Below, one piece after another: positions 1-55,893 of a stretch of 55,893 nt of DNA. Positions within the stretch are counted from its first letter, which is position 1; every line of letters begins with the position of its first letter. The stretch is taken from positions 1 to 55,893 of the IMG/VR virus record IMGVR_UViG_3300022562_000664, one strand, 5' to 3'. Source of the DNA: a virus (taxonomy: Duplodnaviria; Caudoviricetes). The notes beneath the pieces are model-generated. The model was given only the letters and a program-made list of their open reading frames with translations. It did not search any database and was not told the DNA's origin. A program made the translations under genes and the position numbers.

Positions 1-383
1 GACATTCAAGGAAGTCTTGCTAGATTTTTATGATGAAATCACACGAGCAGTTATCCGATACCTGGCCCATCAGGCTCTTGTGGGGGTATTTCAAGGCCAA
101 GGGGGATTTGGCCTAGGTAATTTCCTTCTGCCATTTGGAGGAAGCGGACTGTTAGGCGGGCTGTTAGGGTTCGCTCACGGCGGTTCTTTTATGGTAGGAG
201 GGAAGGGCGGCGTGGATAATAATGTACTATCGCTAAACGGTTCGCCTGTCGCTAAAGTATCTCAAGGGGAAACTGTAAGTGTAACTCCACAAGGTGATCC
301 TAGTTTTGGCGATCTATTCAACATCACTATCCAGGCCATTGATGCGCTATCTGTGAGAGACCTGTTTATGAAAGAAGGTAGTT
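1..383. repeat. Terminal direct repeat (circular overlap), left copy of 55511-55893
   Basis: Sequence 1-383 matches 55511-55893 with 9 mismatched bases; positions 245-383 are identical. Confidence 0.95.
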
Positions 384-430
384 CACTCGTTGAAGCTATT
401 CTTCGCATGAGAAGGTTGAATAGGGCATAA
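1..430 (+). CDS. C-terminal part of tape measure protein (continues from 52905 across the circular junction)
   Basis: Same frame as the 52905 ORF after the 55510 offset; GFAHGG motif typical of TMP C-termini; stop overlaps the next ATG. Confidence 0.85.
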   Translation, partial: TFKEVLLDFYDEITRAVIRYLAHQALVGVFQGQGGFGLGNFLLPFGGSGLLGGLLGFAHGGSFMVGGKGGVDNNVLSLNGSPVAKVSQGETVSVTPQGDPSFGDLFNITIQAIDALSVRDLFMKEGSSLVEAILRMRRLNRA

Positions 431-1002
431 TGGATATTTTTCCAAATAGTCCTATCTGGGCTAACATTCAGCGCACAATGGATTGGGCTGAAGAGCAATA
501 TTTTTATGACAGCGGAGCATACCAAGGTAGCACTCCCCGGCAGCGCCCATTGTGGGAGTATCGTATTACTGCTCAGAATTTCAATGAGATTAAGCAAACT
601 TCAATGGAGGCTTTTGATCACACAATTAAGACTATTACGCCATTCTTAATTAAAGATCCATACGATTATACTGCCAATGGAGTTACTCAGGCCAGTTCCA
701 TAAATATGAATAGCGGAGATGGATTTTATTTACAAGAAGTCCATAGCTACCGGGTCTTGCCTGATAGTGCAAATTTTTATATATCAGACCCGGCAAGTGG
801 TGAACTTATTGCCACCAGTCATTATGTTATGTCTTTGGATAATGGATTTGTTACTATGCTAGTAGCAGTCTCATCTTTGATTGTTAGCAGTTTTGAATTC
901 TTTAGGAAGGTTGCTAGAACTAATAAGCCATCGCAGTCATCTACTATATGGAATAACTTTAGCACTAGCATTATCGTTAGAGAAATCCCACCAGGGTCAT
1001 GA
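430..1002 (+). CDS. Distal tail protein (DUF2460/TIGR02217-like)
   Basis: Lies after the TMP; PFLIKDPYDY and SFEFFRKVAR resemble DUF2460 motifs. Confidence 0.6.
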   Translation: MDIFPNSPIWANIQRTMDWAEEQYFYDSGAYQGSTPRQRPLWEYRITAQNFNEIKQTSMEAFDHTIKTITPFLIKDPYDYTANGVTQASSINMNSGDGFYLQEVHSYRVLPDSANFYISDPASGELIATSHYVMSLDNGFVTMLVAVSSLIVSSFEFFRKVARTNKPSQSSTIWNNFSTSIIVREIPPGS

Positions 1003-1838
1003 CCAGAGCAGTTAGTTCAGCATACTATGCTAAGTTGCAGCAAAGCACTGTAACTATTTGCGAGCTTATTGAACTTTCTTCCAAAACAAGAGAGTGGCGC
1101 TGGGCAACGTCTGAAACCCCAGTAACATTTGGAGGGAATACATATGATCCATTTCCTGGATTCACCCCCTCTGGAGTTGATGAAACAATCGACCTTGGCA
1201 TTGCTACTGTTAATTTCGTTATGGCTAATAGCGGTGGTGAATTTAATGAGTTATTGGACACTTATGGGCTTGATCTAGCAAGTCTCCAAGTTCGTCGTGT
1301 ATTTACTGACACCCCTGATCTAGGTTCCATGATTATATATGCTGGTAAGCTAGGTGATTACAGTTATGACCGGAATCAGATTAGTGGAGAAGCAAGAAAC
1401 ATTTTCCATGGCATAAATGTTAATTGGCCATACTATTCTTATCAAGATCAATGCTCTTGGAAATTTGGAAGTACAGGTTGTGGAGTAGATACTAGCAGCA
1501 TAACGATTATTGGCTCTTTGAACGCAAGCTCAGATAAGATAAACTTCACAGTCGCGTCTGGCTTTTTTACTGCGAGCTATGCAAATGGATATTTCCTCAA
1601 AGGAAAACTTACTATCTTGGATGGTCAAAATTCTGGTGAGGTACGCACCATTCGCATACATTCCGGTGATGGATTTTCGATTTCTCATCAGTTACCATTC
1701 AATGTCGATTCAAATGACGGGTTCTCATTATATCCAGGGTGTCGAAAAAGATTTATTGCAGATTGTGTGAGCAAATATAATGCAAGCTCAAACTTCTTAG
1801 GGTTCCCATGGATTCCGCGACAAGGTCAAGCATTTTAG
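999..1838 (+). CDS. Tail hub protein (DUF2163/BR0599 family)
   Basis: CSWKFGSTGCGV and C-terminal PGCRKRFIADCVSKYNASSNFLGFPWIP signature. Confidence 0.9.
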   Translation: MTRAVSSAYYAKLQQSTVTICELIELSSKTREWRWATSETPVTFGGNTYDPFPGFTPSGVDETIDLGIATVNFVMANSGGEFNELLDTYGLDLASLQVRRVFTDTPDLGSMIIYAGKLGDYSYDRNQISGEARNIFHGINVNWPYYSYQDQCSWKFGSTGCGVDTSSITIIGSLNASSDKINFTVASGFFTASYANGYFLKGKLTILDGQNSGEVRTIRIHSGDGFSISHQLPFNVDSNDGFSLYPGCRKRFIADCVSKYNASSNFLGFPWIPRQGQAF

Positions 1839-2278
1839 CTGAAGCCATAACTTGGTATGGTACGCCGTTTCATAAAGGTGCCATGATAAAGGGAGTGGCT
1901 GTAGACTGTGGGGCTTTTATATATTCAGTATTCAAACAGACGCTAGGAATACCACACGAACCATTTCCAAAAGGATACGCTGAAGATTGGAGCGTTCACA
2001 AAGACAATAATGAGATTTACTTAGGGTTCATGAAGCCCTATGTTAAAGAGATACTACGACCTCAGCCAGCAGACTTGGTAGTGTGGAAATTTGGAAGGAA
2101 TTTTGGGCATGGAACTATTTATATGGGGTCCAATCGTTACATCCATGCTTATGGTCGCACCGGAATTGGTGGTGTACAAATATCGCAAAAGAATTTTTTC
2201 TTACATCACGGGCGCTTGCGTGAATCTAAAGCATTTACGTTGAGCGACAAATGGCTTTCTTCCTTCCACCAGCCCTAG
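1808..2278 (+). CDS. NlpC/P60 tail-associated peptidase
   Basis: WYGTPF...GVAVDCG catalytic Cys, GHGTIY His, YIHAY. Confidence 0.9.
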   Translation: MDSATRSSILAEAITWYGTPFHKGAMIKGVAVDCGAFIYSVFKQTLGIPHEPFPKGYAEDWSVHKDNNEIYLGFMKPYVKEILRPQPADLVVWKFGRNFGHGTIYMGSNRYIHAYGRTGIGGVQISQKNFFLHHGRLRESKAFTLSDKWLSSFHQP

Positions 2279-5200
2279 CACTTCTTGGCGGAAGCCTATT
2301 TGGCAAAATAGGTTTTGGTGTTGGCTGGCTCATTGGTAGCTGGCTATATCAACCTGAGCAGCAAAACCGGAATGAAATAATTGATCCCGGCGCTCAGGAG
2401 ATGCAGAATTTTAATCAGGCACTTCGCGGTGTCACTTTGCCAATTTTGTTTGGGACTAATAAGGTTTCGTCACAGATTATATGGCAGAGTAACTTCAAAA
2501 CAATTCGCAAAGAGACAACTGAGAGCTCAGGTGGCGGCGGTAAGGGTGGTGGCTCTGGCGGCGGTAAGGGCCCAACTAGCACAACAACAGAAGTCTCTTA
2601 TGAATACAAATGGGATATGATTTACCATCTGGGGATGACCCCAGAAGAATATGTCATATTTGGTGGATGGATTTCCACTCACAGGATTGATGATCAATCC
2701 ATCTTATCTATAACTAATGGAACAGCCTTATCTGGCAATCTTAATCTTGATCAGCCTGACAGTGCTACACTTGCGTTTGAAGATGCTTACTATTATGGTG
2801 GGCATGGTGGTGGATTAAGTACTGCTGAGCAAAGCGGATGGGACCACGTTCAAGGTGTCATAAGTGATGGAAGCACCAAGATACGCTGGCCACACACTGC
2901 TTGGGTTGGATTTAAGCAATTCGATCTAGGTGGCACACCTCATATTCCGCAATTGCAATGGGAGATTGGTCCCGGCGAGCCATCAATTGATTTTGCTGCA
3001 GAAGGGCAATATTATGTAGACAACGGAGCATATACAAGCCATCTCCAGTTTGCTACTGATCCTTGTGATCAGTATGGCAACACTTGGTGGATGGATGCAC
3101 GCTTTACTAGCAATGATAGCCAAAGACACATATTTACAGATGGAAGTGTCACTTCATTTTCTGATAATGAAATTGAAGCAATGCTTAATGATTTTTATGA
3201 TAACAATGGTGCCTCATCTATCACCCCTATTTCAGCAGATCGTGGCCATAGCGTCACACCTATTCTTGACGGAGCTTACATCGCGGTTGTTTATTACGCA
3301 CAGACTCAAACTCACCTAGCAATCTTCGCCGCTGAGGCAGGGGGCGCTGATCTCACTGATTGGACTAAATGCCTCGGGGCTGTCTGGTGTGCACACGGAC
3401 TAAATTTCTGGGAAGGTGGCATAGGAGTAGCAGTTTGCGGAAACCAGACATCTGATGATCCAATTATGATTATCGGGAATGCTGGTGATGCTGAGACTGG
3501 TCTCATCTTGAATCAAATGCCATCAGTTGATGCTATTCTATCTGGAGACTTTGGCAATTCACTAGGTTGGCGCGGCACTCAATACAACATCCTAGGGAAC
3601 ACTGCCAGCTTTACATGGTTTGAAGTCCCGCTTCTTTATTTCGATTTCAGCGTCACAACGTCCTTACTTAATACATGGACAGGGACATTCCTTAGTGTCC
3701 ACAATGGAGCCACCGGGGCACTTACAACCGGGGCCAATCCCGGTACATACTCTGACACAATGATCTTTACTTTGCCAGAGATTGTGATAACTCTTGGCAT
3801 AAGTTATGAAACACTATTGTGCTTTTATCTTAGCAAAGCTGTTATGGATTTAGCTGGTGGAGCCGGTACTGGAAATTCTATGATTGACGATGATCTCGTC
3901 AATGATGCGGTTAATGGTGGACTATTCTATTGGAACATTGGTGAGCGATCTAACTTTGATCAGCCATCTAGCACATCATCTAAATCAGCTCAGGCAACTA
4001 TAACGAGTAAAGCAACTGTTCTGAATTCTTTAATTGAGAATATGCCATTTACAGGCGATGAGGATGTTGACCTAGATGGGGGAGATGGTAACAATTTTTA
4101 TGAAATGCTTCCATATGTCGAAAAGATGGACAATGGAGCATACATTGTAGCTTTCCATATGAAGTATGGAACAATTGAAAGTCAGGACATTGATGGTGAT
4201 GGGATAGCCGAAGCACTTTATGTGAAGGTTCGCATATATATTTACAACCCACTTACCATGGAAATGACTAATGTTATCACAGGTGGTGGATATACAATTG
4301 ATACTATTTATGCTGGTATAGCTGAAACTGCTAATCGCCACTGGTATGTTCAAACTGCTATATGGAGAGACAGAAGAGACAATAGCTTATATCTTCTTGG
4401 GACGCATAATAACAATGCAAATTCATATCCAAATACTGAGCCAAGAGAAACATTCATGGTCAAGATTGGAACCTTGGATGTTACTGGTGGCACAGATGTT
4501 CCGCCTCCATATATCATTAAGCAAATATTGACCAATGATTGGTTTGGTCTAAATATTCCAGACAGTATGATAGATGACACAAGTTATGGTGAAGCATATA
4601 ACTATTGTGTGACTCAAGGCTTTCTCGTTTCAACCCAATATAGGAGAGATGAAAACGTTTTATCTATCATAGAGGATTTGTTGTCACTCTATGGTGGCTT
4701 CTTAGTAGTGGTAGATGGTAAAATATATTTCAAGGTATTGGAGTTTGAAACTGCTCCAGTAAGGACTATTGACAATGACCATTTGCTCCAAGACCAGCCT
4801 GGCACACCTCCTGTTAAAATCACAAAGGGAGCGAAACAAGATACATTCAATTCTGTTAAAGTCAATTTCATTGATCGCAAATTGGATTATGAACAAAATC
4901 AAGTTACTGAAGCAGATGAGGTAGACCAAGACCTAGATCGTATCAGAGCAAGAGAGTTCCCACCAAGATATGTCATGAAAGAAAAGATGGCCAGAACTAT
5001 GGCCTCACGGACCTTGTGGAGTAATCTCTATGCTAGAGACACATATGAGTTCAAGCTTGGCTGGAAAGATGCAGACTTGGTTCCAGGTGACGTTATTACC
5101 TTGGTCGATTCCTTCCACACAAACCTATCTGGGGGTGTTACCGCTCGTATTGTAACCTGGAAAGAAAGCAAACGCGGCCAATTTGATATAACTGCTAAAC

Positions 5201-6297
5201 AAGAATTTGCTTATATTGCTGCCACATCAGCAGAGGCTCTAGATATTACATCAGCCTCTAATGTACAAATCATCCAGCGTGCTCCTGAACCTAGAGACTT
5301 CAGGATGTATGAATTACCAGCAGAATTTGCAACTGAATCCCGGCTTTATGTAGGCTGGCAGCCTTGGGGTTTTGCTGCTGGAGCAGTCTTGCATGTGAGC
5401 GTTGATGGAGTAAGTTACGCAGAAGCACAAAGAGCTTCGCCTTATCCTTTGGCCGGGACCATCCTAACTGGTATGGGTGCTGTTGGTGGGTCGCAGGAGA
5501 ATGTTGACGTTCTCTTGTTTCCAAATAGTGATTGGCCCACCACCACATCCTATAACATCCTTGAGACGCTTAATGAAGTCAGCCCTGCTGCGCGAGCGAT
5601 AGGCGCAGGACTTATCTGGATTGGGTCTGAGATGATCGCCTATCAAGGCGTTAATCTATTAGCTCAAAATCATTATAGATTTGACACTATCTTCCGTGGC
5701 TGGGGCGGAACCCACATCCATGCACATAATAGCGGTGATTTATGGCACAAGCATGGTGGAGGGGTGTTTACTCAAGAGTTCAATGAAGATAAGATAGGGA
5801 CGATTATTTACTACAAAGTACAGCCATACAACCTTGCTGGGGCCGCGTATGACATTTCTAGTATAGACGCTAAGACATATCAAGTCTTGGGTTCTTACTG
5901 GAGACCACAAGTTGCACCTACGCCGCGTTACATCCAGAATAGCACCGACTGGAGGGGCCTGACAAAAATATGGGTCACTTCAGAAGGAGACATCCCAATT
6001 GATTGGCGAGACAGTGCCAGAATGGCTGGATATGGCGTGGGCGGCTTTGGGACAGGTGAGTATGGACGATTTACTGTTGATGCTATCTCTCATGCTTGGC
6101 GAGTTGAGGTGGTTGGTTCTGGTGACACTGTTGTGCGCAGTGTTTCAGTTACTACTGCTCATTATAATTATACCAACAGTCTTAACTTCAGCGATAATGG
6201 GGCTTGGCGCGGCAATATCGCGTTCAAGGTTACGCCGTACAATGCTTATGGTGATGCGCCGAGAACCGAAGTAGTGAGCCTGGAGTTGTTCACATGA
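2251..6297 (+). CDS. Central tail tip / host-specificity protein (GTA megatron-like)
   Basis: 1348 aa; LPILFGT..VSSQIIW N-terminus, GGGKGG linker, FNSVKVNFIDRKLDYE and LVPGDVI tail-tip motifs; follows NlpC/P60. Confidence 0.85.
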   Translation: MAFFLPPALALLGGSLFGKIGFGVGWLIGSWLYQPEQQNRNEIIDPGAQEMQNFNQALRGVTLPILFGTNKVSSQIIWQSNFKTIRKETTESSGGGGKGGGSGGGKGPTSTTTEVSYEYKWDMIYHLGMTPEEYVIFGGWISTHRIDDQSILSITNGTALSGNLNLDQPDSATLAFEDAYYYGGHGGGLSTAEQSGWDHVQGVISDGSTKIRWPHTAWVGFKQFDLGGTPHIPQLQWEIGPGEPSIDFAAEGQYYVDNGAYTSHLQFATDPCDQYGNTWWMDARFTSNDSQRHIFTDGSVTSFSDNEIEAMLNDFYDNNGASSITPISADRGHSVTPILDGAYIAVVYYAQTQTHLAIFAAEAGGADLTDWTKCLGAVWCAHGLNFWEGGIGVAVCGNQTSDDPIMIIGNAGDAETGLILNQMPSVDAILSGDFGNSLGWRGTQYNILGNTASFTWFEVPLLYFDFSVTTSLLNTWTGTFLSVHNGATGALTTGANPGTYSDTMIFTLPEIVITLGISYETLLCFYLSKAVMDLAGGAGTGNSMIDDDLVNDAVNGGLFYWNIGERSNFDQPSSTSSKSAQATITSKATVLNSLIENMPFTGDEDVDLDGGDGNNFYEMLPYVEKMDNGAYIVAFHMKYGTIESQDIDGDGIAEALYVKVRIYIYNPLTMEMTNVITGGGYTIDTIYAGIAETANRHWYVQTAIWRDRRDNSLYLLGTHNNNANSYPNTEPRETFMVKIGTLDVTGGTDVPPPYIIKQILTNDWFGLNIPDSMIDDTSYGEAYNYCVTQGFLVSTQYRRDENVLSIIEDLLSLYGGFLVVVDGKIYFKVLEFETAPVRTIDNDHLLQDQPGTPPVKITKGAKQDTFNSVKVNFIDRKLDYEQNQVTEADEVDQDLDRIRAREFPPRYVMKEKMARTMASRTLWSNLYARDTYEFKLGWKDADLVPGDVITLVDSFHTNLSGGVTARIVTWKESKRGQFDITAKQEFAYIAATSAEALDITSASNVQIIQRAPEPRDFRMYELPAEFATESRLYVGWQPWGFAAGAVLHVSVDGVSYAEAQRASPYPLAGTILTGMGAVGGSQENVDVLLFPNSDWPTTTSYNILETLNEVSPAARAIGAGLIWIGSEMIAYQGVNLLAQNHYRFDTIFRGWGGTHIHAHNSGDLWHKHGGGVFTQEFNEDKIGTIIYYKVQPYNLAGAAYDISSIDAKTYQVLGSYWRPQVAPTPRYIQNSTDWRGLTKIWVTSEGDIPIDWRDSARMAGYGVGGFGTGEYGRFTVDAISHAWRVEVVGSGDTVVRSVSVTTAHYNYTNSLNFSDNGAWRGNIAFKVTPYNAYGDAPRTEVVSLELFT

Positions 6298-7124
6298 GCT
6301 TCACTGACAACCAAAATTTTGAGACACAGCCATCAGGCCAAGCAGATTGGGACACTGGCCTAAACAGCAATTTCTCTATAATGGATCGAGGTTGGCATAT
6401 AAAGCTAACCACAGCAGAGACAATTTCCACAGGAGATATTCTTGCTGTAACGTCTGGAGGATTAGCTTGGAGGTATAACAGCACAAGTTTAGATTTGCGT
6501 GATCCTTTAGCAATATCATATAAATCGGTGGCGAGTGGTCAGCAAGATTTGTTTATTTCTAGAGGAATTATCAATTCATATGATACATGGTCAGGGCACA
6601 TTACGCCTGGGCTACCAGTCTTTGTTTCTGCTGCAACACCAGGCTTCTTAGTTAGTTCATACTCAGCTTCATGGCCCCCGGTTGGATTGGCCCTGGCAAA
6701 CAATGCTGTCGCCTTCAACCCCGGTCAATTCAGCCCTATGCCAATTAAGACTACTCAAGTTGTTTCGTTAGCAGTAATAGTTGGATCGGTTCACGACTTT
6801 ACTTTTGAAGTGGGTCACCGTGGAATCGCAACTGAACTGATTATCCAATCTGATAGCTCTTCAGCTCACGCTTTTTATCTTTGGTCTGGAAGCATCAAAG
6901 CTAACACTGAATTGCTTTATGAAACACTTACCACTTCTGTAGATGGTGGGGCATCAGATTTTGATATTTCATCCATTTATTACCGGGATGTGTCTCCATT
7001 TGGGATTTTGAATACAGATGTTGCTTCTCCTGGTTTAATCTTTGGACGCTTAGAATGCCAAAGTTCTAATGCTGTTGGTTCCTCAGACCTGAGCATTTCT
7101 ATCACGGTCGAGAGGTTCCGTTAA
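6294..7124 (+). CDS. Tail-associated structural protein
   Basis: Coupled ATGA overlap in the tail operon; N-terminal QADWDTGLNSNF anchor-like motif; beta-rich. Confidence 0.6.
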   Translation: MSFTDNQNFETQPSGQADWDTGLNSNFSIMDRGWHIKLTTAETISTGDILAVTSGGLAWRYNSTSLDLRDPLAISYKSVASGQQDLFISRGIINSYDTWSGHITPGLPVFVSAATPGFLVSSYSASWPPVGLALANNAVAFNPGQFSPMPIKTTQVVSLAVIVGSVHDFTFEVGHRGIATELIIQSDSSSAHAFYLWSGSIKANTELLYETLTTSVDGGASDFDISSIYYRDVSPFGILNTDVASPGLIFGRLECQSSNAVGSSDLSISITVERFR

Positions 7125-10100
7125 TGGGGCAAAGAAACTTTCCAGTTGATGTTAGGCGTTTGGTGCCTAGTGATAACATTCGTCAGTTTCCAAATGAAGG
7201 CGCAGGCACTGGCCTTCCTCCACCTATTCCACCTGAGCTATTTGAAATTGTAACTGATAGCCTTCGAACAACAACAGGCGTTCAGCAATTTACTGCCCCA
7301 AATTTTGGTACACCGGCAGCTGCTATCTTTTTAGTAACAGCAGGGACAACAATTAATACAGGGTTCCAAAATTCTATAAATGGCGGCGTCGGGATGACTG
7401 ATGGCGTTAGCCAAGTTGTTATGTGCCGTCAGGTTTCACCAATTGAAAGTATTGTTGACGCATATAATCGCGCAGCAAATGATGAAGTCATCCAATTGTT
7501 AGATGGAACAGGCGCTGTTGTATTAGAAGCAAACTTTAGTCAATGGGTCACAGATGGAGTAGAAATTAACGTTACAGTCACCGATGCTACAGCATATCTT
7601 GTGACAGTTATTTTAATTGATTCCAGCGTTAATGCGAGCCTCGTTCTTGATGAGGCAATGCCAAATAGTACAACTGAAACATTTTCCCCAGGCTTTGAGT
7701 CAGATGCAATAATTTGCATGGCAACTAATTCAGGTGGAGTTTGGGATACTGCTGCCGCTCACGCTACTTTTAATATGGGATTTGTTTCTTGGGATGGTGT
7801 GTATTTAAGACAGTGTGGAACATATCACGCTGATCTTGATGCTGTAGCATCAGTAGATATGCGTATGGCCGTTTCCTATAATGACATATTAAATAATACA
7901 AGTAGCAAAAATACTATAAGCAATATAACAAGCACTAGTTTTGATGTTACCACTATTTCTAATTTCAGCACATGGTCTGGCGCATATTTATGTCTTAAAT
8001 TTACTGGTGGAGAAAGTGCATGGGCAGGGATTGTTGATGCGCCTATAGCTACTGGTGATAAGACTTGGGCAGATTTAGATAATACCCCAGAATTTATAAT
8101 GGCAATATTTGGCGGTGCTGATGTTCTTAACACAAATGAAACTTCCAATGATGGAAGTGATATGTCTATTGGTTTTGCTAATTCATTTGGCGATGAAGCA
8201 GCAGCCAGTTGGTATGATCAAGATGGTAGCGGGAATACAGATTCTAGCTCTCTTATATATGATACAATTGCCAATGTTGTAGATGCTGCAGCATTTACTA
8301 AGCGATTTACTGGCAGCTTTGTTGGCATGGCTGAAAAAGGATTTACTATTAATTTCACTGATGTTGATAGTGCTGGAATAGTTAGGAAATGGCCAGTTCT
8401 TGGAATAGGGCCAAAAGTTGCTGATGTTTCAAGTGATCCATATTGGCACCAAGTTATCGCCTTAATAGGTGCTAATGGTTTTGATGGATCACCTTTATTT
8501 CCTGATGAATCAAGTTACCACTTTGTCACTTCTGTTTTTGGCTCATTAACTATTGATACAAACACACCAGTTTTTGGCACAGGAAGAGGTCAAAATGTTG
8601 CTGGTGCTGGTTTATTAGTGAACGTAGGGAGCCGGGGCAATATTGGCAGTTTAGATTTCACTTTAGAGGGCTGGTGGGAGGCCAATAGTGGAGTTGGTGG
8701 CTCTGATGGCATAGCATTCAGAGGGGCCACAGGAGAAGGGCGATATGGGATTTTCTTAGAGACTGGTGGGTTTATTTCATTTTATCATGGAACTGTTGGT
8801 CAGTTACTTTTAGTCAATGATCAAGACTATAGAGATCAGGTAGCGCGCCACATTGCTGTTTGCCGCAGCGGTGGGGTTACACAAATGTGGATAAATGGTC
8901 AGTCTAAGGCTTTAACTAGCACTTCATATTATGTCAATTCTAATGGGGGTGCTGTTCAAGTTTGTAATGACCCAAATACTTCTAATCGAAATTTTTTGGG
9001 ATATTTTGATGAATTTCGTTTTACTGTAGGCGTGGCCCGGTATAGCGGCTCTTCATTTCAAGTAAGCAGCACTGCATTCCCAAGACAAGGTTCTACTGCG
9101 CCGCTTACCCTTGGTGTTCGCGCTGCTCGTGGTTATAATAGAGGTGGATCAACTGTAGCATATCCAAATCCACCATATGGTTCTGGTGATCTTATTATCC
9201 TAGCCACTGCTTGGACAGACACAGATGGTGGTGGGTCTGTTACAAGTTATGATGGGATTGGTGGTGGGGCTTTTGGAAATGGTATTCGCCACAATAATTA
9301 CCAAAGAATAATTGGTGGATATGATGATGAATTTGATGGTGCTTGGCAAAGAACTGCTACTAGCATCACAGGCAAAGCAGGGCTACATTTATCAATTCAA
9401 GGCCCTGATCCAACAGTTAGAGTTGAAACATTCGATGTCCATTCTATTGGTACCACAAGTGTTTGGGCGAATGGCCCTCTATCATCTTCATTAAGCCCAA
9501 CAGATTGGCTATATATTGGCTACATGTTCTGCGATAGTGTGGCGGGTGTTACTCTACCAGCCTCCTTAACTCTATGTGCCTCGTTTGTTGCAGAGGATAT
9601 GACGTGCGTCGCTGGTTACGCAAAAATGTCTGTAGCCAGTTTAGATGTTGTTACATGGGGCCTACTTAGTGCTCAAGGCGGTTTTGTTGGTGGTCTAGTC
9701 GTCCCGGCAGGCGGTGGAACAATTGCCTTTAGTCCTGACCTTGATCCGCACTGGGACAAGGTTCAAATGATGATGGGCTTTAACTGGGATGTTTCTAGTA
9801 ACCAAGCAGCATTTGATGCATCTAGTGCCGGGAGGCTTTTTAGTAGTTGGAATGGTTCTGGCCCAGTTCTAGTTAATAGTCCAACCCCACCATTTGGAAA
9901 AACATGGGCACGCATCCCGAATATAAATGGCTGGATTGCTTGGGGAACAGGACATACCGGGAGCTTAACACCTCCTGGTGATTTTACCATGGATGCTATA
10001 TTCTACACTGATAGCTTAGAGGTTTTGAATACTCTTGCTTGTGTGTGGGGAGAATTTTCAACAGATCAATCTTGGCGATGGGGAGTTAATCAAACTAGTG

Positions 10101-10471
10101 GTTTGCAATTTATCGCTATAAATAGTGATGGCAACCAAGCATTTAATATCATATCAAGTTGGTTCCCAGATGTAGGATCAGTTTATCACGCTAGGGTTGA
10201 TTGCAGGTCCGGTCAGGGTAGACTATACGTTGCACCGATTGGTGGAGTTGGAAGCATGATTGCTGGTCCACAAACCAGATCGGGAACAATACGCTATCTA
10301 AGCGCAGAACAATTTACTATTGGTGGACGACCAGTAACCAACGATAGTTGGCCATTGCAAGGTAACATCAAGGAATACCGATACACTGCTAATTTTGCTA
10401 GGACTGCTGGAGGGGTATTCACACCAGTTAGCTCGATGTTCCCACGTTGGGGCTCTGGAGATTTATTGTGA
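7124..10471 (+). CDS. Tail fibre / receptor-binding protein with two ConA/LamG-like domains
   Basis: Duplicated DP(Y/H)W..V...DFT(L/M)(E/D)...G(Y/N)(F/I).E(F/Y)R(F/Y)T...AR...FPR modules. Confidence 0.75.
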   Translation: MGQRNFPVDVRRLVPSDNIRQFPNEGAGTGLPPPIPPELFEIVTDSLRTTTGVQQFTAPNFGTPAAAIFLVTAGTTINTGFQNSINGGVGMTDGVSQVVMCRQVSPIESIVDAYNRAANDEVIQLLDGTGAVVLEANFSQWVTDGVEINVTVTDATAYLVTVILIDSSVNASLVLDEAMPNSTTETFSPGFESDAIICMATNSGGVWDTAAAHATFNMGFVSWDGVYLRQCGTYHADLDAVASVDMRMAVSYNDILNNTSSKNTISNITSTSFDVTTISNFSTWSGAYLCLKFTGGESAWAGIVDAPIATGDKTWADLDNTPEFIMAIFGGADVLNTNETSNDGSDMSIGFANSFGDEAAASWYDQDGSGNTDSSSLIYDTIANVVDAAAFTKRFTGSFVGMAEKGFTINFTDVDSAGIVRKWPVLGIGPKVADVSSDPYWHQVIALIGANGFDGSPLFPDESSYHFVTSVFGSLTIDTNTPVFGTGRGQNVAGAGLLVNVGSRGNIGSLDFTLEGWWEANSGVGGSDGIAFRGATGEGRYGIFLETGGFISFYHGTVGQLLLVNDQDYRDQVARHIAVCRSGGVTQMWINGQSKALTSTSYYVNSNGGAVQVCNDPNTSNRNFLGYFDEFRFTVGVARYSGSSFQVSSTAFPRQGSTAPLTLGVRAARGYNRGGSTVAYPNPPYGSGDLIILATAWTDTDGGGSVTSYDGIGGGAFGNGIRHNNYQRIIGGYDDEFDGAWQRTATSITGKAGLHLSIQGPDPTVRVETFDVHSIGTTSVWANGPLSSSLSPTDWLYIGYMFCDSVAGVTLPASLTLCASFVAEDMTCVAGYAKMSVASLDVVTWGLLSAQGGFVGGLVVPAGGGTIAFSPDLDPHWDKVQMMMGFNWDVSSNQAAFDASSAGRLFSSWNGSGPVLVNSPTPPFGKTWARIPNINGWIAWGTGHTGSLTPPGDFTMDAIFYTDSLEVLNTLACVWGEFSTDQSWRWGVNQTSGLQFIAINSDGNQAFNIISSWFPDVGSVYHARVDCRSGQGRLYVAPIGGVGSMIAGPQTRSGTIRYLSAEQFTIGGRPVTNDSWPLQGNIKEYRYTANFARTAGGVFTPVSSMFPRWGSGDLL

Positions 10472-10722
10472 AACCAACCGATGAGGTTTATTTGACGGAG
10501 GCAGAAATCAAAACGCTTATCCGAAGCACAGTTAAGGAAGTGCTAGTTGAAATTGGCGCAGGCGAAAGTGTGTCAGACCTGCAGCGAGATTTCATCTTCC
10601 TGAGAGAACAGCGACTAGGATCAGTCGTTGTAAAAAAGACTCTGCGCAAAGGGGCGCTTGGTCTTATAATCGGGGCTGTACCCGGTATGATCTGGTTATT
10701 ATGGGAAGGGTTACACCGATGA
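10468..10722 (+). CDS. Small protein with C-terminal TM helix (lysis region)
   Basis: GGAG RBS before GTG; hydrophobic C-terminus. Confidence 0.6.
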   Translation: MKPTDEVYLTEAEIKTLIRSTVKEVLVEIGAGESVSDLQRDFIFLREQRLGSVVVKKTLRKGALGLIIGAVPGMIWLLWEGLHR

Positions 10723-10922
10723 ACTTCTTGAGCATCATTAGTGGCGGGTTCCTAAAAGGATACCGAACTTACATCCTTGGGTTCATTCTCGCCTTCCAAG
10801 CTATCGCCCAGTGGGCTGTGGGGGATTCCAGTCTCAATGAACTGATCACCCAACTGCCCGAGATTCTTGGCGGTCTCGGGCTCATGTCACTAAGAGCCGG
10901 GGTTAACCAGCCGCCTCAATGA
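10719..10922 (+). CDS. Holin-like protein (2 TM)
   Basis: GYRTYI..., two hydrophobic segments, LRAG end; lies in the lysis cassette. Confidence 0.65.
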   Translation: MNFLSIISGGFLKGYRTYILGFILAFQAIAQWAVGDSSLNELITQLPEILGGLGLMSLRAGVNQPPQ

Positions 10923-11158
10923 CCTGGCTTGCCGGAATATACCAGGCTATTAAAATTGGGTGGGGTGCTCTTACCGCAAAGACCAAGAGCACCCTATCCC
11001 TTTTTGCTGCGCTATTTGTTGGATCAAAGCTGAAAGAACTAAGACAGCGACGCAAAGAAGTGGAGAGAGTCAAAGATGCCAGCGAAACTCGCTCCAAGGT
11101 TCGCTCCATGTCTACTTCTGATATTGTTGACCGCTTGCGGAAGTGGTCCAGAAAGTAA
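10919..11158 (+). CDS. Putative inner-membrane spanin (Rz-like)
   Basis: N-terminal hydrophobic segment plus charged coiled-coil; overlaps a lipoprotein ORF. Confidence 0.55.
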   Translation: MTWLAGIYQAIKIGWGALTAKTKSTLSLFAALFVGSKLKELRQRRKEVERVKDASETRSKVRSMSTSDIVDRLRKWSRK

Positions 11159-11267
11159 GTGTTTGGAGCTTGAACCTATTGTGCTTGATCCTGGGTACAG
11201 CGTAAGGCTGACCAGATTTGAACTTGAACAAATCCTTTCCACCAATATGATTTTGGAGGGGAGATGA
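11076..11267 (+). CDS. Putative outer-membrane spanin lipoprotein (Rz1-like)
   Basis: Lipobox LLILLTAC; overlaps the preceding ORF in another frame. Confidence 0.65.
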   Translation: MPAKLAPRFAPCLLLILLTACGSGPESKCLELEPIVLDPGYSVRLTRFELEQILSTNMILEGR

Positions 11268-11368
11268 ATTTACTTTATCCACATATACAATCAGCAGACG
11301 CACCTATGCTAATTTTTTTGGCTTTAGTTGTCGGGGCATTCATCGGGTTCTTTAAGGGAATATGGTGA
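11264..11368 (+). CDS. 34-aa membrane peptide (not in ORF track)
   Basis: GGAGG RBS; MNLLYPHIQSADAPMLIFLALVVGAFIGFFKGIW; coupled overlaps at both ends. Confidence 0.5.
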   Translation: MNLLYPHIQSADAPMLIFLALVVGAFIGFFKGIW

Positions 11369-11643
11369 TGGAAAAGACCCAAGGGTTCTTTGAAACATTA
11401 TTCGCAAATTGGAAGGTTGTGATGAGCCTTGGGGCCATCATTGCTTTCGCTTATGCAGGACTTATTGAAACACGTATCCGCTTGGCTAACCTTGAAGATG
11501 CTAAATCTTCTAACATTCGCCAATGGGAATTAATAAGAGAACACGGGAATAAACTTGAAGTCCATGGAATTGAGCTAAAACACATCTTAGACCAGTTAGA
11601 GCGTCAACAAATCGCGGTTGACGAGCTAAGGCGCAGAAATTGA
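11368..11643 (+). CDS. TM plus coiled-coil protein
   Basis: One N-terminal TM segment followed by heptad-like region. Confidence 0.6.
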   Translation: MEKTQGFFETLFANWKVVMSLGAIIAFAYAGLIETRIRLANLEDAKSSNIRQWELIREHGNKLEVHGIELKHILDQLERQQIAVDELRRRN

Positions 11644-11713
11644 CCTTCTAGGCACGTGCTACATTAGAAACTCCAGGGTAAAATGTAATAACCTACACGC
11701 GGACCCTTAAAAC

Positions 11714-12295
11714 ATGCCTCCTGTGTATATAACCGTGCCTCCAATAGTTACCCTGATTATTCGCCGTCTTATAGTCCGGGAAGGCGGTTTTGTTGATCAT
11801 CCTGCTGATCCTGGTGGTGCAACTAAATGGGGGATCACTTTATGGACTTTACAACAGTGGAGAGGAAAGAAAGTAACCAAAGATGATGTAAGGAATTTAG
11901 AAGAAAAAGAAGCAATTCAGATTTATTATCAATGGTACTGGAGACCATTAGCCTTACACCATATTGTTGGCAATGATTACTGGATTAAAGAATTCATATT
12001 TGATTGGGCAGTTAATGCCGGCCTTAAGAATCCAGTTAGGAACATCCAAAAATTAATCGGTGTAAAAAGAGATGGGGCAATAGGCCCAATCACAGCTCAT
12101 AAGTTAAGCCTGTGGTGTGTCGAGAAGGGCAATAAATATCCCGGTCTCCTGTGTGATCACAGGGTGCGCTGGTACATACGTTTGGTAGAAACTAAACACA
12201 CTCACATCGTTTTCCTTGAAGGTTGGTTTAACAGAGCCAATTCTATGCGCTATGAAACAATTCCCTACACAAATCACAACGTAACCGTAACCTAG
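11714..12295 (+). CDS. Endolysin, glycoside hydrolase family 108 with peptidoglycan-binding C-terminus
   Basis: REGGFVDHPADPGGATKWGIT motif, FDWAVNAG, DGAIGPIT, FLEGWFNR. Confidence 0.92.
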   Translation: MPPVYITVPPIVTLIIRRLIVREGGFVDHPADPGGATKWGITLWTLQQWRGKKVTKDDVRNLEEKEAIQIYYQWYWRPLALHHIVGNDYWIKEFIFDWAVNAGLKNPVRNIQKLIGVKRDGAIGPITAHKLSLWCVEKGNKYPGLLCDHRVRWYIRLVETKHTHIVFLEGWFNRANSMRYETIPYTNHNVTVT

Positions 12296-12311
12296 GAACT
12301 ATTCTCACTCG
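12281..12311 (+). repeat. 31-bp direct repeat, copy 1 (copy 2 at 33075-33105)
   Basis: GTAACCGTAAC(C/T)TAGGAACTATTCTCACTCG, 1 mismatch between copies. Confidence 0.9.
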
Positions 12312-12505
12312 TTATAAATTAGACTAGACAATTTACAATTTTCTGGTTACTCCGGTTACTGAACAGTGTAACTACCGGGAATATATAAATCTTCAGTAAC
12401 TCCTATCCCGAAAGGTTGCCTACCACTACCCTAGAGTCAGGGTAACTCAATTTTTCCCGGTTAACGTTACGCTTCGCCACGGTATAATAAGGGTAAGAGT
12501 CAGAC

Positions 12506-14317
12506 TTGAGGAAAGACATGATTGGGATTCAAGTTTTCGCTTCTGGCAATAATCTTGCTATGAAGTTTCCTTATGATCCAATTTTGGTTGAGAAAATCCG
12601 TGGGATGCCTCAACGAAAGTGGAATAAGGATAAAAAGCAGTGGGAATTCAAACCTACTCTCGTCAACATAGAATATGTTCAGAAATGGTTTCCTCAAGCT
12701 GAGTGGGACAATTCAACAGAGCAATTTGTAGATAGTGCTATACTGCGCCGCAATAAGCGGGAAGAAATCGCATCAACAAAAAATAATGATGCGTGGGACT
12801 ACAGCGCACTTGAAGGTGTTCCATTCAAGATGGAGCCGCTTGACCACCAAAAGAGAGCACTTCTTCTTGGTAGGGATGCTCCATCATTTGCATATTTAAT
12901 GGATCAAGGAACAGGAAAGACTAAAGTAACAATTGATGACGCAGCACACAATTGGAGAGAGGGTCGCATTGATGCGATGCTTGTTATTGCTCCAAACAGT
13001 GTTAAGTCTAACTGGGTAGATTCAGAGGATACATTCTCTGTAACAAATAATCCAGGTGACATGGATGAGATAACTAAGCACATGGCCGATGATGTCCCGG
13101 TCAATAAAGGTGCTTGGGTATCTTCTCAGAACAAAAGGGAAAAGAAGCTATATAAGGAATTCAGAAGCAGGTGGGATGATACCAATTGCTTACACATATT
13201 GGTTGTAAATGTAGAAGCGATTCATGTGGCAAGAGTATTTGCCGAAGTAATGGAATTTGTTAGAAAATTTCGTTGTATGATTGTTGTAGATGAGAGCACA
13301 AGAATCAAGAATAGAACTGCTAAAAGGACAAAGAATTCAATCAAGGCGAGACGTGAGTGCCCGATTGCTAGAATATTATCTGGCACCCCATTAATCAAAT
13401 CTCCCTTAGATGCATTCTCTCAATTCAACTTCCTTGATGAAGACATTCTTGGCTTTACAAATTATTATTCCTTCCAACACCACTTTGCTGTTATGGGGGG
13501 ATATGAAGGATATCAAGTGCTATTTTACAAGAATTTGGAAGAGCTCAAAGAAAAAGTTGATTCGGTCAGCTACCGGGTCTTGAAAGAAGAATGTTTGAAA
13601 CTTCCTCCAAAAGAATACATAAAGCGCAAGGTGGAATTGACCCCGGCCCAAAGAAAAGCATACGAAGATATGCTACACGATATGCGGGTTGATCTTGGAG
13701 ATAAGGGTGAGGTAGCTGTTAATATTGTCTTGACACAATTGCTAAGATTACAGCAAATAACTGGTGGGTATTTACCCCAAATTGATCCTGAGACCAAAGA
13801 GAATGTTGGTACAGTTGAATTAGTTGATCCATCTAAAAATCCAAAGTTTAAGGAAGTGCTCAATATCATTGATGAATCTGGAGAGCAGAAAATTATTATC
13901 TGGTGCCGGTTTCGTGATGAGATTGCCGGTTTGTGTAGTCTTTTGGAACACAAAGGAATAACGCATCTTCAATTTCATGGTGGTATAAGCACAACAGATC
14001 GCCGTGAATATAGAAAGAGATTTTTTAGTGATCCTAGCATCAAATGTATCGTTGGCAATCAGGATGCTGGTGGAATTGGAATTGATGAATTCAAGGCTGC
14101 AAGCATTGTCATATACGTTTCTAATTCCTACAGCACAGAAAACAGAGTACAGTCTGAGGATCGGTCCCACAGAATTGGATCGGAAGTCCATGACTTGATA
14201 ACTTATTTCGACATTCCAGCTATCAACACAGTAGATGGGAAAGTTATATCTTGCTTGAGAGAGAATAGAAGTATCAGCAGGCAAATCATAAAAGAAGGAT
14301 GGCAAAAGTGGATCTGA
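12506..14317 (+). CDS. SNF2-family (SF2) helicase
   Basis: MDQGTGKT, VVDES, LSGTP, QSEDRSHRIG motifs. Confidence 0.92.
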   Translation: MRKDMIGIQVFASGNNLAMKFPYDPILVEKIRGMPQRKWNKDKKQWEFKPTLVNIEYVQKWFPQAEWDNSTEQFVDSAILRRNKREEIASTKNNDAWDYSALEGVPFKMEPLDHQKRALLLGRDAPSFAYLMDQGTGKTKVTIDDAAHNWREGRIDAMLVIAPNSVKSNWVDSEDTFSVTNNPGDMDEITKHMADDVPVNKGAWVSSQNKREKKLYKEFRSRWDDTNCLHILVVNVEAIHVARVFAEVMEFVRKFRCMIVVDESTRIKNRTAKRTKNSIKARRECPIARILSGTPLIKSPLDAFSQFNFLDEDILGFTNYYSFQHHFAVMGGYEGYQVLFYKNLEELKEKVDSVSYRVLKEECLKLPPKEYIKRKVELTPAQRKAYEDMLHDMRVDLGDKGEVAVNIVLTQLLRLQQITGGYLPQIDPETKENVGTVELVDPSKNPKFKEVLNIIDESGEQKIIIWCRFRDEIAGLCSLLEHKGITHLQFHGGISTTDRREYRKRFFSDPSIKCIVGNQDAGGIGIDEFKAASIVIYVSNSYSTENRVQSEDRSHRIGSEVHDLITYFDIPAINTVDGKVISCLRENRSISRQIIKEGWQKWI

Positions 14318-14332
14318 CAAAAGAGGTAAAAG

Positions 14333-14686
14333 ATGAATCGACGTAACTTTCTGCTTGATGCGAGCTGCTTTCTGCTTCTCGGTCTTGAAATCTGCCGTGA
14401 GTATGTCTATCCAGGCGACAAAGCGGCTGATAATCGCGGCCCAAGGTCTCGCGGCAATAGTGGGCCTGGCAATTCTAGTGATGGCGGCGGGTCATCCGGG
14501 CCTTCTGATGGTGGCGGTGGTTCTTCTAGTGGCGGTGGTGACGATTCTGGGGGTGGTGGTGATAACGGTGGAGATGATCACGGGCCACGGTCTGGCCTCG
14601 GTGATGGAACGAATCCAGGCCGCGCACCATCGCATGCAGGGAAAAAGGGGAAAGGCGGACACGGAACAAACAACCCACACAACTAA
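14333..14686 (+). CDS. Gly/Ser/Asp-rich protein with twin-arginine-like N-terminus
   Basis: GAGG RBS; MNRRNFLL; low-complexity Gly-rich tail; followed by a hairpin. Confidence 0.55.
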   Translation: MNRRNFLLDASCFLLLGLEICREYVYPGDKAADNRGPRSRGNSGPGNSSDGGGSSGPSDGGGGSSSGGGDDSGGGGDNGGDDHGPRSGLGDGTNPGRAPSHAGKKGKGGHGTNNPHN

Positions 14687-14690
14687 TTCA

Positions 14691-14732
14691 ACGCCGGGGG
14701 ATTTACGGTCATAATTCCCCGGCGTATTCTTT
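14691..14732 (+). terminator. Putative intrinsic terminator
   Basis: ACGCCGGGG...CCCCGGCGT stem followed by ATTCTTT. Confidence 0.6.
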
Positions 14733-14755
14733 AGTTTCAGAATTGGGAATATAAT

Positions 14756-15133
14756 ATGGCAAAAGTGTATATCCTTCAGGATAACCCTGGCTCACCGAAA
14801 AATTTCCTTCCAGCTGAGGAATACGGTGAGCTAATCATACTCTTCAATAGCCACATATCCTTTACTCAAATTGGGCGATGTGTTGCCCAGTTAAGGGATA
14901 AGCTGCGTGGAGCTACCAAAGAAGATTGGTTGATCCCAGTAGGGCACCCTGTGTTGATCCTGGCTGCGGGGCACGTTTGGTTTGACATCACTAGCCAAAT
15001 GAATATCCTTGTCTGGGACCAGCAGATGATGAAATATGTTCCAGTGAGGGTGAATACACATGGACAAAGTGGCAGAGATTATAGAGGCAGCCAAGCACCT
15101 AAGAGCCCTGAAAGACAAAAAAGCAGAGCTTGA
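14756..15133 (+). CDS. Hypothetical protein
   Basis: Clean ORF in the replication cluster. Confidence 0.65.
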   Translation: MAKVYILQDNPGSPKNFLPAEEYGELIILFNSHISFTQIGRCVAQLRDKLRGATKEDWLIPVGHPVLILAAGHVWFDITSQMNILVWDQQMMKYVPVRVNTHGQSGRDYRGSQAPKSPERQKSRA

Positions 15134-15464
15134 AGAGGCTCTGAAAGAAGTCAATAAAGAAAAAGAACGATTAGAGACCAAAACGCTTCCAGATATGATG
15201 GAAGCCCAAGAAATTGATAAAATGACTATTGATGGCGTGGGTACGCTTTACACCCAGGCCGGTGTATACGCTTATATTTACGCGAGTGACCGAGATATGG
15301 CTTTTGATTGGTTCAAAAGGCACGGTCACGAGGATATTGTCAAAGAACAAATTCACTTCAAAACCTTGACATCTTGGGTCAAGGATCAAATGAGTCAGGG
15401 CCAAGAAGTCCCTGAATGGTGCAACGCGAAACCCACAGTGACAGCAAGAATCAGGAGCAAGTGA
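15060..15464 (+). CDS. Conserved phage replication-cluster protein (coiled-coil N-terminus)
   Basis: AFDWFKRHGHEDIVK...TLTSWVK pattern; precedes the SSB-like gene. Confidence 0.7.
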   Translation: MDKVAEIIEAAKHLRALKDKKAELEEALKEVNKEKERLETKTLPDMMEAQEIDKMTIDGVGTLYTQAGVYAYIYASDRDMAFDWFKRHGHEDIVKEQIHFKTLTSWVKDQMSQGQEVPEWCNAKPTVTARIRSK

Positions 15465-15468
15465 AACG

Positions 15469-16317
15469 ATGGCTAAGGGCACATCAGTTGCCAAGAAAGA
15501 AGACAACCAACTTCCTTCTTGGATGGAACAGTATGCTGGCGCAGGCCAAGAAGACATTGGGGCAGAAGACATTGCTATGCCCCGGCTCAAGCTTGGCCAG
15601 GCTATGACCCCAGAAGTCAAGGACCAGAAGATCGCTAATGAAGGTGATCTGATTCACAGCATTACTAAAGAAGTGCTGTGTAAGGCCGGTGAAACGTTAC
15701 GATTTATTCCCGTGGCCTATTCCAAAGAATTCATCCTTTGGTATGATCGAAAAGGCCCCCATGGTGGCGGTATCGCAGCTAGGGCCAGGAAGGTCAGGGA
15801 CAAGAATGGTGATTTCCGCTATAAGTGGGATAAGCCCCACCAGACATTTACTGACAAGCTTGGTGGTAAAATCAGCGTCGAATATAAGACTGCTGAGTAT
15901 ATCGACCAAGATGGTCTCGGTGAGTGGGGGAGTTCAATTCAAGGCGATCCTGAATCTGGCCCCGCGGCATCGGAACATCACAACTATGTGATCATGCTGC
16001 CGGATCACGATAACCAGATGATCGCTTTGTCTCTGTCTCGTACAGCTGCCAAGAAGGCAAGAGAATTCAACGCAATGCTAAAGTTGGGGCCTGCTCCCAC
16101 TTTTGCCCGCATCTATGAGCTATCTAGCTTCATGGATAAGGCTGACGAGAACACTTTTGCCAACTACCAATTCTCAAGTAAGTTCGATGTGGTGAAAAAC
16201 GAAAACTTTTTCAAGGCACTGCTCGACTTGCATGAGAGCCTCAGAACCAAGGGCGTCAACGTCGATTACTCTGACGTTGAAGAGGGCCAGGGAGTAAGTG
16301 AAGAAGAAGGGTTCTGA
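15469..16317 (+). CDS. Putative ssDNA-binding / annealing protein
   Basis: EDIAMPRLKLGQ N-terminus, acidic tail ending EEEGF; precedes the primase. Confidence 0.6.
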   Translation: MAKGTSVAKKEDNQLPSWMEQYAGAGQEDIGAEDIAMPRLKLGQAMTPEVKDQKIANEGDLIHSITKEVLCKAGETLRFIPVAYSKEFILWYDRKGPHGGGIAARARKVRDKNGDFRYKWDKPHQTFTDKLGGKISVEYKTAEYIDQDGLGEWGSSIQGDPESGPAASEHHNYVIMLPDHDNQMIALSLSRTAAKKAREFNAMLKLGPAPTFARIYELSSFMDKADENTFANYQFSSKFDVVKNENFFKALLDLHESLRTKGVNVDYSDVEEGQGVSEEEGF

Positions 16318-17858
16318 TGCGATCTTTCGCCCAACTCTTTCAAGGGCGAACTGATTGCTTCGGCGTTTATACTGTTTTTGAGCGCCGTAAGGACGGGAAG
16401 CAGAAGGGCAAGGGGACAACTTACCCAAACGATACGTTTCCAGATAGAGTGCTTGCTCAGGACGATTGGGACAAGCACCTATCTGGGACACAAATGCTTG
16501 GGATTGTCCCGGTATTGCCCGATGGGACCTGTAGTTGGTTTGCCATTGACATAGATGATTATGGCGTTAGCCACAAGAAACTTGTGGTTGACGTCGAGAA
16601 GCTTGAACTCCCGCTGGTCACTTGTCGAAGCAAGTCTGGCGGTGCGCATTTATATTGCTTCATTAATGGATTTATTGATGCACAATTAGCAATAGAATTA
16701 GGTCATAAATGGGCTAAAGCATTAGGATTTGAAGGGACAGAAGTATTCCCAAAACAAGCCAAACCAGATAAGGGAAATTGGATAATCATCCCTTATTATG
16801 GTGGAGATAAGGCTGTTGATTTCGCCATATCTCTAGAAGGTGATAAGCTGGACATAGATGAATTCGTCCAGTGGGCTAACGCAAAACAGATACAACCGGG
16901 AGAGGCCCCGGCTTATCTCAAGAGAAAGGAACAAGAGCCCAGCCAGATGACTCCAGAGGACATTTTGGCTCAAAGTCCTCCATGTATTCTACACTTTATG
17001 GATAATGGTGTAAGCGAAGGTGGTAGAAATAATGTTCTTTGTCATTTGGCATCTTATTATTTGAAGCTAGACGAGTTTTTTGGAACAGAAGTTTGGCGTG
17101 ATAAATTAATGGAATTTAATCAGAAGTATTTAGAAACGCCAGTAACATTTGGAGAAATTAATCATATAATTCGTAGCTATGGAAAGAAAAACTATCAGTA
17201 CAAATGTAAAGACACTCCTATGTGCAATGTGTGTGATAAAGACACTTGCATCAGAAGAACGTTTGGAGTAGGAGAAGACAAATCATATTATGGTGACTTA
17301 GAAATAATGTCAATGATTAAGATTGATTCAAAGCCTCCCGTTTGGATACCTAGGATTAATGGCGTTGATGTTGAAATGGATACTGAGACGCTATTGGCTC
17401 CTAGAAAATTTCGGATGGCAATAGCTGATGCCCTTAATGTTTTAGTGCCTTCTAAAAAGCAATCTGACCACGATGATATGATAGGGCCAATAATGAAAAC
17501 GGCCCTTACAATTGAGCCAATGGATGAATTAACAGTGGAGGGAAAAGTTATGAATTCCTTCACTGAATGGACCAAAAACATGGTCACTAAGTCAAGAGAT
17601 ATTGGAGACTTGGAAAAGGGATTACCTTATTATAACCAGGAAGAAGAGACCATATATTTTCGTGGATCAGACTTTACAAAAGAATACAGGCGCATTTACA
17701 AAGATAACGTCACAGAGCGAGGTATATGGACTGCCTTAAGAAAGAATAACTTTCAAAGAAAACAAATTAGACTTGGTAAATCTCCAGAGTGGATATGGTT
17801 TTATAATTTAGCTGGTGAAGAACGTTGGTTCGATACAGACATGGGAGAGGTGTTCTAA
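16317..17858 (+). CDS. AEP-type primase (primase-polymerase) with PriCT domain
   Basis: AIDIDD, RSKSGGAHLY, PPCI...EGGRNN motifs; Cys cluster. Confidence 0.85.
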   Translation: MRSFAQLFQGRTDCFGVYTVFERRKDGKQKGKGTTYPNDTFPDRVLAQDDWDKHLSGTQMLGIVPVLPDGTCSWFAIDIDDYGVSHKKLVVDVEKLELPLVTCRSKSGGAHLYCFINGFIDAQLAIELGHKWAKALGFEGTEVFPKQAKPDKGNWIIIPYYGGDKAVDFAISLEGDKLDIDEFVQWANAKQIQPGEAPAYLKRKEQEPSQMTPEDILAQSPPCILHFMDNGVSEGGRNNVLCHLASYYLKLDEFFGTEVWRDKLMEFNQKYLETPVTFGEINHIIRSYGKKNYQYKCKDTPMCNVCDKDTCIRRTFGVGEDKSYYGDLEIMSMIKIDSKPPVWIPRINGVDVEMDTETLLAPRKFRMAIADALNVLVPSKKQSDHDDMIGPIMKTALTIEPMDELTVEGKVMNSFTEWTKNMVTKSRDIGDLEKGLPYYNQEEETIYFRGSDFTKEYRRIYKDNVTERGIWTALRKNNFQRKQIRLGKSPEWIWFYNLAGEERWFDTDMGEVF

Positions 17859-18172
17859 TGTACTATGTAAATGTGTTCTTCTCGAATGCAACCATAACAA
17901 CTTATTACGAAGAAGATGAACGTAACGCCAAAGCAATATTTGATGAATTGTGTAGAGTTATGGATGAAAAGCCAAACGATTTAATCCAAATTAAAGGGCA
18001 GTGGCACACAGGTGTGATTAGGATTTCTGAAATTGTTCACATCGAGTTTACTTCTCAAGAGCGCATCTTAAGAAGAAATGCTACAATGAATAAGATGCAT
18101 GATCAATATGTCGATAAAATTAAAAAAGATATGGGACTTGAACCTGATGTTGGATTTAAGGCTCCAAGGTGA
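17858..18172 (+). CDS. Hypothetical protein
   Basis: TAATG coupling; GAGG RBS. Confidence 0.65.
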   Translation: MYYVNVFFSNATITTYYEEDERNAKAIFDELCRVMDEKPNDLIQIKGQWHTGVIRISEIVHIEFTSQERILRRNATMNKMHDQYVDKIKKDMGLEPDVGFKAPR

Positions 18173-19689
18173 AGCGTAAAATATACGGCGCACCTGGTAC
18201 TGGTAAAACTACCAGGATGCTTGATTTGCTTCAGAAGGAAGTGGAGTCAGGGACTCCACTGGATAGAATAGCTTTTTTGACTCACACAGTATCTGCTAGA
18301 CTGGAAGCTATATCTCGGATCAAAAAGCTAAGGAACATCAGTGATGAACGATCACAGCTCAAATACTTCCGAACCATTCACGGAATCTGCTACATGGAAA
18401 ACACTCTCAAGAAAGATAACGTTATGCAGGCTCCAGATTATCTTGAGTTCGGTGAAACTATTGGTATCCCTTTCTCTTCTCATTTTACTAGTGATGTTGA
18501 TATGGATGGCCTCCCACTTGGATTTAACTTGTCTGGAGGAAACGCAATACTTGCAGTCAGACAGCTGGCTGCCGCCCGTCAAGTCCCTATCACTGAATTG
18601 TCATCTGAGTGGCCAAATTGGATCAGCCCAAAATTGATGAAAGAAGTTATCCATGGATATGCTAAATGGAAAGAGCGACACGCTAAATTTGATTTCGTTG
18701 ATATGCTTTTACTTTACGGTAAGTATGGTGAGCCTCTCGATTGTGATGTTATGTTTATTGACGAGGCTCAAGACCTATCTTCACTACAATGGTCAATCGT
18801 CAGGAAAATGTTTGCTAGAACGCCCAGAGTATATATTGCTGGGGATGACGACCAGTCTATATATGCTTTTATTGGAGCTGATAGATATGGTTTCTTAGAC
18901 TTTGAAGCAGACGAAATTGAAATTTTGCCCAAATCATATAGACTTAAAAGAACCATATGGAATAAGGCTCAAAATATAATCAAACACGTTAGCAGGAGAC
19001 AAGACAAGACTATTGAAGTTTCCGAAGGTGGACACATAGATTTCTACAACAATGATCTATTGTATTTGGACATTAATCACGAGACTATGATTATAGCTAG
19101 ACATCACGCACAGCTTCAAAGATTAGCAAAGTCTCTAGAGGTCAGGGGCATCCCCTATACAGGGAGAAGCCGCGAGATACCTAAGACGGATCAGGCGCTC
19201 GCGGTCCACGCTTATTTTCGTGCTAGGAAGGGTGAAAGTATATCCTTATTCGACGCCTCACGACTGTTAAGATTTGCTGGTGATAAGGATGAAGCAAAAC
19301 GTCTCCGCGCAGAAGATAGAAACAACCCCGGTTTATTCATAAATAAAGACCAAATCAATATTAATTGGGAAGCTCCATGGCAGCAATATCTTGCCAGAAA
19401 CCGGAGTGAAGTCTACAAGAATGAATTGATTAGAAACATATTGAACAACATTGGGCTCCAAGGTTTAGTGGATGAGCCAAAGGTAAGTTTGACGACATAC
19501 CATGGGTGTAAAGGCCGGGAAGCGGATCACGTTGTGTGTCTTACTGATTGCTTCAAAAAGGCCCATGATTCCGCTAGAAAAAATCCAGAAGATGAAACTA
19601 GATTAGCCTATGTTGGAGTGACTAGAGCCAAAGAGCGATTAACAATCGTTCTTCCGAAAACTGATCTATTCATGAGGTCGATGCTATGA
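18169..19689 (+). CDS. UvrD/Rep-like SF1 helicase
   Basis: GAPGTGKT, IDEAQD, GDDDQSIY, TYHGCKGRE, YVGVTRAK. Confidence 0.92.
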   Translation: MKRKIYGAPGTGKTTRMLDLLQKEVESGTPLDRIAFLTHTVSARLEAISRIKKLRNISDERSQLKYFRTIHGICYMENTLKKDNVMQAPDYLEFGETIGIPFSSHFTSDVDMDGLPLGFNLSGGNAILAVRQLAAARQVPITELSSEWPNWISPKLMKEVIHGYAKWKERHAKFDFVDMLLLYGKYGEPLDCDVMFIDEAQDLSSLQWSIVRKMFARTPRVYIAGDDDQSIYAFIGADRYGFLDFEADEIEILPKSYRLKRTIWNKAQNIIKHVSRRQDKTIEVSEGGHIDFYNNDLLYLDINHETMIIARHHAQLQRLAKSLEVRGIPYTGRSREIPKTDQALAVHAYFRARKGESISLFDASRLLRFAGDKDEAKRLRAEDRNNPGLFINKDQININWEAPWQQYLARNRSEVYKNELIRNILNNIGLQGLVDEPKVSLTTYHGCKGREADHVVCLTDCFKKAHDSARKNPEDETRLAYVGVTRAKERLTIVLPKTDLFMRSML

Positions 19690-20609
19690 AGATCGTTGGA
19701 GCAGGAATGGCTGGCTTAATTGCCGCTAATTACTTCAGGAGGAACCCAGGTATATATGAAATCCAATCAGGATTGCCCCACAACCACACCGCACTCCTTA
19801 GATTTAGAAGTGATGCAATTTCAAAAGCTACTGGAATTGCCTTTAGAAAAGTTATGGTGCACAAAGCAATTGTGCATGGACACCACTTCCTTGATTTCCC
19901 CAACCCATTTGCTTGCAACCAGTATAGTCTCAAAGTGGCTGGAAGAATACTTGAACGTTCTGTCTGGAACACAGCATCTGATTTTAGATACATCGCACCA
20001 CCCAATTTTATCCAGCAATTGGCGCTCGGCGTTGCGATCAATTACAATTACGACTTTAACCCAAACAAGACAGAAGATGAACCAATTATTAGCACCATAC
20101 CTATGCCAATAATGATGAAGAAACTAAATTGGAAGCACCAGCCATCTTTCGAGAGAAAGCCAATTTGGGCCCTAAATGCTGATATTATCAATCCAGAAAC
20201 TGATGTGTATCAAACCATATATTTTGCTGATCTAGAAAATCCTTGTTATAGAGCCAGCATAGTTGGCAATAAGCTCATTGCTGAATTTATAGCAGATGAA
20301 GAAAAAGACCCAGAAGATTTGGCTGAGGAAGTATTAGACTTTTTTGGAATACCACTAGGTGCAATGAGACTTAATAATTTACAGTTCAAAAAGCAAGAAT
20401 ACGGTAAAATTATGCCCATCGATGAAGATATCAGAAAAGAGTTTATGTACACATTAACTCGCGAGTATAATATATATTCCCTAGGACGATTTGCTACTTG
20501 GAGGCAAATCCTCTTGGATGACTTAATACACGATCTAGAAGTAATCAATGATTTGATTAAAGCTGAGGGCCGTAGGCGTCTCTACCATCAATCTTTGGTG
20601 CAAAAATGA
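19686..20609 (+). CDS. FAD-dependent oxidoreductase (UDP-galactopyranose mutase-like fold)
   Basis: IVGAGMAG dinucleotide-binding motif, IISTIP, C-terminal YSLGRFATW. Confidence 0.75.
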   Translation: MKIVGAGMAGLIAANYFRRNPGIYEIQSGLPHNHTALLRFRSDAISKATGIAFRKVMVHKAIVHGHHFLDFPNPFACNQYSLKVAGRILERSVWNTASDFRYIAPPNFIQQLALGVAINYNYDFNPNKTEDEPIISTIPMPIMMKKLNWKHQPSFERKPIWALNADIINPETDVYQTIYFADLENPCYRASIVGNKLIAEFIADEEKDPEDLAEEVLDFFGIPLGAMRLNNLQFKKQEYGKIMPIDEDIRKEFMYTLTREYNIYSLGRFATWRQILLDDLIHDLEVINDLIKAEGRRRLYHQSLVQK

Positions 20610-21316
20610 AAGTATCACTGATCAATTACACTGTGGACGCGGTTGAAATTCTGCTCTTTACTAAGCAGACCCGGTTAAACATGACCGGAGCCAATTACCA
20701 CCAAATCCTTAATATGAAATATAACAAAAAGCGTGATGAGCTAGAATATATGGCCAATACCATACCTAGCTCTTGGGAGTTTGTTGATTACACTTTTTGT
20801 ATTGAGGGTGTAAGCCGAGCATTTACTCATCAATTTGTTCGTAATCGCCACGGGTCTTACGCTCAACAGTCTATGCGTGTAAATGACATGTCCGACTTTG
20901 AGTGGGTCACCGGGCCTTCCATTAAAGGAAGTGAGATTTCTGAAGAAGTTTACGAGACAATTATGCACAGGATTAATGAAGCATATCGTGAATTGCTTTA
21001 TCTTGGAGCGACTCAAGAAGATGCTAGAGGCGTTCTTCCAACAAACATTTGTACCAATATTGTTGCTAAGTTCAATCTCCGAACACTATCAGAAATCGTC
21101 AAGTCCCGGTCGGGTGGCCGAACACAAGATGAATACCGGGAAGTGGTTAAGGCGATGGCTGATGAAGTTCTAAAGGTTCACCCTTGGGCTGAAATGTTCT
21201 TGTTCCCGAAGAAGCGGGGATATTTTGATGAGCTTGAAGAGGCAGTTGCTAAGGTCGAGGACCCACATTGCCGTCAATTCATCCGTAAAGCTATCGACAA
21301 AATGAGGAAAGGTTGA
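20606..21316 (+). CDS. thyX: Flavin-dependent thymidylate synthase family protein (variant motif)
   Basis: SRAFTHQFVRNRHGSYAQQSMR (RxR-X7-S), EDARGVLP, NLRTL. Confidence 0.85.
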   Translation: MKVSLINYTVDAVEILLFTKQTRLNMTGANYHQILNMKYNKKRDELEYMANTIPSSWEFVDYTFCIEGVSRAFTHQFVRNRHGSYAQQSMRVNDMSDFEWVTGPSIKGSEISEEVYETIMHRINEAYRELLYLGATQEDARGVLPTNICTNIVAKFNLRTLSEIVKSRSGGRTQDEYREVVKAMADEVLKVHPWAEMFLFPKKRGYFDELEEAVAKVEDPHCRQFIRKAIDKMRKG

Positions 21317-21798
21317 TGAAATCTGAAATGAATTTAGCAGATTTGATGATTGAGCGGGCAGGACTTTCTTCAAGCATCTTATCGCATGGAACATCTGATC
21401 CAACGTTTGATTTGGTGCTTCAAGGAATACGCCAAATCCACAATGGTAAAGAAGTGCTATATGGATCGTACATGGAGACTCATGGTAGCGATCCAACGCT
21501 TTTTGCTTTGATGGAGCATTTCGCGGATATCAAAAGAAAATTCGTGAGAGCAGAAACCTTTCTCAAGAAAAACATGAGTGGTCAAAAGATCGGCTTAGTA
21601 GAATTATTTGATACCTACGTTGACATCGCAGTGTATGGTGCACTCGGTGTTCAGCTATTGGCACACCTCATGACGCGAGAACTAAATGAACAGACACGAA
21701 GCACTGATAAATTCGATCAACGTCAACCAGATGGAAAGGGGTTCGGCGGTTCTACTGACAGCATCAACAGAGACCATGTCCATGGTGGGAACGGTTGA
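21316..21798 (+). CDS. DUF1599 / nucleotide-modification-associated (MazG-like) protein
   Basis: K...YG.Y...KF.R...DTYVDIAVY pattern. Confidence 0.6.
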   Translation: MKSEMNLADLMIERAGLSSSILSHGTSDPTFDLVLQGIRQIHNGKEVLYGSYMETHGSDPTLFALMEHFADIKRKFVRAETFLKKNMSGQKIGLVELFDTYVDIAVYGALGVQLLAHLMTRELNEQTRSTDKFDQRQPDGKGFGGSTDSINRDHVHGGNG

Positions 21799-21904
21799 CA
21801 CACCAGACCTCATGGATTTCTTGGAAACTTTATTCCGAGCAAGCCCAGCAACGAAAGACTTATTCCAAAGGGCAATTGAGAGGGCAGAATGTCCTGTTTT
21901 GTAG
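21686..21904 (+). CDS. Hypothetical protein
   Basis: ORF bridging to the exonuclease gene. Confidence 0.45.
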   Translation: MNRHEALINSINVNQMERGSAVLLTASTETMSMVGTVDTPDLMDFLETLFRASPATKDLFQRAIERAECPVL

Positions 21905-22476
21905 CAATTGACCTGGAATCTACTGGATTACTCAAGCCTGCGCCGCCTCAGCCAGGAATTGTAGAGATTGGAGCAGTCATAGCCAATTTAGCTGTTGGTG
22001 GGGAAGATGGATTATCACGTCTATTCTTAAGAGCAGACTTCAGTCAGATAATTGACCCTGAGTGTCCATTCGAGGAAGAAGCCCAAAAAATCACTGGACT
22101 TAGACCAGAAGATTTTTATGGAAAGCCAAACCTAAAAGCAGCATTTCTTCCTTTTGCTAAGTTTGTCATGGGTTGTGAATATCTTGTGACTTTTAATGGG
22201 TTGGCGTTTGACGTACCATTATTGAGCCACAACCTGGAAAGATATGGGCTCCAGTGGAGATTTCCATGGCCGCCTATTCACTTAGACCTTATGGAGATTG
22301 CTACTCCATATCTAAATCTACCTGGAAGGTCAGGTGCAAAGCCTCCAAAACTAATTGAGTTGTATCAGCACCTGTTTGAAGAGTCATTTGATGGCCAACA
22401 CAGAGCAACCTCAGATGCTAAAGCTACAATGAGGTGTGCTCAAAAAATGCATGAGAAAGGGTGGTTACCGATATGA
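21889..22476 (+). CDS. DEDDh 3'-5' exonuclease (DnaQ/epsilon-like)
   Basis: IDLESTG, FNGLAFD, HRATSDA. Confidence 0.9.
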   Translation: MSCFVAIDLESTGLLKPAPPQPGIVEIGAVIANLAVGGEDGLSRLFLRADFSQIIDPECPFEEEAQKITGLRPEDFYGKPNLKAAFLPFAKFVMGCEYLVTFNGLAFDVPLLSHNLERYGLQWRFPWPPIHLDLMEIATPYLNLPGRSGAKPPKLIELYQHLFEESFDGQHRATSDAKATMRCAQKMHEKGWLPI

Positions 22477-22664
22477 GCTTTAAGCAAGAAATTGACCCTG
22501 GAACAAACATCAATATAGTATTGCGCGATGAGGATGCTACTGCAGAACAACTGGCATATTCAGATAGCGATAATCTTGGACTACTCGCATATCGTGTTAA
22601 TATGCCAACTAGATTGATCTTTTTTCCGTGGACTTCTATTGAAAGGGTTGTATGGGACGAATGA
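22473..22664 (+). CDS. Hypothetical protein
   Basis: ATGA-coupled at both ends. Confidence 0.55.
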   Translation: MSFKQEIDPGTNINIVLRDEDATAEQLAYSDSDNLGLLAYRVNMPTRLIFFPWTSIERVVWDE

Positions 22665-25600
22665 ATCATCTAGCGGTTCATTCAGACTTTAGCTTTCTGA
22701 AAGCATATGGCTCTCCTGAGCAGATAGTTGCTCGCGCTAAGGTCTTAGGTTCTACAGCAGTTGGAATTGCTGATTCTGGTGGCTGTTGGGGCCATATTCC
22801 TTTTTGGAAAGCATGTAAGAAAGAAGGGATCAAACCCCTATTTGGCGTCCAACTAGCTGTGTCAACAACACTAGAGGGTAAAGAGTCACGATTTGATTTA
22901 GTCACTCTTATCGCAAAGAATGACCCAGGCCTCAAGGAACAATACAATCTGGTTGGACTAGCCACTGAACAATTCTACTACAGGCCCCGACTTACTTGGG
23001 GACAACTCAGAAAAATCAAAAACAACTTTGTGATCATTGATAGAATTGCTCAAGAAAATATCAAGTATCTAAGCCAACTACGCAACTTTCATCTAGCGGC
23101 GGTCCCCGAGGCCGGGCCCCTATTGAATCTTGTGCGTCGGGGCGAGTATCCCGTGGTAATATCCCTGAGCCCGGTCTATCCCGAACCTAACGAAGCTGAG
23201 GCTTACAGATTAGTTAATGCCATTAGTTCTGGACGGAAAACATATGATATTCCGCCTAGTGATAGATATATGATGAGAGAGGATGAAATTAATGCCAAAT
23301 TTCAAGAGCTTGGAATTGAACGAGAGCAGCTTAAGTCTGGTTGGGACGAAATACAGCGAATTGTCGATAGTGTTTCCGCTGCCCCCAAAATTGGGAAAAA
23401 CGTCAAGCCGGACATTCTTGAGACATTGGAGGAATGGTGCCTGCGGGGAGCAAAGGAAAGAGGAATTGATCTCACTGCTGAACCATACAAGTCTAGATAT
23501 GAGCGGGAAGTTTCCCTCATTAATCAGAAAGGCTTCACAGATTACTTTCTACTTATTGCGGACATTATACGATGGGCCAAACAGAGGATGTTTGTTGGTC
23601 CAGCTCGTGGTTCAAGTGCCGGATCATTAGTCTGTTATCTAATGGGAATAGTGGAGATCAATCCACTGGACTTTGATTTGCTCTTTGAGCGATTCATTGA
23701 TCTGAACCGGGAGGATTTACCAGATGTTGACATTGACTTTCCTGACGATCAGCGTGATCTTGTATTCGATTATATTGTTGGCAAATATGGGGCTGACCGT
23801 GTGGCTCGTCTTGGCACTGTCTCAGTGTTCAAGCCGAAATCCGCGCTCAATGATGTTGGCAAATGCTATTCTATCCCTTCTTGGGAAATCAAAAAACTCA
23901 CAGAGGTAATGGTTGAACGCAGTGGTGGTGATGCTCGTGCTAATATGGCAATTGAGGATACAATTGAACAATTTGCTGTGGGCAGAGAATTACTTGAACA
24001 ATATCCAAAACTACTTATGGCGACTAAATTAGAGGGGCATCCACGCCATACCGGGCAACATGCAGCTGGAGTGATTGTCGCTGATAAAGAAGTAGACAAT
24101 TATTTTGCTGTGAACCGAAGGGATGGAGCCTACATTGGTCAGATTAATAAATATGACGCAGAAGCCATCGGGCTTCTCAAGATTGATGCTTTGGGTCTTA
24201 AGACACTCGCCGTTATACAGGATTGTTGTGAGCAAGTTGGGATGGACCCTCGTTCATTGTATCGCCTTCCTTTTGATAAGGCTGAGGCATTCAAGATATT
24301 TCAAGATGACAATGTTGCCGGAATATTCCAGTTTGAAGGCTACGCTGTTCGCTCTCTTATGCGTCAGATGGGTGTGCATGAGTTTAACGATATTGTTGCA
24401 CTTACTGCTCTTGCTAGGCCCGGCCCTCTTCATTGTGGTGCTGCTAATGAATTCATAGTCAGGCGTACTGGTGAGAAGGATTGGGACTATGAAATGCAGG
24501 AATTGCGCCCTCATACGTCTCACACCTATGGGACTATTGTGTACCAGGAACAGGTTATGTCGATTACACGTGACCTCGGGGATATGTCCTGGCAAGACGT
24601 GTCGGCACTTAGGAAAGCAATGTCTAAGAGCCTTGGTGAAGAGTTTTTTAACCAGTACAGAGATAAGTTCATTACTGGAACCAGAAAGAAAGGAATAGAT
24701 GATGACGCAGCATTAAAGCTGTGGAATGAAATGTGTACATTTGGATCATGGGCATTCAACTTAAGCCACGCAGTTAGTTATGCCACACTATCTTATTGGT
24801 GTGCTTATCTTAAGGCTAGGCACCCGCTAGAATTTGCTGTTGCTCACCTACGCCGTACATTTGATCAAGATCACGTATTAAGATTGCTACGAGAGCTTAT
24901 GAAAGAAGGCATTGAATTGATTCCTTTTGATCCAGAAATCAGCGATATCAATTGGAAGATTCATGAAGGGAAAATCTATGGTGGCTTCATTGCCGTTAAA
25001 GGGGTTGGACCCAAAACTGCTGAAATCTATATGCGAGAAAGAAATAAAGGGGGTGACTGGATTTCTAGGCTCACTCAAGCTCAACGCCAAAAAATCCTTG
25101 CCCCAAAGAATACCCCTTGGCACAATCTCAATCGCATCGAAAAAACATACAAACAATATTATGACATTCCACCAGGAGTGTTTGGTTGTCCAAGCAAAAC
25201 ATTCCCAAAAGGTGTCAAAGGCCCGGTTGTCTACATTGAAGACATTGTGGAGAAAAAGGGTACATACAGATTTATTGGAACAATTAAACAGAGGAATTTG
25301 CGTGACCTCAACGAGACACAATCACTTGCGAAGCGGGGCGGTCGCATTATCTCCCACCATACTTTATTCCTCAATCTGGTTGTTGAAGATGACACATCAT
25401 CAATCCTTTGCACAATTGATAGATGGAAATATCCAGAATTGGGAGCACCCTTAATGGAAGCCGAGGCGGATGGAAAAGATTTCCTAATCCGTGGAGAAAT
25501 CAAGCAGGATGGCTGGAGAAAGATCAACGTAACAGGAATCAGGAGATTAGACAATGGAGCTACCGGGGCCAGTCCAGGTGACACCGGACGAGATCAAGAA

Positions 25601-25693
25601 GCTGAGGCAACTGGAGGAAAAGCGCAAGGCACTCTCCCAATTGATACAGATGATAACTCAGCAGGGAGAGCAGCAAATAGCTCAGTACAATAA
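22661..25693 (+). CDS. dnaE: DNA polymerase III alpha subunit (C family)
   Basis: PHP HLAVHSDFS, GPARGSSAGSLV, LFERF, PDVDIDF, KIDALGL, AFNLSHA. Confidence 0.95.
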   Translation: MNHLAVHSDFSFLKAYGSPEQIVARAKVLGSTAVGIADSGGCWGHIPFWKACKKEGIKPLFGVQLAVSTTLEGKESRFDLVTLIAKNDPGLKEQYNLVGLATEQFYYRPRLTWGQLRKIKNNFVIIDRIAQENIKYLSQLRNFHLAAVPEAGPLLNLVRRGEYPVVISLSPVYPEPNEAEAYRLVNAISSGRKTYDIPPSDRYMMREDEINAKFQELGIEREQLKSGWDEIQRIVDSVSAAPKIGKNVKPDILETLEEWCLRGAKERGIDLTAEPYKSRYEREVSLINQKGFTDYFLLIADIIRWAKQRMFVGPARGSSAGSLVCYLMGIVEINPLDFDLLFERFIDLNREDLPDVDIDFPDDQRDLVFDYIVGKYGADRVARLGTVSVFKPKSALNDVGKCYSIPSWEIKKLTEVMVERSGGDARANMAIEDTIEQFAVGRELLEQYPKLLMATKLEGHPRHTGQHAAGVIVADKEVDNYFAVNRRDGAYIGQINKYDAEAIGLLKIDALGLKTLAVIQDCCEQVGMDPRSLYRLPFDKAEAFKIFQDDNVAGIFQFEGYAVRSLMRQMGVHEFNDIVALTALARPGPLHCGAANEFIVRRTGEKDWDYEMQELRPHTSHTYGTIVYQEQVMSITRDLGDMSWQDVSALRKAMSKSLGEEFFNQYRDKFITGTRKKGIDDDAALKLWNEMCTFGSWAFNLSHAVSYATLSYWCAYLKARHPLEFAVAHLRRTFDQDHVLRLLRELMKEGIELIPFDPEISDINWKIHEGKIYGGFIAVKGVGPKTAEIYMRERNKGGDWISRLTQAQRQKILAPKNTPWHNLNRIEKTYKQYYDIPPGVFGCPSKTFPKGVKGPVVYIEDIVEKKGTYRFIGTIKQRNLRDLNETQSLAKRGGRIISHHTLFLNLVVEDDTSSILCTIDRWKYPELGAPLMEAEADGKDFLIRGEIKQDGWRKINVTGIRRLDNGATGASPGDTGRDQEAEATGGKAQGTLPIDTDDNSAGRAANSSVQ

Positions 25694-25850
25694 GCTGAGC
25701 AGCGAGGCTTGGGAAGCAATCAGAAAACGTACTGGCCTGGATATGGATAATATTCTGTGGGTCCCTCACCCAACAGAAAATAAAATCGTGCCTATACAGG
25801 TTCGGATCAACGGAAGCACTTCTAATCCAAAAGCGGATAATCTAAACTAA
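25554..25850 (+). CDS. Hypothetical protein
   Basis: AGGAG RBS; overlaps the dnaE tail. Confidence 0.65.
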   Translation: MELPGPVQVTPDEIKKLRQLEEKRKALSQLIQMITQQGEQQIAQYNKLSSEAWEAIRKRTGLDMDNILWVPHPTENKIVPIQVRINGSTSNPKADNLN

Positions 25851-25920
25851 TATCGTTGCTTGGCCGCAACGCCTGGGGGTTCAGGGTGGCTTCCTTCCTT
25901 TCTCTGCCCTGAACCCCTTC

Positions 25921-26430
25921 ATGGGGGAGACTTGTGATATGAAATATTTTGGATATGGTATCATAAAGGATCACGAGGGTGATGTTATGATCACTCGTCG
26001 TGATTTTGAATGTGACAAAGGTCCGCACACTATAAAAGAAATCATTAAGTTGTGTGATCTTAAAGACATAATTCAACCGCACAGGATTAGAGTTTATAAA
26101 TATCGCCCAGATGAAGATTACACCAAATTGACGAAATGTGATCGGTGGTGTGCTATTACAACTTCTGATCCATGTCCAATTACATATGAAATTACATGGG
26201 GTGACGGGAACATTATCCGTGCACCATTTGTGCCATGTAGAGAAAAGAATGGGAAATTATATCCATTTGAAAGTGATGGAATTGATGCTGGTTGTATAAG
26301 ATTCATGATAAGGCGAAGCGAGTGGAGGCGCGATAGAGATGATATATGCGAAAACGATAAACTTCGCACTGATCTGTGCAATGTCAATGATCTCATCGAC
26401 TACCTTGGCGGATCAAAGAATAACAGATGA
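25921..26430 (+). CDS. Hypothetical Cys-rich protein
   Basis: 169-aa ORF with a GGAG RBS near the second ATG. Confidence 0.6.
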   Translation: MGETCDMKYFGYGIIKDHEGDVMITRRDFECDKGPHTIKEIIKLCDLKDIIQPHRIRVYKYRPDEDYTKLTKCDRWCAITTSDPCPITYEITWGDGNIIRAPFVPCREKNGKLYPFESDGIDAGCIRFMIRRSEWRRDRDDICENDKLRTDLCNVNDLIDYLGGSKNNR

Positions 26431-26662
26431 GTGGGGGAATACAACTGGATACCTCAGGTATGACCCGCAAGTTGATGGGTATCGCATCTTAGATGAATCA
26501 TACAGGACACAAGGCTATGTTAGAAGGGACTTTCAATCAGAACATTCGCAGGGCTATTCTGAGGACGGGGGTTTTCTGCTACAAGACGAGCGACAAGCAC
26601 CAGTTTGGTGTACCGGATTTTTATGTGACGAGTGGGATTTGGATGGAGTGCAAAGTCCTTAA
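26339..26662 (+). CDS. Possible secreted small protein with internal repeat
   Basis: Signal-like N-terminus (...TLA-DQ); repeat RITDEWGNTTGYLR / RILDESYRTQGYVR; overlaps both neighbours. Confidence 0.45.
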   Translation: MIYAKTINFALICAMSMISSTTLADQRITDEWGNTTGYLRYDPQVDGYRILDESYRTQGYVRRDFQSEHSQGYSEDGGFLLQDERQAPVWCTGFLCDEWDLDGVQSP

Positions 26663-26960
26663 GGTCCCAAAGCGCACATCTACTGAAATCAACATCTTAA
26701 AACCTCTCACCAGTCAGCAACGTAACTTTATGCGTGAGTTGTATCAATATGGTGATAGGGTGTTGGTTTGTTATAGCTGGAAAAATAGTGTCATAATCCT
26801 ACCATATAGTCGGGTCATTAGAGAACAGTCATGGAGAATTAGCGAGCTTGATGATTTGGCCTCTTTCATCCCTTCTGTAAACAAATCAGGGTTAGGTGAT
26901 ATCTTTGGAGCAAAATATGAGAAAGGACTTAACAATGAGTGGTACATTTTCAATTCTTGA
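26517..26960 (+). CDS. PD-(D/E)xK nuclease (VRR-NUC / resolvase-like)
   Basis: E..F...GVPDF...WMECK...LTSQQRNF. Confidence 0.75.
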   Translation: MLEGTFNQNIRRAILRTGVFCYKTSDKHQFGVPDFYVTSGIWMECKVLKVPKRTSTEINILKPLTSQQRNFMRELYQYGDRVLVCYSWKNSVIILPYSRVIREQSWRISELDDLASFIPSVNKSGLGDIFGAKYEKGLNNEWYIFNS

Positions 26961-27123
26961 AATATCCAAAGGCAGATATGCTATAATCAAAAAGCGTATC
27001 AGCCACGGATGGGTGCAAGTTGCTACCCTGCGCAGTGAAGTGTACGCTAAAGAAATGGTGTATCTTTTGAATACTGGGATGGCACAAGTGGACACGGTGA
27101 GGGCACATGAAAGAGAGAATTAA
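26935..27123 (+). CDS. Hypothetical protein
   Basis: AAGGA RBS, small ORF. Confidence 0.5.
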   Translation: MSGTFSILEISKGRYAIIKKRISHGWVQVATLRSEVYAKEMVYLLNTGMAQVDTVRAHEREN

Positions 27124-27646
27124 ATTGCTTAGGCAAATCAGTGATCAACTCTGGGATGCACTGGCTGGCGGTAGTGTAGATTTTCAAGACTGTGCTGAAA
27201 GACTACAAAATTTGGCTGACAACCTGGAAATGGAATATGAATATCTTGAATGGAAGCCAGGCCTAGTGACCATCGACTTTGATGGCGTATTAGCTGAATA
27301 CAAAAAGCCTATGACTAAGCCAGAGGACATTGAAGGCAATGCACTGCCTGGTGCCATTCAGTTCCTTAAGGATTTGATTGATCATGGAGCAACACCTATC
27401 ATTTTCTCTGCTAGGTGTAACTCTGCACATGGCCGTCAGGCCATATTTCAATGGTTGATGAGATATTTAGGAAGTAGTCATTATTTATATGGAATTCAAA
27501 TCCAACCTGGCAAACCAGCCGCACACATTATGATTGATGACCGGGCCATACAATTCAACGGGGGCTTCCCCCCGGTTAATGATGTATTGCTATTTAAGCC
27601 TTGGTACTATGAAAAAACTGATTGGCGTGAAAATAGCCACAATTAA
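27107..27646 (+). CDS. HAD-superfamily phosphatase
   Basis: IDFDGVL, FSAR, GKPAAHIMIDDRA. Confidence 0.85.
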   Translation: MKERIKLLRQISDQLWDALAGGSVDFQDCAERLQNLADNLEMEYEYLEWKPGLVTIDFDGVLAEYKKPMTKPEDIEGNALPGAIQFLKDLIDHGATPIIFSARCNSAHGRQAIFQWLMRYLGSSHYLYGIQIQPGKPAAHIMIDDRAIQFNGGFPPVNDVLLFKPWYYEKTDWRENSHN

Positions 27647-27714
27647 CACTAGACCTGGTTGCACTTTTAAGCTAGTATAGGTTTATTGGCACCGAGCAAC
27701 CAGGAGACTTGATA

Positions 27715-28434
27715 ATGGTCGATGATGCTGTCAAAAAGCGCATTCTTGCGCTTATGGCTAAAACGACTGAGAATGGCTGCACAGAGGAAGAGGCTCTGTC
27801 TGCGGCTAAAAAAGTCCAGGAAATGCTTCATAAGTATCAGCTGGACTTATCTGATATCAAAATCAAAGAATCCAAGTGCACTCAGGGCACATACGCCGCC
27901 CAGATGAAGAACGATCCAATGGTCGTTCTGTGTCTGAATTCTATCGCCTACTTCACAGACACCAAAGTCTGGAAATCGTCGGACGATTATGGTTGGCGGA
28001 CATATGAGTTCTTTGGTTTGGAACACGATGTGATGATCGCTGAGTACATCACCAAAATTTGCGATTGGGCGATCATCAGCGGTGGTGAGGATTTCAAGGA
28101 AACCGAGCAGTATCAATCTGCTCCCAAAAGCAGCCGATCAAGGCTTAAGGGTGATTTCCAGTACGGCATGGCAATTCGTTTGGCCAAACGTATTCGGGAA
28201 ATGAAAAACAAACAGAGATTTGACGATAAGCAGACCACTGGGCGTGATCTTGTTGTCGTCAAGAATGCGGTTGTTGATGAAGAATTTGCCAAGTTGAACT
28301 TGAACCTTCGCAGCACCCGCATTGGACAGCGACGCGTGAACGATCAGGCATATAGCCAAGGGAGCGCGGCGGCTGACAAAGTGGCACTCAACCCAGGTGT
28401 AACATCTAACAAAGTAGGAGGGCACATTGCCTGA
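27715..28434 (+). CDS. DUF2786-domain protein
   Basis: KRILALMAK...EEEALSAAKKVQEMLHKYQL N-terminus; AGGAG RBS. Confidence 0.8.
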   Translation: MVDDAVKKRILALMAKTTENGCTEEEALSAAKKVQEMLHKYQLDLSDIKIKESKCTQGTYAAQMKNDPMVVLCLNSIAYFTDTKVWKSSDDYGWRTYEFFGLEHDVMIAEYITKICDWAIISGGEDFKETEQYQSAPKSSRSRLKGDFQYGMAIRLAKRIREMKNKQRFDDKQTTGRDLVVVKNAVVDEEFAKLNLNLRSTRIGQRRVNDQAYSQGSAAADKVALNPGVTSNKVGGHIA

Positions 28435-28876
28435 TTATCGAAAAGCGGCTGGTGCGCCGGTAAAGCACAAGGCTACCAAGTATGATGGCTTCAAACTGAT
28501 CAAAACTGAGCATCCGTACAAGCATCAGAAGGGCTCTGGTCGCTCGCAGGTGTTCGAGTTTGCCAAGAATGGCATGACCATTGGTCAGTGGACCCAGATC
28601 GCGGCTCAGCATGGTTTTGAGCCGAGCTTCACTGTCGGGTCGCTTCTGAAGCTCCAGGGTGCTGATAAGCCTGGTTGGGAAATCAGCGAAAAGGATGACA
28701 AGGGGCGCACTCTGGCGGAGGTGAAGAAAATCCGCGATGTGGACCCGTCCAAGAAGGCTGAACGTGAAGCCAAGGCCAAGGCGGCTGCGGAAGCAAAAGC
28801 CCGAAAGAAGGCTGAGCGTGAAGCGGCAAAGAAGGCCAAGGCTGAGACCAAGAAAAAGGCGCCGAAGGCAGCCTAG
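28427..28876 (+). CDS. Putative DNA-binding protein with Lys/Ala-rich histone-like tail
   Basis: AGGAGG RBS; GMTIGQW core; KKAEREAKAKAAAEAKARKK tail. Confidence 0.7.
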   Translation: MPDYRKAAGAPVKHKATKYDGFKLIKTEHPYKHQKGSGRSQVFEFAKNGMTIGQWTQIAAQHGFEPSFTVGSLLKLQGADKPGWEISEKDDKGRTLAEVKKIRDVDPSKKAEREAKAKAAAEAKARKKAEREAAKKAKAETKKKAPKAA

Positions 28877-28906
28877 CACCTCGTTCTACACACGAAGCAC
28901 AATCCT

Positions 28907-28935
28907 GCGCCGCGTAGCTATACGCGGCGCTTTTT
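28907..28935 (+). terminator. Intrinsic terminator
   Basis: GCGCCGCGTA-gcta-TACGCGGCGC-TTTTT. Confidence 0.85.
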
Positions 28936-29338
28936 ATGTGAGAGGGTTGCGTCCTGGGTTAGGATCGTTGCGGTAAGTGACTTGTAGATGATTAGGATTC
29001 ACACAGTCTGTCTTGCCACACAAGCGAATAACCACCTGCCCCGGTTCAATATCAAAAAACGTTTCCGCCATGAACCTATGGACATAAAATTCTTCTAATT
29101 CAGACTTATGATCCAGAGGAATTTTATTTATGCGTACAATTGGATATGCGCGCTCATATGGAGTATTAGGCTTCACAACCTTATACGAGCCACCCCACAT
29201 CCAGCAAGGCAGAAATCCTTCCCGAATGATTTTAGGCTCAATATAGCGCATAATTTTTTCCATCCACGGAAACGAAGTGTAATCCGTGAGTTCTGCTAAA
29301 GTCCATGTTGAATTGTATATTGGTCGCTTTTGCATCAC
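28934..29338 (-). CDS. HNH / His-Cys box endonuclease-like protein (possibly inactive)
   Basis: CWMWGG, YVHR, LCGKTDCVNPNHL. Confidence 0.75.
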   Translation of the reverse strand: MMQKRPIYNSTWTLAELTDYTSFPWMEKIMRYIEPKIIREGFLPCWMWGGSYKVVKPNTPYERAYPIVRINKIPLDHKSELEEFYVHRFMAETFFDIEPGQVVIRLCGKTDCVNPNHLQVTYRNDPNPGRNPLT

Positions 29339-29439
29339 TATCTATTATAAGATAGAAAGTTTGCCGTCTCAACGGAAAAGGCTTCCTTTTCAGCTCTATT
29401 CAGCATATTATACTTTTAGACTTAGAAAGGGAGTGAGAG

Positions 29440-29649
29440 ATGTCATACTGGACCGCAAAAATCGCTCGTGAAGCTAACTATTCTGAATTTTGGCTCGCCA
29501 TGCATGTTCAACGAGCATGTAACGCAAAAAAATGGGCCAAAAGAGGTGATCGTGAATTTGCCCGTTATTGGGGTGAAGCAGCGAGAGAGGCTTTGGCCAA
29601 TTGGTACGAGTCTCGGGAAAAAGTTATAGACTTGGAGAATGTGGCATGA
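29440..29649 (+). CDS. Small early protein
   Basis: GGGAG RBS after an AT-rich promoter-like region. Confidence 0.6.
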   Translation: MSYWTAKIAREANYSEFWLAMHVQRACNAKKWAKRGDREFARYWGEAAREALANWYESREKVIDLENVA

Positions 29650-29831
29650 ACCGGGAACGATTCAATGCTTGGCTCCATGAGGTGGACAAGCATATGATGC
29701 GCATTGCGGGGGTCACCCATGATGACATCGCAGACTGTCTTTGGGCTGATTGGTTCCAGGATGGTGTTGATCCTCTGGAAGCAGCTAAAGATGCTTTGAC
29801 TGATGATGGCTTTCCAGGAGACTTATTATGA
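29646..29831 (+). CDS. Small acidic protein
   Basis: GGAG RBS; F..W...VD...D..D..W.DWF.DG..P pattern seen in phage early genes. Confidence 0.65.
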   Translation: MNRERFNAWLHEVDKHMMRIAGVTHDDIADCLWADWFQDGVDPLEAAKDALTDDGFPGDLL

Positions 29832-29986
29832 TGCCCGAAATCAAAATGACAAAGTTTGAGTTTATGGTTCACTACGTTCTGAACCGGGCTTCTACTGTAA
29901 ACCATACTATCGGTCTCGATGGTAGTTCAGCTGCTAAAGAGGCAGCCGAAGCATGGGAAGTCATTCAAAAAGAGTGTTCAAGATGA
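29828..29986 (+). CDS. 52-aa hypothetical protein (not in ORF track)
   Basis: AGGAG RBS; ATGA-coupled at both ends. Confidence 0.5.
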   Translation: MMPEIKMTKFEFMVHYVLNRASTVNHTIGLDGSSAAKEAAEAWEVIQKECSR

Positions 29987-30285
29987 CAATTCACATCCAT
30001 TACACTGATGGTGAAAGTGAAACCATCAAAGGTAATTTCAAGCCCAATCTCGCCTGGCTTCAAGGTAAAGTGGGCGGCTTCATTGAAATCATCAATCTTC
30101 TTGATAACGTCCAAATGGTTGTCAATGAAGAGGCTATATTCAAGCGATTGGAACCAAATCCAACAGCGACACAAATCTATCGCGCTGATTTGGATTGTCG
30201 CTACAAACTTCCCCAGTCTGAATTGAATCGAATTTTCATCTGCGGAGTAGCAGTTGTCTTGGAGGGCAGGTCTCGTGTCACTTAA
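29983..30285 (+). CDS. DUF3846-like protein
   Basis: LQGKVGGFIE...MVVNEE...PNPTAT...ICGVAV. Confidence 0.75.
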   Translation: MTIHIHYTDGESETIKGNFKPNLAWLQGKVGGFIEIINLLDNVQMVVNEEAIFKRLEPNPTATQIYRADLDCRYKLPQSELNRIFICGVAVVLEGRSRVT

Positions 30286-30508
30286 ATTCATCTTGCCTCA
30301 GAGATATGTGCTATATCTGTCGCTTCCGAGCGGTGAAATTCAAGTCTATCGCGACGGTAACTTAATCCATAGCATTGAAGCGGCCAGCTGCCCGCCTCTA
30401 GTTGACTACATCAAGAAGGACCCACGATTTCCAGAATGTTGGGTCTATGCTCACATCGAAGATAATGTTTTGATCGTTCACTCTAGAATTGGAGGACCCA
30501 ATGACTAA
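30254..30508 (+). CDS. Hypothetical protein
   Basis: ORF in the early gene array; start uncertain. Confidence 0.45.
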   Translation: MSWRAGLVSLKFILPQRYVLYLSLPSGEIQVYRDGNLIHSIEAASCPPLVDYIKKDPRFPECWVYAHIEDNVLIVHSRIGGPND

Positions 30509-30803
30509 GTCTTTTCCGCGCGCCAAAAACAATAACCATATTGTGGAGGCGCTTGAATATGCCGGATCAGGTAAGCTCCTGGCCGACACCCTAGGTGTAT
30601 CAACCAGCTCTATTTCTTCCTGGGCACAAGGCACCAAGGCCGCGCCGCTTTGGACTGTGTTAGCGTGCGAGGGTTTGAAAGCCCGGCGCGCTATTGATAA
30701 TGTACAAATCTACATGGTGCTGGTTGAGCAGCCAGATTCAGGAGAAATGATTACAAAGTTGTTGAATACCATGAAGGGGGTAAAATGCCAGAGAATACGC
30801 TGA
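30501..30803 (+). CDS. Cro/Xre-like HTH protein
   Basis: GGAGG RBS; LADTLGVSTSSISSW helix-turn-helix. Confidence 0.75.
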   Translation: MTKSFPRAKNNNHIVEALEYAGSGKLLADTLGVSTSSISSWAQGTKAAPLWTVLACEGLKARRAIDNVQIYMVLVEQPDSGEMITKLLNTMKGVKCQRIR

Positions 30804-30991
30804 GGTATTTTGTTCACTACAGGACTTCCCCTCTCAATGAAGGCTATTGTATTGTTCATTGCCATGAGGGGAAGTTTCTGTGGCCTCGTGAAAACAAAAG
30901 CGACATAATTAGGACAATTGAAATTCACGAGACAGACACTCGCAGTCTCAATGAGCTAATCATAGCTTACAAAGAGGACTATGGGGCATGA
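30785..30991 (+). CDS. Hypothetical protein
   Basis: RBS and coupled overlap. Confidence 0.5.
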   Translation: MPENTLRYFVHYRTSPLNEGYCIVHCHEGKFLWPRENKSDIIRTIEIHETDTRSLNELIIAYKEDYGA

Positions 30992-31272
30992 TTTTTTGCA
31001 AAGCATGCGGCTGCGCCGGGATTGACGATGTTGAGTGCCCTGAAAATCCGTCTGTCTGCGATTTTGTAGAATATGATGAAGAGGAATTTCTGGAGAAATA
31101 TGAATTGTGGCGTGCTCAGGCCAATCTTCTCATCAATAAATTGACTGGCCTGAAAATCTTACTTGAATATGCCATACAAAAGCAGCCTGAAGATATTTAT
31201 CTTGATTCATGGCACACTAGTGTCGTCCACACCCTAAAACTTCTGAGAAATATATGCGAGCCATATAAATAG
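30988..31272 (+). CDS. Hypothetical protein (Cys-rich N-terminus)
   Basis: ATGA coupling; CxxC. Confidence 0.5.
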   Translation: MIFCKACGCAGIDDVECPENPSVCDFVEYDEEEFLEKYELWRAQANLLINKLTGLKILLEYAIQKQPEDIYLDSWHTSVVHTLKLLRNICEPYK

Positions 31273-31324
31273 CTTTTTTGATTTTTTGCTTATAGTATAC
31301 TAATAATAGAAAGGAAGGTGTATT

Positions 31325-31594
31325 ATGACGGTTAGTGAATATCTCGATAAAATTCTCCATCCAAAAGACCCTGCTGAAGGCTATGATCCATCTTGGGTCC
31401 ATGACATGGAACTAAGTGTGGAGCTTAAGTTTTCAGAGAAGGGCGTAACCTTTTGGGTTGGTGACAACTCGGTTTATACGACTGAGTGGCGCGCGAAAAC
31501 TCTCGCTGGCTTAGAAAAGAAGCTGGACAAATACGACGATGGAATGTGCCATCTGTTCGAGAGTGACGATGATGGATACGACGATGAAGCATGA
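31325..31594 (+). CDS. Small acidic early protein
   Basis: AAGGAAGG RBS after an AT-rich promoter-like segment. Confidence 0.6.
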   Translation: MTVSEYLDKILHPKDPAEGYDPSWVHDMELSVELKFSEKGVTFWVGDNSVYTTEWRAKTLAGLEKKLDKYDDGMCHLFESDDDGYDDEA

Positions 31595-31766
31595 ACATCT
31601 AAATCGCGAAATCCTAATTTCGCCGCTGATCGACCACGAAACTCTCGCGGTCATCCTTCTGGTTGACGGGAAAGCTACTGATTATCGAACTGAGGTTGAT
31701 GATTGGTCAGAAATTCCTGGCGCCATTGAAGAAATCCTCGATGATTATGATAGGGGAGAGGGATGA
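31584..31766 (+). CDS. Small acidic protein
   Basis: Overlap-coupled ORF. Confidence 0.5.
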   Translation: MKHEHLNREILISPLIDHETLAVILLVDGKATDYRTEVDDWSEIPGAIEEILDDYDRGEG

Positions 31767-31948
31767 TGTATAGGTGGAAATTAGACAATGATGGTATCTG
31801 CCGTGATCAAATTACGGGTGATGCTTATGGTGAAAGCTCTGAGGAATTTGAACAGGCTCTTAAAGGTGAGTTTGAATTCGCAGATGCTTTTGTGGCAATG
31901 ATCTCTTATCAAATCTTCTGCGAAGGTTTGACAATTGAGGTAGAATAA
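31763..31948 (+). CDS. Small acidic protein
   Basis: GGAG RBS; ATGA coupling. Confidence 0.55.
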   Translation: MMYRWKLDNDGICRDQITGDAYGESSEEFEQALKGEFEFADAFVAMISYQIFCEGLTIEVE

Positions 31949-31962
31949 TCTGATAGGGGAGA

Positions 31963-32163
31963 GTGATGATGGATAGGGGGTGGGGTGTGTGGTGTGAAGT
32001 GTGGGGTGGCGTAACTGGTTCTCGCCAATCGTGGCTCAAACGAGATGACGCTGTTGTGGAATTTGAAACTGAGGCTGAAGCCCGGATTAAAGCAGATGAA
32101 CTAAAAGTTAATGCTGTGGGAATGAAAGCCCAGTTTAATTATTCACCACGGAGGCTCAAATGA
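31963..32163 (+). CDS. Hypothetical protein
   Basis: GGGGAG RBS. Confidence 0.55.
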   Translation: MMMDRGWGVWCEVWGGVTGSRQSWLKRDDAVVEFETEAEARIKADELKVNAVGMKAQFNYSPRRLK

Positions 32164-32369
32164 GAACTGAAATCAAAATGTATAATTGCCAATGCGACCG
32201 CTGCGGCAAAGAATCACGAATCAAATCAGGGCAATTTTGGGGTGGGATGGTTACTGCGAAAATGCAAAGTGGCGCAAATGTATTCCCTGGAGGGCCTACA
32301 TTAGATTTGTGCTATGAATGTCTCAATGACCTTACTAAGTGGTTCGATTTGCTAAATGAGGGAAGATGA
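32160..32369 (+). CDS. Small zinc-ribbon protein
   Basis: CDRCG...DLCYEC; GGAGG RBS. Confidence 0.65.
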   Translation: MRTEIKMYNCQCDRCGKESRIKSGQFWGGMVTAKMQSGANVFPGGPTLDLCYECLNDLTKWFDLLNEGR

Positions 32370-32566
32370 TGCTCAAGGACTTTGAACATGCTGTCGCAGT
32401 TGCGATGGACCAAACATCCAACTATCCTGATGGAAAACAACTCGGTCAGCTTCACGCTATCCTTATGGCGCTGACTGAGGCAAACAAAAGGAAAATTGAA
32501 CAATGTCTGAGCAAGAAACGTGGTCGCAAAGAAAGCGTTTCTTCATTATCATCGGACTCGCAGTAG
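32366..32566 (+). CDS. Hypothetical protein
   Basis: ATGA coupling; GAGG RBS. Confidence 0.5.
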   Translation: MMLKDFEHAVAVAMDQTSNYPDGKQLGQLHAILMALTEANKRKIEQCLSKKRGRKESVSSLSSDSQ

Positions 32567-32736
32567 GAGCTTGGTTGCCATGGTTATTATTCGCCGCGTC
32601 CCTGGGCCTGTTATGATTGAAATCAGAACCAAATCAGGCAAGCTCAAATCAATTGAGTGGGCGCGATCAATGTCTGCTGCCCGGCTTCGCTGTGCTGAGA
32701 TGAATGAAACATACGAGACGAAAGAGTGGGATGATA

Positions 32737-33078
32737 ATGCCTTGGGAGAAAGTTAAAAACTTGAAGAGTGATGTTCGTGCTAGAATAGAAGTCAAAAACT
32801 ATTCTGGTAGGCGTGAATACACCTACATTGCCTTTTACTTTAAGCCTGAGTTATTGGATAGAATGGGATTATCTCTTGGATCAAAAGTTGACATTGAGAG
32901 GGATGCTGAAAAGGATTTGTGGAAAATTACAAGAGGCCAGGATTTCACTATTGGTGAGTGCAATAAATGGCTCTCAATTCGCGTCCCTGCTGAGAAACAT
33001 CTAGTGAAATCAAAAGCCGAAAACTGTGAGTGGAATTTAGATGGAGATGCGCTAATAGTTCAGTATCAGCCCCAGTAA
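32737..33078 (+). CDS. Hypothetical protein (AbrB-like pattern)
   Basis: ELLDRMGLSLGSKVDI resembles an AbrB-type swapped-hairpin motif. Confidence 0.55.
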   Translation: MPWEKVKNLKSDVRARIEVKNYSGRREYTYIAFYFKPELLDRMGLSLGSKVDIERDAEKDLWKITRGQDFTIGECNKWLSIRVPAEKHLVKSKAENCEWNLDGDALIVQYQPQ

Positions 33079-33105
33079 CCGTAACTTAGGAACTATTCTC
33101 ACTCG
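33075..33105 (+). repeat. 31-bp direct repeat, copy 2
   Basis: Matches 12281-12311 with 1 mismatch. Confidence 0.9.
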
Positions 33106-33309
33106 GTATTGGTTATACTAGTGAGAATTGTAATCTTTGGTTACTGTGGTTACTGCGTATAGTAAAGAACTGAAACATCTAGTAAAATGGTAACCAGTAT
33201 TCGTAATTCAGAATATGTACCTATTAGAAATAGGGTGATTGATTTATAAGGATATTTTATTCACTATCTTAGATTGTACCGACTGAGGTGCGGATACAGG
33301 AGTTACGCT

Positions 33310-33429
33310 ATGGAAGACGCTATATTGGATTTCATCTATCAAAGTGAAACATCTATTGAAATGGTTACGAGGATTTGGTTTTTAGTAGTAATAGCTGTAG
33401 CACTGTTTGTGGTATGGTTAAAAGATTGA
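33310..33429 (+). CDS. 39-aa membrane peptide (not in ORF track)
   Basis: AGGAG RBS; hydrophobic C-terminal half. Confidence 0.45.
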   Translation: MEDAILDFIYQSETSIEMVTRIWFLVVIAVALFVVWLKD

Positions 33430-34005
33430 TAGATACCGGGAGAAAACTCTCAATAGGCACTCTATCATTACCCTAATTTGTACCGTATGAAAAATACTCC
33501 TAGTTACGGGTTACTGTATTGTGGCCCTTGCTGGGCTTCCCCCCGGTTTTCCTGCGAAAATTGAGGTTGTGCGCCGTAACTGAGGTTCTGTGTTCGGGTA
33601 CGCTAGGCCCGCCACTCACTCATTCAACACATGACATTTTTCCACCCAAGACCATTGTTCGCGGTTCGTTCTGTTTGATTTTCTGTGTGGATGGGTGTCC
33701 GTACCGCTTCTATAAATTTTGAAAAGTTGCACACTACGCCGCTGAATGGTAAAAAAGGAGAATAGGCGAGTGATAGCGTGGGTGGATGGGTTAATGTATG
33801 GATGCTATGAGTGTCCCTACCGCTTCAGTGCATCACGAAAGCACTGCTCATGTAGAAATGGGTGGATGGGAATTTGGAAAGCAGGAGCCTACGCCGCATG
33901 AGCGGGTGGATGGATGGAAGGATGGACGCGCGGGCGCGCGCCAGCGGCCCAGGGCCTCACAGCCCCAGGCTCGCCAGATCATTCGTACACTAACGGTCAG
34001 TCAGC

Positions 34006-34069
34006 CAACCAGGCAACCAGGCAACCAGGCAACCAGGCAACCAGGCAACCAGGCAACCAGGCAACCAGC
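34006..34069. repeat. Tandem repeat (CAACCAGG)x7 plus one variant copy
   Basis: Read directly. Confidence 0.95.
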
Positions 34070-34086
34070 CACGCGCCCACAGACAG

Positions 34087-34175
<89 letters not shown>

Positions 34176-34186
34176 AGCAACCAGGC

Positions 34187-34333
34187 TCAGCGGGTCATTC
34201 GTTCACGAATAATCGCACGCTTCACACGGCGGCGGCGCATCACGCGCTCAAACTCGTCAGACAGCCACGCGCCCAAAGCCAAGCCAGTCATAAACGCAGC
34301 TAGCAGGACCAGCATCAGGATTAACTCGTTCAT
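34187..34333 (-). CDS. 48-aa membrane protein MNELILMLVLLAAFMTGLALGAWLSDEFERVMRRRRVKRAIIRERMTR (not in ORF track)
   Basis: GGAG RBS, upstream promoter, TM segment plus basic tail. Confidence 0.65.
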   Translation of the reverse strand: MNELILMLVLLAAFMTGLALGAWLSDEFERVMRRRRVKRAIIRERMTR

Positions 34334-34362
34334 CGTTTTCTCCATTCTTAAGTCTATCTAAA

Positions 34363-34391
34363 ATCCTACTCCAGCCACGCGGGGAAGTAAA
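34363..34391 (-). promoter_or_regulatory. Sigma70-like leftward promoter TTTACT-17-TAGGAT
   Basis: 17-bp spacer; A/T tract upstream. Confidence 0.6.
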
Positions 34392-34424
34392 GAGATTTTT
34401 TTATTTTTTTTTCGTTTCTCCCTC

Positions 34425-34453
34425 TTTACTTTTCCCTTCGGGCGCCCTATATA
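34425..34453 (+). promoter_or_regulatory. Sigma70-like rightward promoter TTTACT-17-TATATA
   Basis: 17-bp spacer; T tract upstream; mirror of the leftward promoter. Confidence 0.65.
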
Positions 34454-34511
34454 TAAGAGGCGTAAGGGAATAGGCCCGACGCTAGACTTAGGAAAAGGAA
34501 AGGAAATAGGA

Positions 34512-34973
34512 ATGAGTTCCGTAGGATTTAAGGGCTTCGCGAAACCGTCGAAAGTCGAGAACCTCGACGCGGCCCTAGAAAATATTCCCGCCGACGAATA
34601 CGTATTTTATACGGGCGGGAATTACGGGCGGCGGCGCGCTTCCGGGCGCTCCGCTTCCCTCGCGACCGTAACCGAGGTCCGGAAGCCTATCCCGGTTCGC
34701 GAATACGCGAAACGGGCCGCGACTTCCGGGCCGGGCGGGACCGGTTTCCCGACTTCTATCTCGGTCGGCGGGTTAGGACTTCATTCCGGCGCTAAGCCCG
34801 CCGTTTATCTCTACCTCGTAAGGGACGCGGCGGGAAATTTCCGGGCGAAGAAAGATATTCCTAACCCGGACCGCGCTTTCTCGGAGACGCCTTTTAAGGC
34901 GGGAGACGTAGTAATCCCCGCGCCGAAGGCGACGGGCGCGGAGACTAAGAAAATCGCGGCCCCTAAGAAGTAG
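34512..34973 (+). CDS. Basic 153-aa protein encoded without CA/TG dinucleotides; possible DNA-binding immediate-early protein
   Basis: AAGGA RBS, own promoter and terminator; no Q/W/C/internal M; motif similarity to 28427-28876. Confidence 0.8.
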   Translation: MSSVGFKGFAKPSKVENLDAALENIPADEYVFYTGGNYGRRRASGRSASLATVTEVRKPIPVREYAKRAATSGPGGTGFPTSISVGGLGLHSGAKPAVYLYLVRDAAGNFRAKKDIPNPDRAFSETPFKAGDVVIPAPKATGAETKKIAAPKK

Positions 34974-34996
34974 AGCTAAGACCTCTTTAGACCTAG

Positions 34997-35026
34997 GGCG
35001 CGGCCTTCGGGCCGCGCCTTTCTTTT
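34997..35026 (+). terminator. Intrinsic terminator
   Basis: GGCGCGGCC-TTCG-GGCCGCGCC-TTTCTTTT. Confidence 0.9.
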
Positions 35027-35137
35027 CCCTTCGGGCTGGTGTTTTCGAGGGAGAAAATTTCTGGCTCTATCGGGACTCCGCCAGGGACTTTTGAGCGCGA
35101 ATTCAGATTCCAGCCTTCTTTGCCCTGATAGCGTCAG

Positions 35138-35389
35138 TCATGGCGCGTCTCTTAAATGGTCAATTAAATCTTCCAGCATTTGCACAATTTCTGACCGCCG
35201 GTAATCATCACCAAGTTTTTCTGTTATATGTCGGCATTGCATTGGCCAGGAAAATGGGCTGCGCCAACCGCGAATATTTTCGACCATCTCGCAGAGAATC
35301 TCACACTGGTCTTGCTCGGATGCACCGACAAAGGCGTCCGCAATTTCCAAGTTTGAAATCGTTTTTGAAAGAGTGACTTCAATCGGCAT
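35138..35389 (-). CDS. Hypothetical protein (83 aa)
   Basis: GGAGG RBS before ATG at 35389. Confidence 0.65.
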   Translation of the reverse strand: MPIEVTLSKTISNLEIADAFVGASEQDQCEILCEMVENIRGWRSPFSWPMQCRHITEKLGDDYRRSEIVQMLEDLIDHLRDAP

Positions 35390-35411
35390 TTTCCTCCAAC
35401 TCCCAAATCTT

Positions 35412-35455
35412 AAGGAAAGAAGCCCCGGTGTGCGTTTGGGGGGCACCGGGGCTTC
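35412..35455 (-). terminator. Terminator-like hairpin
   Basis: 12-bp stem GAAGCCCCGGTG/CACCGGGGCTTC followed by TTTCCTT on the minus strand. Confidence 0.6.
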
Positions 35456-35665
35456 AAGCAGCAGCGTTGGATTTAGTTTCCCCTCACTACATGCGCAACT
35501 CCAACCTGGTTGATAAAAATGGCGGGTTTTTCTTTATGTCACCGCCCCTGGGTTTCTACCAGCACACCCTATGCCTAGCGGTCCTCAGCACAGGCTTCGC
35601 TTCTATGAGATTCCATCAGGAAGGACAAGTTCCAATCACCATCTCAAGTGCCGCGCGATAAAGTA
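35412..35665 (-). ncRNA. Candidate structured non-coding RNA or leader
   Basis: TATAAT box at about 35666-35671 (minus), several hairpins, ends at a terminator, no long minus-strand ORF within it. Confidence 0.3.
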
Positions 35666-35716
35666 ATTATACGTCTAGACGGGATGAGGCGAAAGCGTTA
35701 AAGTTGATCATGTTAA

Positions 35717-35745
35717 TTGACCAGTCCATTGACTCCTGCTATAAT
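35717..35745 (+). promoter_or_regulatory. Sigma70 promoter TTGACC-17-TATAAT upstream of the terminase genes
   Basis: Near-consensus boxes with 17-bp spacing. Confidence 0.7.
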
Positions 35746-35766
35746 GGCAATGTTGTAAGGTCTCCA

Positions 35767-36162
35767 GTGGTATCTCTCAAGAAAGTTCGCAGAACAGGCA
35801 GAGATGCCTCAACCAGCAATATAATTCGCAGGACAGAGCCCCCGACTGTTCAAGAGTCGGTTGTTCGCATTATCAATGAATGTGACCCGGTTGGCTTCCT
35901 GAGTGATATAGTCAATGGGAAGGCCATTGAATGTCACGTTGTTGGTGAAGATGGCCAAATCACAACGTTTTATGAGACACCTACCCTCAAGCAGCGTCTT
36001 CAGGCAGCTAGTTTCTTGGCTGAGAGATATTTGCCAAAGGTGGCGGTTGTTAAGCACGCGCATCTTCACAAAAGTGCCGATAAGCATACGCCCGGTGAGG
36101 AACGTTCTTTTGGTCAGATTGTGACGCATGCAGCTCAGAAATCATCCAATAGTAGCGAGTGA
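35767..36162 (+). CDS. Terminase small subunit (putative)
   Basis: Directly upstream of TerL; DPVGFL...RLQAASFLAERYLPK pattern; start inferred downstream of the promoter. Confidence 0.65.
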   Translation: MVSLKKVRRTGRDASTSNIIRRTEPPTVQESVVRIINECDPVGFLSDIVNGKAIECHVVGEDGQITTFYETPTLKQRLQAASFLAERYLPKVAVVKHAHLHKSADKHTPGEERSFGQIVTHAAQKSSNSSE

Positions 36163-37669
36163 GCAAGAGGTAAAGGCACTTCAATACTGGACCCAAAATC
36201 CAATTGAAGCTGTCAAGGCCTGGTTCAACGTTACTCCAGAACCATATCAAGCAGACATCATCAATGCTCTCTTGAAGCCGGGGGCAGATAAGGTGTCACG
36301 TGTGGCTGTTAAGTCAAGTCACGGTGTGGGTAAGACGACCACAATGGCCTGGTGTGGCTGGGTATTCCTTATGACCAGGATGCTCAGTAAGACTGTGGCC
36401 ACGGCCCCGACTGCGCACCAATTAATGGATGTTCTTTGGCCTGAATTTGCTAAGTGGCATGCAAGGATGCCCAAGGAGATGCAGGCAATATGGGATGTGT
36501 CAGCAACCCATGTCAGGTGTAAGAAGTATCCATTATCCTGGTTTGCTGCGGCGCGGACCAGTAACAAGCCCGAAAACATGCAGGGCTTCCACGAAGATCA
36601 TATCTTGGTGTTGTGCGAGGAAGCTAGTGGTATTCCGCCAGAAATATTCGAGGTCATCGAAGGTATCTTGTCCAACGCAGAAGAGCATGAGCAAGAGGCT
36701 CTACTGTTACTTGCGGGAAACCCGACGCAGACGGGTGGAGAGTTCTACAATGCGTTCAATCGCAATAAAGACATCTACAACCGCTTCACAGTAACCGGGG
36801 ATGAAACAACTAAGCCAGACCGGGGTGCGGGCAAGTTTTACTTCTCCAAGCGGGTCAGCAACAAATACCGCACCAACATGGAGAAGAAATATGGGCTCGT
36901 ATCGTCAGTATACGATGTACGCGTGCGTGGCCTTTTCCCGACGATGGCCGACGATGTTGTCATCCCTCTGGAGTGGGCCGAGAAAGCACAGTTCAAGATG
37001 CTCCCTCACTTCGATAGGGTATCAGACCCGATTACCCTGGTTATGGACGTTGCCCGTTTTGGTGGGGACAAGACTACCTTGGCCGTGTTCAGGAAGGGTC
37101 ACTGCTTGGCTATGCACAAGTGGCCCAAGACTTCTGGCACTCAGTGCTGCGATATTATGCAAGAAGCATATCACCATGGCGCTTTCGGTGTAGGCTCAAT
37201 CCCGGTCATTCGCGTTCTGGTGGATGAGCCTGGTGTTGGTGGGCCGGTAATTGACATGATGAGGCGCCAGGAGATTCCTGCCATTGGTTATCATGGTGGC
37301 GTAACCATGAAGCGTGGCGAGGATCACGACGAAGATGTGCGCATGTTTTTCAACCGGCGATCTAGGGATTGGTGGAATTTGCGCCGTAAGATGGAATTGG
37401 GGTTGATTAAGATTCCTGAAGATGAAGATTTGGTTAATGAATTGGCATCAGTCAAATATGAATATGTAAATGAGAAGATCAAGGTGGAAACTAAGAAAGA
37501 CATGCGTGAGCGCCTAGGGGATGATGCAAGTCCTGACCTGGCAGATACAATTGTAATGGGCTCTGCTCCGTATGTTGGCACCACCAATATGGTGCCTTTA
37601 GAAACACTTGATCTTGAACAGGCGATCATATACGGTGAAGATCGCCCGACAGCTCACCAGGATTTCTGA
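36128..37669 (+). CDS. terL: Terminase large subunit
   Basis: Walker A SSHGVGKTT, Walker B LVLCEEA, GNPT, nuclease MDVARFGGD and SPDLAD. Confidence 0.93.
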   Translation: MQLRNHPIVASEQEVKALQYWTQNPIEAVKAWFNVTPEPYQADIINALLKPGADKVSRVAVKSSHGVGKTTTMAWCGWVFLMTRMLSKTVATAPTAHQLMDVLWPEFAKWHARMPKEMQAIWDVSATHVRCKKYPLSWFAAARTSNKPENMQGFHEDHILVLCEEASGIPPEIFEVIEGILSNAEEHEQEALLLLAGNPTQTGGEFYNAFNRNKDIYNRFTVTGDETTKPDRGAGKFYFSKRVSNKYRTNMEKKYGLVSSVYDVRVRGLFPTMADDVVIPLEWAEKAQFKMLPHFDRVSDPITLVMDVARFGGDKTTLAVFRKGHCLAMHKWPKTSGTQCCDIMQEAYHHGAFGVGSIPVIRVLVDEPGVGGPVIDMMRRQEIPAIGYHGGVTMKRGEDHDEDVRMFFNRRSRDWWNLRRKMELGLIKIPEDEDLVNELASVKYEYVNEKIKVETKKDMRERLGDDASPDLADTIVMGSAPYVGTTNMVPLETLDLEQAIIYGEDRPTAHQDF

Positions 37670-37670
37670 A

Positions 37671-39062
37671 ATGGCAACAAAGCCTCGTCGGCGTGGCCGC
37701 CCGTCAAACCGAGAGCGTGAAGCAACAGTTGTCGGCTCGCAATTAATCTCCTGGCAACTACCAGGTGGCAATCGCGATAAATTTGAAATGGTTTCGCCTG
37801 ACGATCTTTTGACTCGTCGTGGCTGGAGCATTTACCGAGAGATGACCGCCGATGATCAAATTAAGGCGGCACTATGGTACAAAAAGACACTTATTTGCGC
37901 CAGACCATTTGATGTGAAGCCTGCTTCTGATTCCGCGGTTGATAAGGAAGCAGCAGAGTTCATCCAGAAGAATTTTGATGCAATAAATTTTAAGCGTGTC
38001 TTGTGGGAAGCCTTGTCAGCTTTTTCTTTTGGTTTTTGTGCAGGAGAGATTCTTTGGGAAATTAGTGGTACTCCACCTCAGCTTCACTTAAAGGCAATCA
38101 AGTTCCGTGATCCAGAGTGGATGTACATATATAGTGATAAGCATGGCAACATCACTGAGTTTGTTCAGAAACCACCGAACCCAATAGATTCCAAAGCAGA
38201 GATCAAGCTGCCGCCTGAGAAGGTGTTTCATTACGCCTACCAGAAAGAGTTTTCCAATCACTATGGAATCTCTGATTTGCGTGGTGCTTATCGCGCATGG
38301 TGGTCAAAGAAGTATGTGACGCAGTTCTGGAACGTTTTCCTTGAGCGTTTCGGCGCACCTCTCATGAAGATGACTTATCCTCATGGGAGTTCAGAGCAAC
38401 TGAAATCCACTCTTAAAAGCATCATGACCAATTTGTCCAGTAAAACGGACATTCTTGTTCCAGAGGGTGTGGTCATTGAGCTGATTGAGGCTACGCGCGC
38501 CGGCCAGGCGAAATATGAGGAAGCGTTAACCTACTATGATATTCGGATCGCTTCAGCTATACTCATCCCTGCCCTGCTGGGTATGGGCACAGACATCAAG
38601 AGAGGATCGGACAGCCAGTCTCGACTTCACCTAAGAACCTTGATGAAGTTGGTCCAGTATCTTGGGTGTGAGATTGCTGAAGAAATTCAAAATAAGCTGA
38701 TCAAGCCACTAGTTGATGCAAACTTTAATACAGAGGAATATCCAACATTCACCTTTCAAGACTACGGTGAGTTTGAAGCATTTGAGATCACAGATGCAAT
38801 TAAAGAGTTGTTCAATGCTGGCATCCTTGATATGGATCAAGAAGATGTCAACTATGCTCGTTCCGTCTTGGGGCTCAATATAAGGGACGAGGACCATGAG
38901 GATGAGATCAGGCGTCCAGACCCGTCTGCTCTACCTCAGATGCCAGGCGGCAACGCTCAAGCGGAAAGCGGCGGCGCGAAGCAGGGCAATAAACGTGCTG
39001 AAAAAGGAGCCAGCACACGTAAGACTGACCAATCGGGGCGCACCAGACCAAGTAGGAGATGA
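37671..39062 (+). CDS. Portal protein (DUF935 / Mu gp29-like)
   Basis: YGISDLRGAY...WNVFLERFGAP...IKPLVDANF. Confidence 0.88.
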   Translation: MATKPRRRGRPSNREREATVVGSQLISWQLPGGNRDKFEMVSPDDLLTRRGWSIYREMTADDQIKAALWYKKTLICARPFDVKPASDSAVDKEAAEFIQKNFDAINFKRVLWEALSAFSFGFCAGEILWEISGTPPQLHLKAIKFRDPEWMYIYSDKHGNITEFVQKPPNPIDSKAEIKLPPEKVFHYAYQKEFSNHYGISDLRGAYRAWWSKKYVTQFWNVFLERFGAPLMKMTYPHGSSEQLKSTLKSIMTNLSSKTDILVPEGVVIELIEATRAGQAKYEEALTYYDIRIASAILIPALLGMGTDIKRGSDSQSRLHLRTLMKLVQYLGCEIAEEIQNKLIKPLVDANFNTEEYPTFTFQDYGEFEAFEITDAIKELFNAGILDMDQEDVNYARSVLGLNIRDEDHEDEIRRPDPSALPQMPGGNAQAESGGAKQGNKRAEKGASTRKTDQSGRTRPSRR

Positions 39063-39065
39063 CCT

Positions 39066-39209
39066 GTGGCTGTACCAAAAGCAGGAGTGGCTAAAGCACA
39101 TGCCACCCGTCGAGTGCTGAAGAATGCTGCAACCAATTCCGCTGGTGGGTCCCAGAAGTATGCAACCAAGCGTACTTTGAAAGCTCGCCAGTCGGTGCGT
39201 GATACCTAA
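39066..39209 (+). CDS. 47-aa basic peptide (not in ORF track)
   Basis: AGGAG RBS, GTG start; MAVPKAGVAKAHATRRVLK... Confidence 0.55.
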   Translation: MAVPKAGVAKAHATRRVLKNAATNSAGGSQKYATKRTLKARQSVRDT

Positions 39210-39221
39210 TGGAGAGCTGCT

Positions 39222-39641
39222 ATGCCGTTTTCTGACCAACTTCGCCACTCCATCCTGAACCATGTTCTTGGTGGTTCGGGTAACGTCAACCAGACCACTC
39301 TGTGGATTGGGCTTTCGCGGGCTGATCCTGGCTTTGATGGGTCTACAAACTCTGAGCCATCCGGCAATGCGTACGCGCGTGTCGCAGTTGTGAACAGCAA
39401 CAACGTTTGGGCTCTTGCAGCCTCCGGTGTGAAACGGAACAATGCTGCGATCACATTCCCTGAAGCCACTGGCTCCTGGGGTCTTGTGACAGATGCAACG
39501 CTATGGACAAACGCAACCTCAACTGGCGCCAGCGTGTTTTGGGGCAATGCCCCACTCGGAACGAACAAGAGCATCATTTCTGGGGACACTCCCAACTTCC
39601 CAGCTAACTCGCTCTCGTTCACCGTCAACTCGTCAGCGTAA
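39222..39641 (+). CDS. Virion structural protein (fibre/decoration-associated family)
   Basis: LWIGLSRADPG..EPSGNAYARVAV..NNAAITFPEATGSWG pattern common in phage structural genes. Confidence 0.75.
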   Translation: MPFSDQLRHSILNHVLGGSGNVNQTTLWIGLSRADPGFDGSTNSEPSGNAYARVAVVNSNNVWALAASGVKRNNAAITFPEATGSWGLVTDATLWTNATSTGASVFWGNAPLGTNKSIISGDTPNFPANSLSFTVNSSA

Positions 39642-39687
39642 GGAGTGGCCCCGGCTTGACCGGGGTCATTTCTGAGGGAGCGGCAAA

Positions 39688-40047
39688 ATGCGTTTTCGCA
39701 TTTATTATGCCATCTTCGATGCTGGGGATGGCGAATATCACCGTTGGACATATGAAGGCCAAGGCTTTGATGATGCCTGTAAGGCTCCTACAGAGGGAGT
39801 TCAGGTTATTGTCCAAGAGAACCCAAACCAGCAAAAGTCTGCTATCCCTGGCTGCGATATAATCAGTCAGTTTGATTGGTATTGTTGGCGCGCCGATCAA
39901 GGTTGGATTGGCATGAATTCTGGGGGATATGAGACATATCTCCGTGAAAAGGGATTTCCAAAATATATCATCCACGGCTATAATATGCGGAATGATGCCT
40001 TCAATAAGTGCTTGACACAAGCATTGAAAGAGGGTCTTGGTGAGTGA
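39688..40047 (+). CDS. Hypothetical protein
   Basis: GGGAG RBS. Confidence 0.65.
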   Translation: MRFRIYYAIFDAGDGEYHRWTYEGQGFDDACKAPTEGVQVIVQENPNQQKSAIPGCDIISQFDWYCWRADQGWIGMNSGGYETYLREKGFPKYIIHGYNMRNDAFNKCLTQALKEGLGE

Positions 40048-42107
40048 AGGTCTATCGTGGCCTAAATCTTGAACAGCTTCTTGAGCTTTGGCGCAAGGAG
40101 GAACTGCGCCGTAAGGCTAATCAGCCTACAATCCTTTTCCATAATGCTTTTACTCCAGCAACTCAACATTATCGTATTTATGATGATGATGCTGGGGAGG
40201 CTTCTTCAACTCCCCACAATAGTGTAGCAGAAGATACTGCTCCATCTGTTGATGTAGATGGTGGAGACGTCAATTTACAAGTCCGCCTGATGGTCGAGGA
40301 AACGGGCGGCGATAGTAACCAAGGAAACAATGAGGCTCTCACTTGGGAATGGGAATTAAATAACTCTGGTACTTGGAACCAGATCACTTCGACAACTTCG
40401 GGTGATCCGGTTGATATGAATGGAGGCAGCTCTAACCTTACTGGTGGATCGGCAACTACAGACCGCGCAACGAATGGCTTAACCAATGGCAGCGGAACCT
40501 TTGTTGCTGGCGAGCAGCAGACAGCTAACAGTGTAACCAATACAACCGCTCTGACCGCTGGAAATTACACAGAACACGTTTGCGCGATAATTGTCAGAGC
40601 AGCCCAAGTCAACAATGCTGATTTTATTAGATTCCGCATTGTTTTTGCTGGTACTGCGGTTACAAACAATGTCAACCCACAAATTACAATTGCAAAGACT
40701 GGTGGTTCATTACCAATAGATGCTATTTCAGTCAACACAATATCTGCTTCTGCTCAAACATTGGTGGATAGAGCATTGAATGCGAACAGCGTCAACCTTT
40801 CCATCTCAACATCCTTTCTTGGGCTGAATCGCGATCTGAATGCTTCAGCAAATAATGTATCTACAGCAGCCACTCAGTTGGCTGTATCTCGGGCATTAAC
40901 TGCTGCTGCAATTAATGACATAATTGGAAATGCATTTCTTGGCAACACTAAGGTTCTTAGTGCGTCAGCAATCAACACTATATTAGCCAATGGTAATACA
41001 TCAGTTACACGCGGGCTAATAGCGTCAGCAATCAATGATGTTGTTGCTAACGCAGATACAAAAGTTGCCAGAGATATTAATGCTTCTGGAGTAAACACTT
41101 CGGTCAGCAACTCTGAATTGGCTAGAGTTAGAGCCATAGTTGCTGCAGCAGTTAACGACATTGTGTCTAGTGCCACCCTTGGCTCAACCCGAGCACTAGA
41201 TGGTTCTGCTACAAATACTATTGTATCAGCTGGATTTATTGGCAAAGCTATTCAATTAGCAGCTGCAGCAATCAACAATACAATAGCCAATGCTGATCTA
41301 GGCAGCCAGCGAGCTTTGAACGCCGCAGCAGTGAACGTTGTAACGGCGGCTTCCGCGCTCGGCGTATCACGTGCCCTATCAGCCTCAGCGATTAACATAA
41401 TCTCGGCGGCGGCTGAACTTGCCGCTGGTGGTATAAATCTTGTCGATTTAGACGCATCATCAGTCAACACTATATCTGCCCTAAGTGAGTTAGCCAATCT
41501 CCGTGGCTTCAATGCCACATCAGTCAATATAGTTGTGGCCATCGGCCAACTAGCTGCCTCCCGGTCACTTTCAGCATCTTCAGTTAATGCTGTATCCGCG
41601 CTAAGTGAGTTGGCCAATCTTCGTGGTCTGTTAGCTAGTACAACCAATCTATCAATTGCTAATGGTGAATTAGATATAATCTCATTGAATTTGGTAGATA
41701 TGGATGGAGCATCGGTCGTCAATGTGACCGGGGCTGCTGCCTTGGCTGTTATGCGATCTTTGAATGCTCTTAGTGTGAATACATCTTCTGCTGCAGCATT
41801 TCTAGCCTCATTGCGCGGATTAGATGGTGATGCCTTGAATACAGTTCAAGGTCAGGCTTTCTTGGCGCTTGTTAGAGATATGGCTGCTTCTTCTGTCAAC
41901 ACTATCTCTGCAGATAGTATCTTAGGCAGAGGGATGGTTCTTAATGCTCAGGCAGCCAATGTTGTTATATCAAATGCTCAATTAGAGTTAGTGTTGCCTG
42001 AACCAGTTACAGGCGTGTCTATGTCTATTTCTGATGGCCAATTGAATACACAGGTTTTGGCAGATGGAATTTTATATAGCCAATCAGTCTCAGATTATAT
42101 ACCGTAA
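40044..42107 (+). CDS. Ala/Ser/Asn-rich fibre-like protein with 20-aa repeats
   Basis: About 20 copies of R.L.A.(S/A)(V/I)N....A...L. Confidence 0.75.
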   Translation: MKVYRGLNLEQLLELWRKEELRRKANQPTILFHNAFTPATQHYRIYDDDAGEASSTPHNSVAEDTAPSVDVDGGDVNLQVRLMVEETGGDSNQGNNEALTWEWELNNSGTWNQITSTTSGDPVDMNGGSSNLTGGSATTDRATNGLTNGSGTFVAGEQQTANSVTNTTALTAGNYTEHVCAIIVRAAQVNNADFIRFRIVFAGTAVTNNVNPQITIAKTGGSLPIDAISVNTISASAQTLVDRALNANSVNLSISTSFLGLNRDLNASANNVSTAATQLAVSRALTAAAINDIIGNAFLGNTKVLSASAINTILANGNTSVTRGLIASAINDVVANADTKVARDINASGVNTSVSNSELARVRAIVAAAVNDIVSSATLGSTRALDGSATNTIVSAGFIGKAIQLAAAAINNTIANADLGSQRALNAAAVNVVTAASALGVSRALSASAINIISAAAELAAGGINLVDLDASSVNTISALSELANLRGFNATSVNIVVAIGQLAASRSLSASSVNAVSALSELANLRGLLASTTNLSIANGELDIISLNLVDMDGASVVNVTGAAALAVMRSLNALSVNTSSAAAFLASLRGLDGDALNTVQGQAFLALVRDMAASSVNTISADSILGRGMVLNAQAANVVISNAQLELVLPEPVTGVSMSISDGQLNTQVLADGILYSQSVSDYIP

Positions 42108-42121
42108 AGCTGGAGGTTGGA

Positions 42122-42409
42122 ATGCCACATCAACCAAATAGATATTATCCAAATAACATCGTTAGATTTGCTACCACCATAACGGCTAGTGGCAACAACC
42201 CAATTAATCCAACACCTTTTGCTGCAGTATTTCTTGATACAGTCAGCAGCATTGATACTAATAGTATTATTAACCCTTCATGCGGGTTCTTTTATTTTGA
42301 TTTTGAGGTTGAGACACCAGGAATTTTAGGATACCGTTGGACTATGGAAGGTAGCCATAAGGCGCAATCCTTCGGGGCAGTCCAAGTGAATACAGTTCCC
42401 TGGTCATGA
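42122..42409 (+). CDS. Small beta-rich (Ig-like) structural protein
   Basis: GGAGG RBS; G.FYFD...PG...YRW..EG pattern. Confidence 0.6.
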   Translation: MPHQPNRYYPNNIVRFATTITASGNNPINPTPFAAVFLDTVSSIDTNSIINPSCGFFYFDFEVETPGILGYRWTMEGSHKAQSFGAVQVNTVPWS

Positions 42410-43134
42410 AAATCCTTGTTAGTTGCTGCGACAATGGCAGTGGATTATTCATGTGTGAAGATGGAGAGTGGACCCATCTTGTAGACACTCACGCTCAATC
42501 TGTTCTTCGCACCCCACTTGGAATCATGTTGATGACAGAAGGGTGGATTTTACTTTATGATGAAGAAAGGTTGAAGAAAAAAGAATTAAGTGTCATTACA
42601 AGAACAAAGTTTGCTTTGAGAGGGCACCATGGTTCCGTATGGGATGATCAGACAGGTCTTGTGGCTACAGTCTCTTCTGACGAAAACACTATTTATTGGA
42701 CATGCCCAATCTCAGGTGAAAAGAAGCGAACACTTGAAGTCAATCGCCCAGGTTCGCATACCAATGACATTGACATTGATGGAAGCGAAATCTATGTGTC
42801 AAGTTTCCATCGCGGGATTACACGAGTAGATAGGGAAACTGGTTCTAGACAAGAGCTTTGGGTTGGAGAAGAAAAAGCACATTCCGTTAAAAAAGTCAAT
42901 GGTGAAGTCTGGTGGTGCGAATCAGATCAGCGACGAGTGAAAAGAAATGGTAAAATTGTTTCTGAGTTTCCAGGCTTTCCAAGAGGTTTGGAATGGTACA
43001 ATGGTGATTTAATTGTTGGCATTTCTCGCCATAAATATCGCGAAGAAGGACATGCTGGATTCTATTACAATGATTCATTTTACTCTGTTCCTAATGGCGT
43101 CACCAATGTTTATGATTTGTTGGTTTTAGAATGA
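42406..43134 (+). CDS. Beta-propeller protein (TIGR03032/DUF4915-like)
   Basis: HTNDI, AHSV, FPGFPRGL...LIVGIS. Confidence 0.6.
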   Translation: MKILVSCCDNGSGLFMCEDGEWTHLVDTHAQSVLRTPLGIMLMTEGWILLYDEERLKKKELSVITRTKFALRGHHGSVWDDQTGLVATVSSDENTIYWTCPISGEKKRTLEVNRPGSHTNDIDIDGSEIYVSSFHRGITRVDRETGSRQELWVGEEKAHSVKKVNGEVWWCESDQRRVKRNGKIVSEFPGFPRGLEWYNGDLIVGISRHKYREEGHAGFYYNDSFYSVPNGVTNVYDLLVLE

Positions 43135-43808
43135 AGTATCCGAGACTCATCCAAGAAATCCACCAGATTGAAGTCACCACTAGGTGTAATCTGCGTTGTA
43201 GATATTGTCCCCACCCAAAGATGCAGCGGCCAAAAGAGGATATGGAATTCAAAACATTCCTCAGAGCTATGCACTGGGTTGAATATTTCTATCAGCGCGG
43301 ACTACAAAGTGAACTTTCATTTACAGGGATTGGTGAAAGCACAATGCATCCCCAGTTTAAGGAGATGTTGCTTTTCGCCAGAGACCGTTGCCCGAATATG
43401 CCAATTTTGTTCAGCACCAATGGATTGCCAACCTTTGACGAGGACTTAGCAAAGCTGTGTTCAAAGATTGGCATTCAGGTGATGGTCTCACTTCATCGCC
43501 CAGAGATGGCAGGTAAGTGCATTGAGCTTTGCAAAAAGTATGGCATATTACGATATGTCAACAATGCTTTTGCCACTAGTGCTTTCAATTGGGCAGGGCA
43601 AGTAGAAGGTTGGTTTAACTCTGCTCCATCAACTCCATGTGCTTATTTAGCTCGTGGATGGGGAGTTGTTCTTCAAGATGGTCAAATTACTACTTGCTGT
43701 CTTGATTCTGAAAATTACGGGGTAGTGGGCACAGTTTGGGATGAGCCCGGTTCACTGTCAATTGCTCCGTATAAGTTATGCGAAAATTGTCACGAACAAG
43801 TTCCATAG
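43131..43808 (+). CDS. Radical SAM protein with SPASM/twitch-like C-terminus
   Basis: CNLRCRYC, GIGES, STNG, C...GQITTCC...LCENC. Confidence 0.92.
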   Translation: MKYPRLIQEIHQIEVTTRCNLRCRYCPHPKMQRPKEDMEFKTFLRAMHWVEYFYQRGLQSELSFTGIGESTMHPQFKEMLLFARDRCPNMPILFSTNGLPTFDEDLAKLCSKIGIQVMVSLHRPEMAGKCIELCKKYGILRYVNNAFATSAFNWAGQVEGWFNSAPSTPCAYLARGWGVVLQDGQITTCCLDSENYGVVGTVWDEPGSLSIAPYKLCENCHEQVP

Positions 43809-44083
43809 AATTTCACGATAAGGTTCATATCATAGTTATCGAAAAGCAAGCAATAAAGCTATATCCAAAACAGTATAAATTTTTCAAGCTACTTAGACAA
43901 AATTATCCACACCCTGTGTATTCTGATATGATTATTGAAAGGCTCAATATAAACCTTAACTTGTTGAAACAATATGTTTGGGATTTAAGACATATCAAAT
44001 TGCTTAATACAAAGATTGGTATTCGTACTCATAGAAGCTATGTTTGGGGTGCTTCATATTCTTTGTTTTTTGTAGATGACTGA
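43778..44083 (+). CDS. Winged-helix (OmpR/PhoB-type) DNA-binding protein
   Basis: KLYPKQYKFFKLL...LKQYVWDLR..KL...IRT...GASY. Confidence 0.55.
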   Translation: MRKLSRTSSIEFHDKVHIIVIEKQAIKLYPKQYKFFKLLRQNYPHPVYSDMIIERLNINLNLLKQYVWDLRHIKLLNTKIGIRTHRSYVWGASYSLFFVDD

Positions 44084-44130
44084 ATTTTTCCTGTTTACTT
44101 CATGAAAATCCCTCTATAGACTTCACCTTC

Positions 44131-45237
44131 ATGCCCAAGCAATTATCTAGCCTAGAAATCTTTGGTGCTGGAACTCACCGGGCTCAAACCGGAGCAGTAA
44201 CTGTCACTGAGGATGACCTGGATCAAATTGTCAACGCCTTCAATTCGCTGCAGGGCACAAACATCGTAAGACCCCACCTCAAGCTTGGCCACACGGATGC
44301 CCAGAAATGGTTCGGCCAGAAAGATGGCATCCCGTCTCTAGGATGGATTACACGAGTGTGGCGTGAGGGGCGTAAGCTCCTTGCGAATGTGTCCGATGTT
44401 CCTGACATGCTGATTGATTTGATCAAATCAGGTCGCTACCATAATGTGAGCGCAGAAGTCTTTTGGGACGCACCGATTGAACACGAAGGCCAAAAGTTCT
44501 CTCGGGTGTTGAGCGCGGTAGCACTCTTAGGGGTTGAGATGCCGGCGGTCAAAGACCTGTCTGGTTTAGCAAGCGCCCTATTCCAAGCCGAGCCAATCCA
44601 TCGGTTCTCCGATGGGTCCGCAATCACAATCACCACTGAGAGAGAAACACCCATGCCTGAGCAGAATGATCCTGCTGGCCCCAAGCTTGTTTATAGCGCG
44701 GAGCAGCATGATTCTCTCGTTGAAGTGGCAGTTGCGAAGGCTGTGAAGGAAGCTGAAGCGAAATTTGCTGAGGACAAAGCCGGGCTTGAGAAGAATCTTG
44801 AGGTGGCTGAGACCAGGGCAAAGACTGCTGAGGCAGAAATCACTAAGGTCCGAGCAGAGGCCACCCAGAGAGAAGCTATCGCCCTTGTTGACAAGGCGAT
44901 TCAGGACGGCAAGCTGCTTCCAAAGCAGCGTGACTTTGCTCTCGCGGCTCTCACCGCGAATGAGACCAAGGTCAAGTTTGGAGAGAAAGGCGAAGAGAAA
45001 TCTATGCCTGAGCTCTTCAAGGCATTCCTTGAAGCGTCTGGTAGAGTCGTGGACCTGTCTGAGAGTGGTTCCGGCTCCAACAAGATCGTCAACTTCAGCA
45101 CCGCTGCTGAGGAAGTGGACTACAAGACCAAGCAGTTCCAGGCCGAGAAGTCTGAGAAAGACTACGCAAAGGCCATGGATGCTGTTTTGTCTGCGGACCC
45201 TGCCCTCAAAAAGCGGTATGCTGAGTCCCAAATCTAG
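44131..45237 (+). CDS. Mu I-like capsid maturation protease with C-terminal scaffold (internal start likely at 44653)
   Basis: LKLGH, LGWI, YHNVSAE, AVALLG..PAVK; coiled-coil and GKLLPKQ scaffold region. Confidence 0.85.
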   Translation: MPKQLSSLEIFGAGTHRAQTGAVTVTEDDLDQIVNAFNSLQGTNIVRPHLKLGHTDAQKWFGQKDGIPSLGWITRVWREGRKLLANVSDVPDMLIDLIKSGRYHNVSAEVFWDAPIEHEGQKFSRVLSAVALLGVEMPAVKDLSGLASALFQAEPIHRFSDGSAITITTERETPMPEQNDPAGPKLVYSAEQHDSLVEVAVAKAVKEAEAKFAEDKAGLEKNLEVAETRAKTAEAEITKVRAEATQREAIALVDKAIQDGKLLPKQRDFALAALTANETKVKFGEKGEEKSMPELFKAFLEASGRVVDLSESGSGSNKIVNFSTAAEEVDYKTKQFQAEKSEKDYAKAMDAVLSADPALKKRYAESQI

Positions 45238-45246
45238 GGGGCGCCA

Positions 45247-45657
45247 ATGGCATACAACAATCAACAGCGTTCTCTAGCAATGGAGGCCGCTGCTGACCTT
45301 AGCTCCCATCAATTCAAGATCGTTGAGTTGACCACAACCGCGAATAACGTTCAGCTGGCTCAGCTGAATGCTGGGTTTGGTGTTCTTCAGAACATCCCCC
45401 AGTCCGGTGAGGCAGCGACGGTTGCGGTTGATGGCGAATCCAAGGTCATCGCCGGTGCCGCTCTCACGATTGGCCAGTACGTTACGGCCAAATCGGGTGG
45501 GTGGGCCATCCCTGTTAATTCCGGTGACGCTCCGCCGCTGAAGATTATGGGTCAAGTGATGCTTGGTGCTTCCTCTGGAGGCATCGGCACCATTACCATC
45601 CGTCATATGATGGTGCCCAACGTCATCAGTGGCGACATTGTCGCCGCATTGCCGTAA
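45247..45657 (+). CDS. Capsid cement/decoration protein (DUF2190-like)
   Basis: GVLQN.P..GE.ATV...G..KV.AG; lies between scaffold and MCP. Confidence 0.75.
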   Translation: MAYNNQQRSLAMEAAADLSSHQFKIVELTTTANNVQLAQLNAGFGVLQNIPQSGEAATVAVDGESKVIAGAALTIGQYVTAKSGGWAIPVNSGDAPPLKIMGQVMLGASSGGIGTITIRHMMVPNVISGDIVAALP

Positions 45658-45672
45658 GGAGGACTGTGAGCC

Positions 45673-46638
45673 ATGCCAGCCCCTTCGACTGGACGTGACC
45701 TTCACATCGATGTCCCCCTATCCAATGTGGTGGTGGGTCGTCGCCCTGAAGGGTTCATCGCAGACCAGCTGCTTCCGGTGACGAATGTCCCGAATCAGAC
45801 TGGTATTTACTACAAGTACAATCATCTTGAGTGGTTCCGAGACGTTCCTGAGGGCACGCTTCGGGCACCGATGACTGAAGCCAAGAAAGTTGCGATCACT
45901 GTCACTTCGGACACCTTCTATGCTCCCAACTATGCGCTGGGTGCAGAGTGGCCCGTTGAAGACGAGGTCAACGCTGATGCGGTTCTTCAGTGGTCCCGGT
46001 CTCAGGCACTCCATGTGACTGACCGGCTCATGATGGACTATGAGAAGCGTGTTGCTGACCTGTGTGTTGCTTCTGCGAATGTTGCCACTATCTTCTTGGC
46101 TTCTTCGGGATGGAACTCTCTGGCTCGCACCGCGTATACTGATTTGCTCACCTGGCGGGATGCATTCAAGGACATCACTGGTGTGATGCCGAATACCTTG
46201 ATCATCCCGCGTAAAGTCATGAGCAAACTCCGCGCTAACGATCAGATGCGCGACCTGTTGTATGGAGACCGCGGTGGTCTCGTCACTGCGCAGCAGGTTG
46301 GTAGTCTGATCGACATCCCAAATGTTCTGGTTCCAATGGCTCAGGTCAACACTGCTGTTGAGGCTGATCCGCAAGGTGGGACCTTTGCTGATGTTTGGGA
46401 TGGCAATGGCAACCTTTGGATGGCCCATATCAACAACATGTCAGGGATGTTCACGGACACGTGGCTTAATGCCTTCCGCTGGACTTCTCCGTTGCTCCAG
46501 GGCCTCCCGATGGCTGTCCAGCGGTATCCGTTTGACCCCAAGAAGAAGTCATATTCAATTGAGGTCGGGTACTACCAGGCAGAAAAGGTCATTTCGAGTG
46601 ACTTGGCCATCAGGGTGTCGTCTCTGACGGCCACCTGA
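45673..46638 (+). CDS. Major capsid protein
   Basis: HIDVPLSNV...FIADQLLP..; AGGAGG RBS; position in head module. Confidence 0.88.
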   Translation: MPAPSTGRDLHIDVPLSNVVVGRRPEGFIADQLLPVTNVPNQTGIYYKYNHLEWFRDVPEGTLRAPMTEAKKVAITVTSDTFYAPNYALGAEWPVEDEVNADAVLQWSRSQALHVTDRLMMDYEKRVADLCVASANVATIFLASSGWNSLARTAYTDLLTWRDAFKDITGVMPNTLIIPRKVMSKLRANDQMRDLLYGDRGGLVTAQQVGSLIDIPNVLVPMAQVNTAVEADPQGGTFADVWDGNGNLWMAHINNMSGMFTDTWLNAFRWTSPLLQGLPMAVQRYPFDPKKKSYSIEVGYYQAEKVISSDLAIRVSSLTAT

Positions 46639-46766
46639 TTATGGGTTAGTGACGAAGCGGGGCACACTATCTTCGTCATCTAATCCCATAGTGCGCACGT
46701 GGGTAGGGGGATGGTTGCTCGGTGCCCCGGTGCCATCCCCCGCACCACACAGCAAAGGGGCATATC

Positions 46767-49664
46767 ATGGAAGTTGTTATCTTGGCGCAGGGCCTACCTT
46801 TTGGGCCCACCACCATTGAGCACCGTTCTCTTGGTGGATCAGAAACTGCTGCTTTAATGATGGCGCGTGAACTTCGGAAGCGCGGCCATCTTGTAAGCAT
46901 TTTCTGTAATCTCCCTCCAGTTGGATACCCTGACCATATTGAAAATGGTGCCCAAGATGATTTGGGCGTTCGTTGGGTATCTGGAGATCAATACCAAGGG
47001 TTCATCTCTAATACAGAAGTTGATCTGCTAGTTGTTAGCAGGAACCCTGATTTATTTCAGTGTGTCCATCAAGCTAAGAAAGCAGTTTTGTGGTGCCATG
47101 ATTTAGCAACCTATCAAGGTTTGCTACCCCGGCTTATGCAATCTGCTTGGAATTTTGATGAGATTTGGTGCGTATCTGAATATCACCGCCAACAAATTCA
47201 TAAGGTCACTGGCTACCCTCTTAAGAACATTAGGGCAACAAGAAATGGAATTGTAAAGTTTGATTCCATCCTTCAGCTTCCTAGAGAGGAAAAGACACTA
47301 TTATATTCAGCACGCCCTGAGCGTGGATTAGAAAATTTAGTCAAAGAAGGCGGTATTATGGAGCGCCTTCCAGAATATCATCTTTATGTTACCATGTACG
47401 AAAACTATCCAGACCACATGATGGACTATTATCGTTATTTGTGGTCAAGGTGTGAAGCTCTTGACAATGTAACGCTTCTTGGACCTAAGACGCAACTTGA
47501 ATTGCGCCAACTTATGCGTAAATGTTGGGCTTATTGCTATCCCACAGCTTTTGAGGAAGTCTCTTGTATCATTGCGCGAGAGTGTATTGAACAGAAACTT
47601 CCTTTTATTGGAACAACTATCGGTGCACTTCCAGAAACATTAAATGGCTGTGGGCACCTATTTGAGTGCACCAAAGAAGAAGTGGGAACAGAAAAGTTTT
47701 GTGAAGAATTTGCTGAATTTGTTAAAGGGGCCGGGCGTGAAATTATGTCAATTGAAGAAGCCTGTAGCCTAAGAAATGATTTATATTGGGATGATGTAGC
47801 AGAACAATGGGAAGAATGGTCAGTTCCTGAAAAGCCTACTGACTATTCTGCTATTCACTCTTTGATTCAAGATAGTGATATCATAGCTGCAAAAGCAGTC
47901 CTAGATACTATTCCAGAAGATAAGCGCACCCCTGGTATCAAATGGCTTGAAAATGAACTCAAGACAAAATATGAGTTTGTTTTTGGGAACAAGAAAATGG
48001 AGGATCATTACAAAGATATTTACGACTTTGAAGAATCAAAGCAAGTACCTGAGCGGCAATCAATGAAAACACTCAGAGGGCATGCCAGATATAACTGTAT
48101 TGCCCAACTTGCACAGAATGTTCTTCCTGGAAGCACAGTCATCGAATATGGTTGTGCTGAAGGACCAATCATTCTTCAGCTAGCACGAGACTTCCCTGAT
48201 CGCCATTTTATTGGTATTGACTTTGTAGAGGCAAATATTGATCTCTGCAAAAAGTACGCAAAAGAACATGACATCAATAATGTTAGCTTCTATACAGGAA
48301 GTGTCGATGATTGGCCAGCCGAAGTGGAAGAGGTTGATGCAGCAATCATCGCTGAAGTTTTAGAACACACAATTAAGCCATGGGAGATCATCAGTAAGCT
48401 AGAGAGCCACGTCAAAATTGGTGGCAGGATGATTCTAACCGTCCCGCAAGGCCCATGGGAGTGGCAAGGCTTGAAGGGCCCTCAATGGCCCTGGAGGGCT
48501 CATATTTGGCACATCAATAAATGGATGCTGCGCAAGATGTTCGAGAACAAAGAAGAATGCATCTTGAATGCGCTCCAAGAAGGATACCACTACGATGGCC
48601 GAGTTTGTGGTCATTTGGTGATGGGTTATAAGGCAGATGGTGAGCCAGCAGTAGAAATTGATCCAATAGAAAAGGCCCGGTTGTCTAGGTATCGTCAGAG
48701 TATGGCAGCCTGCATGATTGCCATGAATGATGATGCAACTATTATCCGTGCGCTGGATTCAATTGGCAACTTTATTGAGCAATTGCAAATTGCTCTAGGT
48801 CCGTCCACTGACCACACCAGGGAAAGAATTGAAGAGTGGGCAAGCGAACATCCATGGGTAGAAACTAGAATCATTGATGTTCCTAAAATTGAAGCCAAAA
48901 AGTTTGGCTTTGATGATGCCAGAAATGAATCCATCAAAAATATTGAGTCAGACTGGATTCTCTGGATAGATTGTGATGAATATTTATCTGGGGACAAGAT
49001 TAGAGTTTTCACAAGGAACCACTGCTTTGATAGCTTGGCTATTCAGCAGCATCACTTTACTTGTGAGCCTGCTGGTGCTCCAGCCCAAATTGATAAGCCT
49101 GCCCGGTTGTTCCGAAACCGCATAGGTTTTGAATTCTTTGGCAAGGTCCATGAACATGCAGAGCTAGGCTTCAATGGTGGGCCGGGGTTTGTCCTACTTG
49201 TTCCTGGCGTTGATATTGGCCACACTGGTTATGTCAATGATGCTACGCGGATGAGTAGATTTGGTCGCAATTTTCCATTGCTTGAATGGGACCAAGAAGT
49301 TTATCCTGAGCGCAAACTTGGTAGGTTCCTATGGCTTAGGGACATCATCCATCGAATGCGACTTATTAATCAGCAAGGCAATGTAAATGAAGCTAGACGC
49401 CTAGCTGAAGAGGCTATAAACTTCTTCAAAGAATTTGGCGAATCCTTTGAAGCAATTGGTGGTGGAAGTAATGCCACCCTGGCCTATGTTTCTGAGGCCA
49501 TGCAATTTTTGGGCAGAGGTTGGCCCATGATTGTTGCTGTCCAACTAGAGGAACAAACAGCACAATATCAAGGGGTATTTGAGTCAGAGGAAGATGCTTT
49601 CAAGATTGCGAAGCGGGCACTGAAAGAGCAAATTGAAAAGCGCAAATCAGGATATTGGCAATGA
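46767..49664 (+). CDS. Three-domain fusion: GT4 (GT-B) glycosyltransferase, class I SAM methyltransferase, GT2 (GT-A) glycosyltransferase
   Basis: LGGSET, YSARPERGL, FEEVSCIIARE; EYGCAEG, AEVLEH, ILTVP; STD.T, FDDARN, WIDCDE, GKVHE, HTGY. Confidence 0.88.
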   Translation: MEVVILAQGLPFGPTTIEHRSLGGSETAALMMARELRKRGHLVSIFCNLPPVGYPDHIENGAQDDLGVRWVSGDQYQGFISNTEVDLLVVSRNPDLFQCVHQAKKAVLWCHDLATYQGLLPRLMQSAWNFDEIWCVSEYHRQQIHKVTGYPLKNIRATRNGIVKFDSILQLPREEKTLLYSARPERGLENLVKEGGIMERLPEYHLYVTMYENYPDHMMDYYRYLWSRCEALDNVTLLGPKTQLELRQLMRKCWAYCYPTAFEEVSCIIARECIEQKLPFIGTTIGALPETLNGCGHLFECTKEEVGTEKFCEEFAEFVKGAGREIMSIEEACSLRNDLYWDDVAEQWEEWSVPEKPTDYSAIHSLIQDSDIIAAKAVLDTIPEDKRTPGIKWLENELKTKYEFVFGNKKMEDHYKDIYDFEESKQVPERQSMKTLRGHARYNCIAQLAQNVLPGSTVIEYGCAEGPIILQLARDFPDRHFIGIDFVEANIDLCKKYAKEHDINNVSFYTGSVDDWPAEVEEVDAAIIAEVLEHTIKPWEIISKLESHVKIGGRMILTVPQGPWEWQGLKGPQWPWRAHIWHINKWMLRKMFENKEECILNALQEGYHYDGRVCGHLVMGYKADGEPAVEIDPIEKARLSRYRQSMAACMIAMNDDATIIRALDSIGNFIEQLQIALGPSTDHTRERIEEWASEHPWVETRIIDVPKIEAKKFGFDDARNESIKNIESDWILWIDCDEYLSGDKIRVFTRNHCFDSLAIQQHHFTCEPAGAPAQIDKPARLFRNRIGFEFFGKVHEHAELGFNGGPGFVLLVPGVDIGHTGYVNDATRMSRFGRNFPLLEWDQEVYPERKLGRFLWLRDIIHRMRLINQQGNVNEARRLAEEAINFFKEFGESFEAIGGGSNATLAYVSEAMQFLGRGWPMIVAVQLEEQTAQYQGVFESEEDAFKIAKRALKEQIEKRKSGYWQ

Positions 49665-50161
49665 GCTATGCTACCATTGACGATGTCTTCAAACGCTATA
49701 AGCCCATTCGCACCCTTGTTGGGTCTGAAGATATCAGCGTCAATTCGGTAGAAGTCTCTTCCATATTCATCACTGATGCGGAAAGTTTTGTCGATGCATA
49801 CATATCGCGTCGATACGCCGTACCACTGAATCCAGTCCCATCATTGATTCGCCAAGTAACTTCTGACTTGGCCATCTTTAATATGATGGTTGAGAAATTA
49901 CCAGATACACCTGATTTCTTTCAGCCCAGATATGATCGGGCAATTAAGACTCTTGAAATGATCCGTGATGGGGAAATGGATCTTAGCAGCCAGACAGTTA
50001 TAACTTCTGGTGACCAAGAGGCTTGGTCAAGTACAATGGATTACCACCCTGTGTTCTCACCAGTCCTTAATCCATTGGATCAGACTGTTGACAAAGATCA
50101 AGTTGATGCCGACAAGTCTGATAGATCAGGAGACATTGGTGCTCCTGATCCGAATTGTTAA
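49661..50161 (+). CDS. Head-tail adaptor (Mu gp36 / DUF1320-like)
   Basis: MSYAT..D, DAYISRRYAVPL..VP, RYDRAIKTLE.IRDG. Confidence 0.85.
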   Translation: MSYATIDDVFKRYKPIRTLVGSEDISVNSVEVSSIFITDAESFVDAYISRRYAVPLNPVPSLIRQVTSDLAIFNMMVEKLPDTPDFFQPRYDRAIKTLEMIRDGEMDLSSQTVITSGDQEAWSSTMDYHPVFSPVLNPLDQTVDKDQVDADKSDRSGDIGAPDPNC

Positions 50162-50676
50162 TGGCTGTTAGCACAATACATATTCAAGACCGGAATCTCA
50201 GGCGCGCAATGCGCGCCATGGAAGCTGGCCTGCGTAACCCTGCCCCGGTATATGGTCGCGCCGCTAGGCACATGCGAGATTACGTTCGCAATACTATAAC
50301 GCTACAAGGTCGCGCTAACCCTTATCCGCGCCTCTCGCAGTGGACTAGAGATAGGACGGGCCGAAGAAAGGCCCTGATCACCCTGCGACCTAGGATTAAG
50401 GCCCGTTGGGATAGGACGCAGGGTGAAGTTTACTTTGATCCTATTAGTGCACAATGGAACATAACTCAGCATCACACAGGATTCACTTCACCGGCAGTTG
50501 TTAACAAAAGAATGGCAGTGCCACTTAAATCTGGTGGTGTTAGAATTTTTTGGAGTAGAAAGCCCAGTAAGATTCCAGCAAGAAAAGTTTGGCCATCTAG
50601 GCAGGAGCTTGAGCGTGAAGTTGTGCCTTTCTTTTCTAGTTGGGTTGATAGGATGGCTAGAAGTAGATGGCGTTAG
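50161..50676 (+). CDS. Virion morphogenesis / neck protein (Mu gpG-like)
   Basis: Basic protein with KIPARKV motif; position in neck region. Confidence 0.7.
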   Translation: MAVSTIHIQDRNLRRAMRAMEAGLRNPAPVYGRAARHMRDYVRNTITLQGRANPYPRLSQWTRDRTGRRKALITLRPRIKARWDRTQGEVYFDPISAQWNITQHHTGFTSPAVVNKRMAVPLKSGGVRIFWSRKPSKIPARKVWPSRQELEREVVPFFSSWVDRMARSRWR

Positions 50677-51131
50677 TTAATTATTACGCAATTCAATCAG
50701 CTTTGGCTGATCTATTAAAGACAGGCCCTTCTGGTGGATATACTGATGGTCATCACCCAAAAGATGTATTCATTGAAGCTATGGATCGTGAAGCAGTTTT
50801 TGATAACATGCCATTTATTAATGTTCGCCTTCCAGAGGGAACGATGGAAATGCGATCAATACCTAATGGCTATAGATTGTATTTAACATTCGAGATTGAC
50901 ATTGTGTGTTTTCACTTTACGCATTTTGTAAACGCAGCTATCCTTCGCGATACTATTCTGGGTGAAGCACAACTTGCGGTTCAACAGAATGCAAGATTTT
51001 ATGATGGAATTGACTCATCAAAAATTGAGCCAACAATTCGCTTTGGAGCGGGCACGGTTGAAGGGGCGCAAGGACACGTCGCAACGGCAACTTTTTCAGT
51101 TATCGTTGAGGCAGACATTGATGCTGCATAG
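50667..51131 (+). CDS. Tail terminator-like protein
   Basis: Precedes the tail tube gene; MPFINV. Confidence 0.6.
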   Translation: MALVNYYAIQSALADLLKTGPSGGYTDGHHPKDVFIEAMDREAVFDNMPFINVRLPEGTMEMRSIPNGYRLYLTFEIDIVCFHFTHFVNAAILRDTILGEAQLAVQQNARFYDGIDSSKIEPTIRFGAGTVEGAQGHVATATFSVIVEADIDAA

Positions 51132-51141
51132 GAGTTGACCG

Positions 51142-52209
51142 ATGGCCTCCGGTTCTGGTGGGCAAATTGCCCTAACCCGCTCTGATTCACTCTACCTGTC
51201 GGTCCAAAGTGTCGATACTTGGACCAATTTCGTTAGTGAATCTCTAGAGCACACTCTCAATGAGCTTGAAGAAGGAAGTATCACTGGCAACAAAGATGCG
51301 CCACCTTCTCATAAGGGTATCGACTTTGGCGCTGGTGATGTTCTTCTTGAGCCTGATCCTAACGCTATTGGCCATTGGATGCGTGGCGTCTTTGGTCAAT
51401 CTAGTGGTACAGTTCTTTGTGAAGCAGGATCGCTTGGAGCAAACTCATCCGCACTAGGTGCTGGCCGGCCTGTTCTTCGACATTCATTCCTTCCAATCCA
51501 GGCTGCAGTGGACAACAGAAATTTCCTGCCGCCTTACACTATCATGGTGTATAAGGACGTGGGGAGTGCATTCTACTTCCAAGGATGTCAAATCCACGGA
51601 ATTGAATTCCAGGCAACTGCTGGTCAGTTAGTTGGTGCAAATATCAACGTAATGGCTCGGAAAGTGGAACGTTTTGAGCGAACCACTGCCATTCAAAACC
51701 TGACCAAGGTATCTGGAAGCAAGCCTTGGGTCTGGGACATGGCCTCTGTTGAGATCAGTTCCGGCCAGCAAGGATTTGCCAACCTTCTTGTTGACACAAA
51801 TTTTGAGGCTATCAATATCAACCTCAATGTGCCACTAGAAGGCGTGGTGTTGCTTGATGGCAACAAGAACTATGCTGAATACCAAGTCAATGAATTCCGG
51901 CGAATCAATACCAATGGCACTGTGTCCTTCCGAGACCAGACCGCATATGATTCGTTTACCGCATATGAGAATCGCTCTTTGCGGATGACTTGGCAAAACG
52001 TTGCCTCCAATCAGCTGCTTGGTAATCCAAATTCAGCTTTCTATCCGACACTCCAGTTGGATATTCCCCAGTTCAAATTCTTGAGCTGGTCCACTCCGAT
52101 TGGTGGGCCAAACCGGCTCCAGACATCCTTTACTGGGAAGGCTGAACGCGATCCAACTAGCCTGTATCTCTGTGAGGCATTCCTAACGAATGTGACTAGC
52201 GTTTACTAG
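51142..52209 (+). CDS. Major tail tube protein
   Basis: FVSESL, LPPYTIMV.KD...F.GC; no sheath gene seen. Confidence 0.8.
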   Translation: MASGSGGQIALTRSDSLYLSVQSVDTWTNFVSESLEHTLNELEEGSITGNKDAPPSHKGIDFGAGDVLLEPDPNAIGHWMRGVFGQSSGTVLCEAGSLGANSSALGAGRPVLRHSFLPIQAAVDNRNFLPPYTIMVYKDVGSAFYFQGCQIHGIEFQATAGQLVGANINVMARKVERFERTTAIQNLTKVSGSKPWVWDMASVEISSGQQGFANLLVDTNFEAININLNVPLEGVVLLDGNKNYAEYQVNEFRRINTNGTVSFRDQTAYDSFTAYENRSLRMTWQNVASNQLLGNPNSAFYPTLQLDIPQFKFLSWSTPIGGPNRLQTSFTGKAERDPTSLYLCEAFLTNVTSVY

Positions 52210-52217
52210 GGGCACAT

Positions 52218-52649
52218 TTGAACCGTCAACAGCGTCGTGCTTTTGACAAGAGAAGGAAAAGGGGCATGAAGGCGAGCTTCACGCGCAGCGTTCAGTATGT
52301 TCCAACTTGGAATGGCAATCACCAACTTCCAAAGAAGGAACAATTTACTGCCACACTAAAGCCACTCAATATGGCAGATTTGCTAATGTTGATGGATGCT
52401 CTTCAAGGCTTGGGCGTCCAAAATCCAGATGATCTCAAAAATACGAATGTTGAAAAGTTCAAAGGCTTGATGGAACAAGCTGGAACGCTGATCCCTAAGT
52501 ACATCGAAGTCAGCAATCTGGAAGATGAATCAGGCCCGGTCACCGCTGAGACTTTGGTAGAATTTCCATACTACCTTGAGCTGGCAGCTGAACTTCTCAC
52601 ACAGCTTGCTAGCATTTCCTTGCCAGATAAGGATGAGGAAAAAAACTAA
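52218..52649 (+). CDS. Tail assembly chaperone (gpG-like); alternative start at 52266
   Basis: Lies between tube and TMP; ends EEKN at a slippery site. Confidence 0.8.
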   Translation: MNRQQRRAFDKRRKRGMKASFTRSVQYVPTWNGNHQLPKKEQFTATLKPLNMADLLMLMDALQGLGVQNPDDLKNTNVEKFKGLMEQAGTLIPKYIEVSNLEDESGPVTAETLVEFPYYLELAAELLTQLASISLPDKDEEKN

Positions 52650-52933
52650 GAAACGCAGCGAGACTGTCTCAGTGGGCACACACATCAGGACAAGTTTCTC
52701 AGCTGCGTACTAGACAAAGGGGTTGTGGTTTTTATTTAGCACTATTTGCTAAGTGCCACACCAGGAATGAAGGAGGATGGTACCAATATAGAACACCCGA
52801 TGGGGCACCGCTATTAGAGCAAGATGGTTTTACTCAAGCTTGCTTTGATGTGTTGAAAGAAACATTCAACACGATGATGAAAGAAGAACAGGACAGGACG
52901 CGCCGTGCCCCCGGTTCCCACAACAGACGTTAG
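52640..52933 (+). CDS. -1 frameshift extension of the tail chaperone (gpGT-like)
   Basis: A AAA AAC slippery heptamer at 52640-52646; -1 frame open to TAG at 52931-52933. Confidence 0.75.
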   Translation, partial: KKLRNAARLSQWAHTSGQVSQLRTRQRGCGFYLALFAKCHTRNEGGWYQYRTPDGAPLLEQDGFTQACFDVLKETFNTMMKEEQDRTRRAPGSHNRR

Positions 52934-55893
52934 AATTGTAATATCGGCAACGGCCAATGATGCCATTGGTACGTTTCGCCGCATGGAGGGCAGGCTTCAC
53001 CGCCTAGGTCGCCGCGTTCATGAGACCTCACTGCACTTTCGTCGCCTTGATCGAATTTGGTCGATCATTGCTTTATTTTCTGGTGTAGCACTCCTTAGAA
53101 AATTTGTTGAAATGGGCGCTGAGATGCAGCGCCTTCAGTTCCAGATTGCTGCTCTGACGCAAGATTTTGAAGGCGTCCCAGCGGTAATGGACCGCTTAGT
53201 TGCAACTACATCTAAGGTTCCATTTACTCTTAATACTATGGCTCAGGCGTTTGTTCGCCTGAAGGCTTCTGGTATTGATCCAATAACAGATGATCAAGGC
53301 AATGGTCCACTAAGGGCCATGGCCGATGCCCTTGCCGCATTTGGTGGCGGTGATGAGTTATTCAAGCGAATGACTATCGCCATCCAGCAAATGGCTGGTA
53401 AGGGCGTTATCTCGATGGAAGAATTAAGGCAGCAACTTGGTGAAGCTGTTCCAACGGCCATGCGTGTTATGGCCGAGCAAATGCGCATATCTGTTGCTCA
53501 ATTAATTCTTGATGTTAGTCGTGGTAGAGTTGAGTTTGAAGAAGGTTTTGATGCACTAATTAAGGGATTTGACGAAAAATTCCACGGGCTTGGTGAGGTG
53601 ATGAAAAACACCTTTACCGGGCAGCTCCAACAGACTGTAACTGAATTCCAAGTTTTATCTGAAGCACTTTTTGTTAAGTCTGGCGCTTTTGATCAGGTTG
53701 CTGCCGGCCTTGGCATAATGAATGCTGAAATCCGAAAGTTTTCAAAATTTCTTCAAAGTGATGCTGGGCAAGAGGCTATTAATAAGTTTTGGGATGGTAT
53801 TAGAAAGATTGCTGTATTTGCTGCCCAGGCATCTACACCATTAATTGATCTTATTGGAATAATCAAAGACCTTGTTGGGGCAATTTCTGCTGCCACTAGT
53901 TCCCTCCCAGCTGAGGTCGTTGGGGGTGGGCTTATTGGGTTTATCTTATTTGGTGGCAGAAAAGGTGCAGCGGCTGGCGCCTTATTTGGTGCTTTTAGTG
54001 ATGAAATTCGTGGCGTTATTCAAATTATAACAGGTCTTGTTCAAACATTATTTGGTTTTCTTAGTGCTTTAGGCCTTGAGGATGTTGCTGCTGGCGGCCT
54101 TATCGGGTTCTTTATATTTGGTCGAAAAGGTGGATTAATCACTGCAGCAATTTTGTATGCTGATGAGGTATTTACTTCAATTAATAAGATTGTAACAATT
54201 GTTATAGCAATTTTCTTAGGTTTGTGGGCAAGCATAAAGGCACAGGCTAATGAATTTTGGTCTGATCCTACTTCACTGTTTGATGAAGAGAGATTACTTA
54301 AGGTTGGCCGAGAAGCTGGTTGGAAAACAGTAAAAGCATATATTGAAGGTGCCAAGGCTGCTGGTGATTATGATACAGGCATCTTAGGTGAGATTTTTGA
54401 TGTTGAAGGTGGCAGTGAATTTGGCAATGAGGCAGCTAAGGCCACTGATGATTTCTTCAAATCAATGGCGGAATTGGCAAAGAAAGTTGCGGCCGCTCGT
54501 GCAGAAATATTAGCAGCCCAACAGCCACTAGAGGATATTGGTGGCCCAAGTCCAACTGATCTTGCTCAAATTCAGAAACTCGGAACATATCTTGAGCGCC
54601 TAGAGAAACAGGCTGCTGGAGCAGGCACGCAAATTGGTAATCTGCGTGCAGAAATTGCACAAAAACTTGGTGGTGTAGATAAAATTATCGGCAATCTGAA
54701 TAAACAGATTGATAAATTACCAGAAGGCGACAGCAAAATTGCTGGCCTTAAGGCGTCAATTGATACTCTTACTGCTACCAAGGGACAAATTGCTGCACTT
54801 GGCGAAACAATTATTGCTAACATTTCTGCTGAACAATTTGAGAAAACAGAGCAGCAAGTTGCTCGCCTTAGTGAGACATTTGATGAATTCTTAGTTGGAA
54901 CAACAGAAGGGTTTACTGCTCAAGAGTTAGCCATACAAAAAGTTGAGGCCCGGTTCGCTGGCTATCAATTACGCATCCAGCAGCTTACAAAAGCTGTTAT
55001 GGATAATATTGACGCAGATCATGGACAAGCTGCTGCATTAGCACTTCTGACCGATCTTCAGAATAAGATGAACGCGGCCAGAGAGAATGCTATTAAGCTC
55101 ACAAGAGAGCAAGCAGAAGCAACTAGAATGAAAACTGAGGCAGACATTGCCGAGCGCATTGTCGCCACTGATCTTGTAGTCACAGGATATGAATTAAGCA
55201 ATTCATTTGATGAAGTGGCACTTGCTGGGCTTCGTGCTCGTGAGCAATTAAACAATACATTCAAGAATATTGCAGATCAGATTCAGAGAATACAGGAACA
55301 ACAACAAGCAGGCATCATATCAGAAGTATATGCTCAAGCATCTATTGAAAGGCTCCAAGAGCTACAGACTAGGCTTGGTGAACTTGCTGACAAGTTTGTA
55401 GAAGTCGCAGAGTTCAATGCAAGTGCTTGGGGCAAATTGATGAATAATATTTACCAGAGCATGGAAGATTTTCTTGCTAACAGCATTCACGCTTTGGTGA
55501 CAGGGACCAAGACATTCAAAGAAGTCTTGCTAGATTTTTATGATGAAATCACACGAGCAGTTATCCGATACCTGGCCCATCAAGCTCTTGTGGGGGTATT
55601 TGGAGGCCAAGGGGGATTTGGCCTAGGTAGTTTCCTTTTGCCATTTGGAGGAAGCGGACTGTTAGGCGGGCTGTTAGGGTTCGCTCACGGCGGTTCCTTT
55701 ATGGTAGGGGGGAAGGGCGGCGTGGATAATAATGTACTATCGCTAAACGGTTCACCTGTCGCTAAAGTATCTCAAGGGGAAACTGTAAGTGTAACTCCAC
55801 AAGGTGATCCTAGTTTTGGCGATCTATTCAACATCACTATCCAGGCCATTGATGCGCTATCTGTGAGAGACCTGTTTATGAAAGAAGGTAGTT
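52905..55893 (+). CDS. Tape measure protein (about 1011 aa including 1-430; missing from ORF track because it runs off the end)
   Basis: GTG start; AIQQMAGKGVISMEELRQQLGEAVP tape-measure motif; in frame with ORF 17-430. Confidence 0.9.
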   Translation, partial: MPPVPTTDVRIVISATANDAIGTFRRMEGRLHRLGRRVHETSLHFRRLDRIWSIIALFSGVALLRKFVEMGAEMQRLQFQIAALTQDFEGVPAVMDRLVATTSKVPFTLNTMAQAFVRLKASGIDPITDDQGNGPLRAMADALAAFGGGDELFKRMTIAIQQMAGKGVISMEELRQQLGEAVPTAMRVMAEQMRISVAQLILDVSRGRVEFEEGFDALIKGFDEKFHGLGEVMKNTFTGQLQQTVTEFQVLSEALFVKSGAFDQVAAGLGIMNAEIRKFSKFLQSDAGQEAINKFWDGIRKIAVFAAQASTPLIDLIGIIKDLVGAISAATSSLPAEVVGGGLIGFILFGGRKGAAAGALFGAFSDEIRGVIQIITGLVQTLFGFLSALGLEDVAAGGLIGFFIFGRKGGLITAAILYADEVFTSINKIVTIVIAIFLGLWASIKAQANEFWSDPTSLFDEERLLKVGREAGWKTVKAYIEGAKAAGDYDTGILGEIFDVEGGSEFGNEAAKATDDFFKSMAELAKKVAAARAEILAAQQPLEDIGGPSPTDLAQIQKLGTYLERLEKQAAGAGTQIGNLRAEIAQKLGGVDKIIGNLNKQIDKLPEGDSKIAGLKASIDTLTATKGQIAALGETIIANISAEQFEKTEQQVARLSETFDEFLVGTTEGFTAQELAIQKVEARFAGYQLRIQQLTKAVMDNIDADHGQAAALALLTDLQNKMNAARENAIKLTREQAEATRMKTEADIAERIVATDLVVTGYELSNSFDEVALAGLRAREQLNNTFKNIADQIQRIQEQQQAGIISEVYAQASIERLQELQTRLGELADKFVEVAEFNASAWGKLMNNIYQSMEDFLANSIHALVTGTKTFKEVLLDFYDEITRAVIRYLAHQALVGVFGGQGGFGLGSFLLPFGGSGLLGGLLGFAHGGSFMVGGKGGVDNNVLSLNGSPVAKVSQGETVSVTPQGDPSFGDLFNITIQAIDALSVRDLFMKEGS
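55511..55893. repeat. Terminal direct repeat, right copy
   Basis: Matches 1-383. Confidence 0.95.

Follow-up and report, generated by a model that had tools for sequence, protein, structure and literature searches.

An uncultivated tailed phage carries an autonomous gene cassette, consisting of an inferred promoter, a gene and a terminator, from which every avoidable CA and TG dinucleotide has been removed on both DNA strands. The depleted zone of 659 bp holds only two CA/TG where 80.7 are predicted from local base composition (Poisson P(<=2) = 2.95e-32), and these are the TG of the ATG start codon at 34513 and the CA of the His codon (codon 91) at 34782. We refer below to the 55,893-bp stretch of DNA that was analysed as the window, and to the depleted zone as the void. 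The contig closes on itself with a 383-bp overlap, giving a circular map of about 55.5 kb. The void is maintained by continuing purifying selection, and it recurs in related phages, although not in every one of them. Why the CA:TG step is excluded is not resolved by this study; our preferred, tentative interpretation is that the cassette is kept free of a DNA mark or attack addressed to that step, although no such mark was detected.

The void is without parallel elsewhere in the window. Every 659-bp segment outside 34100-35300 has at least 71 CA/TG (mean 99.1, sd 8.9), and the three longest CA/TG-free gaps of the window are adjacent to one another (137, 269 and 255 bp), the next longest anywhere being 40 bp. 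CA and TG are in fact over-represented across the genome (observed/expected 1.20 each), whereas inside the void CG is at 1.58x, TA is at 1.34x and the GC content is 0.57, compared with about 0.45 for the genome. All eight trinucleotide classes that contain CA or TG fall to 0.02-0.13 of expectation, and no other word is missing. The encoded protein has no Gln, Trp, Cys or internal Met, and a single His. With the protein sequence held fixed, 2000 synonymous recodings gave a mean of 45.6 CA/TG (minimum 30) with uniform codons and 54.0 with the phage's own codon usage, while merely permuting the gene's own synonymous codons gave 22.4 (minimum 12). The observed count of two equals the minimum that the amino acids force. 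No comparable void was found in 80 TerL-related IMG/VR loci (minimum 15 per 400 bp), which were collected with a TerL alignment after TerL as a single query had found nothing, or in 120 unrelated viral loci (minimum 22). The features of the cassette and its surroundings are given in the table.

Features of the cassette and its flanks (positions within the window)
Position	Strand	Feature	Basis
34002..34186	.	Tandem repeats to the left of the unit: (CAACCAGG)n, then (GCAA) x22	Arrays of other units lie upstream of the gene in relatives
34187..34345	-	Divergent 52-aa predicted membrane peptide, normal CA/TG content, outside the void	
34378..35036	.	CA/TG void	Dinucleotide counts
34384..34394	+	Conserved upstream element GAAGTAAAGAG at the left edge of the void, followed by a T-rich tract (34395-34424)	Alignment of upstream regions; also present in homologous loci L002, L003 and L004
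34425..34453	+	Inferred sigma-70-type promoter TTTACT-N17-TATATA; the -10 lies inside a conserved palindrome, CCCTATA..TATAGGG-like; the hexamers depart from TTGACA at the positions that would create TG and CA	Read from the sequence; the same TTTACT-N17-TATAT(A/T) in L008 and L012; RNA contigs start downstream; not called by the consensus scan
34459..34511	+	5' UTR: 5'-proximal hairpin, then an unstructured purine-rich stretch with repeated GGA (ribosome-binding region)	Strand folding; a hairpin of different sequence at the same place in L002, L005, L008 and L012 (z -1.4 to -2.4)
34512..34973	+	ORF of 153 aa, pI 9.99	Conserved family; predicted fold, pLDDT 90.1
34995..35030	+	Intrinsic terminator: 11-bp stem with 9 GC pairs, then a T-rich tail	Called by the scan (34995-35020); folding
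35032..35046	+	Conserved boundary motif GGGCTGGTGTTTTC, function unknown; its first TG ends the void	Same motif, same strand, downstream of the gene in L002, L003, L005, L007 and in the non-void L011
35704..39062	+	Packaging genes always found downstream: putative terS (named by position only), terL 36128-37669, Mu-type portal 37608-39062	

The inference of strong selection on both strands, made in the original prediction, is supported, and more firmly than could be known from the sequence alone. Of 14 homologous loci for which DNA could be examined, seven are strongly depleted, three of these lying at or within one of the minimum their amino acids allow; one is half-depleted (sense-strand TG only) and six are normal. 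Fourfold sites among the void copies are near saturation, being only 31-49% identical to the window's gene, so that the void is selected rather than inherited by descent. It switches on and off between close relatives, as judged from a tree and an amino-acid proxy; for example, locus L009, with a terL 73% identical, is not void. The void has also reshaped the amino-acid composition of a whole subfamily. The original prediction had suggested that the single His may be essential; this is wrong for the wider family, because fully void relatives have Ala at this otherwise invariant position. Interestingly, the depletion is zone-shaped rather than protein-shaped. In L005 it continues for 504 bp past the gene, across two further small ORFs, with 12 CA/TG against 62.9 expected, and stops at the same conserved motif, the flanks being normal. 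A search of IMG/VR with this motif gave at least 120 hits, which we judged to be chance; only one (L024) is a relative, and there the motif lies inside terL.

The ORF encodes a real, conserved protein with 55 close homologues and a confidently predicted AlphaFold structure, but it matches no Pfam, PHROG or NCBIfam family. No relative was found by tblastn against phage or plasmid records, by scans of IMG/VR with the protein or its alignment, or by tblastn of a basal family member (P0098) against phages, and megablast of positions 33000-37000 against phages gave no match. Foldseek found nothing in PDB or BFVD at E<=0.001, the ESM Atlas gave no usable hit, and a PDB profile search gave 0 hits at E<=10. 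A wide structure search (VIA-align) gave a best Z of 4.5, with many winged-helix entries at Z 3.1-4.2 over residues about 40-120, and thus only weakly suggests a winged helix. A word-index search for longer homologues found none; an exhaustive profile search, however, did find distant relatives fused to HNH_2 (P0077) or to a UDG-type glycosylase (P0093, Roseomonas and Falsiroseomonas prophages), two fusion architectures among 106 cluster representatives. Two long repeat proteins with Fn3 or InlB repeats (P0149 and P0151) were rejected as false hits. The UDG domain (PF03167) is carried only by the 419-aa bacterial relative (27 bits against a cut-off of 24.3) and is absent from the window's protein.

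In two metatranscriptomes of one study, the only contigs on a 5.2-kb stretch are of this gene, covering 34469-34937 and 34496-34992, while a DNA contig from the same study spans 34185-36182. These contigs show RNA covering this gene alone; they do not show it to be the first gene expressed, as the original prediction had proposed. No Rfam family came near a gathering score, no tRNA genes were found, and GC skew was uninformative because almost all genes lie on one strand.

There are multiple possible scenarios for the agent behind the void. The original prediction offered three, namely a phage-made DNA modification in a CA/TG context, a host defence that must be dodged, and resistance of the mRNA to an RNase; none of them is shown. 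We tentatively favour the possibility that the CA:TG step is the address of a DNA-level activity acting on the rest of the phage genome, the most likely candidate being a base modification placed in a TG context on both strands, and the alternative a base-directed attack on such sites. The cassette would then be an island that this activity cannot touch, and would stay readable by unmodified host RNA polymerase whatever happens to the other roughly 8,300 CA/TG sites. Its small, very basic and perhaps winged-helix-like product may be a DNA reader module that binds the marked DNA, either shielding it or directing transcription from it, and the 5' hairpin and strong terminator would make a stable monocistronic mRNA. 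Consistent with an effect on duplex DNA, CA and TG are removed together, and the void includes about 85 bp upstream of the RNA contigs with no CA/TG. The on-and-off pattern among relatives is as expected if a gained or lost accessory function drives the void, and the fusions tie the family to DNA-acting enzymes, although the reader role rests only on these fusions and the weak fold hint. There is also a precedent for dinucleotide-addressed modification, because thymidine hypermodification in phages M6, ViI and phiW-14 was inferred at TG/TC (PMC6449724).

Other observations do not favour this scenario. No DNA methyltransferase, DpdA, hydroxymethylase, 5hmdU kinase or TET-methyltransferase-type system was recognised among the ORFs submitted to the family libraries (every ORF over 250 aa, plus selected ORFs of about 90-250 aa, but not the small early ORFs), several ORFs remaining unannotated, so that absence is not proven, and PDB sequence searches with four of the unannotated ORFs gave nothing. 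The phage carries ThyX, which argues for ordinary thymine, and its radical-SAM gene is also present in the non-void relative L011. Phage M6 itself has no CA/TG-poor gene (minimum 28 per 400 bp against a mean of 46.6), so a TG-context modification does not by itself demand a modification-free gene. In addition, L010 avoids sense-strand TG (4 against 11.4 expected, P=0.0003) but not CA (11 against 13.1), which suggests that the two halves are separable and fits a strand- or RNA-level agent better. DarT-type ADP-ribosylation receives no support, because DarT1 has no consensus motif and DarT2 uses TNTC-type motifs (PMC11543638).

More broadly, it is possible, although less likely than not, that a group of uncultivated marine-sediment and soil siphoviruses uses, or faces, a system addressed by the single CA:TG step, either a hypermodification or a base-directed defence, and that each phage carries a proof island encoding a new reader-type protein that manages the marked genome. 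Genes free of a dinucleotide would then be a general beacon for short-context modification or defence systems. Complete removal of a dinucleotide from a transcription unit, at the cost of five amino acids and even a conserved histidine, needs very strong and very local selection, and whatever reads CA:TG must have almost no sequence specificity beyond two letters. As far as our full-text literature searches could tell, no phage-host system with that property is described.

A second scenario, which we consider unlikely but cannot dismiss, is that the zone is the first DNA to enter the cell, in the style of T5 first-step transfer or T7 gene 0.3, and must carry no target for a host nuclease, glycosylase or base-modifying defence until its product neutralises that defence. 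The conserved motif would be at or near the physical genome end, and the tandem repeats would act as a pause signal. The cassette always sits directly upstream of terS-terL-portal, where cos or pac sites usually lie; the void ends exactly at a motif conserved in six loci; tandem arrays flank the other side in most relatives; and the patchy phylogenetic pattern is as expected from variable host defences. The product's domain is, moreover, shared with nuclease and glycosylase fusions found in prophages. However, no genome end was mapped on the self-closing contig, the Mu-type portal would suggest headful packaging and hence no fixed leading end, and the gene is transcribed towards the supposed end rather than inwards. 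We know of no defence with dinucleotide specificity, and the fused relatives are rare (1 of 401 sampled genomes of the class, that one being the centre genome itself).

Less likely still is self-avoidance, in which the protein binds CA/TG-containing DNA with low specificity, as a coating or silencing protein, and its own transcription unit has shed every site so that its synthesis is not shut off. In a broader version, a cassette without CA/TG is invisible to most sequence-specific DNA-binding proteins. The void follows this gene family and nothing else in 200 control loci, the protein is basic and DNA-binding-like, and RNA contigs are seen for this gene and not for its neighbours. On the other hand, all other phage genes carry CA/TG at 1.2x expectation and would be silenced as well, and two unrelated small ORFs share the depletion in L005. 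The conserved palindrome overlapping the -10 lacks CA/TG and looks like a specific operator, and TA steps, which are equally flexible, are enriched rather than avoided.

An RNA-level explanation, in which the mRNA survives a phage shut-off RNase or a host abortive-infection or collateral RNase that cuts at CA and/or UG, is disfavoured but not excluded. In its favour, 5' hairpins of different sequence are conserved at the same place in five loci, there is a strong terminator, and the transcript is seen on its own in the RNA contigs. The constraint is also tightest inside the transcribed part, since 1-2 CA/TG occur in the relatives' promoter regions, and L010, L009 and L006 keep a deficit of sense-strand TG while CA is normal (P=0.0003, 0.02 and 0.05). 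Nevertheless, CA and UG are reverse complements, which points to duplex DNA, and an RNase would need two unrelated specificities. The presumably untranscribed promoter DNA and upstream element of the window are void too, UA and CG are enriched, and avoidable reappearances in partly relaxed copies show no significant strand bias (5 CA against 11 TG, P=0.21). Finally, a functionless mutational footprint or relic of transfer, for which only the moron-like GC content speaks, is effectively refuted by the forced-minimum counts, by the 22-26 CA/TG that codon permutation restores and by the saturated synonymous sites; the sharp edges and normal flanks in every locus also speak against it.

Several known systems share individual properties with the cassette. 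It resembles morons, which are autonomous promoter-gene-terminator inserts in phage genomes, in its terminator and inferred promoter, in a GC content unlike that of its neighbours and in its expression without them; no moron is known to exclude a dinucleotide, however, and the position of this cassette is fixed and conserved across relatives rather than sporadic. Genes free of a toxin's cleavage site, such as what appear to be GCU-free genes with MqsR and ACA-less mRNAs with MazF, would likewise gain immunity through complete absence of a very short target within a single transcript, but those targets are trinucleotides on one RNA strand, whereas here both complementary dinucleotides are missing and promoter DNA is included. 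CpG and UpA suppression in eukaryotic RNA viruses, probably driven by ZAP and RNase L, is also avoidance at the dinucleotide level, in that case in response to a host sensor, although it is genome-wide, partial and at the RNA level, while the present case is limited to one phage cassette and is essentially total. The hypermodifications of M6, ViI and phiW-14, together with preQ0 at GA/GGC in CAjan (PMC7544227), show that phage enzymes can address a base through a two-letter context, including TG, although no modification genes or modified bases are shown for this phage. Classical restriction-site avoidance, in which depletion is confined to one or a few specific 4-8-bp words, does not describe the void. 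The T5 first-step-transfer region, which seems to lack EcoRI sites, and T7 gene 0.3/ocr, probably the first gene expressed, would offer the parallel of a short region with an early gene kept free of a target so that the gene can be expressed before the rest of the genome is at risk. In our case no genome end is mapped, a dinucleotide is excluded in every context, and the product, with 24 Lys+Arg against 13 Asp+Glu, is basic rather than an acidic DNA mimic of the Ocr/ArdA type.

The depleted region contains a single TG, in the ATG start, and a single CA, in the His91 codon, exactly as stated in the original prediction. The three longest CA/TG-free gaps in the window are adjacent to each other (137, 269 and 255 bp), whereas the fourth longest anywhere is 40 bp. 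Local base composition predicts 80.7 CA/TG, giving a Poisson P(<=2) of 2.95e-32, and all 659-bp windows outside 34100-35300 have at least 71 (mean 99.1, sd 8.9). Genome-wide, CA and TG are over-represented at 1.20 times expectation; inside the void, CG (1.58x) and TA (1.34x) take their place, and GC is 0.57 against about 0.45 for the genome. When the protein sequence was held fixed, 2000 synonymous recodings gave a mean of 45.6 CA/TG with uniform codons (minimum 30) and a mean of 54.0 with the phage's own codon usage, while permutation of the gene's own synonymous codons among their positions gave 22.4 (minimum 12). The observed 2 is the minimum that the amino acids force, and codon choice and every codon junction are therefore tuned. 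In the pooled void zones all eight trinucleotide classes that contain CA/TG are at 0.02-0.13 of expectation and nothing else is missing, so that the excluded unit really is the dinucleotide.

Coordinates of the features in the window and in related loci
Sequence	Position	Feature
Window	1-383 and 55511-55893	Terminal repeat, 97.65% identical (9 mismatches)
Window	33080-33990	About 0.9 kb with only short ORFs, rich in repeated GGTTAC/GTAACC words and GGATGG-type words, like iterons of a replication origin or a packaging site
Window	34002-34186	Intergenic microsatellite, (CAACCAGG)n followed by a perfect (GCAA) x22
Window	34378-35036	CA/TG void
Window	34440-34459	Conserved palindrome, CCCTATA(N0-2)TATAGGG-like, overlapping the inferred -10
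Window	34513	Only TG of the void
Window	34782	Only CA of the void
Window	34469-34937	Metatranscriptome contig (469 nt, word depth 17.7)
Window	34496-34992	Metatranscriptome contig (497 nt, word depth 8.85)
Window	34185-36182	DNA contig of the same study, unbroken
Window	35717-35745	Near-consensus sigma-70 promoter (TTGACC-17-TATAAT with an upstream TG, 11 of 12 matches), just inside the ORF called terS
Window	43131-43808 and 46722-49664	225-aa radical-SAM protein and 980-aa GT4 - class-I methyltransferase - GT2 protein, inside the head-gene module
L005	about 1850-1870 and 2290-2310	TTAA-N7-TTAA words
L009	about 345-360	TTAA-N7-TTAA words
L010	1356-1601	Half void
L013; L014	9959-11218; 9728-11218	Same domain fused to a UDG-superfamily domain, in Roseomonas and Falsiroseomonas prophage-like regions

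The window is an IMG/VR virus record that is labelled 'linear, 75% complete'; however, its first 383 bases repeat its last 383, and the map is therefore circular, about 55.5 kb and essentially complete. Nearly all genes lie on the + strand. They include tail genes of the RcGTA/phiJL001 type, a GH108 lysin and an NlpC/P60 domain, as well as an SNF2 helicase, AEP primase, UvrD helicase, ThyX, an exonuclease, a Pol III alpha subunit and an HNH endonuclease. The terL gene was identified by tblastn matches to annotated phage large terminases and has no Pfam family, while Pfam identified a Mu-type portal, a tail tube protein, the radical-SAM and GT4-methyltransferase-GT2 proteins and, as a weak sub-threshold match, the Mu-like prophage protein I family. 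The radical-SAM and GT4-methyltransferase-GT2 proteins could glycosylate virion proteins or, less likely, DNA; the radical-SAM gene is also next to the portal gene in L011, a homologous locus without a void. Among the ORFs searched no integrase, DNA methyltransferase, DpdA or hydroxymethylase was recognised, although several ORFs remain unannotated. In relatives, TTAA-N7-TTAA words resembling CtrA boxes overlap promoter-like sequences, and together with the RcGTA-type tail genes this hints at alphaproteobacterial hosts.

The gene within the void is real. Its 153-aa product has 55 homologues at 38-78% identity in a collection of 5.8 billion proteins, and with that alignment AlphaFold gives pLDDT 90.1 and pTM 0.82. 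The protein is very basic (pI 9.99) and matches no Pfam, PHROG or NCBIfam family, and Foldseek found nothing. An exhaustive structural comparison gave only weak matches (best Z 4.5), although the list is dominated by winged-helix DNA-binding domains (Fur/Zur, the winged helices of MCM, PriA, Cdc6/Orc1 and RPA32, and histone H1), which align over residues about 40-120; this is a hint rather than a demonstration. A profile search of 1.84 billion representatives found 106 family members, nearly all of them stand-alone proteins of 90-220 aa. Two fusions are informative: the member P0077 carries a C-terminal HNH_2 nuclease domain, and P0093, the 419-aa protein of Roseomonas and Falsiroseomonas, carries a UDG-superfamily domain (27 bits, cut-off 24.3). 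The bacterial copies sit in prophage-like DNA, where their neighbours are a large serine recombinase with DUF2924, an S24 repressor, an SNase, an AAA_24 ATPase, a PD-(D/E)XK nuclease and a helicase. The UDG fusion gene lies between the recombinase and the repressor, a typical place for prophage accessory or defence genes. The family is rare in cellular genomes; only 1 of 401 sampled genomes of that class had it, and that one was the centre genome itself.

DNA was obtained for 14 homologous loci (L002-L015), and their CA/TG counts were compared with those of synonymous recodings. Flanking DNA is normal in every locus. Between the window's gene and the void copies only 31-49% of fourfold sites are identical, and the void has therefore been held while synonymous sites turned over.

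Observed CA/TG in homologous loci against the mean of synonymous recodings with uniform codons
Locus	Observed	Expected	Forced minimum	Status
L002	3	48.1	3	depleted
L003	3	48.0	3	depleted
L004	4	44.2	3	depleted
L007	7	47.2	4	depleted
L008	7	45.0	4	depleted
L005	12	51.1	8	depleted
L012 (64 codons)	6	19.3	1	depleted
L010 (82 codons)	15	27.7	3	intermediate
L006	46	45.7	6	normal
L009 (94 codons)	25	29.6	3	normal
L011	52	46.9	6	normal
L013 (99 codons)	37	34.1	7	normal
L014 (99 codons)	44	34.1	9	normal
L015 (89 codons)	34	34.3	11	normal

At the protein level, the density of His, Gln, Cys, Trp and internal Met is bimodal across the family, at about 8-15 per 100 aa in distant members and 0-2 in many close ones. 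A quick maximum-likelihood tree (SH-aLRT support, midpoint root, proxy label) separates a basal group of 31, all with normal composition, from a group of 91 in which 46 void-like, 27 intermediate and 18 normal members are interleaved, and well-supported branches force at least 7 changes of state. Sister sequences can differ; for example, the members P0001 and P0002 score 0.7 and 3.9 at 78% identity. Interestingly, His91 is invariant in the 56 close homologues but is replaced by Ala, as is the neighbouring Gln, in members with no forced CA/TG at all (P0071, P0080, P0095 and P0101). The DNA-level constraint has overridden protein conservation, so that His is not catalytic.

From left to right, the window carries a conserved GAAGTAAAGAG element and a T-rich tract; TTTACT-N17-TATATA, with the -10 inside a conserved palindrome (CCCTATA..TATAGGG in L002, L003, L008 and L012); a 5'-proximal hairpin; a purine-rich ribosome-binding stretch; the ORF; an 11-bp GC-rich terminator; and the motif GGGCTGGTGTTTTC, whose first TG ends the void. 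The promoter is an inference and was not called by the consensus scan; however, the same hexamers and spacing recur in L008 and L012, and they depart from TTGACA at the positions that would create TG and CA. The palindrome looks like an operator for a dimeric regulator. 5' hairpins of unrelated sequence occupy the same place in five loci (z -1.4 to -2.4), and the boundary motif recurs on the same strand, downstream of the gene, in L002, L003, L005, L007 and the non-void L011. In L005 the depleted zone is 1,010 bp long (24 CA/TG against 125.1 expected) and includes two further small ORFs before the motif, while the 1-kb flanks are normal, with 106 against 122.6 on one side and 129 against 123.2 on the other. 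The property therefore belongs to a bounded zone, and not only to this protein's codons. The zone always lies directly upstream of the putative terS, terL and portal, in void relatives (L002, L005, L007) and non-void relatives (L009, L011) alike; a near-consensus promoter lies just inside the ORF called terS, and the true start of that gene may be further downstream. The zone also lies downstream of short tandem arrays whose unit differs from phage to phage (periods 8-20 in relatives), which probably explains why many homologue contigs are only 1-2 kb long.

Near-identical sequence is present in runs from 9 studies of sediment, soil, mangrove and sludge metagenomes, and contigs of four runs were compared with 32500-37700. 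In the two metatranscriptomes, which come from one study, the only contigs were two whole contigs that lie within the cassette, whereas a DNA contig of the same study extends beyond it on both sides. Contigs cannot give strand, ends or expression level, and DNA carry-over is possible, although carry-over would not single out this gene. We read the result as a monocistronic, comparatively abundant RNA, made when the flanking packaging genes are silent or far lower.

No void exists in 80 loci around related terL genes from IMG/VR (about 25-59% identity), where the lowest 400-bp count is 15, or in 120 unrelated viral loci, where the lowest is 22. Phage M6 (NC_007809) is one of the phages for which thymidine hypermodification at TG/TC was inferred from restriction resistance (PMC6449724), and it shares the layout of small early genes, then terS, terL, portal and a Mu F-like head gene. 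Its lowest 400-bp CA/TG count is 28 against a mean of 46.6, and its lowest windows are the intergenic regions near 3.2 kb and 29.5 kb, which are only mildly low. A TG-context modification does not by itself call for a void gene.

With regard to mechanism, the data demand an agent that is addressed by CA:TG and nothing more, that acts locally enough that freeing one cassette pays off, that differs between close relatives, and that is strong enough to cost the protein five amino acids. Duplex-DNA recognition is the simplest reading, because the two excluded words are reverse complements, every context is affected alike, and apparently untranscribed promoter DNA is included. Our preferred reading, which remains tentative, is that the cassette is an island that escapes a CA:TG-addressed base modification, or a base-directed attack, on the phage genome, and that it encodes a reader-type DNA-binding protein. 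The HNH and UDG fusions are perhaps what one would expect of nucleases and glycosylases that depend on a modified base.

There are other possible scenarios. A leading-end dodge of a host defence is possible but unlikely, and self-avoidance by a low-specificity DNA-binding protein is more doubtful still. An RNase-proof mRNA is the least likely of these three, but is kept alive by the stabilising hairpins and by L010, where only sense-strand TG is avoided (4 against 11.4 expected, P=0.0003) while CA is 11 against 13.1; L009 and L006 show a weaker version of the same thing. There remains a small chance, comparable to that of the stronger of these rivals, that the explanation is one we have not thought of. 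A neutral origin is effectively excluded by the synonymous recodings and by the turnover of fourfold sites.

Finally, we note that our full-text searches returned no paper describing a phage gene or cassette devoid of a dinucleotide. The agent, if found, could be categorically new. Target-site avoidance as a concept is nevertheless known, and its examples would include restriction sites, the apparently EcoRI-free entry region of T5, GCU-free or ACA-free transcripts, and probably CpG suppression against ZAP; the cassette differs from these in being a phage transcription unit from which CA/TG, as a dinucleotide, is excluded.
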